Part shown: in pieces, positions 1 through 64,000 of the stretch
How positions within the stretch are numbered: position 1 is the stretch's first letter
Layout of the letters: each line of letters opens with the position of its first letter
Assembly (NCBI GenBank): GCA_963842375.1
Contig: CAWJGB010000013.1
Span: forward strand, 170,665 to 234,664
Source: an uncultured Solirubrobacterales bacterium
Lineage (GTDB): Bacteria; Actinomycetota; Thermoleophilia; Solirubrobacterales; 70-9
Direction of reading: 5' to 3'
Length of the DNA: 64,000 bases
The notes under the pieces: generated by a model
What the model was told of the DNA's origin: nothing
Database searches by the model: none
What the model saw: the letters and a program-made list of their open reading frames with translations, nothing else
Program-made: the position numbers and the translations under genes

Positions 1-38
1 CGATGAGGTGCGGCTAGGTGCTTTGGGAGTCATCCGGT

Positions 39-52
39 TGTGTGTGTGTGTG
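39..52. repeat. (TG)7 dinucleotide repeat inside a GT-rich tract downstream of the first collagen-like gene
   Basis: Direct reading: tgtgtgtgtgtgtg at 39-52. The paralogous position behind the second copy (about 1100-1135) is GT-rich but degenerate. Confidence 0.9.
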
Positions 53-84
53 ATTTTCGGGTCGTTGTGGTGGTTTGTCGAGTT

Positions 85-101
85 CCCGCCCTCGGGGCGG
101 C
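85..101 (-). terminator. GC-rich hairpin about 10 nt after the stop of the 111..929 gene (no U-tract)
   Basis: The ccgcc/ggcgg stem with a 5-nt loop can be read directly. Its position just 3' of the stop codon fits a terminator, but the U-run is missing, so this is weak. Confidence 0.3.
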
Positions 102-110
102 GGTCACCGC

Positions 111-929
111 CTATGGCACCTGGTTATAGGCGGTGACCGCCCAGGTGCCTTCGCCTTCTATAATTTGTGCTTCACCTTCTGCTCCTTCCGGCCCTTCGAG
201 ATAGACCAGGAAGCCCCAGGGAGAGGCTTCTTCGAAGCTACCGCCGAACCCCTGTGCCTGCCTCTTATGTACTTCGCTGAAGTGGTGAGAAGGACCCACT
301 AAAGACTGGGTGTGCGCTTCGTATACACAGAGCCAGCCGGGGGCTGCGGTCGGGAACTTAATGGTGCCTGTGCATCCTTCTCCGTTTCCGCCGTGTTCTT
401 GTTGTTGTGTCGTGACGAACCGAGCCTGACCTTCTTGGATTCCGACTGGGTTGTTGAAATTTTCTTCAGGGAAGAAGGGTGTCAGTGGGATCGGGTAGGT
501 GATTCCCGCCTTAATATCTACCCCAATGGGGGCATTGCTAATTACACCGGACCCATAATCCGACCAGACACCGGTCTCGGTCTTGCCGGGGGGGAGGGTT
601 TCGGGGTATGAGGCGGGGTTGCCCGGTTCGCCTTTGGGGCCCTGTTCGCCTTTGGGGCCTTCTTTGCCTAGGGCACCGCTTGTTCCGTTGGTTCCGTTGG
701 CGCCGGCGGGGCCCGCAGGGCCGGGCTTGGAGTTCGCCTTGATCAGGGCGAGGACCTGGGCCTTGGTGAGCGCCTTGGCCTTGGAGGCGGTGGCATGGGA
801 GCCGCCTCCGTTCGCCGCGTAGGCGCCGCCGCCGAGGGCGAGGACGATGGCGAGGACGGAGAGGACGAGGCCGGCGGGGCCGAACTGGTCGCGCAGCGCG
901 GCGTAGGACGTGCGTAGGGACTTGGACAT
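111..929 (-). CDS. Collagen-like (G-X-Y repeat) protein with N-terminal signal-anchor and Cys-containing C-terminal globular domain
   Basis: Start reassigned to ATG 929 (MSKSLRTS), with ggaggag about 12 nt upstream. Hydrophobic anchor GLVLSVLAIVLALGGGAYAA. About 12 G-X-Y triplets (GPAGPAGANGTNGTSGALGKEGPKGEQGPKGEPGNP). The C-terminal domain shares GNGEGCTG...PTAAPGWLCVYE...GTWAVTA with the next gene. Confidence 0.85.
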   Translation of the reverse strand: MSKSLRTSYAALRDQFGPAGLVLSVLAIVLALGGGAYAANGGGSHATASKAKALTKAQVLALIKANSKPGPAGPAGANGTNGTSGALGKEGPKGEQGPKGEPGNPASYPETLPPGKTETGVWSDYGSGVISNAPIGVDIKAGITYPIPLTPFFPEENFNNPVGIQEGQARFVTTQQQEHGGNGEGCTGTIKFPTAAPGWLCVYEAHTQSLVGPSHHFSEVHKRQAQGFGGSFEEASPWGFLVYLEGPEGAEGEAQIIEGEGTWAVTAYNQVP

Positions 930-1151
930 GGTTATCTCTCCTCCTGGGAGTTGAGCGTGAAGAGGAGATGCCCTCCACACACGGGCGTGGCGGCGATCGA
1001 GCAGGGGTCGGCGACCCGAGCGATGGCGCTGGGGCGGGACAGCGAGTTGGAATTAGGGGTTTTGGAAGTCATCGGTTAGTCGGCATGTGGGCTTGGGTTG
1101 ATGTGGCGTGTGTTGGTCGTGTGTGCTTTGTGTGGGTCGCGCGCCCGGCTC

Positions 1152-1180
1152 CCGGAGCGGCCCGCGCTTGGCCGCCCCGG
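1152..1180 (-). terminator. Stable GC hairpin downstream of the second collagen-like gene
   Basis: ccgg-a-gcggcc / loop cgcgctt / ggccgc-c-ccgg, read directly. It lies about 20 nt 3' of the stop at 1201. No U-tract. Confidence 0.35.
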
Positions 1181-1200
1181 GAGGGGTGTGGTGAGGTGGG

Positions 1201-1935
1201 CTATTCGGCGGTCACCGCCCAGGTGCCGAATGCCAGCTCCCTTCTTAGTACAGGCGGTCCAGATTCCTGTGTAGAAATCCTGACCGTGGCACCCCATTGA
1301 TAGGCCGATTCGGACTCTTCAGGTCCCCATACTTCCTGGCGTATTGCGCCAGCACCACCGCGTTCGTAGACGCAGAGCCAGCCCGGAGCGGCGGTCGGAT
1401 GACGGTTACTTCCTGTGCATCCTTCTCCGTTACCACCCCCGAATTGTTGAGATGTGGTGACGTACCGAGCTTGCCCGTGTTTGATCCCCACTTCTTCTTC
1501 TTCAGAGATCACGGGGGCGAGCGGAATCGGGAAGGTGATCCCGGTCATGAGTTCTGCGTCGTAGGGTTCTTCAGCATTGGTTAACCCAGCGATCGCCCAG
1601 ACGCCGATCTCGGTCTTGTGGGAGGGGAGGACTTCGGGGTATGAGGCGGGGTTGCCCGGTTCGCCTTTGGGGCCCGGTTCGCCTTTGGGGCCCGGTTCGC
1701 CCTTGGGGCCGGGGGCGCCGTTGGAACCGTTGGCGCCATTCGTACCGTTGGCGCCGTTCTTGCCGGCGTACTTCTTGGCGATCTTTTCAACTTCCTTGCG
1801 CTGGCCGGAGGTCAGCTTGCCGGCGGCGTAGGCGCCGCCGACCATCGCCATGAGAAGGGCGAGGATGGCGACGGTGAGGCCGGCCTTGCCGAAGGGCTCG
1901 CGGATGGCGCGAACGGGGTGCTTGAGACGTTGCAT
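1201..1935 (-). CDS. Collagen-like (G-X-Y repeat) protein, paralogue of 111..929
   Basis: ATG at 1935. Anchor GLTVAILALLMAMVGGAYAA. About 13 G-X-Y triplets, including three perfect GPKGEP units. The C-terminal domain is conserved with the first copy. Confidence 0.88.
   Translation of the reverse strand: MQRLKHPVRAIREPFGKAGLTVAILALLMAMVGGAYAAGKLTSGQRKEVEKIAKKYAGKNGANGTNGANGSNGAPGPKGEPGPKGEPGPKGEPGNPASYPEVLPSHKTEIGVWAIAGLTNAEEPYDAELMTGITFPIPLAPVISEEEEVGIKHGQARYVTTSQQFGGGNGEGCTGSNRHPTAAPGWLCVYERGGAGAIRQEVWGPEESESAYQWGATVRISTQESGPPVLRRELAFGTWAVTAE
1655..1708. repeat. 3 x 18-nt tandem repeat encoding (GPKGEP)3 inside the collagen-like gene
   Basis: The unit cccggttcgcctttgggg is repeated at 1655, 1673 and 1691. 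The last copy has one mismatch. Confidence 0.9.
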
Positions 1936-2000
1936 CAGGTTGCTTCTCCTTGGGTGATGCCCCCCGGGGTGGGCCGGCCGGCCTTGTTTGGCCGTCGCCG

Positions 2001-2303
2001 TTCGATCTGACCATTGAGACCCCCGCCCGCGGCTGCAAACCGGCGCCTGGCGACGTCCTCGGTCGGCCCCATAGCGCTGCTATGAGCCCTCCCTGCGTCC
2101 TTCTGGAGTTTCGGGATTTTTGCCTCGCCCTCGATACTGCGCTTGGGCGACGCCTGCGAATTTCCCCCTGTATTGCCCCCCACCCCCATTGCGGGGGAAA
2201 TTCGTTCCTCGTGCGTGCGTGCGCCCGAAAAATCCCGAAACTCCAGGTCCTTGCCAGGCTTGATTTTCGCTCGCGAGGCGTGCGCCCCAATAGTCAGATC
2301 GAA
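2001..2303. repeat. Nested imperfect palindrome of about 300 nt (three collinear inverted-repeat pairs)
   Basis: Outer pair 2001-2016 ttcgatctgaccattg / 2288-2303 caatagtcagatcgaa (15 of 16). Middle pair 2103-2121 ctggagtttcgggattttt / 2228-2246, a perfect 19-nt complement. Inner pair 2157-2168 cgaatttccccc / 2193-2204 gggggaaattcg (12 of 12). Confidence 0.85.
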
Positions 2304-3386
2304 TGTCTCCAGCCTGGGGATTTTTTGGGTGGTGGGACGAGGGCCTTGCCTAAACATGGGTGCGCTCCCCTCCTTGTCGGGTGTTGGTCGAGTGACTGGT
2401 GCTGCGGAAGACAAGGTGCACCTCCCTGCCCACCTACCTGCATGAGACGAGGCGGAGTCGCGGGCGCCGCAAGCACAGCGCGCGTCGGGCAAGCCCAACG
2501 CTGTAAGGCGAGCGGCTGGCGACTCCTTGGTGGGCAGAGGGGCGGAAGCTGTGAGGGCCTCTCCCCCGCTCCCGAGGGACGAGGTGGAGGTGGTGGTCCC
2601 GGGGTGGTGAGGAGGGACGAAGCGCCTACTGCGAAAAGGGCGGGTAGGTCGGCAGGAGGCGCTGCGCCGGTGGGCTTGTGAGGGTCGGGGGCCTGCGCGT
2701 AAGCAGCGCGCCCTGCCGACCTGAGGGGATTGTGGGCCGCGGTCGCGGTCAAGGCGCTCGCTGCAAATGCTGCGCCACTCGCTCGCTGCGCAAAGGAATC
2801 AGATCGTGATGCTTGCTCGCGCGGGCTTGCGGTCGCTCGGCCTCGGCCTTCGGCCACCCTTCGGGTGAGTGCGGCCCGGCTGGGGGGGGTGGAACAGACG
2901 CGGGCGACCTCTAGACTGGGGATGGGAAGTCCACCAAGCATCGTTGAGGCCGCCCGCGTAACTGCTCCGGTGAGCCCGTCCGGATCGGGCTCGGAAACGG
3001 CCCCGGGGGCCAGGGAAGACTCCGGGTGCCGCCAATGCCGGCGAGGGGACGCGGGCGGCCCTGGCGCCGGGGGCAGGGAGCACCCCGAAGCCTGGGAAAG
3101 GGCCGCCCCTCCTATTGCTCGCCCTTGCGCCACCCACTCAGGAGAGCAGCGGGGGGGCGCAACTTTTAAGGTCGGGACCGGGCACGAGGGTGCGGGAAGG
3201 TGTGGTCGGCGAGGGGCAGACAGCGGGCGCTCGGTGCAGGCCGAGGCTGCTTCGTCGTCCCAACTGCAAGCGTTCACTCAAACTCCCCCTTCTGCCGGCC
3301 GCTTCCCGAGCGGCCCCCGTAGAACTCGGACTTTCTTGTCCCCATCGCGGGCGGACAAGCCAGATCGTGGCAGGAAGGGAGATGAT

Positions 3387-3402
3387 TGTCAAGAGCGGTA
3401 CA
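3387..3402 (+). promoter_or_regulatory. TGTCA-N6-GTACA motif copy 1 (candidate operator), upstream of D1
   Basis: tgtcaagagcggtaca, read directly. Confidence 0.55.
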
Positions 3403-3451
3403 CAAGATTTGTAACGGGAGGTACCGGCTTTGTCAATCCTGGACCCAAATC

Positions 3452-3467
3452 TGTCACCTCCAGTACA
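3452..3467 (+). promoter_or_regulatory. TGTCA-N6-GTACA motif copy 2, 40 nt upstream of the D1 start
   Basis: tgtcacctccagtaca, read directly. Confidence 0.55.
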
Positions 3468-3506
3468 TCCATTTTGTCCTCGCCCTGACTATCGTGAGCG
3501 CCGGAA

Positions 3507-4835
3507 ATGGCGACAACGGACCCTGTGCCGCAGCAGAGCGGGCCACTGCTTCCAAAGCTGAGCCCAGCAAGGGGGCGCCTGACGCCACAGCTAATCGCTC
3601 GCAATCAGCGCGGGCGCCTGCAGTGGGCGATGGTGGAAGCCGTGGCCCAGCACGGCTTCGCCGGCGTAACGCTGCGCGAGCTAGTCGGGCTGGCGGGAGT
3701 GTCGAAGACGACGTTCTATGAGCACTTCGACTCCAAGCAAGACTGCTTTCTCGAGACCTACGACGAGATCGTCTCCCGGGTCACGACGCGAGTCGGCGAG
3801 GCCTACAGGGAGCCGGGCGATTTCCATGCGAGGCTGGTGAGAGCGCTTTCGACCTTCATGGAGCTGGTTGTGGAGGAGCCGGCGGCGGCGTCTTTCGGGG
3901 TGGTCGAATCGCTGACCCTGGGCAGCGCCGGAGTAGCACACCGCGAACAGAGCTCGAGGGCCTTCGAGCTGATGATCCAGCAGAGCTTCGAGCACTCTCC
4001 ATCTGAGGAGGAGGTGTTGCCGATCACGGTGAGAGCGATCGCCGCCGGTATTCGGGGAGTTGTCTACCGGCGGCTGCGGGCCGGCAGCTGCGAGGATCTA
4101 CCCGACCATGTCGAGGAGCTGGTCGATTGGGCCCTCGGCTACCAGCGGCCGGTCAGCGAGTCGGTCCGAAGGGCCATCGAGGCGGCCCAGATTCCGGGTC
4201 TGAGCGTGGAACCAGCAGCCCGCGAGAACGATGCGGACGAGCCTGACTGGGATGAGCCCCCTGACAGCCGCCGCAGCCGGGCTGAGCTGACCCAGCGTGA
4301 GCGGATCGCCAGGGCAGCGGCTCGGGTGGTGGTCGAGAAGGGCTATGAGGCACTGAGCATCCCGGCAATCTCGGCCGTGGCGGGGACCTCCAATCAGACC
4401 TTCTACGAGAACTTCTCCACCAAGCGAGACGCTTTCCTGAGCGCATTTGAGATTCTCACGGAGAAAGCCCTCGCGACCACCGCGGCGGCCTTTGAGGCCG
4501 CGGGCGACCGACCTGAGGCGATCGGTGCCGCGATACGGGCGATGCTGGAGCACATCGCGGCGAACGATCTGTTTGCCCGCCTCGCTTTCTTTCAGCTTCC
4601 GACCGCGGGTCCGGTAGCACTCGATCACGCCGATCCCGTGATGGACCGCTTCAATTCCCTCCTTGAGCCGGGCACCGCGTCGGGTGGGAGAAACGGTCCG
4701 TTGCCGGGCGTGATCTCTGAGGCAGTTGGAAGCGGTATCTGGTCGGTGATTCAGCACGAGATTGCGCACGAGCGGACGGAGTCGCTACCCGAACTGGCGC
4801 CCGAGATCACGAGAGTCGCGCTCGGATCGCGCTAA
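3507..4835 (+). CDS. Single-chain double-TetR transcriptional regulator (D1)
   Basis: 442 aa with two TetR HTH units: TLRELVGLAGVSKTTFYEHF and SIPAISAVAGTSNQTFYENF. The linker is WDEPPDSRRSRAELTQRERI. Confidence 0.9.
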   Translation: MATTDPVPQQSGPLLPKLSPARGRLTPQLIARNQRGRLQWAMVEAVAQHGFAGVTLRELVGLAGVSKTTFYEHFDSKQDCFLETYDEIVSRVTTRVGEAYREPGDFHARLVRALSTFMELVVEEPAAASFGVVESLTLGSAGVAHREQSSRAFELMIQQSFEHSPSEEEVLPITVRAIAAGIRGVVYRRLRAGSCEDLPDHVEELVDWALGYQRPVSESVRRAIEAAQIPGLSVEPAARENDADEPDWDEPPDSRRSRAELTQRERIARAAARVVVEKGYEALSIPAISAVAGTSNQTFYENFSTKRDAFLSAFEILTEKALATTAAAFEAAGDRPEAIGAAIRAMLEHIAANDLFARLAFFQLPTAGPVALDHADPVMDRFNSLLEPGTASGGRNGPLPGVISEAVGSGIWSVIQHEIAHERTESLPELAPEITRVALGSR

Positions 4836-4866
4836 GAACCTGAGCGAGACTGCCTGAACGGCTCGC

Positions 4867-5517
4867 TCAGGCCTGCGCCAGTCGTCTCGCCTCGGCGGAC
4901 CCCAGGTAGGGGGTGAGGAGCAGCTCGAGGAACTCGGGCTCAAGTGTGAGGAGGAGGTCGGCCTCTTCAGCCAAGAGGTGGCCCGAAATGAGTGAGGTGA
5001 TGCCGCCAATGAGGCTCTGCTCAGTCGATTCGGGCAGCGAGGCACCGAGGGGGTAGCGGGCGCGGCCCTCGCGAAGACGAGAGGCAAGTCGCCTGATCAG
5101 GGCCTGTTGGCGCTCGGTCGCCACCGGACCCGACCCAGCCACCTCGACGGTGAAAACCCTGGCATGAACAGGTGCTTCGGTGAGGAAACGAAGGGCAGCA
5201 TCGAGTGCGGCCTTGACCCGAGAAGGCCAGTCGCGCTCGACATCGCAATCTTCCATGGCATGGGCCCAGAGACGCTCGATGAACCTCTCCTGAGCGGCGA
5301 GGAGGGCGGCGCGGATGTCGTCGAAGTGCGCGTAGAACGTGTCCTCGTTGAGGTCCGAACGGCGGAGGACCAGCTCGACGGTGAGGGCGTCGTAGCCATA
5401 TTCGGCGGCGGCCTTGGTCACCGCAGCGATGAGGAGATCGCGCTCCTCCGTGGGGCTCGACGTGGACTCGCTGTGGGCGCCGATCCGGGAGGCTCGCCTG
5501 GGTTGGTCATCGGCCAC
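4867..5517 (-). CDS. TetR-family transcriptional regulator (classical single unit, s1)
   Basis: 216 aa. HTH region LLIAAVTKAAAEYGYDALTVELVLRRSDLNEDTFYAHF. Convergent with D1 and divergent from D2. Confidence 0.9.
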   Translation of the reverse strand: MADDQPRRASRIGAHSESTSSPTEERDLLIAAVTKAAAEYGYDALTVELVLRRSDLNEDTFYAHFDDIRAALLAAQERFIERLWAHAMEDCDVERDWPSRVKAALDAALRFLTEAPVHARVFTVEVAGSGPVATERQQALIRRLASRLREGRARYPLGASLPESTEQSLIGGITSLISGHLLAEEADLLLTLEPEFLELLLTPYLGSAEARRLAQA

Positions 5518-5550
5518 GGTAGAACCAGCTTATGGAGGTATCGAAATCTC

Positions 5551-5566
5551 TGTCAAGCTGAGTACA
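5551..5566 (+). promoter_or_regulatory. TGTCA-N6-GTACA motif copy 3, centred in the s1/D2 divergent intergenic region
   Basis: tgtcaagctgagtaca. There are 33 nt to the s1 start (5517) and 33 nt to the D2 ATG (5600). Confidence 0.6.
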
Positions 5567-5599
5567 CGCTGGCAACCGACGCGGGCTATCGTGGATGGG

Positions 5600-6955
5600 A
5601 TGGCGGCGACTTCAGAGGGTCCTGAATCGCTCTTTCGGAGACTTTCAGGAAGGCCGGGAGGGATTGGGCAGGAGGCGGTCGCCCGCCATCAGCGAGCGCG
5701 ACTCGAGGGAGCGATGCTAGAGGCGGTGAGGCGCCACGGCTATGCGACAGTGACGCTGAGGGAGCTAGTGGGGCTGGCCGGGGTCTCCAAGAGCACCTTC
5801 TATGAGCACTTCGACGATAAGCAGGCGTGCTTCCTGGCGACCTTCGAGGAGATCGTCGCCCTAGGGGTAGAACAAATCGAGGCGGCCTATGGCTCAGAGC
5901 AGGGGCCCGAGAAGCGGCTGCGAACGGCCTTCGAGCGGCTCGCCGAGCTGGTCGCCGAGCAACCGGCGGAGGCCGCACTGGTGATCGTCGACTCGGTCAG
6001 CCTAGGGGCGGCCTCGGTAGAGCCGCGGGCACGCGTCGCCCAGATCTTCGAGTCGCTGATCCACGAGAGCGCGGCGGAGATCGGGCATGGTGGCGGTGTG
6101 ATCTCGAGGGTGACCACACGGGCCATCGTCGGCGGGATCCGCAGCCTCATCTATCGCTCGCTGCGCGCCGGGAATCCCGAGCGTCTCCGAGGGTATGCCG
6201 CCGAGCTGGTGCAGTGGGGGCTGGACTACCAACTCGAGGCGGAACGTCGTGCCGCAGGTGCCGCGGACGTGGGGGCACGGCTAGTGGCGGCGCTTGGCTC
6301 GGATGCAATTGAGAGGGCGGAGAGTCCGGAGGAGTCGTCGGAGGGATCGAGCCTTGCCTGGGAAGAGCCCGCGAACAGCGAACGCTCACGCGCCGAACTC
6401 AGCCAGCGGGAGCGAATGTTGCGAGCCACAGCCCAGGTAGCAGTGGAGAAGGGCTATGCACGGCTCAGCATCCCAGCGATCTCCGCGGCGGCGGGAACCT
6501 CCAACCAGACTTTCTATGAGCACTTCGACTCCAAGCAGACGGCCTTTTTGGCCGCCTATGAGGCACTTGTGCGAAGAGCACTTGAGAGGATCGCCACCGC
6601 CGTCGCGGCGCAAGATGACTGGCTGGAGGGAACGGCGGCCGGGATCGTCGCGCTGCTCGGCTGCTTCGTGCGAGACCCGATGTTGAGGACGCTGGCATTC
6701 GTCGAGAGGCCAGCGGCGGGCGTGGCGGCACTTGACCGGGCCGAGACGCTGCTCGATCTGTTCACGGCGTTCCTGCGGCCGGAGCCGCTCCCCGCGAACG
6801 TTGCCCGGCGCCCGCCCGACGTAGTGATCGAAGCTATGGCCGGAGGGGTTTGGGCCGCGGTCGAGGGCGAGACCACAGGGGGATTGGTCGACTCGGTGCC
6901 GGAGTTGGCCTCAGAGCTGCTGAACATCGTTCTGGTGCCGTTCGGGGTGTTATGA
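5600..6955 (+). CDS. Single-chain double-TetR transcriptional regulator (D2)
   Basis: Start moved from the track's 5414, which overlaps s1, to ATG 5600 (MAATSEGPESLF). An in-frame GTG at 5591 is also possible. HTH units TLRELVGLAGVSKSTFYEHF and SIPAISAAAGTSNQTFYEHF. Confidence 0.88.
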   Translation: MAATSEGPESLFRRLSGRPGGIGQEAVARHQRARLEGAMLEAVRRHGYATVTLRELVGLAGVSKSTFYEHFDDKQACFLATFEEIVALGVEQIEAAYGSEQGPEKRLRTAFERLAELVAEQPAEAALVIVDSVSLGAASVEPRARVAQIFESLIHESAAEIGHGGGVISRVTTRAIVGGIRSLIYRSLRAGNPERLRGYAAELVQWGLDYQLEAERRAAGAADVGARLVAALGSDAIERAESPEESSEGSSLAWEEPANSERSRAELSQRERMLRATAQVAVEKGYARLSIPAISAAAGTSNQTFYEHFDSKQTAFLAAYEALVRRALERIATAVAAQDDWLEGTAAGIVALLGCFVRDPMLRTLAFVERPAAGVAALDRAETLLDLFTAFLRPEPLPANVARRPPDVVIEAMAGGVWAAVEGETTGGLVDSVPELASELLNIVLVPFGVL

Positions 6956-7220
6956 CGATGTCGTGTCATAACACCCCGAATGCCGACCCACCTGGGCGAG
7001 CACCGCCTGGCTTCGCGGTCAAGTGGCCGAAGCCAGCGGCCCGAGCCTTGGTGAGGCAGGCGACCCGGGCGTCGAGGCCGGGACAGCCCCGGCGCCCGAG
7101 GGTCCTGCATCATGGCGCCGTCTCCAGGGAGCAGACGACGGCCGCATGGCTTCGTCCCAGGGAAAGACGGCAGTCGATTTTGCGCCATCCCGTATTCATG
7201 TCGGCCCTCTTCGGGCTCCG

Positions 7221-7256
7221 TGTCAATGACGGTACACCGATGTAAGCACCGGTACA
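7221..7256 (+). promoter_or_regulatory. Two adjacent motif copies (tgtcaatgacggtaca and tgtaagcaccggtaca) upstream of D3
   Basis: Read directly at 7221-7236 and 7241-7256. The second copy has TGTAA instead of TGTCA. Confidence 0.5.
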
Positions 7257-7335
7257 TACATTGTCAACAGGAGGAGCCCGGTGGTCAGCCGCGTCGGCGA
7301 GCGGAGTGGACGGCCGGGTCTATCGTGAGGGGGCG

Positions 7336-8661
7336 ATGACACCGGCCTCCCCCCTTCCCGAGCCGCTGTTCCCGAGCCTCGCAGGACGGCGCGGTGAGAT
7401 CGGGCCCCAGCAGGTCGCGCGCCACCAGCAGGGCCGCCTTCAGGGGGCGATGGTGGAGGCGGTCGCCCGCCATGGTTACGCGACGACGACGGTCGGGGAG
7501 CTGGTGGCTCTGGCGGGGGTATCGAAGAGCACCTTCTACGAGCACTTCGGAGGCAAGCAGGAGTGCTTCCTGGCCACCTTCGATGAGATCGTCACCCAGG
7601 CCAGCGAGCGGGTAGGAGTCGCCTATCGGTCGGAGACGGGATTTCGGGAGCGGCTGAGGGCAGCGATGGAGGCGTTCGTCGAGATCGTCGCCGAGGCGCC
7701 GGCGGCCACAGCGCTCGTGGTCGTCGACTCGCTCAGCCTGGGGGCGGCTGGAGTGGGACCCCGCGAGCGCTCGGTTGAGGCCTTCGAGTTGATGTTCCGC
7801 CAGAGCTTCGCGCAGGCGCCCGAGCGCGGCGAGGTCTCGCAGGTAACGACCCGGGCGATCGTCGCCGGCATCCGGCGGGTCGTCTACCGCTGCCTGCGCG
7901 AAGGTCGGCCCGAAAAGTTCCGCGACCATGCCGAGGAGCTGCTGGAGTGGGCGCTGGCCTATCAACGCCCGGGCGTAGCGCCAGGCTCCGCGGCGACGTC
8001 GATTGCCCTCTCCACCCCCACGAAGACGTCAGCGAAGGAGTCCCAGACGGACGCACCGAGCTGGGATGAGCCCCCTGACAGCCGCCGCAGCCGGGCTGAG
8101 CTGACCCAGCGTGAGCGGATCGTCCGTGCGGCGGCGCTGGTAGCGACGGACAATGGTTATGAGTCGCTCAGCATCCCGGCGATCTCCGCGGCGGCGGGAA
8201 CCTCCAACCAGACCTTCTACGAGCACTTCGCCAGCAAGGAGGAGGCCTTCATCGCCGCCTTCGACGCCCTTGCCGGACAAGCCCTGCGCGCCGGCACCGC
8301 CGCGGCGGCGGCGAGGCGCGGCGACTGGATCGAGTCGGTCGGCGCGGGGATCCGGGGGCTGCTGGAGTTCATCGTAGCCAACCGCCTCTTCGCGCATCTC
8401 GCCATCTTCCAGCTGCCGACCGCGGGGGCAGACGCGCTGGACCACGCCGACGCAACGGCGCGACGCTTTACCTCCTTTCTGGAGCCAGACGCCCTGCCCG
8501 ATGGGCTGGGCGCGCCCGTGCCGGCGGTGGTGATCGAGGCGATCGGCGGCGGGGTGTGGGCGGTGATCCAGCACGAGATCGCGCACGAACGGGTGGCCTC
8601 GCTGCCGCAACTGGCACCACAGATTGCGAGGATCGTGCTGGCACCATTGGGTGCGAGGTAA
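7336..8661 (+). CDS. Single-chain double-TetR transcriptional regulator (D3)
   Basis: Start set to ATG 7336 (MTPASPLPEPLFPSL) by analogy with the paralogues. HTH units TVGELVALAGVSKSTFYEHF and SIPAISAAAGTSNQTFYEHF. Confidence 0.88.
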   Translation: MTPASPLPEPLFPSLAGRRGEIGPQQVARHQQGRLQGAMVEAVARHGYATTTVGELVALAGVSKSTFYEHFGGKQECFLATFDEIVTQASERVGVAYRSETGFRERLRAAMEAFVEIVAEAPAATALVVVDSLSLGAAGVGPRERSVEAFELMFRQSFAQAPERGEVSQVTTRAIVAGIRRVVYRCLREGRPEKFRDHAEELLEWALAYQRPGVAPGSAATSIALSTPTKTSAKESQTDAPSWDEPPDSRRSRAELTQRERIVRAAALVATDNGYESLSIPAISAAAGTSNQTFYEHFASKEEAFIAAFDALAGQALRAGTAAAAARRGDWIESVGAGIRGLLEFIVANRLFAHLAIFQLPTAGADALDHADATARRFTSFLEPDALPDGLGAPVPAVVIEAIGGGVWAVIQHEIAHERVASLPQLAPQIARIVLAPLGAR

Positions 8662-8678
8662 GCCCAGAGCGCCCAGAC

Positions 8679-9329
8679 TCAGGCTTGCGCCAGGCGCGTC
8701 GCCTCCGAGCGCCCTAGGTAAGGGGTGAGGAGGAGCTCGAGGAACTCGGGCTCCAGTGCATGGAGAAGGTCGGCCTCTTCGGCCAAGAGGTGGCCTGAGA
8801 TAAGTGAGGCAATGCCGCCAATCACAGCCTGCTCTGTCGATCGGGGCAGTGTGGCGGCGTCAGGGTAGTGGGCGCGGCCCTCGCGAAGACGAGAGGCGAG
8901 GCGCTCGATCAGGGACAGCTGACGCCCGGTCGCGACCGGGCCGGCAGCAACTACCTCAACCACGAAAACCCTGGCATGGGCCGGCGCGTCGGTGAGGAAG
9001 CCGAGGGCAGCGTCGAGTGCCGCCTTTACCTGGGCCGGCCACTCGCGTTGCACATCGCAAACTTCCATAACGTGGGTCCAGAAACGCTCGAAGAATCTAT
9101 CTTGCGCAGCCAGCAGACTGCGGCGCATGTCGGCGAAGTGCTCGTAGAAGGCGGCCTCCGTCAGGCCCGCGCGGCGAACCACGAACTCAACCGTGAGGGC
9201 GTCGTAGCCGTATTCCGCGGCGGCCTTGGTGATCGCGGCAATCAAGAGATCGCGCTCCCCCGTAGCGCTCGATGTGGACTCGCTGCGGGAATCGATCCGA
9301 GAGGGGCGCTTGGGTTGATCGTCAGACAC
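8679..9329 (-). CDS. TetR-family transcriptional regulator (classical single unit, s2), paralogue of s1
   Basis: Start set to GTG 9329 (VSDDQPKRPSRIDSRSES). This aligns with MADDQPRRASRIGAHSES of s1 and gives the identical 651-nt length. Confidence 0.85.
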   Translation of the reverse strand: MSDDQPKRPSRIDSRSESTSSATGERDLLIAAITKAAAEYGYDALTVEFVVRRAGLTEAAFYEHFADMRRSLLAAQDRFFERFWTHVMEVCDVQREWPAQVKAALDAALGFLTDAPAHARVFVVEVVAAGPVATGRQLSLIERLASRLREGRAHYPDAATLPRSTEQAVIGGIASLISGHLLAEEADLLHALEPEFLELLLTPYLGRSEATRLAQA

Positions 9330-9361
9330 GGCGGGCCAGCTTATGGATGCATGGGAGTTTC

Positions 9362-9377
9362 TGTCAAGCTGAGTACA
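9362..9377 (+). promoter_or_regulatory. TGTCA-N6-GTACA motif copy 6 in the s2/D4 divergent intergenic region
   Basis: tgtcaagctgagtaca, identical to copy 3 and 32 nt from the s2 start. Confidence 0.6.
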
Positions 9378-9458
9378 TGCTGCACAAAGTGTGGTGGCTT
9401 CCCATCTGAGTGCGACGAGCTCGGCCTGACGGGGGCGACGCGGGCTATGGTGGATGGG

Positions 9459-10793
9459 ATGTCGCCAGCGTCGAGGGGCTCTGATAGAAGCCCTGAACCG
9501 ATTTTCCCGGGACTTGCGGGAAGGCCGGGAGGGATTGGGCGTGAGGAGGTCGTCCGCAATCAGCGAGCGAGGCTGGACGGAGCAATGCTGGAGGCGGTGA
9601 GGCGCCACGGCTACCCGGCCGTGACTATTGGCGAGCTGGTGGGGCTGGCCGGGGTCTCCAAGAGCACCTTCTACGAGCACTTTGCCGACAAGCAGGAGTG
9701 CTTCTTCGCTGCTTTCGACGAAGTTATGGCTGCGGTCACCGAGCAGATCGGGCGCGCGTACAGATCAAAGTCCGACTTTCGAGAGCGACTATACGCAGCG
9801 TTCCAGGCATACGTAGAGTTCGTCATCGAAGAACCTGCGGGGACTCATCTGACGCTCGTGGACTCGCTCAGCCTGGGGACTGCGGGGGTGGCCCGGCGGC
9901 GAGAAGCGGCAGAAGCCTTCGAGTTGATGATTCGCCAGAGCTTTGAGCAGACGCCTGAGCGGGGCGATGTCTCCGACCTTACGATTCGAGCGATCGTGGG
10001 CGGCATCCAGCGTGTCGTCTTCCGATGCGTGAGGAGCGGGCAAACCGCGCAGTTGCGCAATAACCTTGAGGACTTAGTCAATTGGGGCCTCTCCTACCAG
10101 CGCCCTGGCGGTGCCGCAGCTTTACAAACACGGGCGGGTGGGTCGACCGCACCGAAGCCCAAGGCCACAGACAGCACAGCCGATGAGGAAGTCTGGGACG
10201 AGCGGCCCGACAGCCTCCGCAGCCGCGCGACGCTGACGCAGCGCGAGCGGATGGTTCGTGCGGCGGCCATAGTGGCTGCCGAAGGTGGCTATGCAAAGCT
10301 CAGCATCCCAGCGATCACGAGCGCTGCGGGAGTCTCCAATCAGACCTTCTATGAGCACTTCACCGGCAAACAGCAGGCGTTTTTGGAGGCCCTCGAAATT
10401 CTTGGTCGGCGCGCCGTGGTCCGAATCGCCGCTGCGACTAAAGCTAAGGAGGCTTGGACTGACTCGGTCGGTGCCGGGCTGGAAGAGCTACTGAAATATT
10501 CTGCCGAATATCCACTGCTTTCCCGGCTCCCGTTCATCGAGGTGCTGGCCGCGGGATCTCCCGGACTTGACCACGTCGATCTGCTGATGGACAGCGTGAC
10601 CGCCTTGATCAATTTCAGCGCTGCCCCCGCGGCGGTGGGCGGACCCCTGTCCGACGTCGTTATTGAGGCGATCGGTGGCGGCATCTACGCGGTGATCCAA
10701 AACGAGGTGGCGGAGGGCCGGACGGAGGCGCTGCCCGGACTCTCGCGGGAGATCACCTTCATTGCGCTAGCGCCGTCGGCATGGCGTAGGTGA
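9459..10793 (+). CDS. Single-chain double-TetR transcriptional regulator (D4)
   Basis: Start at ATG 9459 (MSPASRGSDRSPEPIFPGL) or ATG 9447. The track ORF from 8868 overlaps s2 and is rejected. HTH units TIGELVGLAGVSKSTFYEHF and SIPAITSAAGVSNQTFYEHF. Confidence 0.85.
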   Translation: MSPASRGSDRSPEPIFPGLAGRPGGIGREEVVRNQRARLDGAMLEAVRRHGYPAVTIGELVGLAGVSKSTFYEHFADKQECFFAAFDEVMAAVTEQIGRAYRSKSDFRERLYAAFQAYVEFVIEEPAGTHLTLVDSLSLGTAGVARRREAAEAFELMIRQSFEQTPERGDVSDLTIRAIVGGIQRVVFRCVRSGQTAQLRNNLEDLVNWGLSYQRPGGAAALQTRAGGSTAPKPKATDSTADEEVWDERPDSLRSRATLTQRERMVRAAAIVAAEGGYAKLSIPAITSAAGVSNQTFYEHFTGKQQAFLEALEILGRRAVVRIAAATKAKEAWTDSVGAGLEELLKYSAEYPLLSRLPFIEVLAAGSPGLDHVDLLMDSVTALINFSAAPAAVGGPLSDVVIEAIGGGIYAVIQNEVAEGRTEALPGLSREITFIALAPSAWRR

Positions 10794-10848
10794 AATCCAT
10801 CCTCGGCGATAACAAAGGGAGTCATCGCGCCGGCGGATTGGGGCAATC

Positions 10849-12153
10849 GTGACCGGGCCCGAACCGCTTTTCCCGAAGCTGCCGCCGGGCCGAACCGAAA
10901 GAAGTCCGAAGGAAACCGCCCGCCATCAGCGAGCCCGGCTGATGGGCGCGATGGTAGAGGCGGTCTCTCGTAACAGATACCAAGCGACAACGCTGCGCGA
11001 GCTGGTCTCGCTGGCGGGGGTATCAAACTCGACCTTCTATGAGCACTTCGACTCAAAGCAGGACTGTTTCCTGGCGACTTTTGATGAGATCGTCGCGTTG
11101 GCGAGCGAGCGGATCGAACGCGCCTATAGAGCAGAGTCCGCTCTTCGGGAGCGGCTGCGCGCAGCCTTCGATGAGTTGATGGACATCTTGGCTGAAGAGC
11201 CCGCGGCGACGCATCTGGTGATCGTAGACTCACTCAGCCTGGGTGCAGCGGGGGTGATCCGCCGCCAGCGCATGGCAGAGAAATTCGAGCTGATGTTCCG
11301 CCAGAGCTTTGAGCAGGCGCCTGAGCGCGGTGAAGTCTCCGATCTGACGATCCGAGCAATCGTCGGCGGCATACGAAGTGTCGTCTACCGCAGCATCCGG
11401 GGAGGAGAAACCGGCGAATTACGCAAGCACGTCGGCGAGCTACTCGACTGGGGTCTTTCCTACCAGCGCCGAGGTGGTGCGAGCGCTTCGCGATTGCCGA
11501 CCACAGCGTTCAAGCCGACATTGACAGCCACCGAAGGATCGGACGATGAGCCAGGGTGGGACGAGCCCCCCGACAGCCCTCGCAGCCGCTCGAAGCTGAC
11601 GCAACGCGAGCGGATTGTCCGTGCGGCGGCGAGGGTGGCCGACCAGACGGGCTATGAGTCGCTCAGTATTCCGGCGATCACAAGTGCCGCGGGAGTATCA
11701 AATCAGACCTTCTACCAGTCCTTCCGGAGCAAGCAGGAGGCATTCCTAGCTGCACTCGACATTCTCGGCCCCCGCTCCTGGCCTCAGATCATCGCGGCGA
11801 CTCGAGCTCAGGAGGGCTGGATCGACGCGGTCGGCGCCGGGCTCAGAACGCTCCTGACATCTATCGCAGAAAATCCACTCTTTGCCCGGCTCGCGTTCAT
11901 TGAGGCACTCACAGCAGGGTCCGTCGCGGCGGATCGCGCCATTGGGGGAACTGAAAGAGTCACCGCCCTGTTCAATTTCAGCGCGATTCCCGCCGGCCTG
12001 GGAGCGCGGCCGCCCGACATCGTTGTCGAAGCGATCGGCGGCGGCATCTGGCTGGTGATTCAACACGAGGTAGCGCAAGGGCGGACGGAGTCGCTGCCGG
12101 AGCTGACGCCCGAGATCGCCTACATCCTACTAGCGCCCTTCGGCGCGGTATAG
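10849..12153 (+). CDS. Single-chain double-TetR transcriptional regulator (D5)
   Basis: GTG start. HTH units TLRELVSLAGVSNSTFYEHF and SIPAITSAAGVSNQTFYQSF. It lies only 55 nt after D4 with no motif between them, so the two are probably co-transcribed. Confidence 0.88.
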   Translation: MTGPEPLFPKLPPGRTERSPKETARHQRARLMGAMVEAVSRNRYQATTLRELVSLAGVSNSTFYEHFDSKQDCFLATFDEIVALASERIERAYRAESALRERLRAAFDELMDILAEEPAATHLVIVDSLSLGAAGVIRRQRMAEKFELMFRQSFEQAPERGEVSDLTIRAIVGGIRSVVYRSIRGGETGELRKHVGELLDWGLSYQRRGGASASRLPTTAFKPTLTATEGSDDEPGWDEPPDSPRSRSKLTQRERIVRAAARVADQTGYESLSIPAITSAAGVSNQTFYQSFRSKQEAFLAALDILGPRSWPQIIAATRAQEGWIDAVGAGLRTLLTSIAENPLFARLAFIEALTAGSVAADRAIGGTERVTALFNFSAIPAGLGARPPDIVVEAIGGGIWLVIQHEVAQGRTESLPELTPEIAYILLAPFGAV

Positions 12154-12502
12154 GCCACTCACCGAAGAGCAACGTTCGAGGAAGGTGACGCAAGGATCGA
12201 GAATCAGCGGCTCCCGGCAGCAGCTTTGACAGGAGGGAAGTGTGCCCGGAAAGTCCGCTTGTGGGGGCTCCACATGGCGCTTTGTTGAACTGCCTCTTTT
12301 GGCATGCAAGCGCCCCGAACGCAGAAAGGAAAGAGACCCGCGGCCGGGGGACGCCTGCACTACTCAGCGCCGTCCCAGGGAAAAGACGGCGTTATTGCCA
12401 TTCAAGTCAACCCCTGCCCGACTCTCGCCGATCTGGGGCGACTCTGGATGGACGGTGGGAAGCCGCCACCCGAGGCGGATGATAGGCCGGAGCGAGAGCG
12501 AT

Positions 12503-12540
12503 TGTCAAGGCCTCTACATATAGATGTCAAGGTCGCTACA
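12503..12540 (+). promoter_or_regulatory. Two tandem variant motif copies (TGTCA-N6-CTACA) with no obvious downstream gene
   Basis: tgtcaaggcctctaca at 12503-12518 and tgtcaaggtcgctaca at 12525-12540, read directly. Confidence 0.45.
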
Positions 12541-13119
12541 GATTCCCTTTCACAACCCTGCTCGGCGGTCCAGCCGCTCGATTGCCGGGGTGGCCCGCAC
12601 CTGGGCGTGCGCGCCTCCGTGACTTTGCAGGTGGGTGCGCCCTGCGGAAGCCGATGTCGTGATGCGGATGGACTTGTCGGCTTCGCTTGGCCGACCCCGC
12701 GGCTGCTGGGTCCGGGGATTGGGAATATCGGCGGAAGATCGATTGTTCGATGGCGGGTGAGAGCAGGCGTTCATCTTGTGCTCGGGTAGGTGGGCGGCTA
12801 CGGCCAATACCGCGAAGATCCCCATCAGGACACCGAGAACCAGCGGGCCCATCATTATCAGTTGCGACCGAATGGTCGGCCGGCTCGGTTGAGGTGACAC
12901 AGCGTCTCCCTTGTCGATGCGCCCGTGCCCGGGCTGTGGTGTAGGTCGCGCGAGCGACCCTCTCATCCCCAAGACGCAGAAAGGACGTGGATCGATACCC
13001 CGCTAAACCGGCGAGGGGGATCCTCACCCCAGACCTCAGGTGGAGCCCCCTCCACCTGCGGCGCCAGGCACTCGTCGATGATGGTGGCGACTTCGACGCG
13101 GCGCTCGGGGAACCGACCT

Positions 13120-13435
13120 TCAGAGGCCGAGGAGAACAACGAGGGCCTCGTCGACGGCGCGCAGCTCGGCGGCCCCGAGGCGGCCGGCGAAGTCCTTCGA
13201 GCCGTTCGATGTCGAGCGCGCGCAACTGCTCGACCATCACGCGCGTTCGCTCCCCGGCGAGTACCACCTCGGGGCGGAAGGTGGCTGGCCGTACGCTGCG
13301 TGAGGTGGGCGCGACCAGCACTGTGGAGAGCCCGAGCAGCTCGTCGGTCTGCACGAGCACGGCATAACGGGGGCCGAACTGGTCGCGACCGCGACGCGAC
13401 GGCAGCCGCACGCGGTAGACATCGCCGCGTGTCAA
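13120..13435 (-). pseudogene. mazF: MazF/PemK-family toxin with an apparent +1 frameshift
   Basis: TTG start at 13435. The N-terminal 80 aa, MTRGDVYRVRLP...GPRYAVLVQTD...VLVAPTS...VEQLRALDIERLE, is typical PemK/MazF. The expected C-terminus DFAGRLGAAELRAVDEALVVLLGL-stop is in the next frame and ends at 13120. The span is 316 nt, which is 3n+1. The track ORF running on to 12536 is read-through. Confidence 0.8.
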
Positions 13436-13680
13436 TCTGGCCAGTCAGCGGCGATCGCGTCCATGTCGGCCATAACGCGGGCGACCGCCGCGCGGTCGGC
13501 GGGGTCGGCCGCCAAGCGCTGCACCTCCTCGGCGAGTGCGGAGCGGCTTCGGCGCCTAGCAGCCGCCTCGCGGAGTGCAGTGCGCACGGCCTCGGAGTCG
13601 CTGATTGCGCCACTGCCACGGACGATGTTGAGGGCGGCGACGGAGCTGTCGTCGAGGCGGACGTGGAGGGAGCGGGGCAT
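13432..13680 (-). CDS. Ribbon-helix-helix type antitoxin partner of MazF
   Basis: Start set to ATG 13680 (MPRSLHVRLDDSSVAALNIV...). 82 aa. Its TGA stop overlaps the TTG start of mazF (ttga). Confidence 0.75.
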   Translation of the reverse strand: MPRSLHVRLDDSSVAALNIVRGSGAISDSEAVRTALREAAARRRSRSALAEEVQRLAADPADRAAVARVMADMDAIAADWPD

Positions 13681-13690
13681 GGGAAGTAGC

Positions 13691-13709
13691 GTAGCATGAA
13701 ATGTGCTAC
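13691..13709. promoter_or_regulatory. Palindrome GTAGCA-N7-TGCTAC just upstream of the antitoxin gene (candidate autoregulatory operator)
   Basis: Read directly, 11 nt upstream of the 13680 start and preceded by the direct repeat gtagcgtagc. Confidence 0.4.
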
Positions 13710-14034
13710 ACATGACCATGACATGCGCCGCAAGCGGCGCTGCCTGTAGGGGAAGTTCGCAGCGGCGTCATCTCCACAACTCGCGTGCCAGGCATCCGTC
13801 GAAGTGCGGGGAGAGGTCGACTTCGGTGGGCGAGGCACGCTCGGGCAGGGGGCGGGACGAATCGTTGGACAGAGGGCCATCGCCGGGATAAGGATTGGAG
13901 GTGGGATTTGACCCCCAGGTCCTTTTGGCCGTGCGGGAGCTCGTCAATTCGGCCGAGCCCTGAATCCCACGCGAGCGAACGGGGCGGGGCTAGGCTGGGG
14001 CCGACTCTTATCTGTGTCACGACAGGAGGGAACG

Positions 14035-14628
14035 ATGCTCAAAGGACTCCGCCGCCCCTCGCCGGCGCTGCTCGTCTCGCTGATCGCCCTGTTCGCGGCG
14101 CTGGCAGGGACCGTCTACGCCGCCAGCAAGATCAACGGCAAGACAATCAAGGTGAAGTCGATCCCAGGCAACCGGCTGACACCGGGCTCGCTGCCGGGCA
14201 ACCGCCTGAAGGCGAACTCTGTGACCGGATCGCAGGTCGACGAGTCGACGCTGGGCCAGGTGCCGAGCGCCAACAACGCCCAGAACGCGATTGCGGTCGA
14301 CGGCCACACCGCCGGCTGCCCGGCGGGGACGAAGCCATTCGCCGGCGCCTGCTGGGAGACGACGGCGCGCGGCGCGGCGAGCGAGCCTTCCGCGGCCCAG
14401 GCGTGCACCGAAGCCGGCGGTCAGCTGCCCGACGCGCTCAGCCTGCGTTCCTTCGCGCTGACGCCGGGGGTCACACTCGACGCCGGTGGTGAGTGGTCGA
14501 ACAGCATCAACGAAGTCACCGGCGAAAACGCATACACCGGCGTCACCGTCTCCCCCACCGGAGCCGTCAACCTCGACAATCAGACCGACGCTAAGAAATT
14601 CCGCTGCGTGCTGCCGCTCCTTCGCTGA
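14035..14628 (+). CDS. Secreted or anchored hypothetical protein sharing the N-terminal anchor type of the collagen-like proteins
   Basis: ATG 14035 with aggaggg 7 nt upstream. Anchor PALLVSLIALFAALAGTVYAASK. Repeated PGNRL segments. C-terminal domain contains four Cys. Confidence 0.75.
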   Translation: MLKGLRRPSPALLVSLIALFAALAGTVYAASKINGKTIKVKSIPGNRLTPGSLPGNRLKANSVTGSQVDESTLGQVPSANNAQNAIAVDGHTAGCPAGTKPFAGACWETTARGAASEPSAAQACTEAGGQLPDALSLRSFALTPGVTLDAGGEWSNSINEVTGENAYTGVTVSPTGAVNLDNQTDAKKFRCVLPLLR

Positions 14629-14705
14629 GCGCCGTTGCCCGATATGCAGAATAGCCTCAACGGTCGCCGGGATCGAGGAGCCCAGGAATAGGATGGCGAG
14701 GCCCG

Positions 14706-14831
14706 ATGACGACCCTTGCCGCCATCACCGTCGGCGAAATCGTCGAGATCGTCCTGATCATCGGATTCACCACCCTGTTCACGATCAACCGCGTTCGCCG
14801 CTTCAAAGCCTTGCGCCGTCGCAGGCGCTGA
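14706..14831 (+). CDS. Possible 41-aa single-pass membrane peptide (below the ORF-track cutoff)
   Basis: My translation: MTTLAAITVGEIVEIVLIIGFTTLFTINRVRRFKALRRRRR-stop. Hydrophobic helix followed by a basic tail, with mostly G/C third positions. Confidence 0.3.
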   Translation: MTTLAAITVGEIVEIVLIIGFTTLFTINRVRRFKALRRRRR

Positions 14832-14959
14832 CCATCGCGAGTCAGCCCGAGCCTGCCCCGACCGCGTGGCCACAGTGACGGCTGCGCGGTCGGGCAAGGT
14901 TCTCCCGGACATGAAGGCATGTTCGAATCCGGGCCACCTGACCAAAGCTGACCAGTCCG

Positions 14960-15175
14960 TCAAGGCCGCGTGAACAGGTCCCAGTTCCGGGTCCGACCGT
15001 CGCGCGGTCGAGACATGTACTCGGTTGCCGAGCTGCGGCCGACTCTCTCCTGTAAGGAGGCGAAGGCGGCGTCGCGGGTGAGCCCCTTGCGGTGCCCGAA
15101 TGCTTTCCACTTACCCTGCGCATCGCGGTAGCGAAAGTCGAAGATCACCGCCTCGACCGTAGACGATGTCGGCAT
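14960..15175 (-). CDS. Small hypothetical ORF; the N-terminal half faintly resembles an integrase arm-type DNA-binding segment
   Basis: MPTSSTVEAVIFDFRYRDAQGKWKAFGHRKGLTRDAAFASLQE... No supporting downstream domain was found. Confidence 0.2.
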   Translation of the reverse strand: MPTSSTVEAVIFDFRYRDAQGKWKAFGHRKGLTRDAAFASLQERVGRSSATEYMSRPRDGRTRNWDLFTRP

Positions 15176-15391
15176 CCCTCGCGCAATCGGCGCTCACGCG
15201 TGCCAGGGACTATTCGGGCGTAGGCTTCCGACATCGTCTCCGTATCCGCTTCGACTTCATTCGGCGCTGGAGCCAGACGGCGGCAGCGGGAGATGACTCC
15301 AGAGGCTTGGCGTAGGGCAGCCCTTGCATCACCGGATATCCTTGGCGCAGACCGGCGCCGTGGGCGCGCCAGGCAAACGGAGGGGATGGGC

Positions 15392-15769
15392 ATGGATTCT
15401 TTGGTGAAGTGGCGTGGCGTAGCTGTCTTGGCGAGCGTTGCGGCACTCGTCGCTGCAGCGGTGGCGCTGATGCCCGGTGCGGCGAGCGCGGGCTCGCTCC
15501 AAAGCTGCCCAAATAAGACGGTGCCTGTCGAAGTATCAAACGGGCTTGGTGGAACGACGAAGTACAACGAACACATAAAGTCGATCTCCAGCCAGGGAGT
15601 CTCATGCGCAGCGGCTGACAAGTTCATCGAGAAGCTGCTGAACTCGACGACGGGTAAAGTCGAGGGCTACAAGTGCGAAGTGGGAAAATTCAAAGTGCCT
15701 CTCGGCTATTTCCCTGACTCTTGCAAGCGTCACGGGTCGAAGATCCAATTTGCACGTCACGGCGGTTAG
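15392..15769 (+). CDS. Small secreted Cys-containing hypothetical protein
   Basis: ATG 15392, 6 nt after ggagggg. Signal peptide VAVLASVAALVAAAVALMPGAASA. Four Cys. The local GC content is visibly lower. Confidence 0.7.
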   Translation: MDSLVKWRGVAVLASVAALVAAAVALMPGAASAGSLQSCPNKTVPVEVSNGLGGTTKYNEHIKSISSQGVSCAAADKFIEKLLNSTTGKVEGYKCEVGKFKVPLGYFPDSCKRHGSKIQFARHGG

Positions 15770-15943
15770 CCCAAGGCCGATCGGCCTTGGGCGATACCCG
15801 ACACGGTCGACTTCAGGCAGGTCACATTGACCGCCTGAAGCGTCCTGTGCGCTTACAAGCCTGATCACCGTTTTCACCTCGCAGGGTGACATCGGCCGTT
15901 TCGGCACTCCTACCGATGGATCCTTAATGGGGTCGCCCTGGCA

Positions 15944-16309
15944 CTACGGAAGATGGCGAACCCGGTTTCGCAGCGCATCGTCGGTCGGGCTTGCTTCAAG
16001 GAGCTCCTTCAGCGTCTTCACCCAGAGCGGGATCGACGCCTTGTTGCGCGGCATCGTCACGTCGCTGGTGAAGACCATGCCGTAGTGCTCCTCACCGGCG
16101 GCCTGCAGCTGGTTGTGGATCAGTTGGAAGTCGAGCACGTTGTTGCTTACGATGGCCCGCCTCTCGGCGGCCATACGGCGAGCGATCTCACGGTCAGCGA
16201 CAGCCTCCAGGTCGGGCCGATCACCCTTGATCGCTTGTACGTCCAAGCCCTTGCCGCGCAGCTCGCGAGCGATCTCCGGAGAGATCATCTCGTCGAGCAG
16301 GAGCTTCAC
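15944..16309 (-). CDS. DUF5615-like (PIN/Mut7-C-like) putative toxin
   Basis: 121 aa, MKLLLDEMISPEIARELRGKGLDVQAI... Its GTG start overlaps the stop of the upstream DUF433-like gene (gtga). Confidence 0.7.
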   Translation of the reverse strand: MKLLLDEMISPEIARELRGKGLDVQAIKGDRPDLEAVADREIARRMAAERRAIVSNNVLDFQLIHNQLQAAGEEHYGMVFTSDVTMPRNKASIPLWVKTLKELLEASPTDDALRNRVRHLP

Positions 16310-16732
16310 GCAAGCGCCTCTTGTCCGCGGCGCCAGAGTTCGCGCTCGCGCTCGGCGGCAAGGCGGGAGCGTTCAACCAGCTCGTCGATCTCGTCGGTGT
16401 ACTCGCCGTAGTAGCGCGCCGCGGCCTCCAGCTGCTCGACAGGGATCTTCGAGGTAGTCGGCGGCCTCCTCGACGGAGCCCTCGTTCTGACGAATCGTCG
16501 TGATCGCCTCGGCGACATCGAGGCGGGAGCCGATCAGCGCCGGTCGACGCCCGGCTGCCCCCTCCCGGAAGTAGATCAACGGGTGCTCATCGGAGCGGAT
16601 GCCCTCGTCGATGTAGCGTTCGGCCAGCGCCGTCTGGCCGGCGGCTGACTCAGCGGCGTGATCTTTGAGGCGCTTCACAGTGATCGGGTCGAAGCGAAAG
16701 CTGACGCTCTGCTTGCTCTGCCCACGAGCCAT
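16306..16732 (-). pseudogene. DUF433-like antitoxin with N-terminal RHH-like segment and an apparent +1 frameshift
   Basis: The frame from 16732 reads ...GRRPALIGSRLDVAEAITTIRQNEGSVEEAADYLE and then runs off. The next frame continues IPVEQLEAAARYYGEYTDEIDELV... to the stop at 16306. The span is 427 nt, which is 3n+1. Confidence 0.7.
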
Positions 16733-16754
16733 GATGGATCCTCCGTATTGTTGT

Positions 16755-16784
16755 GTATAGCGTAGTATAGTGAATAGTTATAAT
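16755..16784. promoter_or_regulatory. AT-rich divergent promoter/operator region: GTATAG direct repeats one helical turn apart plus TATAAT
   Basis: gtatag at 16755 and 16765, and tataat at 16779-16784. The region sits between the DUF433-like gene (minus strand) and the 16959 ORF (plus strand). Confidence 0.4.
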
Positions 16785-16958
16785 GAGAGATCGCGTCCGC
16801 TCGCAGCGGGCGCGCCAGGAAGTAGGGGGCGCCGGAAGCGACCTCGCGGCAGTGACACCCGTCGGCGCCGAACGGCTCTGCCTGCCTTTCGCCAAGGCGT
16901 GGAAGCGAAGGCGTCCGGGGAGGCGGGTTAAGTTCATCGTCAACCAAGAGGAGAACCG

Positions 16959-17276
16959 ATGGATGGGCAATTGCGCTACTCGGTGATGGGCGTCCAGGTC
17001 ATCGCAGCTATCGACCGGGGCGCTTCACACGCCGTAGAGGAGCTGCACGAGCAGATCGACAGCGGCAGTCTGTTCCTGTGGCTTCACGACAAGGAGCCGG
17101 AAATCGACCAAAGCCTCTATCAAGATCAGGATCGAGCGGCGATGCTGAAGTTCTTTCAGCGCCTGGGCAACACCGCCGACGCAAAACGCAAGTACGGAGT
17201 CGAGGAGAACGGACTGTGCCTCCTTCTCGCCTACTGCTTCGAGGGACTCCAGCACGAGGCGAGAGCTGATGGCTGA
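16959..17276 (+). CDS. Hypothetical acidic protein (orphan)
   Basis: 105-aa ORF with lower GC. Its stop overlaps the start of the next ORF (atggctga). No recognisable motif. Confidence 0.5.
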   Translation: MDGQLRYSVMGVQVIAAIDRGASHAVEELHEQIDSGSLFLWLHDKEPEIDQSLYQDQDRAAMLKFFQRLGNTADAKRKYGVEENGLCLLLAYCFEGLQHEARADG

Positions 17277-17547
17277 CGAGATAACGATCAGACGCCTGGC
17301 CCAGCGAGCGGGAGTATCGGGCACCGAGTTGCTCTCCACCGCAGGCCAGTCAGGCTTTGGCGATGCGTTGGAGATTCCGCTTGAGGCGAGGATTGACGAA
17401 TTGCTAGATGCGGCTGAATCGTCTGACCGACGAGCTGACAAAGCAGAAGATACGGCGACCCGGCTCTTTCGTGCCCACGCCGAAGAGCTGCGGGCCCTGG
17501 CGCGGCTGTACCTCAGGCGGCTGGCGGCTGCCGGGGAGGAGAGCTGA
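17269..17547 (+). CDS. Hypothetical protein with possible N-terminal HTH
   Basis: 92 aa, MADEITIRRLAQRAGVSGTELL... Translationally coupled to the previous ORF. Confidence 0.5.
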   Translation: MADEITIRRLAQRAGVSGTELLSTAGQSGFGDALEIPLEARIDELLDAAESSDRRADKAEDTATRLFRAHAEELRALARLYLRRLAAAGEES

Positions 17548-17717
17548 TGGCACGCGACACGCTCAAAGTGCCGGCCATCTGCTCACTCGCAGCGACAGCG
17601 CCGGTCGAGAGCTGGCACGGCAAACAGTAGGCCGACAACCGGGGGTCAAGGGAGATCGGCCCGAAGCTGGCGTCGCGCTGGTCAGGGTACGACCCCGGCG
17701 AGAGGCTGTGCTGCTGT

Positions 17718-18296
17718 TCATTTGCCCGTTGGGGACAGCTCATGCGCGACACGGACCAGTAGGGGCCTTATCCCGATGATAGATTCTTGGATGATTATGA
17801 ACAGGTCATTTCGGACTTGTAGGACTACCTCCCCGACGTCAGCTTCCCGGCTGATGAAGCCGTATGCGCGGGTGCCGATCCCGTGAATGGTGTACCGCGG
17901 ACTATTTAAGACGTTAGGCGCGTAGACGGTCAGGTTCTGATTTTTTGTGTGCTTGTAGAGCTGGGGGCCGTACACGCTCAGGATGTCCGAGCCGCCCCCT
18001 TTGGGTTCAGGGTCCGCTTGGGTACGTTCAGGGGGGACGTACTCACAGGTGGTCGTGTAGTTTTCAGTGTCCGCATTTCCTTTTTCAAACGGACTCACAC
18101 TCCCCAAGAGGGGGCCTTCGCTGACCGCCCCGGGAAAGTCGGCGATCGTGAGCAGTCCTTTACACGAGCGGCGAGGCAACAGCTTGGTGGGAGGCTTCGG
18201 CTTGTGTTTTGGCTTCGCGCCTGCACTGGGCGCGTAGATCACCAGACATCCCAAGACCAGCACCAAGATGGACAACATCCATTGTCTGCCGCGCAT
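17718..18296 (-). CDS. Secreted protein or lipoprotein, hypothetical
   Basis: N-terminus MRGRQWMLSILVLVLGCLVIYAPSAGAKPKHKPKPP, which could be a lipobox-like VLGC or an SPase I site after SAGA. Low-GC gene. Confidence 0.7.
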   Translation of the reverse strand: MRGRQWMLSILVLVLGCLVIYAPSAGAKPKHKPKPPTKLLPRRSCKGLLTIADFPGAVSEGPLLGSVSPFEKGNADTENYTTTCEYVPPERTQADPEPKGGGSDILSVYGPQLYKHTKNQNLTVYAPNVLNSPRYTIHGIGTRAYGFISREADVGEVVLQVRNDLFIIIQESIIGIRPLLVRVAHELSPTGK

Positions 18297-18556
18297 CGGG
18301 CGACGATAGCACGCAATCGCAGGCAGGCAGGCGCCAGCGAACGTTCCGACCGTTCCCTGACCAGCTAAGCAGGTTCGATGCTACGGCAGCAAAAATCTTC
18401 TTCCCGTTCACCTGTCTCCGGAAGCCAGCCGTATGTGAGTGTGGACAGCACGGCCCGATCCCCGAAGGATCTCGGATGAGTAAGTAGGTCGTTACGGACC
18501 CATAGGCTTCTTTCACTTCGTCCCCGAAGAGTAGTGGGCGATACGCGCGGACGGCC

Positions 18557-19276
18557 CTATGGGTAGCCGAGGTTCGCCAGGTACTCGATCCTGGCGTTGA
18601 TCGCAGCGCAGAAGTGGCGCCAGTCGAGCTGGAGCGAAGGCTCCTGCGGGCCCGGATCGTCCCGCGACGATACGAGATAGCAAACGGCGTCGTACAGCCC
18701 CTCATCGAGAAAACGCTGACCGGTGACTGAGAACCGCTGTTGGTAGGACTGACCCTGCCAGACCTCCTCCGCCGGGAACGGCCCGTTTCGGAGCCCTACG
18801 GAGTGCCGAGACTCCTCACTATCCTCCATGAAGAAGAAATAACCGAGCCATGGCGGCTCCGCGCCAACTAGCGAGCTGATGTTGGCACGCGACAGATCGG
18901 CGGAACTGCCGAGCGCCTCCTCGATTCTGTTGTTGTAGTTGTTCCCGAACGAGGGCCCGCCAAGCGCCTTTAGCTCGATCGCGGCAACCAACACTCCGCG
19001 GTGGACAACCACGAGGTCCCAATTCTTGGTCGGCCGGTAGAAGGCTGGTAGGACAACTCCCTTGCCCTTCGCCCCGATGGACTCAACCGGGTAGCCAGCG
19101 TCGGTGAAGAAACGTGAAATCAAGTTCACGACTGGATTGAATTGCCCGCCACCCCGGACCGCCTTGGAGGAACCCTCGGCTGTGGACTGGATCGCCTTGG
19201 CTGCCTCAAGCTGGTCATCCCTCGCTTGCCAGTACGCAGCGGTGGCAATCTCCAAGTCTTGACGCGTCGGAGCCAT
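18557..19276 (-). CDS. Type II restriction endonuclease candidate (partner of the upstream methyltransferase)
   Basis: 239 aa. Its ATG follows the MTase stop directly (tgaatg). Size and MTase-then-REase gene order match PaeR7I/XhoI-type systems. That family assignment is from memory only and is not sequence-verified. Confidence 0.6.
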   Translation of the reverse strand: MAPTRQDLEIATAAYWQARDDQLEAAKAIQSTAEGSSKAVRGGGQFNPVVNLISRFFTDAGYPVESIGAKGKGVVLPAFYRPTKNWDLVVVHRGVLVAAIELKALGGPSFGNNYNNRIEEALGSSADLSRANISSLVGAEPPWLGYFFFMEDSEESRHSVGLRNGPFPAEEVWQGQSYQQRFSVTGQRFLDEGLYDAVCYLVSSRDDPGPQEPSLQLDWRHFCAAINARIEYLANLGYP

Positions 19277-20932
19277 TCAGTCTTCGGGCAGCTCGTCGAG
19301 TCCGTACAAGCGAAGCGCCGTTTCAGTCGCTGCTGCCCTATCCCGTGCGTCGAACGCTCGAATGAGCGCCTCTTTGCCATCCACATCAACGGCATCCAGC
19401 TCCGGTACGCGGATTCGCCGAAGATACTGGGCCTGAAAGCGCAGGAAGCCGCCTCGCATCCTCACGGAGTAGGACTCGATGAACAGGTTTGCGACATCGC
19501 TCAACAGGATTCCGCCTAGGACGCGCAGATCCCAGCGATCGGAGGTGACCCAGTAGAGGTTATGGTGTGGATAGGTCTCACCAGCGTCTAGAACCGGAAA
19601 GATCGCCTCCTTGAAGTCCGGAAGGTAGAGCTTGGGTCTCTCAGCCAAACCCTGGACGATGCGGTCTATCGTCTTGTGCCAGGGGCCGTTCTTCGCTGTG
19701 TGGCGCTTGGCCAGCACGGGTCGGTATCGCCCCAGGTACTCAGCTAGTCGGGGCCAGTGGTGAAGATCGACGAGGCCCTCCGCATCCCAGGGATTGGCCA
19801 GCAGTTTCCCCGACCACTCGACCCGGCCTGAAACGATGTCGCGCGGGAGTGCCAGTGGGAGGAGTCTTTGCGGCTCGACGAGATCGGGGTCTTCGACTAT
19901 GAAGACCTTGTCGGCACCCGTTGCAATTCCGATTCCAACTCGGGTTCCAGTATCAGGATCCTCCAGTGGGGGAAAGGATGCCTCCAGATGGGCAAGAGCA
20001 GCAAGTCGCTCGGGGGACCCGCTCGGCCAGCTGGCCTGGCCTTGAAACCAGCCATGAAGGCGGGCGGCACGGTAACCGCGGCCGGCAGCGATCTCGGTGC
20101 TACCGCCACGGGCGAACCCTACGACCTCTCGGGCCTCAGGCTCATCGAAGCCAGGTGTGGCATCGATGACAAGAGGGCCGCGTGTCTGCCCCCCGCGCCG
20201 CAGGACGGTTACCGCAGGGTAGGCATCGACCTCATCCTCGAATGCGTCGACACCGGTCATCGAAACCAAGACCTCGACCGCCCATCCCTCGGTGACCATT
20301 GCGCGGAGGCGTGCGCCATAGGCATTGCGCATCCATCGGTCGGCACAGATGAAGCCAAGCACGCCGCCGTCGCGAAGTGCACGCAGGGCGTGCTCGAAGA
20401 AGCCCACGTAGACATCGGCGCGTCCGCCCATCGTGCCGCAGGCTCGGCGGTATGCGTCCGAACGCTCCCGGGGCACCGACTCCAGCCGGACATATGGCGG
20501 ATTCCCAAGCGCGAAGTCGACGGAGCGTTCGCGCGGCGGGTCCAACAGGAAGTCCCCACAACGAACCCACCGCCTGGAGAGCGCTTCCGCAAGGTTGCTC
20601 TCGACTCCGTCGGAGACCAGTGCGCTCTGGACAGCCAGGCGGCTGCTGTCGACGTTGTCCGGCAATAGGTCGAAGGCGACCAGAGAGTCGTGTGCGTCTT
20701 CGAGGCTCCTCTCATGCTCGCGAGCCGACCGCAGGAGTCGCTCGACCACCGGCACGAGGAAGGCACCCGACCCGCAAGACGGCTCCAGTGCTGTGGACGT
20801 CACCAGATCGCGGTCGGGAACGTAACCGGCAAGGTCGAGGATCAGCTCAACGACCCATCTGCGGGTGAACACCTCTCCGTGCTCCTCTGCACGCTCTCTT
20901 CCGGATGTTGGTAGAGGTCGGCTCGCTTTCAT
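19277..20932 (-). CDS. Gamma-class N6-adenine DNA methyltransferase (Eco57I/TaqI-like family)
   Basis: 551 aa. SAM motif LEPSCGSGAFL precedes the catalytic motif FALGNPPYVRL. N-terminal HGEVFTRRWVVELILD is typical of this family. Confidence 0.88.
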   Translation of the reverse strand: MKASRPLPTSGRERAEEHGEVFTRRWVVELILDLAGYVPDRDLVTSTALEPSCGSGAFLVPVVERLLRSAREHERSLEDAHDSLVAFDLLPDNVDSSRLAVQSALVSDGVESNLAEALSRRWVRCGDFLLDPPRERSVDFALGNPPYVRLESVPRERSDAYRRACGTMGGRADVYVGFFEHALRALRDGGVLGFICADRWMRNAYGARLRAMVTEGWAVEVLVSMTGVDAFEDEVDAYPAVTVLRRGGQTRGPLVIDATPGFDEPEAREVVGFARGGSTEIAAGRGYRAARLHGWFQGQASWPSGSPERLAALAHLEASFPPLEDPDTGTRVGIGIATGADKVFIVEDPDLVEPQRLLPLALPRDIVSGRVEWSGKLLANPWDAEGLVDLHHWPRLAEYLGRYRPVLAKRHTAKNGPWHKTIDRIVQGLAERPKLYLPDFKEAIFPVLDAGETYPHHNLYWVTSDRWDLRVLGGILLSDVANLFIESYSVRMRGGFLRFQAQYLRRIRVPELDAVDVDGKEALIRAFDARDRAAATETALRLYGLDELPED

Positions 20933-21132
20933 CGTCGACTGCTGCTATTCGGCGAACGTCGAGAGCGTATGGGAGTGCGCGGCGGTCGGGAGGTGCACGC
21001 AAAGTTGAGATCGTCGCGACGCACGTTGGCGAATCACCGATGCATCGCATCGCCGAGTGGCTTCAGCCCCAAACAGCTGACTGGACGCCAAATATCGCGA
21101 CTCAGCCATCGACCCAAAGACGGATGCCGCGC

Positions 21133-22056
21133 TCATATCGACCCCCTCACCTCAGAGTCCGCGAGCAGGCGCTCAATTCGCAGCGCCACCGGCGGGTGCT
21201 GGGAGGCATTGAAGAGGAGGCCCGGCTGGGGCGCGTCGAAGGGCAGCTCCTGATCGGTGAGGTGGCGGGCGAGATCCTCGGCCTGGCCGAGCGAGGCGGC
21301 GTAAGCGTCGGCGGCGTACTCGCGGGAGCGCCAGTACGCGGCCCAGAGGGGGCTGAAGAGCCCCTGGGCAAAGCCGCCGCCAGCGAGACGCAGCGCCCAG
21401 CGGGCGCAGGCCCAGGTGAGGGCGCCGCGGGGATCGTCGGGGACTCCCACCCCCTCTCCTCCCCCACTCCCGACCCGCGCCGGGGCGAGCGGGTCGTCCC
21501 ACAGCGCCAGCCGCTGCAGAGCCTCGGTGAGGCGACCGTCGAGGCTGTTGGCATGGCCAAGCTCATGAGCGAGGACCGCGGCAAGGGAGTCGGAGTCGAG
21601 CAGGGCGCGGCTGAGGATGACCGTGGCGCCTCGCACCGTTGCGCCCGGCAGCGGGTCGTCGAGTACGTGGCAGGCGGCCGGTCCGGGAAGGGCCCGATCG
21701 GCGCTGCGCAGCAGGGCGAGGGCGTCGTCGACGGTGGCCGCCTCTTCGGTAGTGAGGCGGCGGGCGCCGAGCTGCCGCCTCCACACCCGGCCGCGGCCGG
21801 GCAGGGCAAGGCCCATGACCGACCAGAGGATAGGCGCGAGAGCAGCGATCCAGGCGAGCGCCTCAGCGCTCAGCCCGAGGGGGATGATCGCCCCCACGAT
21901 CGCGGCGCCGAGGTAGGCGAGGAGCCAGCGGACCGGCACTCCCAACACGGCCTCCCCGGAAAGCGTCAGCACGTAGAGGCCGAGGCCGGCCGCGGTGGGG
22001 AGAATCGCCGTGGCGCGGGCGCGGTGTCCGTGAGCTCTCTCCGCCTGGGTGTGCAT
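21133..22056 (-). CDS. M48-family zinc metalloprotease, membrane-anchored
   Basis: HELGH zinc motif, a later REYAADAYAA segment, and N-terminal hydrophobic helices. The overlapping plus-strand ORF 20905..22119 is a shadow ORF. Confidence 0.85.
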   Translation of the reverse strand: MHTQAERAHGHRARATAILPTAAGLGLYVLTLSGEAVLGVPVRWLLAYLGAAIVGAIIPLGLSAEALAWIAALAPILWSVMGLALPGRGRVWRRQLGARRLTTEEAATVDDALALLRSADRALPGPAACHVLDDPLPGATVRGATVILSRALLDSDSLAAVLAHELGHANSLDGRLTEALQRLALWDDPLAPARVGSGGGEGVGVPDDPRGALTWACARWALRLAGGGFAQGLFSPLWAAYWRSREYAADAYAASLGQAEDLARHLTDQELPFDAPQPGLLFNASQHPPVALRIERLLADSEVRGSI

Positions 22057-22300
22057 GGGCGAGCCAAAACACGCTTGCGTGCCAAGATGCGAGGTCTGTG
22101 CGCCCAGGCGGAGGGATAGACGCGGTCAGGCGGGGGAGCTAGGCCGATTTTCGGACCGCGGCCTCGGGCATTATCTTGGCTGGGCAGGCGGGCCTCAGGG
22201 GGCGGATGGGGGCCAGAAGGTCGCGGGTCTTAAGTCTGGACCTGTTTAAGCCCTTCATCGCGGCGACCGCCCCCTCGACCATCAGCAGTCCAGGCGAACC

Positions 22301-23290
22301 GTGATCCCCTCGGCCTCCGGCGCGGATACCCTCACCCGAGTGCGCGTCCTGGTCGTCACCAACTTAGTGCCCGACGCCTCGGCCCCGCAGCGGGGGCGCT
22401 GGGTGCGGGACCAAGTCGATGAGGTGCGACGACGGGGCGTCGAAGTCGACGTCTTCGCCTTCCCGCGGGGCAGAAGCGAGTACGTGCCGGCGACGCGCCG
22501 GCTGCGGGCGCTGCTGCAGGGCAGACGCTTCGACCTCGTCCACGCCCACTACGGGCTGCCGGGCTGGTGCGCGCTACTGGCCGGGGCCCGGCCGCTGGTG
22601 GTCACCTTCCACGGCACCGATGTCCGCCACGGCCTCGTGGGGCCGCTGTCGCGGCGGCTGGCCTGGCGGGCAGACCTGGTGGCCGGCGTCTCGCGAGCGC
22701 TCTTTGCGCCGGAGGACGGCAGGCCGGGCCTGCCCCGCGTCCCCAGCGCGGCGGTACTTCCCTGCGGGCCGGACCTTGGCCGCTTCGTGCCGACGTTTCG
22801 GGCGCAGGCGCGTGAGGCGCTCAGCCTCGATCCCGACGGGCGCTACCTGTTCTTCCCCGCCGACCCGGGGCGGCCCGAGAAACGCCACGATCGTGCCGCC
22901 GAGTTGGCGGCAGCTTGCGGGGCGGATCTGTTGATCGGCGGCTCGATCGACCCCGACGAGATGCCGCTCTGGATCAACGCTGCCAACACCGTCCTCATCA
23001 CCTCCGAGTACGAGGGCTTCGGCCTCGCCTGTGTCGAGGCCCTGGCCTGCAACGTGCCGGTGCTCTCGACTCCGGTTGGCGTCGCCCCCTACGCTCTTGG
23101 TGGGATCGAAGGCTGCCTTTGCGCCCCGTTCGACGCCGCTATCTGGTGCTCCGCAGTCCGCCCTCACCTGGAGACTGCGGATCCGCGCGTCGCGGGCGCC
23201 AGCCGCGCCGCATCCCTCTCCGCAACGCGAATGGCCGAACGGGTAGTCGAGGCCTATCGTGACGTCGTCGCCAGCTCAGTAATAGATTGA
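22301..23290 (+). CDS. Glycosyltransferase family 4 (GT-B fold)
   Basis: VLVVTNLVP... near the N-terminus and SEYEGFGLACVEALACNVPV near the C-terminus. An alternative GTG start at 22340 (VRVLVVTN) is plausible. Confidence 0.85.
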   Translation: MIPSASGADTLTRVRVLVVTNLVPDASAPQRGRWVRDQVDEVRRRGVEVDVFAFPRGRSEYVPATRRLRALLQGRRFDLVHAHYGLPGWCALLAGARPLVVTFHGTDVRHGLVGPLSRRLAWRADLVAGVSRALFAPEDGRPGLPRVPSAAVLPCGPDLGRFVPTFRAQAREALSLDPDGRYLFFPADPGRPEKRHDRAAELAAACGADLLIGGSIDPDEMPLWINAANTVLITSEYEGFGLACVEALACNVPVLSTPVGVAPYALGGIEGCLCAPFDAAIWCSAVRPHLETADPRVAGASRAASLSATRMAERVVEAYRDVVASSVID

Positions 23291-23301
23291 GTTGGGCGAC
23301 G

Positions 23302-23688
23302 ATGACGATTGAGGGGACGAGCGGAGCAAGTGGCGAGGGCCTCGACGTACAGGTGGAGGAGGCCGAGCTCCGGTTACGGGCAGCAACGGAGGCGGCCGAA
23401 GCGGCCGAGCAACGGGCGATCGCCGAGATCCGCGCCTTGGAGGCCGACCTGGAGAAGGCGCGGCTCAGCGCCGCGGAGGCCGAGGAAGAGCTGAAGCTTG
23501 AGCGCGAGGCCAAGGAGCGAGCGATCGACGCCGCCGAAGGCCGCCTGGCCGAGATCGAGGCCCAGGCCGCGGCGGCGGAAAAACGCGTCGAGGCGGCGGT
23601 CGCCGACGGCGAGGCGCGTGCCCGCGAGGCGGCGGCAGCCTGGCTACGAGGCCAGGTCGAGTCCGTCCGCCGGAAGGCGGGGCGATAG
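23302..23688 (+). CDS. Ala/Glu-rich coiled-coil protein, hypothetical
   Basis: Heptad-like AEAAEQRAIAEIRALEADLEKARLSAAEAEEELKLEREAKERAI. Start at ATG 23302 or TTG 23287. Confidence 0.6.
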   Translation: MTIEGTSGASGEGLDVQVEEAELRLRAATEAAEAAEQRAIAEIRALEADLEKARLSAAEAEEELKLEREAKERAIDAAEGRLAEIEAQAAAAEKRVEAAVADGEARAREAAAAWLRGQVESVRRKAGR

Positions 23689-23714
23689 CCGCAGTCACCG
23701 AGTTCGACGTCGCC

Positions 23715-25130
23715 GTGGTCGGGGGCGGCGCAGCCGGCCTCTGGACGGCGCTGTGCGCCGCCGAGCGCGGGGGCTCCGTCTGCCTCGTCTCCCGCACCTC
23801 GCTCTCACAGAGCGCCAGCTTCTGGGCTCAGGGAGGCCTGGCGGCGGCGCTGGAGTCGGGCGACTCGCCCGCCCGCCACGCCGCCGACACGATTGCAGCG
23901 GGGCGCGGCCTTTGCCGGCCCTCGGCAGTCCAGGCCCTGGTCGAAGAGGCGCCTGCGGCGGTGCGGGAGCTCCGCGAGCGCGGTGTCGCCTTCGACACCG
24001 ACGAGGATGGAGAGTTGGCGTTGGGGCTGGAGGGTGGCCACACGCGGCGGCGCATCGTCCACTCCGGCGGCAGCCAAACGGGGCACGAGATCACGTCGAA
24101 GCTCGCCGCCATGGTCGCCGCCGAGGGGCGGATAGAGGTGCGCGAGCGGACTTCGGCGACAGCCCTGTGGAGCGACGGCAAGCGCTGCCACGGCGTGCTG
24201 AGCGAGACCGAGGCGATAGCCGCGACGGCGACTGTGCTGGCGACCGGCGGTGCTGCGGCGCTGTGGCGGCGAACGACCAACCCCCGCGGCGCGATCGGCG
24301 CTGGGGCTGTCCTAGGCCAGGCGGCGGGGACCGACCTTGCCGACCTCGAGTTCTGTCAGTTCCACCCGACCGCGCTGGCGTTGCCGGGCACCCGCTATGA
24401 CGGGCTGTTGATAACCGAGGCGGTGCGTGGCGAGGGAGCGACTCTGCTCGACGCCTCCGGCAGGCGGTTCACCGACGAGCTTGCCCCGAGGGACGCGGTC
24501 ACAGCGGCGATCCTCGACCGCATCGAGGCCGACGGCACGGCCCACGTCGAACTCGACCTGTGCGATGTCGACCCGACCCACTTCCCCAATGTGTTCGAGC
24601 TGCTGGTAGAAGCAGGGTTGGAGCCGAGCTCGGCGCCGGTGCCGGTGGCGCCGGCGGCACACTACGTGATGGGGGGGATCGCGGTCGACCTCGACGGGCG
24701 CTCCTCCCTGACGGGGCTCTACGCGGTCGGCGAGTGCTCCTGCACCGGCTTGCACGGCGCCAACCGGCTGGCCTCCAACTCGCTCAGCGAGTGCTTCGTT
24801 TTCGGCGGGCGGGCGGCGCGGGCGGCGGTGGAGGAAAGTGCGACCACACAGCGTCCCCCGCTGCCCGATTGGCGCTTCGACCCTCCCACCGAGGAGTCGC
24901 GGGACGCGGTCTGGCGTTCGGCCGGGCCGCTGCGGCGCGCGGAGGCGCTGAGCGAACTGCGTGGCGACCCCTACCCGCTGGCCCGCGCGATCGCCACCTG
25001 CGCCCTGGAGCGACGCGAGTCTCGCGGCGGACACTTGCGCATCGACTTCCCCGGCACCGACCACGAGTTGGACGGCGTCCACCTCGTTCTTTCCCCCGGC
25101 GGTGACATCCGCCGCGAGCAGTGGCGCTAA
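23715..25130 (+). CDS. nadB: L-aspartate oxidase
   Basis: GGGAAGL dinucleotide-binding motif, GLYAVGECSCTGLHGANRLASNSL, and ESRGGHLR near the C-terminus. The first canonical start (GTG 23715) falls inside the Rossmann beta1 strand; see finding. Confidence 0.85.
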   Translation: MVGGGAAGLWTALCAAERGGSVCLVSRTSLSQSASFWAQGGLAAALESGDSPARHAADTIAAGRGLCRPSAVQALVEEAPAAVRELRERGVAFDTDEDGELALGLEGGHTRRRIVHSGGSQTGHEITSKLAAMVAAEGRIEVRERTSATALWSDGKRCHGVLSETEAIAATATVLATGGAAALWRRTTNPRGAIGAGAVLGQAAGTDLADLEFCQFHPTALALPGTRYDGLLITEAVRGEGATLLDASGRRFTDELAPRDAVTAAILDRIEADGTAHVELDLCDVDPTHFPNVFELLVEAGLEPSSAPVPVAPAAHYVMGGIAVDLDGRSSLTGLYAVGECSCTGLHGANRLASNSLSECFVFGGRAARAAVEESATTQRPPLPDWRFDPPTEESRDAVWRSAGPLRRAEALSELRGDPYPLARAIATCALERRESRGGHLRIDFPGTDHELDGVHLVLSPGGDIRREQWR

Positions 25131-25161
25131 ATGTCGCTCCGAGTCCGGTTAGCTTCAAACG

Positions 25162-27144
25162 ATGCTGCTCGGGGTTGACGTAGGCGGGACCTTCACCGAT
25201 GCGGTCCTCTTCGACGGGGCAACGCTGCATACAGCGAAGGTCCCGACCACCTCCGGAGAGGAGTCGGCCGGGGTGATGACTGCGATCGGGGAGGTGCTGG
25301 AGCGCGCCGGAACGGGCACCGTGGAGGTGGAGGCGTTCGCGCATGGGATGACGGTGGGCACCAACGCGCTGCTGGAGGAACGCGGGGCACGGACGGCGCT
25401 GGTCGCGACGCGCGGCTTCGCCGATCTGCTGGAGATCGGCCGCCAGGGACGGCCCGACCTCTACCGGCTCTGCGAGCCGAAGCCGGCACCGCTCGTCGAG
25501 CCGGAGCTGCGCTTCGAGGCCGACGAGCGGATCGGGCCCGACGGCGTGATCGAATCGCTCAGCGTGGAAGAGCCGGAAAGACTCGCCGCGCTGATCCGCG
25601 AGTGTGGCGCCGAGTCAGTGGCCGTCTGCCTACTCTTCTCATACCTTGATCCCTCCCACGAGCGGCGCGTCGCCGAGTACCTACGCCGCGAGTTGCCGGG
25701 GGTGCACGTCTCCACCTCCCACGAGGTGCTGCCCCGCTTCCGCGAGTTCGAGCGCTGCTCGACGACCACGATCGACGCCTACCTCTCCCCCTTGCTCGGC
25801 CGCTATCTGGGCCGGCTCAGCGATGCCGCGATCGCGGCGGGCCTCCCCCGGCCCCTGGTGATGCAGTCCTCGGGCGGCGTCGCCACGGCAAAGGAAGCGG
25901 CGCGCTCTGGCGCCTGGAGCGTGCTCTCCGGGCCGGCGGGCGGCGCGGTGGGGGCCGGCCTTCTCGCCCGGGTGAGCGGGAACGGCAACGCGATCGGCTT
26001 CGACATGGGAGGGACCTCGTGCGACGTCTGCGTGGTCGAGGACGGCGAGGTGCGTCGCACCGACTCGCGGCGGATAGGTGGCCGCGTTATCCAGCTGCCA
26101 ATGGTCGACGTGCACACAGTCGGGGCGGGCGGCGGTTCGGTCGGCTGGCGCGACCAGGGCGGAGCGCTGCGAGTCGGCCCCCGCTCGGCGGGTGCCGATC
26201 CCGGTCCCGCCTGCTTCGGGCACGGCGGCGTCGAACCGACTGTCACCGACGCCAACCTGCTGCTCGGCTACCTGGCATCGGACACGCGGCTCGCGGGAGG
26301 CGTTGACCTCGACGAGGACGCCGCACAGGCGGCGGTCGCCCGGCTCGCCCGCTCGCTTGGCCTTGGTGAGCTGGACACCGCCGAGGGGATCGTCCGCGTC
26401 GCCAACCAAGAGATGGTGCAGGCGCTGCGCGTCGTAACTGTCGAGCGCGGCGTCGACCCGCGCCGCTTTGCGTTGCTCCCCTTCGGTGGCGCCGGCCCGA
26501 TGCACGCCGCCGCGATCGCCGCCGAGCTGGAGATCGAAACTATCCTCTGCCCGCGTGCCGGCGGAGTCCTTTCAGCGCTCGGCCTCTGCGCCTCAGACCG
26601 CCGCCGCGACACCACCCGCACGGTGATGCTGAGCGGTGAGAAGCTGAGCGGCGAACGGATCGCCCGCGAGGTCGAGGAGCTGATCGACCGGGCCGGACGC
26701 GACCTGCCCAACGCGACGCCCGAAGTCGCCTACGAGATGCGCTACCGGGGGCAGGCCTTCGAGCTGACCGTCCCGGGGCCGCTCGACCCCGACCCGGCCG
26801 ACCTGCTGGAGAGATTCGCCGCCGCCCACGAGGAGCGCTACGGCTACAGCGACCCAGATGGCGAAGTCGAGTTGGTCCATATCGACTTGGGGATGGTTGT
26901 CCCCGGCTCGCAGCCGCGACCCGCAGCGGCCACAGAGGAGGGCCTGTCCAAGAGCGGGCGGAGCGCGCGCTTCGGCGGCGAGTGGCTCGACGCCCACGTC
27001 CTGCGCGGAGAGCCGCACGCCGGCGACCGGACCGAGGGGCCGGCGATCTTTGAGCTGCCCGAGTCGACGCTGTTGCTGCCGCCAGGCTGGCGGGCCGAAG
27101 TCGACGGCGCAGGGACGATCGTGGCGCAGAGGAGCGGCTCCTGA
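25162..27144 (+). CDS. hyuA: Hydantoinase/oxoprolinase family, A subunit
   Basis: MLLGVDVGGTFTDAVLFDG N-terminus. 660 aa. Followed directly by the B subunit. Confidence 0.88.
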   Translation: MLLGVDVGGTFTDAVLFDGATLHTAKVPTTSGEESAGVMTAIGEVLERAGTGTVEVEAFAHGMTVGTNALLEERGARTALVATRGFADLLEIGRQGRPDLYRLCEPKPAPLVEPELRFEADERIGPDGVIESLSVEEPERLAALIRECGAESVAVCLLFSYLDPSHERRVAEYLRRELPGVHVSTSHEVLPRFREFERCSTTTIDAYLSPLLGRYLGRLSDAAIAAGLPRPLVMQSSGGVATAKEAARSGAWSVLSGPAGGAVGAGLLARVSGNGNAIGFDMGGTSCDVCVVEDGEVRRTDSRRIGGRVIQLPMVDVHTVGAGGGSVGWRDQGGALRVGPRSAGADPGPACFGHGGVEPTVTDANLLLGYLASDTRLAGGVDLDEDAAQAAVARLARSLGLGELDTAEGIVRVANQEMVQALRVVTVERGVDPRRFALLPFGGAGPMHAAAIAAELEIETILCPRAGGVLSALGLCASDRRRDTTRTVMLSGEKLSGERIAREVEELIDRAGRDLPNATPEVAYEMRYRGQAFELTVPGPLDPDPADLLERFAAAHEERYGYSDPDGEVELVHIDLGMVVPGSQPRPAAATEEGLSKSGRSARFGGEWLDAHVLRGEPHAGDRTEGPAIFELPESTLLLPPGWRAEVDGAGTIVAQRSGS

Positions 27145-27146
27145 GC

Positions 27147-28646
27147 ATGGACCCGATCGCCCTGCAAGTGATGACCGGCGGACTTCGTGCCGCCTGCGAA
27201 GAGATGGGGGCGGTCCTGATCCGGGCCTCTCACTCGGCCAACATCAAGGAGCGCCGGGACTGCTCGACCGCGTTGTTCGACGCCGCCGGGGAGATGGTCA
27301 TGCAGGCCGAGCACATCCCGGTCCACCTCGGCTCGATGCCGGAGGCAGTGGCTGCAGTCCTCGACCGTGATCACCGACCAGGCGATGCCTGGATTCTCAA
27401 CGACCCCTACCAGGGCGGCACGCACCTGCCGGACATCACCCTGATCAGCCCCGTCTTCGCCGCCAGCGCCCTGCTCGGCTTCGCCGCGAGCCGCGCCCAC
27501 CACGCCGACGTCGGCGGGCCGACGCCCGGTGGGATGCCGGCCCACTCCATCCGTCTTCAGGAGGAGGGTGTCGTGATCCCCCCGACTCGAGCCGACGAGG
27601 AGACACTGCGCGAGCTTGCAACGCGGATGCGCTCTCCGCGGCAGCGACTCGCCGACCTGCGCGCCCAGCGCGCCGCCAACCGGATCGGCGCGAAGCGGCT
27701 CGCAGCGCTGGCGGAGCACCACGGCCTGGGCGAGCTGCGCGCCGGAATGGCCGCGACTCTCGATTACGCGGAGCGGCGCACCCGCGCCGCGCTCGCTGCC
27801 CTGCCCGACGGCGCCTACGAGGCCGAGGATGTGCTGGAGGACGACTTCGGCGGCGTCGCGCGGGACCTGAGGCTTCGAGTTCGGGCGATAGTCGCGGGCG
27901 AGAGTCTGAGGCTCGACTTCGGCGGCACCGACCCACAGGTCGAGGGCAACCTCAACTGCCCACTGCCGGTGACCAGGTCAGCGGCCTTCTTCGCGGTGCG
28001 AGCGCTTCTCGATCCCGACGCGCCCCCCTCGGCCGGAGCCTATCGGCCGATCGAGGTGATCGCCCCACCGGGCTGCCTGCTCAACGCCCTCTCTCCTGCA
28101 GCCGTGGCGGCGGGAAATGTCGAGACCTCCAGCCGAGTCGCCGACCTGACGATCGCGGCGCTCGGCGGCGCCCGCCCGGTGCCCGCGCAGGGCCAGGGGA
28201 CGATGAACAACCTCATCCTTGCCGGGGAGGGCTTCACCTACTACGAGACGCTAGGCGGCGGCCAGGGGGGCTGTCCAGACGCCGACGGGCCAAGCGCAAT
28301 CCACGTCGCGATGTCGAACACGCTCAACACCCCGGTGGAGGCGCTGGAGGCCGAGCTGCCGTTGCGGGTGCGCGAGCTCTCGGTCCGGCGGGGCAGCGGC
28401 GGCGCCGGGCTACACCGGGGCGGCGACGGGATCGCCCGCGAGATCGAGGCCCTGGCGCCAATGCGCTTCACCCTGATCGCCGAGCGCCGCCGCCACCCCC
28501 CTCGTGGCCGCGAAGGAGGCGCCGACGGGGCACCGGGACGCGACTTCTTGAATGGCGAGCCGCTGCCAGGCAAGGCTGAAGGGACACTGAAGCCCGGCGA
28601 CGTGTTGCGGATCGAGACGCCCGGCGGCGGCGGGTACGCCCGATAG
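27147..28646 (+). CDS. hyuB: Hydantoinase/oxoprolinase family, B subunit
   Basis: MDPIALQVMTGGLRAACEEMGAVLIRASHSANIKERRDCSTALFD is typical of the HyuB N-terminus. Confidence 0.88.
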   Translation: MDPIALQVMTGGLRAACEEMGAVLIRASHSANIKERRDCSTALFDAAGEMVMQAEHIPVHLGSMPEAVAAVLDRDHRPGDAWILNDPYQGGTHLPDITLISPVFAASALLGFAASRAHHADVGGPTPGGMPAHSIRLQEEGVVIPPTRADEETLRELATRMRSPRQRLADLRAQRAANRIGAKRLAALAEHHGLGELRAGMAATLDYAERRTRAALAALPDGAYEAEDVLEDDFGGVARDLRLRVRAIVAGESLRLDFGGTDPQVEGNLNCPLPVTRSAAFFAVRALLDPDAPPSAGAYRPIEVIAPPGCLLNALSPAAVAAGNVETSSRVADLTIAALGGARPVPAQGQGTMNNLILAGEGFTYYETLGGGQGGCPDADGPSAIHVAMSNTLNTPVEALEAELPLRVRELSVRRGSGGAGLHRGGDGIAREIEALAPMRFTLIAERRRHPPRGREGGADGAPGRDFLNGEPLPGKAEGTLKPGDVLRIETPGGGGYAR

Positions 28647-28667
28647 ACACATTTAAGAAGGTTTAAT

Positions 28668-28696
28668 TTGGCGATTCGGCCGAGCTCGTCTAGAAT
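28668..28696 (+). promoter_or_regulatory. Sigma-70-like promoter candidate (TTGGCG - 17 nt - TAGAAT)
   Basis: Read directly in the only AT-rich patch between hyuB and the next gene, about 90 nt upstream of ATG 28790. Confidence 0.4.
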
Positions 28697-28789
28697 CTCC
28701 AACCTGGGCGGACCTACTGCCCAGACGGGGTTCGAGGCGTCCTCTCCCAGTCACCGGATTCACCGACCTTCTCAGGTACAGCTTCCCAA

Positions 28790-29422
28790 ATGCCGATCGC
28801 TTTCAAGGAATGGGCCGTAACGGTGCGTGCGCTCGCCGAGGGTGAGCAGCTGCTCACCCTCCGCAAGGGCGGAATCCGCGAGGAGAACAAGCATTTCGAG
28901 CTCGAGCACGAGCGCTTCTTCCTCTACCCGACCTTCGACCACCAGCGCAACGACCTGGTGCGTGAGTCCCACCACCCAGAGCTGCGCCGCGCGCTCGAAG
29001 AGGGCGTCTGGCCGGACGAGGAGCCGCCGCCCCGGGCGCTGATCCAAGACGGCGGCATATCCCAGCCCGACCGTGTACGCCTTCGGGCCTGGGCCGAGGT
29101 GACCGACCACTTCACGATCACCGACCGCCGCGCGCTCGACTCCCTCTCCCCCTTTTACGTCTGGACCCCCGACTACGCCGAGAAACGGCTTAACTGGAAG
29201 CGGCGTCACCCGCTGCACGTCCTCCTACTGCGGGTCCACCGCATCCCCCGTCCGGTCACGGTGCGAGTCCGCGACGAGTACCACGGCTGCCGCTCCTGGG
29301 TTGAGATCGACCGCGACCTTCCTTTCGAGGGGACGCCGGTGATGGCCGACGAGGAGTTCGACCGGGCCCGGCAGGAGATCCAGTCGGTCTGCGCCGTCAA
29401 CGCCGAGCCGGTGCTGGTCTAA
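28790..29422 (+). CDS. DUF1802-like protein
   Basis: MPIAFKEWAVTVRALAEGEQLLTLRKGGIRE...FFLYPTFDHQ matches my recollection of the DUF1802 N-terminal signature. Confidence 0.7.
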   Translation: MPIAFKEWAVTVRALAEGEQLLTLRKGGIREENKHFELEHERFFLYPTFDHQRNDLVRESHHPELRRALEEGVWPDEEPPPRALIQDGGISQPDRVRLRAWAEVTDHFTITDRRALDSLSPFYVWTPDYAEKRLNWKRRHPLHVLLLRVHRIPRPVTVRVRDEYHGCRSWVEIDRDLPFEGTPVMADEEFDRARQEIQSVCAVNAEPVLV

Positions 29423-29439
29423 GACCGCCTTAGACACGG

Positions 29440-29577
29440 CCCCCAACGCTTCTCGTTGAGCATTCTGACCCGCGGCGTTGTCTCGCTTCCTGGGGCAAAC
29501 CGCGACCGCAGCGACCACCCCACTCTGCACAGCCCAACGCGATCACCCTCAGAATGCTCTGTTAGATGCGTTGGGGG
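29440..29577. repeat. Long-range inverted repeat (10 bp + 11 bp helices) enclosing about 80 nt
   Basis: cccccaacgc 29440-29449 pairs with gcgttggggg 29568-29577. gagcattctga 29458-29468 pairs with tcagaatgctc 29549-29559. Both pairs are perfect. Confidence 0.75.
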
Positions 29578-29601
29578 GGACACGGCTAGTACGCTCGGCT
29601 C

Positions 29602-30357
29602 GTGTCCTGGGTCGAGACGAAGTCCCTCGGTTTCACCGCACGTCACGACAGCGGCGACACCGCTTTCGCCGAGCGCACGCTCGACCGGATGGAGGACCTG
29701 CGGCTGCGCCTCGAGGACCGCTTCGAGCTCGTGCCCGGAGACGTCACCGTCGTCGTCCACACCAACCCGGCCTGGCTGGCGATGGCCCACCCCTTCCTGC
29801 CGGCGGCGCGCTGGTCGGCGGCGCCAGCCGGGCGACGCTACCTGGCCGGCTGGGCGATGGCGACTGAGCTGCACGTCCTCAACGACCCCCACATGGAGCG
29901 CCGCGCTGCGGGGGACGACTCGCGCGAGGCGCTGCGCGGCACCGCCGAGCGGCTCTACGCACAGCTCGTGATCGCCGCCAACAACCCGGACCTCCCACCC
30001 TCCTGGACGCCACGCCGCTTTGCCCGCTACCTGAGCTGGGCCTGGCTGGCGGAGGGCGGCGCCCAGTACTTCGCCCGCCAGGTCGGGCTCTACCGGGCGG
30101 CGGTGATCCGCCGGCTAAGGGAGAGCGCCCGCCCTTCCTTTCCCCCCTCGCGCCGGGACGCGGTGATCCTCGGCGGCACGATCTTCGACCTGCTGGAGAA
30201 CGAACGCGGCCCAGAAGCCTGCCGGCAGCTCGCCTTGCGACTGCTACCCGGCGGCGCGAAGCCGACTCTGGAAGCCGCCTTCGAGGCCCGCATCGGCGAG
30301 ATCGAGTCGGCCTGGCGCGACCACCTGCGCGCGATCGCCCGGCCCAGCGTCGACTAG
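29602..30357 (+). CDS. Hypothetical protein
   Basis: 251-aa ORF with a GTG start and good third-position GC. No motif recognised. Confidence 0.65.
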   Translation: MSWVETKSLGFTARHDSGDTAFAERTLDRMEDLRLRLEDRFELVPGDVTVVVHTNPAWLAMAHPFLPAARWSAAPAGRRYLAGWAMATELHVLNDPHMERRAAGDDSREALRGTAERLYAQLVIAANNPDLPPSWTPRRFARYLSWAWLAEGGAQYFARQVGLYRAAVIRRLRESARPSFPPSRRDAVILGGTIFDLLENERGPEACRQLALRLLPGGAKPTLEAAFEARIGEIESAWRDHLRAIARPSVD

Positions 30358-30677
30358 CTGCCGCCCGGAGTTCCCTCGAGCACTTCGCGCGCTCTTCTCA
30401 CCGCCTCTTCGGCGACGAACACTTGGCGAGGCCCGACCGGCATGAACTCCGGCACGTCGAAACCAGGCCCCCGCTTCAGCATGCTGGGAATACCGTGCTC
30501 AGAGAGCAGGCCCTGAATCATTTCGGCCTCCACCTGGCTTGGGGCGAAAGCGATTTTGACCAGCTTGCCGCCGCCACCGCCGCCGCCACCGTCGTCGTGC
30601 TCGTCCGAGCCGCCACCACCATTGGCGCCCGTGGCACGGGAACCGCGACTGTGGCTATGAGATAGCGACCTCGGCAT
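30354..30677 (-). CDS. DUF2007-like small protein with a Gly-rich N-terminal tail
   Basis: KLVKIAFAPSQVEAEMIQGLLSEHGIPSMLK... core. It overlaps the mec stop by 23 nt. Confidence 0.65.
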   Translation of the reverse strand: MPRSLSHSHSRGSRATGANGGGGSDEHDDGGGGGGGGKLVKIAFAPSQVEAEMIQGLLSEHGIPSMLKRGPGFDVPEFMPVGPRQVFVAEEAVRRAREVLEGTPGGS

Positions 30678-31071
30678 CGGCGATCCTCAGATCCCTTAGA
30701 AGGTACGCCTTCACGTCCGGTGCGTCATCGTCGGCCAGCGAGACGATCAGATAGATCTGTTCGGGCCAGGCAACCGCCAGGTTGACGTCGGTCTGCGACG
30801 GATAGGCGGCGCTCTTGGTGTGAGAGTGGTAGATCGCCAGCAACTCGCCACCCTCATCTTCGATCGCTTTCAGTGCGTTGTACTGCTCCTGCGGATCCAT
30901 TTCGTAGCGCAGCGGGCTCGCCGCCGCATTGGAGACCGGGATGACGACGTTTGCCTCGCCGTCCCTTCCGCCAACCAACCCGCAGCACTCGTCGGGGAGA
31001 TCCTCCCGCGCGTGGGCAACCATCTCGTCGATCAGCTGCTGCGAAATCCGCACTAATTCCCCAGCTACCAC
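30655..31071 (-). CDS. mec: JAMM/MPN+ metalloprotease (Mec-type CysO-processing hydrolase)
   Basis: CCGLVGG...HSHTKSAAYPSQTD JAMM motif. The start was set to GTG 31071, which overlaps the cysM stop (gtggtag). Confidence 0.85.
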   Translation of the reverse strand: MVAGELVRISQQLIDEMVAHAREDLPDECCGLVGGRDGEANVVIPVSNAAASPLRYEMDPQEQYNALKAIEDEGGELLAIYHSHTKSAAYPSQTDVNLAVAWPEQIYLIVSLADDDAPDVKAYLLRDLRIADAEVAIS

Positions 31072-32030
31072 CAGACGGTGGAGTCCAAGTTCTCGATCTC
31101 CTCGATCGGCTTGGTGTAGACCCCCGAGGAGAGGTACTTCCAACCATCGTCGGGGATCAGGAAGACGACGTTGCCACCCTCCAGCTCGCCAGCGATCCGC
31201 ACCGCGATCGTGGCAATCGCACCGGAGGAGACGCCGGCGAAGACCCCCTCCTCGTCGAGCAGCCGCCTGGTCCAGACGATCGCGTCGCGGTTGGAGACCA
31301 TGATCTTGCGGTCGAGGATGGAGAGGTCGATAATCGGCGGGATGAAGCCATCGTCGAGAGATCGCAGGCCGTGCACCATCTCCCCCTGCATCGGCTCGGC
31401 GGCGACGATCAGAGTCGCGGGGTTGGCCTCCTTGAGGCGCCGGCCGTTGCCCATCAGCGTTCCACCGGTGCCGAGCCCGCCGACGAAGGCGGTCACCTCG
31501 TCCAGCTCTTCGAGGATCTCGACCGCGGTGCCCTCGTAGTGGGCGCGGGGGTTGGCCTCGTTGCCGTACTGGTACGGCATATAGTAGGCGGGGTCCTTGG
31601 CCATCTCCAGCGCCACCTCGACCGCGCCGTTGGAGCCCTTGGCGCCCTCCGAGTAGACGATCTCCGCCCCGTACATCCGCAATAGCTGAGTGCGCTCCTT
31701 GGTGACGTTGTCCGGCATCACCACCTTCAGCGGGTAGCCCCTGCGGCGACAGATCATCGCCAGCGAGATGCCGGTGTTGCCGGAGGTCGGCTCAAGGATC
31801 GTCTGCCCTGGCTCGATCAGCCCCTCGGCCTCGGCCGACTCGATCATCGACTTGGCGACCCGGTCCTTGACAGACCCGGTCGGGTTGCGGCCCTCGAGCT
31901 TGGCGTAGATCCGCACCTGGGGCTTGGGCGAGAGGCGTGGCAGCTCGACTAAAGGGGTGTTGCCGATCGACTCGACGATGCTGCCGAAGCGCCCCCCACA
32001 GGGTCGTTTCTGAAGGCCCTCCAGCGTCAC
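31065..32030 (-). CDS. cysM: Cysteine synthase, CysM type (PLP-dependent)
   Basis: IGNTPLVELPRL...KLEGRNPTGSVKDR...EPTSGNTGISLA. GTG 32030 is the only canonical start that does not overlap cysO. Confidence 0.9.
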   Translation of the reverse strand: MTLEGLQKRPCGGRFGSIVESIGNTPLVELPRLSPKPQVRIYAKLEGRNPTGSVKDRVAKSMIESAEAEGLIEPGQTILEPTSGNTGISLAMICRRRGYPLKVVMPDNVTKERTQLLRMYGAEIVYSEGAKGSNGAVEVALEMAKDPAYYMPYQYGNEANPRAHYEGTAVEILEELDEVTAFVGGLGTGGTLMGNGRRLKEANPATLIVAAEPMQGEMVHGLRSLDDGFIPPIIDLSILDRKIMVSNRDAIVWTRRLLDEEGVFAGVSSGAIATIAVRIAGELEGGNVVFLIPDDGWKYLSSGVYTKPIEEIENLDSTVWW

Positions 32031-32045
32031 TTCAAAAAGTATAGC
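32029..32045 (-). promoter_or_regulatory. AT-rich 17-mer gctatactttttgaagt (coding-strand reading) abutting the cysM start codon
   Basis: Identical to the 17-mer at 33560-33576. It contains TATACT ending 7 nt before GTG 32030. Confidence 0.45.
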
Positions 32046-32073
32046 CCGGTTGCTGGACCGGCTTGCAGACGCC

Positions 32074-32346
32074 TCAGCCGCCGGCCATCGCCGGCAGGAT
32101 GACCACGGTGTCGCCGTCGGCGACGGCGGTGTCAAGGCCATCGAGCACGCGCACGTCCTCGTCGTTTAGGTAGACGTTGACGTAGCGGATGAGGCCGCCG
32201 TCGGGGTCAAAGAGCTGGCCCTCGGTGTCGGGGTGCTCGGCGGTGAGTGCGCGCAGGATCTCACCAACGCTGGAGCCGCCGACCTCGACCTCGGGCCGAC
32301 CGCCAGTCTGAGGGCGTAGGACCGGTGGGATGCGGACGGTAGCCAT
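32074..32346 (-). CDS. cysO: MoaD/ThiS-family sulfur-carrier protein with C-terminal GG (CysO type)
   Basis: 90 aa ending ...VVILPAMAGG. It sits between moeZ and cysM. Confidence 0.88.
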   Translation of the reverse strand: MATVRIPPVLRPQTGGRPEVEVGGSSVGEILRALTAEHPDTEGQLFDPDGGLIRYVNVYLNDEDVRVLDGLDTAVADGDTVVILPAMAGG

Positions 32347-32365
32347 CGAGCCCCGAACCTACCGG

Positions 32366-33532
32366 CTAACCGGCGCAGAAGAGCTCGTAGTCGGGGAACT
32401 TGCCCAGCTCGGACTCGGGGATCTCGGGCGCGTTCTCTCCGCAGATCGGGCAGTCAGGGTCGCGCCGCACTTTCAGCTCGGTGAAGCGGGTGCTGAGCGC
32501 CTCGAAGAGGAGGAGGCGGCCGACCAGCGGCTCGCCGACGCCGAGCACCAGCTTGATCACCTCGTTTGCCTGGAGCAGGCCCATCGTCCCGGCCATCACC
32601 CCAAGCACGCCGTTGGCGGAGCAACTCGGCGCCAGCTCGGCAGGCGGCGGGGTCGGGTAGAGGCAGCGGTAGCAGGGTCCCTCGAAGGGGAGAAAGGTGG
32701 AGATCTGCCCATCGAAGCTGAGGATCGAGGCGGAGACGACCGGCTTGCGGAGGCGCACCGAAGCATCGTTGAGCAGATAGCGGGTGGGAAAGTTGTCGGC
32801 GCCATCGACAATCACGTCGTATTCCTCGATGACGTCGAGGATGTTGGAGGCGTCGAGGCGCATCCGATGCTCGACTACGTCGACATCCGGGTTGAGCGCC
32901 TCAATCGTGAGGCGCGCCGACTCGGTCTTCGGCATCCCGATCCGCTCGGTGTTGTGGATCACCTGACGCTGGAGATTGGAGGCGTCGACCACGTCGTCAT
33001 CGACAAGCCCGAGCGTACCGATGCCGGCCGCCGCCAGGTAGAGCGCAGTGGGGGCGCCGAGCCCACCGGCGCCGACCAGCAGGACCTTCGCGTTCAGCAG
33101 CTTCAGCTGACCGTCGACGCCGACCTCGGGGAGAAGCGTGTGGCGGGAATAGCGGTCGCGCTGCTCGGCGGTCATTCCCTGGGCGGCGAGGACCGGCAGC
33201 CCCTGTTCCTGCCAGGCGAGAATGCCGCCTGCCATCGAGGCGACGTCCTCGTAGCCCAGCTCCTGCAACTGAGCGGCGGCGATCGCGGAGCGGTTGCCGC
33301 TGCGGCAGTAGAGGATTGTGCGGGCCGAACGGTCGGGAGCGCCGGAGGCGATCTCGCCGACGAGCAAGCCCGGCGGTACGAGCTTTGCTCCCTCAAGGTG
33401 GGCCTCCCGGTACTCGTGCGGCTCGCGAGTGTCGATCAAGACGACGTCGCCGCCTTCGATCTCCTCCGCGGCCTCGAACGGCTCGATCTCCTCGATCTGG
33501 GTCTGGGTGCCCACCTCGGCGCTGGTCGCCAT
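32366..33532 (-). CDS. moeZ: MoeZ/MoeB-like adenylyltransferase/sulfurtransferase with the rhodanese domain at the N-terminus
   Basis: Rhodanese loop YCRSGNRS at about aa 75. ThiF core LLVGAGGLGAP...DDDVVDASNLQRQ. Two CxxC pairs (CYRC, CPIC). Confidence 0.88.
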   Translation of the reverse strand: MATSAEVGTQTQIEEIEPFEAAEEIEGGDVVLIDTREPHEYREAHLEGAKLVPPGLLVGEIASGAPDRSARTILYCRSGNRSAIAAAQLQELGYEDVASMAGGILAWQEQGLPVLAAQGMTAEQRDRYSRHTLLPEVGVDGQLKLLNAKVLLVGAGGLGAPTALYLAAAGIGTLGLVDDDVVDASNLQRQVIHNTERIGMPKTESARLTIEALNPDVDVVEHRMRLDASNILDVIEEYDVIVDGADNFPTRYLLNDASVRLRKPVVSASILSFDGQISTFLPFEGPCYRCLYPTPPPAELAPSCSANGVLGVMAGTMGLLQANEVIKLVLGVGEPLVGRLLLFEALSTRFTELKVRRDPDCPICGENAPEIPESELGKFPDYELFCAG

Positions 33533-33559
33533 TGAATCTCCTAAATCCGGATCGGCTTT

Positions 33560-33576
33560 ACTTCAAAAAGTATAGC
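33560..33576 (-). promoter_or_regulatory. Second copy of the AT-rich 17-mer, 27 nt upstream of the moeZ start
   Basis: Identical sequence, read directly. It is followed by ggatttaggag (RBS) and ATG 33532. Confidence 0.45.
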
Positions 33577-33682
33577 GAGACCGGCTCCGACATCCATGTT
33601 CTGATTCATGTTCGTGGAGCCAAGGAGAGCGACCGGACACGCGATTGCCGCCATTCCCCGGACGCGAGCGAAGAGGCGATGG

Positions 33683-34543
33683 CTATAGAGAGGGGCGCAT
33701 CTGTCGAAGGCGCTTGACGCGCTCCTCGATCGGCGGATGGGTGGAGAAGAGACCGGCTATGCCCTTGCTGGAGAAGGGCTTGACGATGTAGAGCGGCTCC
33801 GCCGCCTGGTTGACCCGCATCGGCATCTGCGCCGCTCCCTGGTCGAGCCGCAACAGGGCGCTGGCCAGCGCCTCGGGGTTGCCGCAGATTTCGGCGCCCC
33901 CGGCGTCGGCGGCGAACTCGCGCTGGCGCGAGATCGAGAGCTGGATGATCGTCGCCGCGATCGGAGCCAGCAGGACCAGCGCCAGCGAGGAGATCAGGCC
34001 GAGGGGCGAGTTGTTGTCCTCGCCGCCGAACCAGATCAACATGTAGGCGAGGTAGGTGATCGCCGCGCCGATCGTCGCCGCCACCGACTGGATCAGGATG
34101 TCGCGGTGCTTGACGTGGGTGAGCTCGTGGGAGAGCACGCCGCGCAGCTCTTCGTCGGAGAGGAGACTGAGGATGCCGCGGGTGACGGCGACTGCCGCGT
34201 GCTGGGGGTTGCGGCCGGTGGCGAAGGCGTTGGGCTGGTCGACGGGAATCACGTAGAGGCGCGGCATCGGCAAATCGGCGCGCGTGGTGAGTTCGCGGAC
34301 GATCTGGTAAAGCTTCGGCGCTTCGGCTTCGGAGACCGGCTTGGCGCCGCTCATCGTCAGCGCCAGCTTGTCGCTGAAGTAGTAGGAGCCCATGTTCATC
34401 AGGGCCGCCATGAAGAGGAAGAGCAGCGCCGTTGAGGCGCCGCCGATCGCGAAGCCGATCACGACGAGCAGGCCCGAGAGAGTCGCCAGCAGGATCGTCG
34501 TGCGGAGGGTCGCTCCGAAGTTCGATTGCTTGGTGGTGGTCAT
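33683..34543 (-). CDS. htpX: Protease HtpX homologue (M48, membrane)
   Basis: HELTHVKHRD zinc motif, four hydrophobic segments, and a C-terminal STHPPIEERV segment. Confidence 0.9.
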   Translation of the reverse strand: MTTTKQSNFGATLRTTILLATLSGLLVVIGFAIGGASTALLFLFMAALMNMGSYYFSDKLALTMSGAKPVSEAEAPKLYQIVRELTTRADLPMPRLYVIPVDQPNAFATGRNPQHAAVAVTRGILSLLSDEELRGVLSHELTHVKHRDILIQSVAATIGAAITYLAYMLIWFGGEDNNSPLGLISSLALVLLAPIAATIIQLSISRQREFAADAGGAEICGNPEALASALLRLDQGAAQMPMRVNQAAEPLYIVKPFSSKGIAGLFSTHPPIEERVKRLRQMRPSL

Positions 34544-34618
34544 CGCTGTCGTGCTCCTAGTCGGGTGCTCTGCAAATTATGACGCACACCCATAACCGAC
34601 CGCTTCGGTAGGATTTAG

Positions 34619-35095
34619 GTGATGCTGTTCTCGACCAAAGCCGAGTACGGGGTGCGACTAATGGTCGAGCTGGGGCGGCAGCCCGGCTCGGTCCCGGTTT
34701 CCCTCAGCGCCGTCGCCGAGGCGGAGCGGCTGCCGCTCTCCTACCTCGAGCACCTAGTCGCCAAACTGCGCAAGGCCGGCCTCGTCACATCCACTCGCGG
34801 TGCCCACGGCGGCTACCGCCTGGCCAAGCCGGCGGAGGAGATCACGATGGACGCGGTGGTCGAGGCGCTCGAGGGGCAGATCGCCCCGATGGAGTGCTTC
34901 CACGAGACACCCGAGGGCAAAGTGCTGTGCTCACACGAGAGTGACGGCGATCGCGCCTGCGCGACGAAGCTGCTGTGGACGCGGGTGCAAGGCGGCGTGA
35001 CGAAGGCGCTAGCCGGCACGACTCTGGCCGAGCTGGTGGAGTTCGCCGGTCCCGAGGTGTCTCGCAAGACCGTGGCGCTCGGCAGCGCCGCCTGA
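34619..35095 (+). CDS. Rrf2-family transcriptional regulator (IscR/CymR-like, three clustered Cys)
   Basis: MLFSTKAEYGVRLMVEL... HTH region. Cys cluster MECFHETPEGKVLCSHESDGDRAC. Located directly upstream of sufC. Confidence 0.88.
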   Translation: MMLFSTKAEYGVRLMVELGRQPGSVPVSLSAVAEAERLPLSYLEHLVAKLRKAGLVTSTRGAHGGYRLAKPAEEITMDAVVEALEGQIAPMECFHETPEGKVLCSHESDGDRACATKLLWTRVQGGVTKALAGTTLAELVEFAGPEVSRKTVALGSAA

Positions 35096-35114
35096 CTTAA
35101 ACCCAGAAAACGGA

Positions 35115-35891
35115 GTGAAATTGGCTGAGCTGGAGATTCGCAACCTGCATGTGAGCGTCGAGGACAAGGAGATCCTGCGCGGACTCGATCTCGACGTCGA
35201 GAAGGGCAAGGTGCATGCGCTGATGGGCCCGAACGGGTCGGGCAAGTCAACTCTAGCCAACGCGATCATGGGCCACCCGGCGCTGGAGGTAACCGAGGGG
35301 ACGATCGTATTTAAGGGCGAGGACATGACCGAGGCCGATCCCGACGAGCGCTCGCAGGCGGGCCTCTTCATGGCCTTCCAGTACCCGGTCGCGATCCCCG
35401 GCGTCTCAATCAGCAAGTACCTGCGGATGGTGATCAACGCCCACCGCGAGGCGCGCGGCGAGGAGCCGATCAAGATTAAGGATTTCGCCAAGATCGCCCA
35501 GGCGGCGATGGAGCTGGCGAATATCCCCAAGGACTTCTCCAGCCGCTACCTGAACGACGGCTTCTCCGGCGGCGAGAAGAAGCGGATGGAGCTGCTCCAG
35601 CTGGCGCTGCTGCGGCCCGAGATCGCGATCCTCGACGAGACCGACTCGGGCCTTGACATCGACGCGCTGCGAACCGTCGCCGAGGGCGTCAACCGCTTCG
35701 CCGGCCCCGAGATGGGCGTACTGATCATCACCCACTACCAGCGCATCCTGCACATGGTCAAGCCAGACTTCGTCCACGTGATGTTCGAGGGGCGGATCGT
35801 CAAGGAGGGCGGTCCGGAGCTGGTCAGCGTGCTCGAGGAGAAGGGCTACGGCTGGATCCGCGAGGAGGTGGAGGCGGGCGCCTCAGCCTAG
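35115..35891 (+). CDS. sufC: Fe-S cluster assembly ATPase SufC
   Basis: Walker A GPNGSGKST, signature FSGGEKKR and Walker B AILDE. Confidence 0.92.
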   Translation: MKLAELEIRNLHVSVEDKEILRGLDLDVEKGKVHALMGPNGSGKSTLANAIMGHPALEVTEGTIVFKGEDMTEADPDERSQAGLFMAFQYPVAIPGVSISKYLRMVINAHREARGEEPIKIKDFAKIAQAAMELANIPKDFSSRYLNDGFSGGEKKRMELLQLALLRPEIAILDETDSGLDIDALRTVAEGVNRFAGPEMGVLIITHYQRILHMVKPDFVHVMFEGRIVKEGGPELVSVLEEKGYGWIREEVEAGASA

Positions 35892-35901
35892 CCTCTGGAC
35901 G

Positions 35902-37167
35902 ATGGAGCCGGCGAGCACCACGGGCCAGGCCCCGACCGCGGCGTTCCCGATCGAGAAGGTCCGCTCCGCCTTCCCGGCGCTTGAGCGCGAGGTGCACGGG
36001 CGGCCGGTCGCCTACCTCGACAGCGGCGCCAGCTCCCAGCGGGTGCTGGCCTCGATCCAGGCGGTCGACCGCTACGAGCGCCGCCACCACGCCAATGTCC
36101 ACCGCGGCTCCCACACGCTGTCGGCGGAGGCGACCGAAGCCTTCGAGGGGGCGCGGGCGACGGTCGCCGACCACATCGGCGCCGCCGACCGGCGCGAGGT
36201 TGTCTTCGTCCGCAACGCGACCGAGGCGATCAACCTGGTTGCGCGGGCCTGGGGCGACGCCAACGTCGGCGCGGGCGACCGGATCGTCCTCACCGAGATG
36301 GAGCACCACTCCAACATCGTTCCCTGGCAGCAGCTGGCCGAGCGGGCCGGGGCGGAGATCGATTGGGTGCCGATCGACGGCGAGGGCCGACTCGAGATGG
36401 AGGCGCTCGCCGGGCTGCTGGAGCGCGGGCCGAAGCTCCTCGCCGTAGCCCACGTCTCCAACGTGCTGGGGACAGAGAACCCGGTGGCGGAGATCGCGCG
36501 GCTGGCACATGAGGCGGGTGCGCTGATGCTGGCCGACGGGGCGCAGGCAGCGCCGAAGCTGCCGCTGGACGTGGCTGCGCTGGGGGTCGACTTCTACACG
36601 CTGACCGGGCACAAGATCTACGGGCCGACAGGGGTCGGAGCGCTGTGGGGGCGACTAGAGCTGTTGCGGGCGATGCCGCCGTTCATGGGGGGCGGCTCGA
36701 TGATCCGCAAGGTCACCAAGGAGGGGACAACCTACGCCGACCCGCCCGCGCGCTTTGAGGCCGGGACGCCGGCGATCGCGCAGGCGATCGGGATGGCCTC
36801 GGCGCTGCGCTGGCTCGACGGGCTCGGAATGGACGCTGTGCGCGAGCACGAGCGCGGGATCGCCGACTACGCGCTGGAGCGGCTGGCCGAGGTGCCGGGG
36901 CTGCGGGTCTTCGGTCCGCCGCACGGGGCCGAGCGGATCGGCCCCGTCTCCTTCGAGATCGAGGGCATCCACGCCCATGACGTCTCCGAGATCCTCGACC
37001 GCCACGGCATCGCGGTCCGCGCCGGCCACCACTGCGCCCAAGTCCTGATGGACCGCCTCGGCGTCCCAGCCACCGCCCGAGCCAGCTTCGCCGTTCACAC
37101 TACTCCCGAGGAGATCGACCGCTTGGTCGACGGCCTCCATGACGCCCGAAAGGTGTTCGGCCTCTGA
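35902..37167 (+). CDS. sufS: Cysteine desulfurase SufS (class V aminotransferase)
   Basis: HHANVHRGSHTLS, TGHKIYGPTGVG (PLP Lys) and RAGHHCAQ (catalytic Cys). Confidence 0.92.
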   Translation: MEPASTTGQAPTAAFPIEKVRSAFPALEREVHGRPVAYLDSGASSQRVLASIQAVDRYERRHHANVHRGSHTLSAEATEAFEGARATVADHIGAADRREVVFVRNATEAINLVARAWGDANVGAGDRIVLTEMEHHSNIVPWQQLAERAGAEIDWVPIDGEGRLEMEALAGLLERGPKLLAVAHVSNVLGTENPVAEIARLAHEAGALMLADGAQAAPKLPLDVAALGVDFYTLTGHKIYGPTGVGALWGRLELLRAMPPFMGGGSMIRKVTKEGTTYADPPARFEAGTPAIAQAIGMASALRWLDGLGMDAVREHERGIADYALERLAEVPGLRVFGPPHGAERIGPVSFEIEGIHAHDVSEILDRHGIAVRAGHHCAQVLMDRLGVPATARASFAVHTTPEEIDRLVDGLHDARKVFGL

Positions 37168-37592
37168 TGGACGAGCTTTACCGGGACCAGATCCTCGAGC
37201 ACTACAAGCGGCCGCACAACTTCGGGCGACTGGAGCACCCCGACCTGGAGTTCGAGGACACCAACCCGTTCTGCGGCGATGAGCAGCACGTGACGATCCG
37301 GCTGGATGAGGATGGCAAGGTCGCCGAGGTTGCCTTCGAGGGCAAGGGGTGCGCGATCTCCACCGCAGCGACCTCGCTGCTCACCGATGAGCTAGTCGGC
37401 AAGACGCGGGAGGAGCTGCTGCGACTACCCAAGGAGTACGTCCTTGACCTGCTCGGGATCGAGATCTCGGCGACGCGGATGAAGTGCGCGATGCTGGGTC
37501 TGAAGGTCGTGAAGAGCGCCAGCCTCGGCGAGCCCGCCGAATGGGAGGAGGAGGGCGAGGCAGGCGACCCGGCCGAGGCGACGACGATCTGA
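37167..37592 (+). CDS. sufU: SufU/IscU-like Fe-S scaffold or sulfur acceptor
   Basis: NPFCGDE, GKGCAIS and MKCAML Cys motifs. The ATG overlaps the sufS stop. Confidence 0.9.
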   Translation: MDELYRDQILEHYKRPHNFGRLEHPDLEFEDTNPFCGDEQHVTIRLDEDGKVAEVAFEGKGCAISTAATSLLTDELVGKTREELLRLPKEYVLDLLGIEISATRMKCAMLGLKVVKSASLGEPAEWEEEGEAGDPAEATTI

Positions 37593-37628
37593 GCACGCGG
37601 CTCCGATCTCGCCGCCCCGGCGGGAGCG

Positions 37629-38420
37629 CTATGCCGCAGCACTCTCCTCGGGCATCTTGATCACGGCGAACATCGCGCCGTGGGGGTCGTGGACCACGGC
37701 GAAGCGGCCGGCCATGATGTCGATCGGGCCGAAGGCGACACCGCCGCCCAGCTCCTTCACCTTCTCGATCGCCGCGTCGGTGTCATCGACCGCGAAGTAG
37801 GTGAGCCAGTTGGGCGGCACCTCGTCGGGGACGCGGCCGCGCATGTCCATCATCCCGCCCATCGGATCCTCGCCGATCTTCCACTCGACGTAGGTGCCCA
37901 TCTCGCCCATGTTGTGCTCGGCGGGCTCCCAACCGAAGACGGCGCCGTAGAAGTCCTTGGCGGCGTCGGGGTCGCGGGTGTTGAGCTCGTTCCAGGTGAA
38001 GGCGCCCGGCTCGTTGACGAGGCCCGCGCCAGGGAAGGCGCGCGGCTGCCAAATGCCGAACACGGCTCCCGCCGGGTCGGAGAGAACCGCCATGCGGCCG
38101 ATGTCGAGCACGTCCATCGGGTCCATCATCACGTTGCCACCGGCCTCGCGGACCTTTGCCGCTGTCGCGTCGGCGTCCTCGACCGAGACGTAGGTCATCC
38201 AGGCTGGCGGCTGGCCCTCCTGCATCAGCTTCATCACGCCGCCGATCGCTTTCCCCCGCAGCGTCGCGGTGCGGTAGCCACCGGTCTGCTCGGGGTTCTC
38301 CCCCTCCTGCACGTCCCAGCCGAACAGGGCGCCGTAGAACTCGGCCGCCGCATCCTGGTCGGGGGTGCCGAGGTCGACCCAGGACGGGGTGCCCGGCTTG
38401 TAGCTCGTCCTCTCACTCAT
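37629..38420 (-). CDS. Two-domain VOC (glyoxalase/bleomycin-resistance fold) protein
   Basis: Start set to ATG 38420 (MSERTSYKPGTPSWVDLGT). Two repeats of the ...FYGALFGW / ...FYGAVFGW module. Confidence 0.85.
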   Translation of the reverse strand: MSERTSYKPGTPSWVDLGTPDQDAAAEFYGALFGWDVQEGENPEQTGGYRTATLRGKAIGGVMKLMQEGQPPAWMTYVSVEDADATAAKVREAGGNVMMDPMDVLDIGRMAVLSDPAGAVFGIWQPRAFPGAGLVNEPGAFTWNELNTRDPDAAKDFYGAVFGWEPAEHNMGEMGTYVEWKIGEDPMGGMMDMRGRVPDEVPPNWLTYFAVDDTDAAIEKVKELGGGVAFGPIDIMAGRFAVVHDPHGAMFAVIKMPEESAAA

Positions 38421-38589
38421 ACTGCTTCCTTTCCTCGAAGGTTCCGGCGATCCTCTCACCTGAGAGGGGCCGGTGGTCAACCGCTTGTTACGAGGGCGGG
38501 GCCGATCCGGTTCGGCCGCTAAAATCCGACTGTAGCAGTAGGATTAAGTCTAAAGTCGCACGAGCCACCGTGGGAGAGCACCGATTCCC

Positions 38590-38919
38590 TTGCCAGATAC
38601 CGCCAGGACATCCATCTCCGTCTGCCCCGTCGCCGAGCTGCCGCCCGGCGGGATGCGCCTGATCGAGCATGAGGGGCGCAAGATCGGGGTCTTCAACTGC
38701 GAGGGGGCGCTGTACGCGATCGAGGACCGCTGCTCCCACGACGACGGGCCGCTCGCCGAGGGGGAGTTCGATCCGAGAACCTGCACGGTCGAGTGCCCCC
38801 GCCACGGCTCGCTCTTTGACCTGAGCACCGGCAGGCCGAAGACGCTCCCCGCCTATGCTCCGGTACAGACGTTCCCGATAGCCGTCGAGAACGACACCAT
38901 CGTCTTGGAGGTCGATTGA
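38590..38919 (+). CDS. Rieske [2Fe-2S] ferredoxin-like protein
   Basis: CSHDDGPL ... CPRHGSLF Rieske motifs. Its stop overlaps the sufB start. Confidence 0.88.
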
Positions 38920-40355
38920 CCGTGGCAACGCCCGAGGTAGTCACTGAGAAGAGAGAACTAGCCGGCATCAACGCCGACTACAAGGAGAAGTTCGGCTTCC
39001 ACGACCCCGAGACCGGCTACGCCTACAAGGCCCCGAAGGGCCTCTCGCGGGAGGTGGTCGAATCGATCTCCTCCTACAAGGACGAGCCGCAGTGGATGCG
39101 GGCTTTCCGGCTGAAGGCGCTGGAGCACTTCAAAGCGCGCCCGACCCCGACCTGGGGCGGCAACCTCGCCCAGATCGACTTCAACGACATCCACTACTTC
39201 GTGCGCGCCTCAGAGAAGAACAGCCGCGACTGGAGCGAGGTCCCCGAGGACATTAAGAACACCTTCGATCGGCTCGGCATCCCCGAGGCGGAGCGCAAAT
39301 TCCTCTCTGGGGTCGGCGCGCAGTACGAGTCCGAGGTCGTCTACCACCAGGTCAATGAGAAGCTCGAGGCCCAGGGCGTGATCTTCACCGACATGGACAC
39401 CGCGCTGCGCGAGCATGAAGACCTCCTCCGCGAATACTGGGCTACGGTGATCCCGCCCAACGACAACAAACTGGCGGCCCTCAACTCCGCGGTGTGGTCG
39501 GGAGGCTCTTTCGTCTACGTGCCGGCCGGGGTCAAGGTAGAGATGCCGCTCCAGGCCTACTTCCGGATCAACACCGAGAACATGGGCCAGTTCGAGCGAA
39601 CCTTGATCATTGCCGAGGAAGGCGCCGACGTCCACTACATTGAGGGGTGCACGGCGCCGGTCTACTCGAGCGACTCGCTGCACTCCGCGGTGGTCGAGAT
39701 CGTCGCCAAGCCCAGCGCCCGCGTCCGCTACACGACCGTGCAGAACTGGTCGCAGAACGTCTACAACCTGGTCACCAAGCGAGCCGTCGCCCACGAGAAG
39801 GCGACGATGGAGTGGGTAGATTGCAATCTCGGCTCGAAGCTGACGATGAAGTACCCGTCGATCTACCTGCTCGGGCCCGAGGCCCACGGCGAGATCCTCT
39901 CGATCGCCTTCGCCGGCGAGGGTCAGCACCAAGACGCCGGCGGCAAGATCATCCACGTCGCGCCGCGCACTTCCTCCTCGATCTTCTCCAAGTCGATCTC
40001 CAAGGACGGCGGGCGGGCGACCTACCGGGGGCTGCTAGAGGTCGCCGACGGCGCGACCGAGGCGCGCTCGAAGGTCGTCTGCGACGCGCTGCTGCTCGAC
40101 GAGGACTCGCGCTCGGACACCTACCCGACGATCCGCATCGACGAGAACGACGCCGATGTCGGCCACGAGGCGACCGTCTCCAAGATCGGCGACGAGCAGC
40201 TCTTCTACCTGCAGAGCCGCGGGCTGAGCGAGGAGGAGGCCTCGAAGATGATCGTCAACGGCTTTATCGAGCCTGTCACCAAGGAGCTGCCGATGGAGTA
40301 CGCGGTGGAGCTGAACCGACTGATTGAGCTGCAGATGGAGGGGAGTATTGGCTGA
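38916..40355 (+). CDS. sufB: Fe-S cluster assembly protein SufB
   Basis: 479 aa with typical SufB segments, ...[23 protein letters not shown]... and ...[20 protein letters not shown]. Confidence 0.92.
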
Positions 40356-41508
40356 GGTCGCGACCGAACCTGCTTGGCTTTCAGAGAGGCGCCAGAGAGG
40401 CGCCTCTCTCGCGCAGAGCCTTCCCCTCCCCGACCAGAAGGCGAGGGGGTGGGAATTCACCGACCTCTCCGGGCTGGAGATCGACGCCTATGAGGCAGCC
40501 GCGCCCGAGGCGGATGTCGGCGGTGCCGAGGGGGCGACGGTTATGCCTCTGGCCGAAGCACTCTCCTCCCACGCCGAGTTGCTCCATGAGCACCTCGGGT
40601 CGCTGGTGCCGATCGAGGACCCCTTCGTCGCCCGCAACGAGTTGGCCTGGCGGGACGGTGTTCTGGTTCATGTTCCCACCCGGGTCAAGGTCAAGGAACC
40701 GATCCGGGTTAAAATCCCGCTCGACCAAAACGGCGCCGCCGTTAGCTGGCGCACCCTGGTCGTGCTGGAGGAGGGCGCCGAGGCTGAAGTCTGGGAGCAC
40801 TGCTCCTCCGCCGCCGACGACGTCGACGCCCTGCTCAACTCGGTGGTCGAGCTGGCGGTCGGGCAGGCCGCGACGCTGCGCTACCTCAGCATCCAGGACA
40901 TCTCAGAGTGCGCCTGGATCTTCTCCTCGCAGCGTGCGCAGGTGCAGCGCGACGGGCGGCTGGAGTGGACTGCGCTTGGATTCGGCTCGGCACGGGGCAA
41001 GGTGCGAATGGAGACGAAGCTGGCGGGACCGGGCGCCGAGGCGCGGGTCACCGGCGGCTATGCGGGTGGCGCCGGGCAGCATCTCGACTACGACACGACG
41101 CAGGAGCACGCAGCGCCCAACACTAGCTCCGATCTCGCCTTCCGCGGCCTCCTCGCTGCCGGCTCAACCGCCGTCTGGCGCGGGATGATCAAGGTCGACC
41201 CCGGCGCCCAGCAGACCGACGCCTTCCAAGAGAGTCGCAACCTCCTGCTCTCCACCGATGCTCACGCCGACGCGATCCCGGGTTTGGAGATTCTCGCCGA
41301 CGATGTTCGCTGCACCCACGCTGCGGCGATCGCACAGATCGACCGCGACCAGCTCTTCTACCTGATCTCGCGCGGGCTCGACCAGGCGGCGGCAAAGGGG
41401 CTGATCGTCGAGGGGTTCCTGGAGTCGCTGGTCAAGCGGTTGGCTGAGGGGTCCATGCGAGACGAGGTCTCAGCGGCGCTCGAGCAACGGCTCGCCGAGA
41501 TCCTCTGA
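40348..41508 (+). CDS. sufD: Fe-S cluster assembly protein SufD
   Basis: C-terminal ...[23 protein letters not shown] is SufD-like. The start is TTG 40348, overlapping the sufB stop, or TTG 40324. Confidence 0.88.
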
Positions 41509-41521
41509 TCCAACGGGAAGA

Positions 41522-41962
41522 TCACGGCGAGATCCGAAGGTCGGCGATGCCGATGTGAGAGGCGGCGACGATAACCGGAAACTGGCCTGCGCGACGCGCC
41601 CTGAAAGAGACGACTCTGCCGGATTCGACCGTCTCTGAGATCCCGTAGCCGGGGACTTCAATCCCGACCGGAGCATCGGTGTCGATACGAAAACGGATGC
41701 GGCCTCCCAGGTGGAAACGGAGTCGGACCGGGCCGGCGGATGGCGGAGCCCCGCCAATCACCCGGACGACCGGGATGCCGTGCGAAGGGTGTGGCTTGGG
41801 GGCGGGCTTGCCGGTGTCGACGCCGGATATCCGCGGCGCATCGATGGTCCCCTCGCTGCCGAAGAAGACGAATGCGACGACAACGCCGACTCCGAGCACT
41901 ATGCCGAGCGTGATCCCGACCGCTAAGTCAACTCGGCGGCCGCCCCGCTTAGGTCCTGACAA
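41522..41962 (-). CDS. Membrane-anchored protein with small beta-rich (cupredoxin-like?) ectodomain
   Basis: Start set to TTG 41962 (MSGPKRGGRRVDLAVGITLGIVLGVGVVVAFVFF). The domain assignment is uncertain. Confidence 0.55.
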   Translation of the reverse strand: MSGPKRGGRRVDLAVGITLGIVLGVGVVVAFVFFGSEGTIDAPRISGVDTGKPAPKPHPSHGIPVVRVIGGAPPSAGPVRLRFHLGGRIRFRIDTDAPVGIEVPGYGISETVESGRVVSFRARRAGQFPVIVAASHIGIADLRISP

Positions 41963-42014
41963 GTCCCCCCCTGCGCCGCAGCCTTGACACAGCGGCCCAG
42001 GATAACGTCCGCGG

Positions 42015-42839
42015 GTGCGCCCGGACCGGGACAGCATCGCAGCACCGGACCTGCCGGTGGGGATTGAGTGGGTCGGCGTGGAGCCGGAGTCAATGCCGGC
42101 ACTGACGGCGGGTGGGCCGGCGCTCGTCCACTTCCTCGACTTCGCCCAGCTCAACAGCGTGCGGACGCTGACCTACCTCACCGAGTGGAACCGCCGCTAT
42201 CGAGACGCCGGCCTCAGCATGATCGGGATCCAGACCCACCGCTTCCCGTTCGGTGCCGATCCCGACGTCGTCGCAAATGGGCTGGGACGCCTCGGCGTCG
42301 ACTTCCCGGTCGCGATCGACGCCGAGCGGCAACTGTGGCATGCCTATGGCTGCCGGGTCTGGCCGAGCCTCTTCCTCTGGAGCCTCGGCGGCGCTCTCGC
42401 CTGGTTTCACTTCGGCGAGGGCGAATACCTCGGAACCGAGGAGGCGATCCAGGCCGAGCTGCGCGAGATCGACGCCCTGCGCGAGCTGCCAGCGCCAATG
42501 ACCCCGTTGCGCCCGACCGACGGCCCAGGCACCCGAGTCATGGTCCCCAGCCCAGAGATCTTCCCCGGCGGCTCTTGGGAGCGACCATGGACCGCCGGCG
42601 AGGACGGCGATGAGCTGAGAGTCTCCTACGAGGCGGGCGGCGCCTACGCGACCGTCGAGGGCTATGGCACAATCGAGGTGGAACTCGACGGATCGAGCAA
42701 GGCAGCGATTACTGTCGGCATCCCGGCGCTCTACGCACTCGCCGAGCACGAGCGCCACGAGAGCCACTCCATCGCCCTCCGCCCCACTCCGAGCCTCCGC
42801 ATCTGGTCGATCGGCTTCGCCGCGGGCGTGCCCGGATGA
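42015..42839 (+). CDS. Thioredoxin-fold (DipZ C-terminal-like) protein lacking the CXXC active site
   Basis: LVHFLDFAQLNSVRTLTYL occupies the position where related proteins carry F-W-x-x-x-C-x-N-C. WPSLFLW is conserved. Confidence 0.7.
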   Translation: MRPDRDSIAAPDLPVGIEWVGVEPESMPALTAGGPALVHFLDFAQLNSVRTLTYLTEWNRRYRDAGLSMIGIQTHRFPFGADPDVVANGLGRLGVDFPVAIDAERQLWHAYGCRVWPSLFLWSLGGALAWFHFGEGEYLGTEEAIQAELREIDALRELPAPMTPLRPTDGPGTRVMVPSPEIFPGGSWERPWTAGEDGDELRVSYEAGGAYATVEGYGTIEVELDGSSKAAITVGIPALYALAEHERHESHSIALRPTPSLRIWSIGFAAGVPG

Positions 42840-43080
42840 TCGACCCTACTCCGTATCTCCACCCCTCCGGTGTACGGCCCTTCGGTCCAACGCTCGTTGC
42901 CCTGATGAAGTGGGAAACCGCCACCATACGGCGCCCCGGCGACCAACCCGTCTCACTATGCATCGCGGTTGCGGCGGCGCAATCGACGGCACGCTGCACT
43001 GCGACCGCAGCGGTGAGCAGGTCGACTTCGACGCAATCGACCTCCAGCTCGCCAGAAGCTTCCACTAGGCTCGCGGAATC

Positions 43081-43485
43081 GTGTCGAGGCGCGGTTTGAT
43101 GCTGGTCAATGTCATCTTCCGCATGGGTTACGGCGTGGGCGGCTTGGTAGCGCCCGCGACGATGGCCAACCTGAGGCTGACGCCGGACATCCGGGAACAC
43201 CCGGAAGCCCGGCTGTTCGTTCGCGGTTTCAGCGCTCATCAGATAGCCGTGGCGACCCTCGGCCTCGCCAGCTTCCGCTGGCGGCGACTAGAGCGACCGG
43301 CCGTGCTAGCCGCCGTGGCGATCGACGCCGCCGACATGCTCTCGGCTGTGGTCGAGACATGCGAACGAGGGCAGCTGGATGACGACCTTGCCGGTGGTCT
43401 CGTCTTCTCAGCGGCAGGCATCGCCACCGCTTCGCCGACTCTGCGCGCCCGGCGGCTGAGCTGGCTACTCAACAGCCGGCGGTGA
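43081..43485 (+). CDS. Hypothetical membrane protein
   Basis: Several hydrophobic segments. An alternative ATG start lies at 43099. Confidence 0.55.
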   Translation: MSRRGLMLVNVIFRMGYGVGGLVAPATMANLRLTPDIREHPEARLFVRGFSAHQIAVATLGLASFRWRRLERPAVLAAVAIDAADMLSAVVETCERGQLDDDLAGGLVFSAAGIATASPTLRARRLSWLLNSRR

Positions 43486-44028
43486 AGGGCCGTGACGCAC
43501 CATGCCGAGCTGGAGCTCAACGGCGGCAATGCGCTCAACCGGGATGCGCGGGCCGTCGGGCGGCGGCTGAAGCCATGGCCACTCGGCGGGCTCGGAGAGC
43601 GCCCGGACGTAGTCCTCGATGCCGGCCGGCGTCGAGAGGATCAGCGCCCGCGCGGTGTCGGACTCGACACGGAAGGTATGAGCGGTCCCTCCGGGCGCGA
43701 AGACAACCGCGCCAGCGCCGCAGCGCTGCCCGCGCTCGGCCACCCATGCCGGCGGATCGCCCTGCTCGTCGGCAAGCCCGGGCTCGACGATCCAGGCGGT
43801 GAGCTCGCCGTCGAGCACATAGAAGGTCTCGTCCTGGGGATGGGAGTGCAGAGGCGGAGCCGCGCCTTGGGGGAAGAGCACCTCGATTAGGCCGAAGCGT
43901 CCGGCGGTCTGGGAGCCGTCGAGCTTGATCCTCGCCAGCGTGCCGAGAAACCACAGCGCATCGCCGCCTGAGGAGGCGACCTGCGGCTGTGCGTTTGGGT
44001 CGGACACGTCTCGGCTCTCGGTGCTCAT
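43465..44028 (-). CDS. Cupin-domain protein
   Basis: Start set to ATG 44028 (MSTESRD). Cupin motifs PLHSHPQDETFYVLDGEL and GGTAHTF. Confidence 0.8.
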   Translation of the reverse strand: MSTESRDVSDPNAQPQVASSGGDALWFLGTLARIKLDGSQTAGRFGLIEVLFPQGAAPPLHSHPQDETFYVLDGELTAWIVEPGLADEQGDPPAWVAERGQRCGAGAVVFAPGGTAHTFRVESDTARALILSTPAGIEDYVRALSEPAEWPWLQPPPDGPRIPVERIAAVELQLGMVRHGPSPPAVE

Positions 44029-44334
44029 TTCGGAGAAGGTCCCCCACCCTACAGCGGGCGGCATCGCTGGGAAGACGTGAACGTCGAGGGAACCACGCGC
44101 TGGCTCTACACTTTTCGCCGTAAGTGGGTAGGCGAAGGAGACGAGAGGTGTTCTTGTGCCGTTAAATGGCGCCACCGTAGTTGGTTGAATCGCCGCAGCG
44201 ATGACTTCGGCCATGCCCGGCCTATCTTGACGGACGGCAAGGTCTGCGACTCACGCCCTGAGGATTAGGTCTTACCCGAGGAGCGGTGCATCCCCACGCG
44301 GAGGTCGCGGCAGACAACCGGGTCTCCCTTGCAA

Positions 44335-45303
44335 TCAGCCCCGTGCGGCCAGTTCCTCGCGAAGCTCCCTGGGGAGCATGAAACGGACGTCCTCGTGGAC
44401 GGTGCGCAGCTCTGAGACATCATCGGCGCCGCGGTCGCGGAAAAAGGAGACGAGGCGCTCGACCAGCTCCTCGGGCGCGCTGGCGCCGGAGGTAATGCCG
44501 ATCGTCTCCACTCCCTCCAGCCACTCCTCATCAACCTGGTCGTGGTTGTCGATCAGGTGGGAGGCGGCGCCGTGCTCGCGCGCCACCTCGACTAGGCGGT
44601 TGGAGTTGGATGAGTTGGTGGAGCCGATCACCAGCACCAGGTCGCACTCACGGGCGAGCTGCTTTACCGCGATCTGGCGATTGGTCGTCGCGTAGCAGAT
44701 GTCGTCGGACTTGGAGCTGACGATGGCGGGGAACCTGACGCGCAGGGCCGCGATGATCTCGGCGGTCTCGTCGACCGAGAGCGTCGTCTGGGTGATGAAG
44801 GCGACCCGCTCGGGATCGACCACCTCCAGAGCGTCGACCTCCTCCACGGTCTGTACCAAGACGATGTTGTCCGGCGCCTCCCCTGTGGTCCCCTCCACCT
44901 CCTCGTGTCCGGCGTGGCCGATCATCACGATCGTGTAGCCCTGGGCAGCAAAGCGACGCGCCTCGACGTGGACCTTGGTGACCAACGGGCACGTAGCGTC
45001 GATCGTACGCAAGCGGCGGGCGGTGGCGTTGTCGTGGACGGCGGGGGCGACACCATGGGCGGAGAAGACAACCATCTCCCCTTCTGGCACCTCGGTCTCC
45101 TGCTCGACGAAGACCGCGCCGCGCTCAGCAAGCTGCTCGACCACGTGCTTGTTGTGGACGATCTCCTTGCGGACGTAGACCGGAGCCCCGAAGAGGTCGA
45201 GGGCGCGCTCGACCGTCTGCACGGCGCGGTCGACGCCGGCACAGTAGCCGCGCGGGGCGGCGAGCAGGACCCGCTTGGGGCCGGCGGTTGCGGTGGAGGC
45301 CAT
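44335..45303 (-). CDS. ispH: 4-hydroxy-3-methylbut-2-enyl diphosphate reductase
   Basis: [31 protein letters not shown] and [11 protein letters not shown]. Confidence 0.93.
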
Positions 45304-45386
45304 GGGTTGCAGGGTAGCGGTGACGAGTTTGCGGGCGGCGGTGCATGGTGGCCAGCGGCGCAGGGCGAAGCTACTAGCCTTGCGAC

Positions 45387-46799
45387 ATGAGCACCGACGG
45401 ACACCACCTCGACCGGCTGACCGCCATCGACGCTTCCTTCCTGACCAACGAGAGCTCCACCAGCCACATGCACGTAGGGGCGATCCTGATCTTCGAGGGG
45501 CCGCCGCCCCGCTATCTCGACCTGGTCGACCACGTGCGGGGGCGACTGAGTCAGGTGCCGCGCTTCCGCCAGCGGCTCGTGGTGCCGCCGCTGGAGGCGG
45601 GCCGGCCGCTCTGGGCCGACGATGTCAATTTCAACCTCAGCTACCACATCCGCCACACGGCGCTGCCCGAACCAGGTGGCGAGGAGGAGTTGCGACGGCT
45701 CGCCGGCCGCGTCTTCTCCCAGCAGCTCGACCGCTCCAAGCCGCTCTGGGAGCTGTGGCTGGCGCAGGGACTGGAGCGGGACCGCTTCGCGATCCTGACC
45801 AAGACCCACCATGCGATGGTCGACGGAATCTCCGGAGTCGACATCGGGACCGTGCTGTTCGATCTCGAACCGGTGCCAGAGCCGGCTGCGGTCGATGACG
45901 GCTGGGTGCCGCACCCCTCCCCGACGACGGCCGAGCTGGTGGGGCGAGGTGCGATCGACGTCGCGCTGGCGCCGGTGAAGCTGGCCGGGCGGGCGGTTGA
46001 GGCGGTGCGCCACCCCGAGTCGGCTGCGAAGCGGTTGACCGAGGCGCTGGAGGGGGTGAGCGAGGTCGTCGGAGCGTTCGCCAATCCGGCGCCCGACGTG
46101 CCGCTGAACCGACCGATCGGACCGCACCGGCGCTTCCTCTGGGTCCGCTCGGAGCTGGTGACCTTCAAGCGAATAAAGGACGCCCTGGGCGGGACCGTCA
46201 ACGACGTTGTGCTGGCAAGTGTGACCGGCGCGCTGCGCGGCTGGTTGCACGAACGCGGCGTCCGCACCGAGGGGCTGGAGCTGAGAGCGCTGGTGCCGGT
46301 CTCTATCCGCAGCGAGGATGAGCGGGGCAACCTTGGCAACCGGATCGCCGCGATGCGCGGACCGCTGCCGGTCTACGTCGAGGATCCGGTGCGGCGGCTA
46401 CGGGTGGTCAGCGAGCAGATGGAAGGACTGAAGCGCTCAAAGCAGGCACTGGGGGCGGAAGTGATCTCCCGCTTCAATGACTTCGCTCCTCCGACCCTGC
46501 TTGCCCAGGCCTCGCGGATCAACTTCTCGACCCGGCTCTTCAACCTGATCGTCACCAACGTTCCCGGGCCCCAGATCCCCCTCTATGTCCTAGGGCGAGA
46601 GCTTGAAGAGGTCTTCCCTGTCGCCTTTCTGCCCCAAGACCACGCGCTGGCGGTTGCGATCATGAGCTACAACGGCCGCATCGGCTTCGGCCTGCTCGCC
46701 GACTACGACTCGATGGACGACGCCGATGCGATCGCCCGCGGCATCACCGAGTCGCTGGCCGAGTTGGAGGCCGCGGCCACGGCAGCCGCGCAGGCCTAA
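45387..46799 (+). CDS. Wax ester synthase/diacylglycerol acyltransferase (WS/DGAT)
   Basis: [10 protein letters not shown] active-site motif. 470 aa. Confidence 0.9.
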
Positions 46800-46838
46800 G
46801 CGCTCGCGGGGCCGAACGGGCGCCAAGGCTAGGCTTCG

Positions 46839-47321
46839 ATGGTGGCCCTGCTGGTCATTGTCTTGATCGTCATGCCGATCGCGGAGCTGTACGTGATCGT
46901 CCGAGTCGGCGAGCTGATCGGCGTGCTGCCAACCCTGGCGCTGCTTCTCGCAGGCGCACTGCTCGGCGCTCTGCTGCTTCGCCTCCAGGGGCGCGGCGCC
47001 TGGAGGCGCTTCAACGCAGCGCTCTCCGCACGCCGCTTCCCCGGTCGCGAGGTCGCCGACGGCCTGATGATCGCGGTCGGCGCCACGTTGCTGTTGATCC
47101 CGGGCTTCATCACCGATCTCTTCGGCTTGATCTTCCTGGTCCCGCCGACGAGGGCGATCGCAAGGCGGCTGATGCGCATCTACCTAGGGCGCCGTTTCGT
47201 GGTGGTCGGCGTGGCCGATCGAACCATGCGGGGCAGAGACGAACGGGGCAGCAGCCGGCCCTATGACTTCGACGCGACCGCCGAGGAGGTCGGACCCGAC
47301 GATCGCCAGCTGCGCCGCTAA
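46839..47321 (+). CDS. fxsA: FxsA-family membrane protein
   Basis: PIAELYVIVRVGELIG and LLLIPGFITDLFGLIFLVPPTR. Confidence 0.85.
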   Translation: MVALLVIVLIVMPIAELYVIVRVGELIGVLPTLALLLAGALLGALLLRLQGRGAWRRFNAALSARRFPGREVADGLMIAVGATLLLIPGFITDLFGLIFLVPPTRAIARRLMRIYLGRRFVVVGVADRTMRGRDERGSSRPYDFDATAEEVGPDDRQLRR

Positions 47322-48235
47322 ATCTCCTCCACCTCGCTCGAGAGCCCCTGCCGCAACATGGCGAGGCCGAGCAGACCGCCGAGGCCCGGAACCCAGAAGG
47401 CGATTGCGTGGTAGACGAGCACCGCCGCGGCAGCATCGATCGGCGAGATGCCGTAGATGACGAGCGTGCCGACCAGACCGCCGTCGAGCACCCCGACTCC
47501 ACCCGGGACCGGGATCAGGTTGGCGAGGTAGCCGATTATGTAGCCGAGGGTCAGGGGCGCCAGCGGTGGGCGGGTCCCAAGGGCCCCAAACGCCGCCCAG
47601 AGCACGGCGATGTCGAAGAGCAGGTAGCCGAGCGCGCCCCAAAGGCGCCAGCTGGGCCGCCGCAGCGCGTACTCGGCGTCGCGGATCCCCTCGATCAGGT
47701 CGCTGATCCATGCCCGCCCGCCGGGGCGGGAGGTCCTGCGGGGCTGGCGCGCCGGGAGCGCCCAGACCACCACCGTCGCCAAGGCGCCGGCGACGATCGG
47801 CAGTGCCGCCCGCAGGAAGTCCCCTGGTCCCGCCGAGAGCCCGGTGAGCAGCAGGACCCCGGCCGCGATCATCGCGGCGACGCTGGCGGCGCTAGTGATC
47901 AGGAACAGGGCGCTGGAGCGCTGCACGATGGAGCGCGTGGACATGCCGGCGAGGTGCAGGAGCCAGCCGCCGATTGCCAGCCCGCCGACTCCTCCGCCTG
48001 GAAGCAGCACGCCGGAGGCAAGCTCGACCCAGGCGAGGCGGCGGGCTTGGCGGGGCGGGACGGGGGCAAAGAAGAGCCGGAAGACGACGACGAAGCTCGC
48101 GCAGGAGGCCAGCTCAAGCGCAATGGCCACCGCAATCCAGCCGGGGCTCATGTGGCCGATCGCCTTCAGCACCTCGCGCAGCGGGGGTACCGCGAGCAGC
48201 AGACCGAGAATGAAGACCCCCAGCAGCAGCGCCAT
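47318..48235 (-). CDS. Lysylphosphatidylglycerol-synthase-TM-like (UPF0104) membrane protein
   Basis: Start set to ATG 48235 (MALLLGVFILGLL). Multiple TM helices. IPVPGGVGVLDGG motif. Confidence 0.75.
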   Translation of the reverse strand: MALLLGVFILGLLLAVPPLREVLKAIGHMSPGWIAVAIALELASCASFVVVFRLFFAPVPPRQARRLAWVELASGVLLPGGGVGGLAIGGWLLHLAGMSTRSIVQRSSALFLITSAASVAAMIAAGVLLLTGLSAGPGDFLRAALPIVAGALATVVVWALPARQPRRTSRPGGRAWISDLIEGIRDAEYALRRPSWRLWGALGYLLFDIAVLWAAFGALGTRPPLAPLTLGYIIGYLANLIPVPGGVGVLDGGLVGTLVIYGISPIDAAAAVLVYHAIAFWVPGLGGLLGLAMLRQGLSSEVEEI

Positions 48236-48300
48236 GGCCAGGCGGCGCAGGACGGCGTGTCGGTCGATCGGCGAGGTGCCTTCGATCGACTGCGTCTTCC

Positions 48301-49185
48301 TCAGGAGAGCACCCGACGGCGGAAGTTGCGCAGGCCGAGCGACAGGAACACGGCGCAGAAGCCGGTCAGCACCGGGAAGACGACGTACAGTGGCATGTGC
48401 GAGGCTTCTGTCAACCCCGCGCGCATACCCTCGGCGACGTAGATCAGCGGGTTGACCAGAACCAGGACCTGCAGCCAGTGAATGCCGTCCACCTGGACCG
48501 GCGATAGTTTCGTCCACTGGTAGTAGGTGCCACCGAGGAAGGTCAGCGGCAAAACGACGAACCCGAACATGAGCCCGATATTGCGTGGCTCGAACGTCGT
48601 CCCAAGCAACAATCCGAGCGAGGTCATGGCGACGCATGCGAGAGGTATCAGGGTGACGACAACCCACCAGTGGATCGAGAGATGGGCTTCCACGCCGGGG
48701 GCATGAATCACCGCGGCCATCGGGAAGACAACAACCGCCGCGAGCACTCCCTGGACGGACCCAGACATCACCTTCGCAACGGCGACGAGCCAGATCGGGC
48801 AGGGGGCTTGGACGCGATCCTCGATCTCACGGGTGTAGCCGAACTCGGTGGACAGCTGCAAGGCGACAGCTTGGATTCCCTGGAACATGATCGAGATCGC
48901 GACGACGCCGGGGACCAGCACAGTCGCGAAGGCCGACTCGGCGATCGACCCTCCGCCCCCGCCGACGCCCTGGCCGATCGAGGGGAATACGTACAGGAAG
49001 ACGAAGACGAGCAGGAACGGCTGGATGAGGGTGCGAACCAGGAACTCGGCGAAGTTCTTCCTCAGCACCAGTAGGTCGCGCAGGATCAGCGCTCGCAGCG
49101 CCAGACGGCTCGCCTGTGCTGTGGAGCGCGCCGGTCGCAGCTCGATATCGGCGCCCACCAGGGCTGGCTGAACAGCACCTGCCAT
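48301..49185 (-). CDS. ABC-2 type transporter permease
   Basis: Six hydrophobic segments. Its start overlaps the ATPase stop (atga). Confidence 0.85.
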   Translation of the reverse strand: MAGAVQPALVGADIELRPARSTAQASRLALRALILRDLLVLRKNFAEFLVRTLIQPFLLVFVFLYVFPSIGQGVGGGGGSIAESAFATVLVPGVVAISIMFQGIQAVALQLSTEFGYTREIEDRVQAPCPIWLVAVAKVMSGSVQGVLAAVVVFPMAAVIHAPGVEAHLSIHWWVVVTLIPLACVAMTSLGLLLGTTFEPRNIGLMFGFVVLPLTFLGGTYYQWTKLSPVQVDGIHWLQVLVLVNPLIYVAEGMRAGLTEASHMPLYVVFPVLTGFCAVFLSLGLRNFRRRVLS

Positions 49186-50219
49186 CAGTCGCGAAGCGCC
49201 TTCCCGGTGAGATTGATGAACACGGTCTCAAGACTGGGCTTGGAAACGGAAAGATCGGCAACCTCAAAGCCGCCGCTCTCGGCGGCGTTCACCACTCGCG
49301 GCACGAGCCGCTTGGCGCCCTGCACGTGAAGCTCCACGCCTCCGTCGACCACGCGGGTGCGGGTGACACCATCGATCTCACTCGTGAGCCGATCGATGAG
49401 CGCGGCGCTGTCCCCGGCGGCCCTCACGGTGACGATCTCCTCGGCGCCAACCGACTGCTTGAGCGCAGCTGGCGTATCGAGCGCAAGGATCTTGCCGTGA
49501 TCCATGATCGCCACTCGGTCGCAGAGCTGGTCGGCCTCCTCCATGTAGTGGGTGGTGAGCAGGATCGTCTGCCCCCCGCGATTGAGCTCCCCTAGAACCT
49601 CCCACAGCGCGAGGCGGCCCTGCGGGTCAAGACCTGCGGTCGGCTCGTCCATGAAGAGAACGGCAGGGCGGTGAAAGATCGCCCGCGCGACCATCAGCCG
49701 CTGGGCCATCCCCCCCGAGAGCGCAAACACCGAGGCCTTCGCCCACTTGGATAGCTGGAACTGCTCGAGCAGATCATCGGCGGTGCGGCGCGACTGTGAT
49801 GCGGGAACTCCGAAAAGGCGACCGTGAAAGTAGAGGTTCTCCCACACCGTGAGCTGGCGATCCAGGGTGTTCGTCTGCGAGACGGTGCCAATCAGCTGCT
49901 TGGCCAGCGCCGGATGGGCCACGACGTCGATCGCGCCCACATACGCGGACCCCGAGGTGGGGACCACCCGCGTGGTGAGCATTCCTGCGGTCGTCGTCTT
50001 GCCGGCGCCGTTGGGCCCAAGCAGGCCGAAGATCTCACCGCCGCGCACGCTCAGGTCGAGCTTGTCGACAGCGGCGAAGTCGGTGCCGGCATAGACCTTG
50101 GTGAGCTCGACCGTACGGATGACCTCACCACCGTCATGCCTTGTCGGTGTCGCGGGTTCGCCCGCCCCGGCCCCAGGATGGGCCGACGACGGCGGGTCAG
50201 CTGGCCCGGTGGTTGCCAT
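49185..50219 (-). CDS. ABC transporter ATP-binding protein (DrrA-like exporter type)
   Basis: GPNGAGKTT, LSGGMAQR and LFMDEPTAGLD. Confidence 0.9.
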   Translation of the reverse strand: MATTGPADPPSSAHPGAGAGEPATPTRHDGGEVIRTVELTKVYAGTDFAAVDKLDLSVRGGEIFGLLGPNGAGKTTTAGMLTTRVVPTSGSAYVGAIDVVAHPALAKQLIGTVSQTNTLDRQLTVWENLYFHGRLFGVPASQSRRTADDLLEQFQLSKWAKASVFALSGGMAQRLMVARAIFHRPAVLFMDEPTAGLDPQGRLALWEVLGELNRGGQTILLTTHYMEEADQLCDRVAIMDHGKILALDTPAALKQSVGAEEIVTVRAAGDSAALIDRLTSEIDGVTRTRVVDGGVELHVQGAKRLVPRVVNAAESGGFEVADLSVSKPSLETVFINLTGKALRD

Positions 50220-50806
50220 ACGGGGCCTAGAAGCCCAATGCGAACTTGGCGTCCCCGGTCATCATCTCCAGCGGTTGCGGGCACGATTGGCCTGCAATTC
50301 GACCACTTCTGCCTGGCCGTGGGGACGGAGGTGGGGACGCTGGACCCCTAAACCGAAGCGCTATGGAGCGGCGTAGTGCCACCGGTTTTCCTGACGCAGT
50401 ATGCCTTCCATCTCCGCCTGAATCTACCGTAAGCCGCAGATGACTCACGCGTGGAATGGACCAATCACCTGAGCTGCCTGGCCCCCTCTAAAACTTTGGT
50501 CAATGGCCGACGCGACCGCGTAATCCATTTCGCTCCGGCTGCCTATGACCGCTTTGCTCGCGAGGTTGGGCTCAGGACCTGTCAACGGGATCAAGGTCTG
50601 CAAAGCCGTTTACACCGGTTCGATTCCGGGTAGGCGTCTCTACAATTTCCAAGGGAACATGATCCCGAATGGGTGCCGAAGGGCGGCGGCGCGGCCCGCA
50701 CGCGCGGATACACTCACAGAGATCGAAGTGGTGATACGGCGAGCCCAATTCCGAGGTCCAGTCGCGCCTTCGCGGACAGCGCTCGATCGCTGCAAGCACG
50801 CGCTCG

Positions 50807-52348
50807 ATGCTCGATAGCTCTCGCTCCCGTGCCGCCGCAGCGGTACTCGCGGGTGTCGTGGGCTATGACCTCCTTCAGCGTCGGCGCGCGATCCTGCGCA
50901 ACTTCCCGATTGCCGGCCATCTTCGCTACGCGCTGGAGGCATTCGGCCCCGAGTTGCGCCAGTACATCGTCACCTCCAACAACGAGGAGCGCCCGTTCTC
51001 ACGCGATCAGAGGCGATGGATCGGCGCCTCCGCGGAGGGAAAGCCGAACGTGTTCGGGTTCGGCACCGACGATGAGATGGAGGCGGTCGAGAGCCTGCTC
51101 ATCATCAAGCACTCGCCGTTTCCGGCCCCTGAGCCCCTCGCCGGAGAACCCGGTGGGCCGACCCAGTACGCAGTCCCAGCCGCCAAGGTGCTCGGAGCCA
51201 GCCATGGACGGCGCCACGCCTTCCGCCCGGCCTCGCTCGTGAACCTCTCCGGCATGAGCTACGGCTCGCTCTCGCCAGTCGCGGTGCAGGCCCTCAATCG
51301 CGGCGCCGGGATCGCCGGCTGTCTGCAGAACACCGGTGAGGGTGGCCTAGCACCAGCGCATTGCCATGGCGGGGAGCTGATCTTTCAGATCGGCACCGGC
51401 TACTTCGGCTGCCGCGATGCGCGGGGTCGCTTCAGTCTCGCGAAGCTCCGCGAGCGAGCGGAGCAGGCGCCCGTGCGCGCGATCGAGATCAAGCTCTCTC
51501 AGGGCGCCAAGCCCGGGCTCGGAGGACTGCTTCCTGCGGTCAAGGTGACCCCCGAGATCGCCGACATCCGCTGCGTTCCCGCCGGCCAGGACTGCGTCAG
51601 CCCGCCGGCGCATTCGGAGTTCTCAGACGTCGACGGCATGATCGAGTTCATCGAGCTGATCGCTTCAGAGACGGGCCTGCCGGTAGGGATCAAGTCCGCC
51701 GTCGGGGAGGTCGACTTCTGGAAAGAACTCGTCGAGCGAATGGGGGCCGCGGGGGGTGGGCCCGATTTCGTCACCGTCGACGGCGGAGAGGGAGGGACCG
51801 GCGCGGCACCGCTTTCCTTCTCCGATCACGTGGCGCTGCCGTTCAAGCTGGGCTTCGCGCGCGTCTACGACACATTCGCGCGTGGCGGCCTGGCTGAGGA
51901 TGTGGTCTTCATCGGCTCGGGGCGGCTCGGATTCCCGGACTCAGCCCTGTTCGCCTTCGCCCTGGGCTGCGACATGATCAACGTGGGTCGCGAGGCGATG
52001 ATGGCGATCGGCTGCATCCAGGCCCAGCGCTGCCACACCGGCCGCTGCCCGACCGGAGTCGCCACGCAGTCGCGCTGGCTCATGCACGGACTCGACCCTG
52101 AGTTGAAGTCGAGCCGCGCGGCCAACTACCTCGTCGCCTTCCGGGCCGAGCTCCTCGCCTTGGCGCGATCCTGCGGGGTGCCACATCCCGCCCTGGTCAC
52201 CCCCGAACACATCGAGATCGTCTCCGAGCGCTACGGATCGGCGCCGCTCATCGACGTGTTCGGGTACAAGCCCGACTGGCCCGTGCTCTCGGCTCCCCGA
52301 CGCCGGGAGCTGGAGTGCCTCCTGTCTCAGCCGGGCCAGGCCGCATAG
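50807..52348 (+). CDS. FMN-binding glutamate-synthase-family protein
   Basis: ...LRNFPIAGHLRYALEAFGPELRQY..., ...EIKLSQGAKPGLGG... and ...GGEGGTGAAP... Confidence 0.88.
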   Translation: MLDSSRSRAAAAVLAGVVGYDLLQRRRAILRNFPIAGHLRYALEAFGPELRQYIVTSNNEERPFSRDQRRWIGASAEGKPNVFGFGTDDEMEAVESLLIIKHSPFPAPEPLAGEPGGPTQYAVPAAKVLGASHGRRHAFRPASLVNLSGMSYGSLSPVAVQALNRGAGIAGCLQNTGEGGLAPAHCHGGELIFQIGTGYFGCRDARGRFSLAKLRERAEQAPVRAIEIKLSQGAKPGLGGLLPAVKVTPEIADIRCVPAGQDCVSPPAHSEFSDVDGMIEFIELIASETGLPVGIKSAVGEVDFWKELVERMGAAGGGPDFVTVDGGEGGTGAAPLSFSDHVALPFKLGFARVYDTFARGGLAEDVVFIGSGRLGFPDSALFAFALGCDMINVGREAMMAIGCIQAQRCHTGRCPTGVATQSRWLMHGLDPELKSSRAANYLVAFRAELLALARSCGVPHPALVTPEHIEIVSERYGSAPLIDVFGYKPDWPVLSAPRRRELECLLSQPGQAA

Positions 52349-52505
52349 TGGACCGGCATGAGATACACCTGATCTACGCAGTGATCGGTAGGAGTTTCTC
52401 CGGCGACTCCGTCACCTGTGTTCATGCCGGCGGCTCGCCAGGGTCAAAGGGTATGCCGGAACCCGGCTCGGTGAGGAAATAGCGTGGGTGAGAAAGAGAG
52501 TAACG

Positions 52506-53018
52506 ATGAGACATCTCCGTTTCCACATCCACGCCGACCTCCAAAGTCGGTCCTTTCTGCTGCAACGTGTCCAGCCGGGCCTGGCCGGCTTGATGGATGG
52601 CTCGCTCTCGACCCTGGCTCCGATCTTCGCCGTGGTCCTGGCCACCCATCGCCCGCTTACCGCCTTCTACACCGGCTTGGCAACGGCGCTCGGTGCCGGC
52701 GTCAGCATGGCGTTCTCCGAGGGCCTTTCGGATACCGGCGATCTGACCGGGCGTGGTAAACCGTTGGTTCGCGGCGCAATAACCGGCGGTGGGACGTTCC
52801 TTGGGGGCGTCTTTCACACCTTGCCCTTTCTGATCTCGGACTACCGGGTGGCCATCGTGCTTGCAGTTATCGTCGTCTCCATCGAGCTAGTTGTCCTCGC
52901 CTGGCTGCGGTGGAAGTTCTTCGAAACCAACTTCATCCGCTCGTTCGTATCGATCACCGTCGGTGGGGCAATCATCGCCAGCCTCAGCGCGGCCCTTGGT
53001 GTCGCGGCAGGCGGGTAG
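52506..53018 (+). CDS. VIT1/CCC1-family membrane protein (short form)
   Basis: GLMDGSLSTLAPIF and SMAFSEGLSD. Start is ATG 52506, or 52488 as in the track. Confidence 0.75.
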   Translation: MRHLRFHIHADLQSRSFLLQRVQPGLAGLMDGSLSTLAPIFAVVLATHRPLTAFYTGLATALGAGVSMAFSEGLSDTGDLTGRGKPLVRGAITGGGTFLGGVFHTLPFLISDYRVAIVLAVIVVSIELVVLAWLRWKFFETNFIRSFVSITVGGAIIASLSAALGVAAGG

Positions 53019-53292
53019 TCGATCGTTGCTCCTCGGGAATCTGGCTTCGCCGGCGAGAGTCGAAACGGATCGGAACGTGATGCTGCCCGCACTCGGACTC
53101 GGCCAGGAGTAGGCGCGCCTGCGAGGTAGGTATCACCTCTTCTGCCAGCTCGGCCCGAGCCGCGACGGCGGCGACATCCAGTGCGGTGCGGGGCGGCACG
53201 GTCGTCGTCAGCCGGGCCCTGACCCTCTACCCACTGCTGGATATGTCCGAACGAGGAGAGACGCAAGACAGCGCGGCGCCTCCGCCCGGCCC

Positions 53293-54148
53293 TCAAGCGC
53301 GAGCTGCGCGAGGTTTACGTGAGTGCGGCCGGCTGTGAGCGGGTTTCGGGTCTGTCGTGCCGGTGGGTTGTCGGCCTATCTGCCACACCCCGGCATCGTG
53401 CTGCGCATCAAGCCAGCGCTCGGCGTCGCGTCGGCCGAGCGCGATCAACTCATCGATGAACTCGCGAGCGAGGAACAGGTAGCTGAGCAGCTCGCCGTGG
53501 ACCGCGCTGCGCTCCGCGTTGACCATCCGCCCGAACAGCGCGAGGTTGGTGTCGCGCACGAGGCCGCCGATCCCGGCGTAGTGACGCTTGTATACATCGC
53601 GCGCGAGGTGTCCGATCTTGAGGCGATCGCTCGGCGCTACGAAGATGTAGGGAATGGTTCGGCGGGGTCTTTTGCCGGCGTCTTTGCCGTCTGCGGATGA
53701 CCCGGCCGGGGTGAGCGTCTCGTTGACGGCAGCAAGCTTCGCGACGTCGTCGGCGAGCTGATCGGCGAGCACGACCTGCAGCAGCTGCGCGTGAGGACGG
53801 CACCTCGGCCTCCCTCGCGGTCTCCACCACCGGCAGCGTTCCGCTCTGGACGCGCACGAGACGCCCAAAGCCGGTCGGCCGGATGTCTTTGGGATCGGGG
53901 TAGCTGCCGAGGCTGGGGTCCACGGGCAGGGCTCGCCGCCACACTTCGGGGTTACCGCATACCCGGCCCCACTCGCGCCCCACGCTACGCAGGACGCCAA
54001 GCTGGCTCGCGTCGAGCGTCGCCAGCTGTGCATCGGGACTTGGAGCGCCCGGACCGTCCTCGCCGGCGCGCTCGCCCGGATCGCCGCCCGTGACAGCCTC
54101 GCCGGTGCCAGGCGAGCCGGGCCGAGATCCGTGGCGGCGAACGTCCAT
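53293..54148 (-). pseudogene. Frameshifted gene remnant; the C-terminal part resembles the conserved tail of large patatin-related proteins (uncertain)
   Basis: The frame from 54148 reads ...GRLVRVQSGTLPVVETAREAEVP and then goes off-frame. The next frame continues AQLLQVVLADQLADDVAKLAAV...HGELLSYLFLAREFIDELIALGRRDAERWL. The span is 856 nt, which is 3n+1. No GxSxG or GGxxG region is present. Confidence 0.45.
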
Positions 54149-54536
54149 CAGCTACTCGCTCGCCTCATGACGCGGAGAAGCTACCCGACGAAGACCGCAA
54201 GGGGCGCGTCGTAGGATCCATGGACTTCCCCGGACGCAATGTCGCCGGCGGCGGGCGCAACACCTGAGGGACGTCCCAAGAAGCCCTTGGCTGACGTTCT
54301 CAACGCGAGAAGCGCTACCTCTCCTCAGGCACGAGGTGGTTGCGTTGCGCAGCTGGCCTGACCACTATCGCTCGCGCGTGACTCGGAGCTGGTAAAGACA
54401 GCCAGACGTAGACGCTCCCTCCGGGACGAGGAGCGCACGTGTCCGCCGGTGCTCAGCACGTCCCCGTCGACGAGGCGATCCAACTACGGCGTCAGCTGCC
54501 GTCGGAACCTACGACTAGTTGGATCAACTCCGACTG

Positions 54537-54722
54537 TCAGCGCCTCCGCAGAATGCCTTCCACCTCATGGTGGCGAAGACCCGATGCCGTGGCGATCTGG
54601 GCGGGAGGAACGTTGGCCTTGGCTGCTGCAATGACTGCAAGCCGGACTGCCTCAGTGTCATCGTCGCGGAGCTGAGCAGCCTCCTCCAGCTTGCGGATCG
54701 CTTGCTTGTGCTCCTCGCTCAT
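54537..54722 (-). CDS. Small HTH-like protein (61 aa), hypothetical
   Basis: Start set to ATG 54722: MSEEHKQAIRKLEEAAQLRDDDTEAVRLAVIAAAKANVPPAQIATASGLRHHEVEGILRRR. Confidence 0.4.
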   Translation of the reverse strand: MSEEHKQAIRKLEEAAQLRDDDTEAVRLAVIAAAKANVPPAQIATASGLRHHEVEGILRRR

Positions 54723-55118
54723 CGTCGATCGGGACGCTACTGAATCACCCCAACCGCAGGCAACCAGGGGGTCAATACTGGGCTCAAGCGCAACGGACGG
54801 TCTGTCAATCACGCGCGAAGACGGGCTTGAGCGAGGCTCCGACAGCGTCTCGGGTGCGGTCTCCAACGGGATCCCCCTCGCTCGCGATCCGCTCGGGATG
54901 GATTGCGCCGTCGCCGATCACGCGAGCAAACGTGGGAGGTGCGCCCCCGCGTTCCCGCAGCCCGTGTGGAAGCGCACCCCGCGGATTGCCTTCGGGAAGT
55001 GCGGCAAGCACAAGCTACTCGCTCCGCCGAGCGCTTTCCGGGCAACAGCCCTACCAGGGACGCGCTGAGATTCTAGCCTAGGCTTTTCTCGAAAGGGATT
55101 AGCAGCAATACCGTAAAC

Positions 55119-55797
55119 TTAAGCGGCCAGAACATTGATGGCGTCCTTGGCCAGTGTGGTGGGTTGAGGCCAGTTGCGGTGCTCGGGGCGCTTGACGCCC
55201 CAGCCCGACATCTTGCGCTTGATGACGCGTGGGTTCCTGCGGGAGCGGCGTTCGGGGAGCGCTTCAGCCCCGATCTCCGCGATCACCTGCTGATATGCGG
55301 CCTCGATGCTGTGGGGGGGGAAGACCCGGCTGGGTGCGGGTTGAGCGGCGGGCGGCCCGCAGGCCGCGGATGAACGACAATCGGTGGGGGATGAGCTCGG
55401 CGGCGAGCGCGGCGTCGTGCATCACGCGCCGGATCGCGTAGTGGGTGCACAGGTATGCGTAGGCCTCCTGGTAGACGCCATCGGGACGCTTTGAGCGCAG
55501 CACCACCCGCGGCCCCCGCTGGTGGGTCTTCAGCTCATCGAGGGTGCTCTCGAACTCCCAGCGCTGCGGGTATAGCGCGGCCAGCTCCCCTGCCGGCGCC
55601 GCCTGTGGGTCGAGGATCGTCGTGATCAGCCGGTAGCGCTTCTCCTCCGCGGGGAGGGCGGGATCCTCAAGCCGGTACTCGACGACGCGCACCTGGAGTC
55701 CACGCCGCCGTGTGCGGCCATCGTTCCGCTTATAGATATGCGTCAGATATGAGTCTCGATGTGGCCTTCGTGACGCAATTTTGCGCGGCGATACCAC
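55119..55797 (-). mobile_element. IS4-family DDE transposase remnant (5'-truncated and frameshifted)
   Basis: YPQRWEFESTLDELK (Y-x2-R-x3-E) signature. The C-terminus IEAAYQQVIAEIGAEALPERRSRRNPRVIKRKMSGWGVKRPEH...stop(55119) is in another frame. The shift is at a run of 8 G (plus strand) near 55313-55320. About the N-terminal half of the protein is absent. Confidence 0.8.
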
Positions 55798-55961
55798 GAG
55801 CCGCCAGACCCTCTCACCGAGCGAATATAGAGATCATCGCCGTGTCGGACGACCCAGATCCTCACCGGGTCTCGCAGCGTCCCATCAGCCCGAAGCGACG
55901 CAAACTCCAGCTCGTGTGCTCCCTCGATCTTGGCTAGGTCCTCGGTTGTCCATGTCCCCAT
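55743..55961 (-). pseudogene. DUF2255-like gene truncated at its 3' end by the IS remnant
   Basis: ATG 55961 with aggagg upstream: MGTWTTEDLAKIEGAHELEFASLRADGTLRDPVRIWVVRHGDDLYIRSVRG...WYRRAKLRHEG. It then runs into transposase-derived sequence at about 55740-55770. Confidence 0.6.
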
Positions 55962-56167
55962 TGGTGCTCCTCCTTTGGGCTGCAAGTGGGTTGGTTTGGA
56001 CCTGCCCTTGCGGTTTCAACCAACCCCGCCCTCGCCCCCGCCAGGCCCAGCCCGTGCCGAGGCGCGGGCTTGCCAGGTCAACCCCCGTCTCACCGGCCGA
56101 AACCCCGCCTAACCCTCGCCGAACCGCGGGCCTGCGGAGATTCGTCGGAAGGTGGAACTCTCGGCAC

Positions 56168-56464
56168 TTAGGCGGGGGTCGCCTCCGGGTCGGGGCGAAC
56201 AATTACCGTGTCGGCTACTGAGATAATCTCGTCAACGGGGAGGTCGGCTCGCGAGGCATGGTCGCGAATCGCCTCAGGGCTGCTCGCCTGATAAATGCAA
56301 ACCGTCCCGACGCTGCCCCCGTCCTCTTGCAAGACGTAGCTGCGGATCCAGCGAATGTCGTCCGACATCTCCTCATCGCCAACCTTTGTCGAGCGCTCGG
56401 CAGCAGCCTGCAGGTCCTCTGGCGACTGCCAGCCGCCACGCCGCAGGATCACGTAGGTATCCAT
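56168..56464 (-). CDS. DUF4242-like protein
   Basis: 98 aa, MDTYVILRRGGWQSPEDLQAAAERS...IRWIRSYVLQEDGGSVGTVCIYQASSPEAIRDHA. Confidence 0.75.
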   Translation of the reverse strand: MDTYVILRRGGWQSPEDLQAAAERSTKVGDEEMSDDIRWIRSYVLQEDGGSVGTVCIYQASSPEAIRDHASRADLPVDEIISVADTVIVRPDPEATPA

Positions 56465-56704
56465 TGATGCGTCCTCCTTCTTTGGTCGTGTTCTTCGATC
56501 CTAACCGGAGGCGCCGCAGATTCAAACGGCCGACCCGTGGTCGGGCCCGACCGCGGCCCTGAGCCAAACCGCGGGCCTGGGCAGGGGCAGGGTGATGGGT
56601 GGGTGGGGCGGCGGCTCATTCAGCGAACCAAGGGAAGCGGCGGCGACGCGTGGGTCGGGTAGCGGCGTGGACTCGACCGCCCTCCCTACGGCACGGATGA
56701 TTAG

Positions 56705-56959
56705 TCAGCTGCGCTTTCGGTCGCCTAGCAGCGCCTGGCGACGCTTTTCAAACTCCTCCACGTCGATAGACCCCTCGGCCAAGCGCCGCTCGAGGATCTC
56801 GTGCGCGCCTCCCTTAGATGTCCCGCCGGTCCTGCGCCTTATCAGGAACCAAGCCAACGCTGCGGCAAGGGCCGCGACGAGCGCCACCAAGAATCCCACT
56901 ACCAGCACCGCCAACCAGCGCAGTCTGTGCGGGCCGCTGACTTCGATCCTGCGTTCCAC
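56705..56959 (-). CDS. SHOCT-domain membrane protein
   Basis: One TM helix followed by ILERRLAEGSIDVEEFEKRRQALLG. Confidence 0.75.
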   Translation of the reverse strand: MERRIEVSGPHRLRWLAVLVVGFLVALVAALAAALAWFLIRRRTGGTSKGGAHEILERRLAEGSIDVEEFEKRRQALLGDRKRS

Positions 56960-57216
56960 CGCCGGGCTGGGTCCGAATTCCCAGGGACCCTGTACCCGCG
57001 AACCATCGGACCTGCCCCGCTTTTGGCTACCCGCACAGTTCTTGCCACCTGTGCCGCTGGTGGTTGAGGCGATGCAACCACCGACACGGTGCTACCTGCC
57101 CGTAGCGCTGCGACCAAGGCAACGACAGAAAAAAGCGCCGCCAAGGCTGCCACAACAATTCCCGAGACAACCCACCTGCGAGCCCTTGGCGTCGAAATCG
57201 TTCGCATCGTTTTCAT
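56899..57216 (-). CDS. Possible membrane-anchored hypothetical protein
   Basis: N-terminal TM RWVVSGIVVAALAALFSVVALVAAL. The 3' part overlaps the SHOCT gene by 61 nt and looks less protein-like. Confidence 0.3.
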   Translation of the reverse strand: MKTMRTISTPRARRWVVSGIVVAALAALFSVVALVAALRAGSTVSVVASPQPPAAQVARTVRVAKSGAGPMVRGYRVPGNSDPARRWNAGSKSAARTDCAGWRCW

Positions 57217-57459
57217 CTCGTGGCTCTGCTTGGCTTCCTGGAGCGTTGGCTGGATTCCCTCTTATACGCAGTCATGCATATCACGTCCGTAATCCCGTTA
57301 TGCAGGCGTTATGTGAGACCGAACTGCCTTAGAGCTTTAACGCTGCGGCGGGACGCCGACGACCCTCGGAAGATCCGTCTCCAACATCTAGTCCAAGGAT
57401 TCTGAGCCTACGCCAGCCTTTGAATTCAAGGTCGGTCAGGAGGGGTCGATATCGGTGTT

Positions 57460-57717
57460 ATGGCAGTAGGTGTTGTGGAAATCGTGGTCGGATTGACAAT
57501 GATCCTTGCTGCGCTCATTGCTTGCCTCAAGGGTCGTTACGGATTGGCCGTAGCAGGCTTCGTCGTATTGCTCGGAATTCCGGCGGTGATCGCCTCGATG
57601 CGCCTGGCTCGGGTCGACTCTTGGTGGGCTAAACGGTTCTACGATGAAGACAAACTACGCCGCTCTGCCGAGCGCTATCCGGGCGACAACCCGGACAGGG
57701 AAGCGCTGAGGTTCTGA
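57460..57717 (+). CDS. Small two-TM membrane protein, hypothetical
   Basis: MAVGVVEIVVGLTMILAALIACLKGRYGLAVAGFVVLLGIPAVIASM... Confidence 0.55.
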   Translation: MAVGVVEIVVGLTMILAALIACLKGRYGLAVAGFVVLLGIPAVIASMRLARVDSWWAKRFYDEDKLRRSAERYPGDNPDREALRF

Positions 57718-57738
57718 TATCGCCGTCGGCGGCGCCGC

Positions 57739-58164
57739 TCAAGGTCGCGGCTGGACAACCACAGGGCAGCTGACGCTGTTGGCGATGAAGCAGCGCTCGT
57801 GGGCGCGATGGTGAAGGTCCATGATGCGCTCGGTGCCGGGATCGTCGGCAAATGAGACCCGGGGGTGCAGCACGACGCCGGTGAAACGGGTGGCGTCCAT
57901 CGTGCCCTCCGCCTCGTCCTCGTAGGCAGTAACCCGCAGTCGCTCCGCCCGCGCCAGGGAGATGAACCAGAGCATGTGGCAGCTCGAAAGCGATGCCACG
58001 AACAGCTCCTCTGGGTCGACCTTGGCGGGGTCTCCGCCGAGCGCAGCGGCGCCGGAGGCCTCAAGCCTCTGATCGGCCAGCTCGATCGTGTGGGCGCGCA
58101 GGTCCTCGCGGTCCCCGTTCCATCTAACTCGCGCATGGTGAGTGCTCCTTACCGTCTCAGCCAT
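57739..58164 (-). CDS. OsmC/Ohr-family peroxiredoxin-like protein
   Basis: Start set to ATG 58164 (MAETVRS). SLSSCHMLWF and HERCFIANS Cys motifs. Confidence 0.82.
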   Translation of the reverse strand: MAETVRSTHHARVRWNGDREDLRAHTIELADQRLEASGAAALGGDPAKVDPEELFVASLSSCHMLWFISLARAERLRVTAYEDEAEGTMDATRFTGVVLHPRVSFADDPGTERIMDLHHRAHERCFIANSVSCPVVVQPRP

Positions 58165-58278
58165 GCCTCCATCTTCGCCCAGCGCGACCCTCTGCGCTGC
58201 TGAGACCCGACCTCCTCCGTCGCCGGCTTTGCAGCCGCGAAGCCGCATGGCACTGGCGTCGAGCCCCGCAAGCCCCGT

Positions 58279-59598
58279 CTATGCCCGCCGGGGATTGAGC
58301 TTCACCTTCTCGGTCGCCGGCGTGGGATCGAGACCAGCTGAATTGTAGGCGCGGACCTCGAACCTGTAGGTCCCCGGCCACAGGTGCTTGTAGGTCTGTG
58401 GCGACATGCACGGCGAGAAGGTGGCCCCGGGGGTCTCGTGGTGCTTTCGCCGTGGACTGAACAGCTCGCAGTCAAAGCCGGCGGCCGTTCCTTCGCTTGC
58501 CTGGAAGCTGAAGCTCACCCTTCTCCTGTTGCGGCTGATCGTCGTCTTCGTGATCGTCGTGTCGGGGGCGCTGAGGTGGGTCTGAATCGGCGGCGGGCAA
58601 GGTGGAAGAGGCGGCTGGTACTCATAGGCACCGATATCGGTCAGCGCCGGTCCTCCGCTGCCGGGCGGTTCACAGGGGTGCGTCGGATAGGTGCGCGCGT
58701 TGCCTTCGAGGTCGGACGGGCCGTTCGCGGCTTCGGTGATCCCGGCGTCAATCGTCGGCGAGCCTGCAAGCTCGTGGTGGTCGGCGCTTAGCAGCGGGGC
58801 GGCGGTCTGGTTGGTGGCGCTGCCCGCCGGAGTCGTCGTGGCGCCTCCTGAGTCGACCGTCGTCGCGTAGTTGGAGTGATCGAAGCTCAAGGTCGCAGTC
58901 GTGCCGGTGGCCCCGGCATTGATGTCGGCCACCGCGCCACCGGGTCCGCGCGCGATCACGTTGGTGAAGTCAAAGGCCACCGGCGAGCCACCCCCCAGGT
59001 CGACGTAGACGGCGTTGGCCCCGCCAGAGCCGATCAGCGTGTCGTTGCGCAAGCTCAGCGTGGTAGGGCCGCCGACTTTCCCATTCGCATAGAGGGCGCC
59101 GGTGAAGCCCGGGAAGGTGGCGTGGCAGAGGCTGTTGCTTATGGCGCCGGAGACCCCGACACAGGGACTGCCGCCGTTGACGATGTCCTGTTCCATGCTC
59201 GCGCCCATCACGTCCACGCCGAAGGAGGCTCCCGATCCCTCGTTGACTTCTGCGCGTCTAAGCGTCGCCCCGGTATCGAGGGCGATCCCGCTCGTGCCGA
59301 TGAAGATCCGCGGCAGCGGCCCGCTCGGCGGTCCCTGGATCTCGGTCGGCGTCGACACCGTGAAGGCCGCCAGCGGGGCCGCCTCGGTTCCGTATTCACC
59401 GCTCGCAAGATCGACTTTGCTCGGTGAGCCTGCGAGTGCCGTCGGCAGTTCGCAGGCATTCTGCGCGCTCAGACAGTCGTGGGTCCCCTGGTTCGTCGGT
59501 GCGGCGAAATGCGTCAACGCGCTTGCAGTCGGCGGTATAGCCAGACACGCCAGGAGCGCTGCGAGCACGACGACACCCGATCGCATTCGGCGGATCAC
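58279..59598 (-). CDS. Secreted right-handed beta-helix protein (choice-of-anchor-Q-like) with C-terminal Ig-like domain
   Basis: Signal peptide VVVLAALLACLAIPPTASA. Gly/Asn/Thr-rich repeats. LTDIGAYEY segment. Confidence 0.8.
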   Translation of the reverse strand: MIRRMRSGVVVLAALLACLAIPPTASALTHFAAPTNQGTHDCLSAQNACELPTALAGSPSKVDLASGEYGTEAAPLAAFTVSTPTEIQGPPSGPLPRIFIGTSGIALDTGATLRRAEVNEGSGASFGVDVMGASMEQDIVNGGSPCVGVSGAISNSLCHATFPGFTGALYANGKVGGPTTLSLRNDTLIGSGGANAVYVDLGGGSPVAFDFTNVIARGPGGAVADINAGATGTTATLSFDHSNYATTVDSGGATTTPAGSATNQTAAPLLSADHHELAGSPTIDAGITEAANGPSDLEGNARTYPTHPCEPPGSGGPALTDIGAYEYQPPLPPCPPPIQTHLSAPDTTITKTTISRNRRRVSFSFQASEGTAAGFDCELFSPRRKHHETPGATFSPCMSPQTYKHLWPGTYRFEVRAYNSAGLDPTPATEKVKLNPRRA

Positions 59599-59841
59599 GC
59601 CGCAATCGTAGCCGTCGGCTGCCGCTCAATCGATGCGCTGACCTCGAGCATCGCAGTCGCCGATCCACCGACCTCCCCTGTCGCCGGCTTTACGGCCGCG
59701 AAGCATGGCACCGGCCGTCGAGCCCTGCAAGCCCCTGACGGGGCTCCAGCTGGCGCTGGCCCTCCCCTTCGGCTCGGGTTCCGGGCTCGCGTCCGGCGCC
59801 TTTCGCGGCCTCCGTCAAAGCCAGCGACGGAGGAGGTCGAT

Positions 59842-60056
59842 ATGTACTCCAGCATCACCGAGCAGCGAAGGAGCGCCCAGGTCCAGGCGCTCGCCGACCG
59901 GCTCTACGCCGAGCGCCGCGAGTACCTCTTGCACATCGCCCGGCGCAACGGCGCCAACGGTGAGGACGCCGAGGAGGCGCTTCAGGACTCCTTCGTTCTC
60001 TTCATCAATCATTTCGACCCTGAGAGCGATTCGCCACCGTTCGCCTGGCTCACCTT
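59842..60056 (+). pseudogene. ECF-like sigma-70 factor, 5' part (region 2), interrupted by the RIT element
   Basis: ATG 59842 with ggaggagg upstream. ...EDAEEALQDSFVLFINHFDPESDSPPFAWLT, then the element terminus follows. Confidence 0.8.
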
Positions 60057-60138
60057 TTATGCCGACCTCTGCGTTATGCCGACCTTGCCTCGCAAACCCG
60101 CCCCACAAGCGGAAATCGTGCCGATGAGGTCGGCATAA
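60057..60138. repeat. Left terminal inverted repeat with three copies of the 11-mer TTATGCCGACC (two direct, one inverted)
   Basis: Copies at 60057-60067, 60074-60084 and, inverted, 60128-60138. Confidence 0.9.
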
Positions 60139-60194
60139 TCCGCCGCTCCTGAAGACGCAGCGAAGCTCTTCCTCCCACAACAGAGGAGGAGTAG

Positions 60195-61415
60195 ATGTTC
60201 ATCGTCGATCCATCGCGGGTACGGGTGACCGGACCTCTGACGCCGTTCAAGGACGGCTTCGTCGCTGAGCTTCAGCGACAGGGCTACACCCCAAGCGGCG
60301 CGAGTCATCAGGTGCAACTGATGGCCCACCTGAGCCGCTGGCTGACTGGCGAGGGCGTGGATTGCCAGCGACTCTCGCCGACTGAAGCAGAGCGGTTCCT
60401 GCAAGCCCGCCGCGCCGCCGGCTATACCCACCATTTCTCAAGCAAGGGCCTGGCGCCGCTGCTCGCCTACCTGCGGGGGCTCGGAGCCGTGCCGGCTCCT
60501 CCGCCTGCTCGGGTGCCCGCAGGCCCGGTGGGGGAGCTGCTTGACCGCTACCGGCTCTACCTGATCCGCGAGCGCGGCTTCGGGGAGCAGACCGCACGAC
60601 GCTACGCGCGCATGGTCCGGCCCTTGCTCACCAACCTCGCCTCGACCGAGGGCCTGGACCTCTCCCAGCTCGGCAGCGCCGAGATCAGCGCCGCAGTGCT
60701 CGCCGCCTGCCGCCAGCTCTCCATCAGTGGGGCGCGGCTCACGGTCACTGCCACGCGCTCGCTGCTTGGCTTCCTGCACCACGAAGGCGAGATCGAGCGG
60801 CCGCTCTCGGGGGTCGTCCCTTCGATCGGGAGCTGGCGCGGGCAGAGCCTGCCGAAGGGCCTTGAGCCAGACGAGGTGCAAAAGCTCCTCGGTTCCTGCG
60901 ATCGCGCCACGGTGACCGGCCGGCGCGACTTCGCGGTCCTCACCCTGCTCAGCCGGCTCGGGCTGCGGGCCGGCGAGGTGGCCGGGCTTGCGCTCGCGGA
61001 CATCGACTGGCGCGCGGGAGAGATCCTCGTGCGCGGCAAGGGCCGGTGCGAGGAGCGCCTGCCGCTGCCCGCCGACGTCGGCGAGGCGATCGCCGCCTAC
61101 CTGCGAGCCGGGCGGCCGCCGAGCGTGGTGAGCCGGGCGGTCTTCGTCGCGAAGGCCGCCCCGCACCAAACGCTCAGCAACGCCGCGATCAGCAATATCG
61201 TCGCCGCGGCGGCGCGGCGAGCCGGGCTCGGCACCATCTTCGCCCACCGCTTGCGCCACACCGCCGCGACCGAGGCGCTTCGCGCCGGCGCATCTTTGCC
61301 TGAGGTCGGACAGCTGCTGCGCCACAACCGGATCGAGACGACGGCGATCTACGCCAAGGTCGACCGCGAGGGGCTGCGGGCCCTCGCCCGCCCCTGGCCG
61401 GCAGGTGCCCGATGA
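60195..61415 (+). CDS. Tyrosine recombinase, first of trio (RitA-like)
   Basis: 406 aa with C-terminal HRLRHTAATEALRAGASLPEVGQLLRHNRIETTAIYAKV. Confidence 0.88.
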   Translation: MFIVDPSRVRVTGPLTPFKDGFVAELQRQGYTPSGASHQVQLMAHLSRWLTGEGVDCQRLSPTEAERFLQARRAAGYTHHFSSKGLAPLLAYLRGLGAVPAPPPARVPAGPVGELLDRYRLYLIRERGFGEQTARRYARMVRPLLTNLASTEGLDLSQLGSAEISAAVLAACRQLSISGARLTVTATRSLLGFLHHEGEIERPLSGVVPSIGSWRGQSLPKGLEPDEVQKLLGSCDRATVTGRRDFAVLTLLSRLGLRAGEVAGLALADIDWRAGEILVRGKGRCEERLPLPADVGEAIAAYLRAGRPPSVVSRAVFVAKAAPHQTLSNAAISNIVAAAARRAGLGTIFAHRLRHTAATEALRAGASLPEVGQLLRHNRIETTAIYAKVDREGLRALARPWPAGAR

Positions 61416-62333
61416 GTCCGCTGCGATCGGCCCTTGCCGACTACCTGACCGTTCGCCGCGCCCTCGGCCACAAGCTGGTCAAGGTCGAGCCGCTGCTCGA
61501 GGCAGTTCGTGACCTACCTCGAGGAGCGCGGTGCGCAGACGATCAAGACTGAAGATGCGCTCGCCTGGGCGACGGCGCCAGGCGGGACCGGGGCCTGGCA
61601 CTACGTGCGGCTCTCGGCCGTGCGCGGCTTCGCCGCCTACCTGGAGGCGATCGACCCGGCCTGCGAGGTGCCGCCGAACCTCTTCTCGGCCCGGCTTCCC
61701 CGTGCCACCCCCTACATCTACTCCGAGCGCCAGCTCACCGAACTACTCGAGGCGACGGCGACCCTGAGCACGCCCCACCGGGCAGCGACCTACCGGACGC
61801 TGATCGCGCTGCTGGCGGTGAGCGGGATGCGGATCGGCGAGGCGATCCACCTCGACCGCAGCGACGTCGACTTCAAGGCGGAGCTGCTCCTGATCAGGGA
61901 CACGAAGTTCGGCAAGACCCGCGAGCTGCCGCCTCACCCCAGCACCGCGGCGGCGCTGCGTCGCTACCGGCACCGCGGTGATCGACCGCGACGCCGAGGC
62001 GGCAGCGATGCCTTCTTCGTCTCCATCAAAGGCTCCCGGCTGGACTACCGGTCGGTGCAGTGGGGGTTCAAACGGCTCCTGGGGGAGGCGGGAATCACGG
62101 CGCGCTCGGCCGAGTGCCGGCCGCGGCTCCACGACCTGCGCCACACCTTCGCGGTGGCAACGCTGCTTGGCGCCTACCGCGAGGGCGCCGACGTGGAGGG
62201 TCGCCTCGCGGCTCTCTCGACCTACCTCGGTCACATCGAGCCGGCCAACACATACTGGTACCTCTCGGCCGCTCCGGAGTTGATGGAGCTGGCCGCCCAG
62301 CGGCTTGAGCGCCACCTTGGAGAGGGCTCGTGA
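61412..62333 (+). pseudogene. Tyrosine recombinase, second of trio (RitB-like), apparent +1 frameshift near 61502
   Basis: ATG 61412 overlaps the first recombinase stop (atga). MSPLRSALADYLTVRRALGHKLVKVEPLLE is followed in the next frame by QFVTYLEERGAQTIKTEDALAWA...HDLRHTF...YWYL. The span is 922 nt, which is 3n+1. Confidence 0.8.
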
Positions 62334-63319
62334 GCGCCCTCGCGCCGACGCTTCAGGCGTTCTTCACCGAGCGCCTGATCGCCCAGCGCCAGGCCAGCCC
62401 CAACACGCTCGCCGCCTACCGCGACACGATGCGGCTGCTGCTGGGCTTCGCCGCGGAGCAGACCGCCAAGCAGCCGAGCAGCCTGGAGGTCGATGACCTC
62501 GACGCCCCGCTGATCGGCGCGTTCCTCGATCACCTCGAAGCTGAGCGGGGCAACGGGGTGCGCACTCGCAACGCCCGCCTGGCGGCGATCCGCTCGCTGT
62601 TTCGCTTCGCGGCGCTGCGCCACCCCGAGCACGCCCAGACGATCGAGCGGGTGCTGGCGATCCCGTCCAAGCGCTTCCAGCGAAACCTGGTCACGTTCCT
62701 GACCGAGGCGGAGATCGAGGCGCTCCTCGATGCCCCGGATCGCGGCACCTGGACGGGCCGGCGCGACCGGGCGATGCTGATGCTCGCCGCCCAGACGGGA
62801 CTGCGGGCGTCGGAGCTGACCGGACTCACCTGCGGTGACGTTCGGCTCGGTCGAGGTCCTCACGTCGACTGCATCGGCAAGGGTCGAAAGCAGCGGATCA
62901 CGCCGCTGACCAGCGCCACGGTCAGGGTGCTCGGGGTCTGGCTCGATGAGCGCGGCCGCCAGGAGGGCGATCCACTGTTTCCCACCCGCGTCGGCGGGCG
63001 GCTCAGCCGCGACGGGCTGGAGCGTCGGATCGCCACGCATGCGGCGAGCGCCGCCGTCGCCTGCCCGTCGCTGGCAGAGAAGAAGGTGACGGCACACGTG
63101 CTGCGCCACACCGCCGCGATGCGGCTGCTGCAAGCGGGCGTCGACACCTCGGTGATCGCGCTCTGGCTCGGCCACGAGCAGGTCGAGACCACCCAGATCT
63201 ACCTGCACGCCGACCTTGAGATCAAGGAACGAGCGCTGGCCAGGACCGCACCCACCGGCGCGAAGCCGGGTCGTTATCGACCACCGGACCAGCTTCTCGC
63301 CTTCCTCGAAGCGGTGTGA
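62330..63319 (+). CDS. Tyrosine recombinase, third of trio (RitC-like)
   Basis: The GTG start overlaps the previous stop (gtga). HVLRHTAAMRLLQAGVDTSVIALWLGHEQVETTQIYLHAD. Confidence 0.88.
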   Translation: MSALAPTLQAFFTERLIAQRQASPNTLAAYRDTMRLLLGFAAEQTAKQPSSLEVDDLDAPLIGAFLDHLEAERGNGVRTRNARLAAIRSLFRFAALRHPEHAQTIERVLAIPSKRFQRNLVTFLTEAEIEALLDAPDRGTWTGRRDRAMLMLAAQTGLRASELTGLTCGDVRLGRGPHVDCIGKGRKQRITPLTSATVRVLGVWLDERGRQEGDPLFPTRVGGRLSRDGLERRIATHAASAAVACPSLAEKKVTAHVLRHTAAMRLLQAGVDTSVIALWLGHEQVETTQIYLHADLEIKERALARTAPTGAKPGRYRPPDQLLAFLEAV

Positions 63320-63426
63320 TTATGCCGACCTCATCCGGCCGATCACCGCCTGCAGAGCGGAATAACGAGTCAGGTCGGCATAACGCAGAGGTCGGCATAA
63401 AGCGTCCTATGTCGACGTCGGCATAA
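63320..63426. repeat. Right terminal inverted repeat: one direct and two inverted 11-mer copies, plus one extra 10-of-11 inverted copy
   Basis: Copies at 63320-63330 (direct), 63373-63383 and 63390-63400 (inverted), and 63417-63426 (inverted, 10 of 11). Confidence 0.9.
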
Positions 63427-63438
63427 CACGCTGACCTT

Positions 63439-63766
63439 GAAGCGCCGCTCCTGGGCGCTTTACCGGCTTCAGCGGCGGGCCTGGCAGCGGCGCGCTAAGC
63501 GTGACGGCGATTACTGCTCAGACGCCGCCTTGCCTGGCGGCCCGAACCAACACCCCGACGATCTCCTCGACCTCGCTGAGGAGATCGCGGTGACCCGCAG
63601 CCACCTGGCCGCGTTGAAGCGGGACGAGCGACGGGCACTCTCACTGCTCGCCCTCGGCTACAGCTACAGCGAGATCTGCGAGCTGACCGAGTGGTCCTAC
63701 ACGAAGGTAAACCGCTGCCTCGCCGAGGGCCGCGCGGCTCTCCGGAGAGGCCAGCGTGCCGAGTGA
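63439..63766 (+). pseudogene. ECF-like sigma-70 factor, 3' part (region 4)
   Basis: ...LKRRSWALYRLQRR... LKRDERRALSLLALGYSYSEICELTEWSYTKVNRCLAEGRAAL is the region 4.2 HTH. Confidence 0.8.
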
Positions 63767-64000
63767 AGCGGGGCCAGCTACCGCCCTTCGGATGCCGCCG
63801 CTGGCGAGGTGCCGACTGGCTCCCGCCTCGAATTGAAGGGAGCAACAGGCTGACGTGATCGCGGCGCTCCTACTCGTCGTCCGGAGCATCAGCGCCGACC
63901 AAGCCGACGAAGACGCCTGCTTCCCCCGGGCCGAGCGGAAGCAAGGAGAGCGACGCCACCGCCTGCCGGTGACGTTCCATAGCAGCACCCTCAGCCAGCT

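Follow-up and report, generated by a model that had tools for sequence, protein, structure and literature searches.

The locus at positions 59842–63766 of the window (the whole 64-kb stretch of DNA analysed here) raises the question of what has been inserted into an ECF-like sigma-factor gene, where exactly the insertion begins and ends, and how it came to lie there. We found that the interval 60057–63426 is a RIT (recombinase-in-trio) element of 3370 bp, counted from the first to the last half-site TTATGCCGAC, and that the sequence inserted into the sigma gene amounts to 3376 bp (60057–63432), that is, the element together with one flanking 6-mer. The features of the locus are as follows.

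59842–60056, plus strand: 5′ part of the sigma gene, region 2 (Pfam Sigma70_r2), ending with the left 6-mer
60051–60056, plus strand: left flanking 6-mer CACCTT, putative crossover-region copy, sigma codons (L)-T-L
60057–60140, plus strand: left inverted repeat (IRL), half-sites TTATGCCGAC at 60057 and 60074 (direct) and 60129–60138 (inverted)
60195–61415, plus strand: ritA, 406 aa, apparently intact; Pfam Phage_int_SAM_1 and Phage_integrase; best match, gene 1 of the pHG1 trio
61412–62333, plus strand: ritB, 1-nt insertion (C at 61498); 306 aa with that base removed
62330–63319, plus strand: ritC, 329 aa, conserved C-terminal tail ...PGRYRPPDxLLAFLExx
63318–63400, plus strand: right inverted repeat (IRR), half-sites at 63320 (direct), 63374–63383 and 63391–63400 (inverted)
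63401–63406, plus strand: inner 6-bp spacer AGCGTC, in reverse complement GACGCT, which differs only synonymously from the sigma target 6-mer
63407–63426, no strand: terminal palindrome CTATGTCGAC/GTCGGCATAA, 20 bp, two facing half-sites, the first with 2 mismatches
63427–63432, plus strand: right flanking 6-mer CACGCT, 4/6 match to the left copy, same residues encoded
63433–63766, plus strand: 3′ part of the sigma gene, region 4 (Pfam Sigma70_r4_2)

RIT elements have been on record since 2009, from many phyla. The class itself is already known, and the window locus is a further member with mechanistic value. Judged from its sequence, the three-recombinase element belongs to the RIT class, and the architecture that the first-pass annotation had recognised was upheld by the gene order, the 4-bp overlaps, the positional matches to the pHG1 trio, and the inverted ends of ~85 bp. 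The genes for 406, 306 (one base removed), and 329 aa lie in this order on the same strand, with start and stop codons overlapping by 4 bp each (ATGA at 61412–61415 for ritA/ritB and GTGA at 62330–62333 for ritB/ritC); short gene overlaps of 4–8 bp characterise RIT trios (PMC3414803). Against the trio of pHG1, which has been cited as RIT-rich (PMC3414803), each protein gave its best match at the same position (225, 203, and 381 bits), the off-diagonal scores being ≤64. All three matched Pfam Phage_integrase, and in NCBIfam, where a RIT-specific model is absent, they matched Xer-type models only, all below the cut-off. More than 500 relatives of RitA were detected. The RITs of Cupriavidus metallidurans CH34 and C. 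necator pHG1 (Van Houdt 2009, 2012; Ricker 2013) share with the window element the ritA-ritB-ritC order, the gene sizes, the 4-bp overlaps, and a length of ~3.4 kb, but they reside in transposase genes, whereas the window sub-lineage resides in a sigma-factor gene family, and ritB is frameshifted in the window element, unlike theirs. The pHG1 RIT also has a terminal palindrome, with a half-site sequence different from that of the window element.

The three tandem recombinases and their coupling overlaps were as first annotated, but the intact middle ORF of ~306 aa was not found: ritB as read consists of a 46-aa ORF and a 274-aa ORF in a different frame, because of one extra C at 61498, a base absent from three relatives. 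This frame break sits upstream of the catalytic motifs of RitB, and the tail H-x-x-R...Y previously ascribed to all three recombinases is indeed visible in the translations (RitA, HRLRHT...LLRH...IY; RitB, LHDLRHT...YLGH...YWY; RitC, HVLRHT...WLGH...IY). RIT proteins form separate RitA, RitB, and RitC subgroups, of which RitA is expected to contain two sequential core-binding domains and RitC an extra conserved C-terminal helix (PMC8138268). Two such domains are predicted in RitA by its AlphaFold2 model (mean pLDDT 76.6), as four-helix bundles at 16–95 and 111–196 followed by the catalytic domain, and the N-terminal part gave a weak match to Phage_int_SAM_1 (E = 0.009). In RitC, the catalytic Tyr is followed by a tail of ~38 aa, in which PGRYRPPDxLLAFLExL is kept at the sequence level in all 11 loci compared, pHG1 among them. 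The frameshift in ritB may be a sequencing error; it had been absent from the earlier reading, as had the spacer-plus-palindrome module described below.

Terminal inverted repeats with an overlapping palindrome have been mentioned for RITs (PMC3414803), and the window element has both. Its inverted ends (60056–60140 and 63318–63401) are 100% complementary over the outer 30 nt and 75% over the following 55 nt. Inverted ends, annotated at ~82 bp, are accordingly present at about 85 bp, but the right inverted repeat is not the end of the element; beyond it lies a module of the 6-bp spacer and the palindrome, which is kept, at one end, in RITs from several phyla. The 11-mer TTATGCCGACC has 7 copies in the 64-kb window, one of them mismatched at one position, and none lies outside the end regions of the element; the figure for shuffled sequence is 0.69. 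The half-site array of the window element comprises eight copies and is conserved.

The junction with the sigma gene could be read from its homologues. In tblastn with a 182-aa reconstruction, the gene appeared in two pieces (59842–60057 and 63428–63763), and the rejoined protein had homologues of 64–79% identity over the full length. It is of the ECF type (group 4), having regions 2 and 4 only in ~180 aa, and its homologues are named sigma-70 family; the scores were 23.4 bits for Sigma70_r2 on the fragment (just below the cut-off of 24), 27.2 bits for Sigma70_r4_2, and 39.9 bits for TIGR02937 on the reconstruction (cut-off 42.9). As had been claimed, the sigma gene is interrupted and removal of the element restores the frame: deletion of 60057–63432 gives 182 aa colinear with the homologues, and the identical protein results whichever flanking 6-mer is retained. 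The closest homologues (15/15) contain AW-LT-LT-LKRR, their DNA reading TGGCTCACCCTGACCCTGAAG (TGG CTC ACC CTG ACC CTG AAG), and their empty site has a single CACCCT at the position of the left 6-mer.

According to the first-pass annotation, the element spanned 3382 bp (60057–63438) and was flanked by a 5-bp target-site duplication, ACCTT, within an original sigma protein of 180 aa. ACCTT does occur at both 60052–60056 and 63434–63438, and the fusion of 60056 to 63439 is an open 543-nt ORF for 180 aa, but this product is not the original protein, being short of two codons (one LT) that are invariant in 15/15 homologues. The right-hand ACCTT is native sigma sequence, namely, the second of the tandem LT codon pairs, with CTG at 63431–63433 directly upstream in frame and colinear with the homologues; it lies 7 bp beyond the last half-site instead of abutting it as a staggered-cut duplication would, and its register is not reproduced in four related sigma insertions, in which 6-bp repeats abut the half-sites. 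Because homologous sigma genes carry the second LT natively, the duplication was rejected, and the 3382-bp reading, ruled out by the homologue alignment, is scarcely credible. As judged from the alignments, the short repeat at the window element is one of 6 bp in another register, imperfect in the window and perfect in relatives. The annotated inactivation of a regulator agrees with the split of region 2 from region 4; its consequence for the window is modest, one sigma paralogue being knocked out by a decaying element. The searches brought up no uninterrupted allele of the same sigma gene, the nearest homologue being non-syntenic and 79% identical, and scanning for exact matches to the empty site gave no hit.

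The same sigma codons are interrupted in the window and in the four close relatives L083, L084, L086, and L087. Over 3357 bp, the L086 element shares 99.97% identity with that of L087, whereas the sigma flanks of the two share 68–71%; the elements of the window and L083 are ~96% identical, with flanks of ~75%. Since near-identical copies of L086 and L087 occur in diverged sigma paralogues, insertion is site-specific, and the window sub-lineage (RitA at least 80% identical) appears to target the DNA for AW-LT-LT-LK in a family of sigma paralogues. Had the element spread through the sigma flanks, by gene conversion or by homologous recombination, all five insertions would be expected at homologous positions of related genes, as observed, but such spread is very improbable: the identity of L086 and L087 drops exactly at the half-site boundary, where conversion tracts would bring sigma flank sequence along; homologous recombination would be inefficient between flanks so diverged; the core occurs in both orientations relative to sigma; and the same 6-bp repeat rule applies in the unrelated targets IS256, IS66, HNH, and rve. 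Most of the distant RITs lie inside the QRCxxH motif of IS256-type transposase genes, and single-stretch Pfam matches were regained for Transposase_mut, DDE_Tnp_IS66, HNH, and rve_3 after removing the element and one 6-mer. Searches for a second copy of the window element came back empty; its mobility is suggested by the near-identical copies at different sites in relatives. Many of the RIT loci come from metagenome-assembled genomes, in which repeats can be misassembled; the isolate genomes L026, L038, L056, L076, and pHG1 show the same RIT layout.

Among 27 independent RIT loci, the flanking 6-mers matched at 6/6 positions in 18, at 5/6 in 2, and at 4/6 in 5, and the in-register match of neighbouring control 6-mers never exceeded 4/6. 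In L054 the match is only 2/6, so that either strict 6-mer homology is not required or the history of this locus is more complex. Relative to the target gene, the palindrome always lay 3′, the orientation of the trio being 14:13 in these 27 loci, and the core is flipped between otherwise identical copies (L028 vs L030, L008 vs L009, and L094 vs L095).

Recombinase-bearing elements that interrupt sigma or developmental genes include skin in sigK of Bacillus subtilis and those in nifD/fdxN of Anabaena; precise excision would rebuild the ORF there as in the window. Likewise, in the fim switch and shufflon-like systems, as in RITs, inverted tyrosine recombinase sites bound a segment that occurs in both orientations between identical flanks. 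A programmed arrangement of the window locus, either conditional precise excision as in skin/sigK to rebuild the sigma gene or an invertible switch, would fit the recurrent insertion at one site of one sigma family, the restoration of the same protein from either flanking 6-mer, and the inversion of the core between otherwise identical flanks in relatives. It is nevertheless improbable. The frameshifted ritB of the window, and the deletion, group II intron, and truncated ritA of its closest relative L083, indicate decay and not maintenance; most RITs reside in transposase genes, as would be expected of selfish elements aimed at conserved sequences present in many copies; and element-free intact paralogues exist. 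Moreover, skin is a prophage remnant with a serine recombinase, whereas the window RIT is a decaying copy with no sign of regulated excision, and, unlike in fim and shufflon-like systems, the flipping segment encodes recombinases only, with no promoter or coding-sequence switch evident.

Less easily set aside, though still unlikely, is the explanation that both window 6-mers started out as CACCCT, the sequence in the homologues, and that their differences arose by mutation after insertion, with no donor-derived spacer. The copy is old enough to have acquired the frameshift and a degenerate palindrome half-site, and each 6-mer is one step from CACCCT. Against this, the left, right, and reverse-complemented inner 6-mers of the window and L083 differ only at positions 1, 4, and 5, always synonymously in the sigma frame, though the gene was already broken, and the inner spacer and right 6-mer of the window share the type GACGCT/CACGCT with GACGTT of L083. 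Furthermore, L086 has the layout CACCCT...GTGGTC-palindrome-CACCCT and L087 GTGGTC-palindrome-CACCCT...GTCGTC, an outright exchange of spacers at 99.97% element identity. For the 4/6 match in the window itself, heterologous crossover and post-insertion mutation are not separable with certainty.

It is probable that a RIT integrated into sigma codons 70–72 by a 6-bp crossover involving two core-type sites and that the window holds an old, decayed copy. Presumably, a tyrosine recombinase would exchange strands across the 6-bp crossover region, with no 5-bp-duplicating cut. In the proposed layout, the 5′ part of sigma is followed by a 6-mer X, by two direct half-sites H (TTATGCCGAC), ritA, ritB, and ritC, and two inverted half-sites, then by a 6-bp spacer I, the palindrome of two facing half-sites, a second X, and the 3′ part of sigma. 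X, single in the uninterrupted gene, would be present as one copy per junction after integration, one from the target and the other from the element's site, and the two may differ when the previous site of the element was a different one. The intact inner site (H′-I-H) and the split outer site would form two adjacent core-type sites; use of either, or inversion between them, would leave the palindrome 3′ of the target with the trio either way, the 6-mer of the earlier site being stored as the inner spacer. The window copy, with its frameshifted ritB, a degenerate half-site in the palindrome, and unequal 6-mers, is probably old and non-autonomous. A circular intermediate, heteroduplex resolution, and the assignment of proteins to binding sites would be further steps of this proposal; no circular junction or excised site was directly observed.

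The coupling sequences of Tn916 and CTnDOT and the overlap of lambda-type att sites undergo a 6–7-bp staggered crossover, in which heterology leaves donor bases at one junction and target bases at the other and identity leaves a short direct repeat flanking the element, a pattern that the RIT 6-mers resemble. These systems use a single integrase with accessory factors and arm-type sites, whereas the window RIT combines a trio of recombinases with a half-site repeated eight times. In Tn554, SE, and GInt elements, as in RITs, several tyrosine recombinases act together in site-specific insertion. They carry a 6-bp sequence of the donor location to the new site (PMC10214605), resembling the stored 6-mers of RITs. 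Unlike them, the window RIT has no fourth protein of the TnpC, Srap, or Tfp type, and the long inverted ends, the palindrome module, and the core in both orientations are RIT features. A Tn554-like element (TnpA, TnpB, and the non-recombinase TnpC, without long inverted ends) was considered and rejected, since all three proteins of the locus are recombinases, a fourth ORF is absent, and the inverted ends reach ~85 bp.

In an analysis of 2012, the end sequences of RITs reportedly did not conform to the standard models of recombinase-bound sites. In a 2023 review table (PMC10214605), how RITs move, which targets they are specific for, and what their empty site looks like are all entered as untested. 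The present locus and its relatives fix the ends of the element exactly, indicate a crossover register of 6 bp, and reveal a conserved half-site array of eight copies and a target sequence that recurs; the junctions of an excised form can be predicted from them. Together, these data are what the design of a transposition assay calls for. For the class as a whole, we consider it possible, if somewhat short of probable, that RITs are site-specific integrative elements, the free form of which has two core-type sites sharing a central palindrome, and that different lineages have adapted to different conserved motifs within the coding sequence of multi-copy genes. Each core-type site would consist of a half-site, 6 bp, and a half-site, and either would cross over with the target 6-mer, keeping the previous target as the inner spacer and allowing either orientation with the palindrome on the constant target side. 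If true, a widespread class of elements, the movement of which has not so far been reproduced, would for the first time have a concrete mechanism and a target rule open to testing, and precise excision from the AW-LT-LT-LK motif would rebuild the sigma gene. Most RIT lineages, through the IS256-type QRCxxH motif, would then be parasites of other transposons. These findings suggest an ecological role in which RITs inactivate a conserved motif of the transposase genes of other transposons or, here, a regulator family.

The ORF listing and Pfam bore out the three tandem tyrosine recombinases of the first-pass annotation as same-strand genes, and its assignment of the locus to the recombinase-in-trio (RIT) elements was upheld by comparison with one ritA-ritB-ritC trio of the Cupriavidus necator plasmid pHG1, in which each window protein matched best the gene of equal position (225, 203, and 381 bits; off-diagonal scores, ≤64 bits).

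Features of the RIT and the split sigma gene (positions in the window)
59842–63766: ECF-like sigma factor gene, split by the RIT
60051–60056: left flanking 6-mer
60056–60140: left inverted repeat
60057–63426: RIT element
60195–63319: three recombinase genes, all on the same strand
61412–61415: ATGA, 4-bp overlap of the first and second recombinase genes
62330–62333: GTGA, 4-bp overlap of the second and third recombinase genes
63318–63401: right inverted repeat
63401–63406: inner spacer
63407–63426: terminal palindrome
63427–63432: right flanking 6-mer

The length of about 306 aa proposed for the middle recombinase holds only after removal of one base, and the gene is not an intact ORF. Its reading frame opens at 61412 but from about 61500 is carried on in a different frame, and alignment with three relatives revealed an extra C at 61498, without which the window gene encodes 306 aa, the RitB length in relatives. 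The predicted structure of RitA, with two four-helix domains ahead of the catalytic domain, fits the published RitA diagnostic of two domains in this position (PMC8138268), and the C-terminal tail of RitC was conserved in every locus checked. More than 500 RitA relatives were found in species-representative genomes and thousands in the protein collection, and the window RitA matched seven places on pHG1, a plasmid rich in RITs (PMC3414803); a RIT-specific model is absent from NCBIfam.

Pfam matches to Sigma70_r2 in the left flank and Sigma70_r4_2 in the right flank confirmed that a sigma gene is split. The flanks had been joined at 60056/63439 into a 180-aa fusion, with ACCTT taken as a 5-bp target duplication. 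A protein collection search with this fusion gave closest full-length homologues of 180–182 aa with 64–79% identity, and all 15 aligned homologues contain AW-LT-LT-LKRR, whereas the fusion has AW-LT-LKRR. At the site, homologue DNA reads TGG CTC ACC CTG ACC CTG AAG; the window left flank ends in TGG CTC ACC TT, and the right flank reads in frame from 63427 as C ACG CTG ACC TTG AAG. Because both the homologue DNA and the right flank carry the second LT pair, the right-hand ACCTT is native sigma sequence, belonging to the second LT codon pair in the tandem, and not a target duplication; the homologous genes show a different junction from that proposed. With 60057–63432 (3376 bp) removed, the gene encodes 182 aa that align colinearly with the homologues, and removal of 60051–63426 yields the identical protein. 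An uninterrupted allele of this exact sigma gene was not found among protein homologues or, as an empty site, in metagenome contigs, where scanning for exact matches to the predicted site, its two uncertain positions left free, returned none.

The truncated sigma ORF (59842–60138) runs 27 further codons through the left inverted repeat to a stop at 60136–60138, and a region-2-only product of 98 aa could still be made from it. Several copies of the sigma family occur per genome (flanks of loci L001, L002, L084, L086, and L087; proteins P0001/P0049, P0002/P0037, and P0017/P0018). The homologues of the window gene are not syntenic, and the family lies in accessory-looking contexts containing toxin-antitoxin, restriction-modification, IS110 transposase, TrwB-like, and SLT genes, unlike the window gene, whose neighbours are housekeeping genes.

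The inverted ends described earlier were recovered as repeats that are fully complementary over the outer 30 nt and 75% complementary over the 55 nt that follow. These ends are built from an 11-mer, TTATGCCGACC, present in seven copies in the 64-kb window (one with one mismatch), all seven inside the element end regions, against 0.69 in shuffles. Past 63400, the right end continues with six bases, AGCGTC, and then at 63407–63426 with CTATGTCGAC and GTCGGCATAA, two face-to-face copies of the half-site; the element thus extends past its right inverted repeat. Treating the extra 30 bp as an unexplained flank or hairpin is at odds with the other loci, which show a spacer plus two half-sites. Among 80 related loci, the half-site offsets are fixed, each end having two direct and one inverted half-site, and the two-half-site palindrome lies exactly 6 bp past one end, the left in about half of the loci and the right in the other half. 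The half-site consensus at all positions in the related loci is TTATGCCGAC. One pHG1 RIT has the same end layout with a different half-site sequence, and Van Houdt et al. (PMC3414803) described in RITs an inverted repeat overlapped by a palindrome, which in their view fitted no known binding-site model.

Between copies that do not differ otherwise (L028 versus L029/L030; L008 versus L009), the central dinucleotide of the palindrome is flipped from CA to TG, independently of trio orientation. Three contigs (L092, at 990–4410, L071, and L068) carry the palindrome at both ends, the flanks of L092 being inverted copies of each other, which could reflect either a real rearrangement or assembly collapse of two orientations. 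Some RIT copies lack the palindrome (L015, L025, L072, and L077), and two of these from different phyla, L025 and L072, have a common motif, T(C/T)GGGGTATCCAT(T/C)TAACCGGAG, after the right end; this motif may be an insertion-sequence terminus, which would be a hint that RITs mediate deletions or rearrangements.

Flanking 6-mers were taken immediately outside the repeat-only end and immediately outside the palindrome and compared.

Matches between flanking 6-mers in 27 independent loci
6/6: 18 loci
5/6: 2 loci
4/6: 5 loci, the window among them
2/6: 2 loci

Neighbouring 6-mers, used as an in-register control, never matched at more than 4/6 positions, and a locus with a 2/6 match (L054) shows that the 6-bp repeat rule is not absolute. 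The flanking 6-mer is target-derived and lies outside the element. Once the element and one 6-mer are taken out, the junction can again be read through in an open frame. In the rejoined frames, Transposase_mut, DDE_Tnp_IS66, DUF222+HNH, and rve_3 were each matched by Pfam in a single unbroken stretch; three loci (L011, L014, and L018) were left out of this test, their automatically picked ORFs being spurious high-GC frames. In Mutator/IS256-type targets, the 6-mer falls on the x-x-H codons within the conserved motif QRCxxH. In 16–17 of the 27 loci, reverse-complementing the inner spacer gives exactly the flanking 6-mer. Where RitA is 50–62% identical to that of the window, most RITs have entered IS256/Mutator-type transposase genes, precisely at QRCxxH (L028–L030 of Ca. 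Foliamicus OZ250178, L005, L053, and about 15 further loci); IS66, DUF222-HNH, and rve_3 genes host others. RITs thereby appear to parasitize multi-copy genes that are themselves selfish.

In the relatives nearest to the window element, RitA is 80–94% identical, and all those with readable flanks (L083, L084, L086, and L087) split genes of the sigma family that the window RIT interrupts, and at identical codons. The elements of L086 and L087, from one assembly (ERZ25039517), are 99.97% identical over 3357 bp, whereas their sigma flanks are only 68–71% identical and in opposite orientation; between the window and L083, the elements are about 96% and the flanks about 75% identical. The sigma-gene RITs arose by separate insertions into paralogues and do not descend from a single inherited event. 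Gene conversion as the route is argued against by the sharp fall of identity at the half-sites. More distant RITs are not located in sigma genes, and a sub-lineage with RitA 66–76% identical has a different target gene family, again with perfect 6-mers.

The RIT pattern fits ordinary tyrosine-recombinase chemistry, in which two inverted half-sites would flank a 6-bp overlap whose sequence sets the orientation of integration, with strand exchange at both overlap ends. Unequal overlaps would leave the donor overlap at one junction and the target overlap at the other, and an integrated RIT would contain a split site, made up of its two junctions, and an intact one (half-site of the right inverted repeat, spacer, and palindrome half-site). 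A circular intermediate is inferred, as are the part played by each of the three proteins and the extent to which mismatch is tolerated.

Layouts of two sigma-gene RITs (core, recombinase trio with inverted ends)
L086: CACCCT, core, GTGGTC, palindrome, CACCCT
L087 (ritA direction as in L086): GTGGTC, palindrome, CACCCT, core, GTCGTC

In each of the two, the inner spacer is of the type that flanks the other copy, as expected if a joined form, running core, GTGGTC, palindrome (TTATGCCGACGTCGGCATAA), CACCCT, core, were opened at either 6-mer; the insert-free sigma site expected after excision would be GGCCTGGCTCACCCTGACCCTGAAGCGG. In the sigma frame, the three 6-mers are CACCTT, GACGCT, and CACGCT in the window and GACGTT, GACCCT, and GACCCT in L083, those of each insertion being codon variants of one site with exclusively synonymous differences. 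Such a restriction would be predicted for spacers copied from other functional sigma sites, not for a broken gene decaying at random. The palindrome lies 3' of the target gene in every locus with a clear target frame, with the trio in either direction, and the core is found both ways in otherwise identical carriers (L028 versus L030, L008 versus L009, and L094 versus L095, the last two from assembly ERZ25039546). In-situ inversion as the sole cause of the two orientations fails for L086/L087: it does not account for their spacer pattern, since 3/6 positions differ between left 6-mer and inner spacer.

One half-site of the window palindrome has two mismatches. Together with the ritB frameshift and the unequal 6-mers, these suggest an old copy, probably unable to move on its own, and its practical effect is the loss of one sigma paralogue. 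The nearest relative, L083, is also decayed: its ritA is truncated, 120 bp are deleted where ritB meets ritC, and a group II intron (RVT_1, GIIM, RVT_N) has inserted just past ritC (L083:7700–10180). A 5.8-billion-protein set contained nothing exceeding 94% identity to the window RitA, and a sequence scan for sister copies by the window-type left end gave no matches.

RITs lie inside, or are fused to, other RITs in L090 (121–5577), where a second left end is found within ritB of the first element, and in L096 (Aromatoleum EbN1 plasmid 2, 19000–28000), where the nested RITs sit in recombinase genes and recombinase fragments flank a complete trio; the Aromatoleum EbN1 plasmid and pHG1 have been named for complex RIT combinations (PMC3414803). 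Many RitA matches are on contigs of 3.3–3.9 kb, about the element size (e.g., L013, L020, L025, L042, L043, L057, L065, L067, and L070), as expected where a multi-copy repeat breaks short-read assemblies.

The RIT class itself is already known. Literature searches, with Ricker et al. 2013 outside their reach, found no account of the 6-bp repeat, the palindrome position, or IS256 targeting; that article is reportedly the main descriptive paper on RITs, and some of the regularities found here may already be described in it. Published accounts state that RIT transposition has not been reproduced, with target specificity, the empty site, and movement given as untested (PMC10214605), and that its mechanism still awaits elucidation (PMC5737581). 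The window locus and its relatives make this open mechanistic question directly testable.
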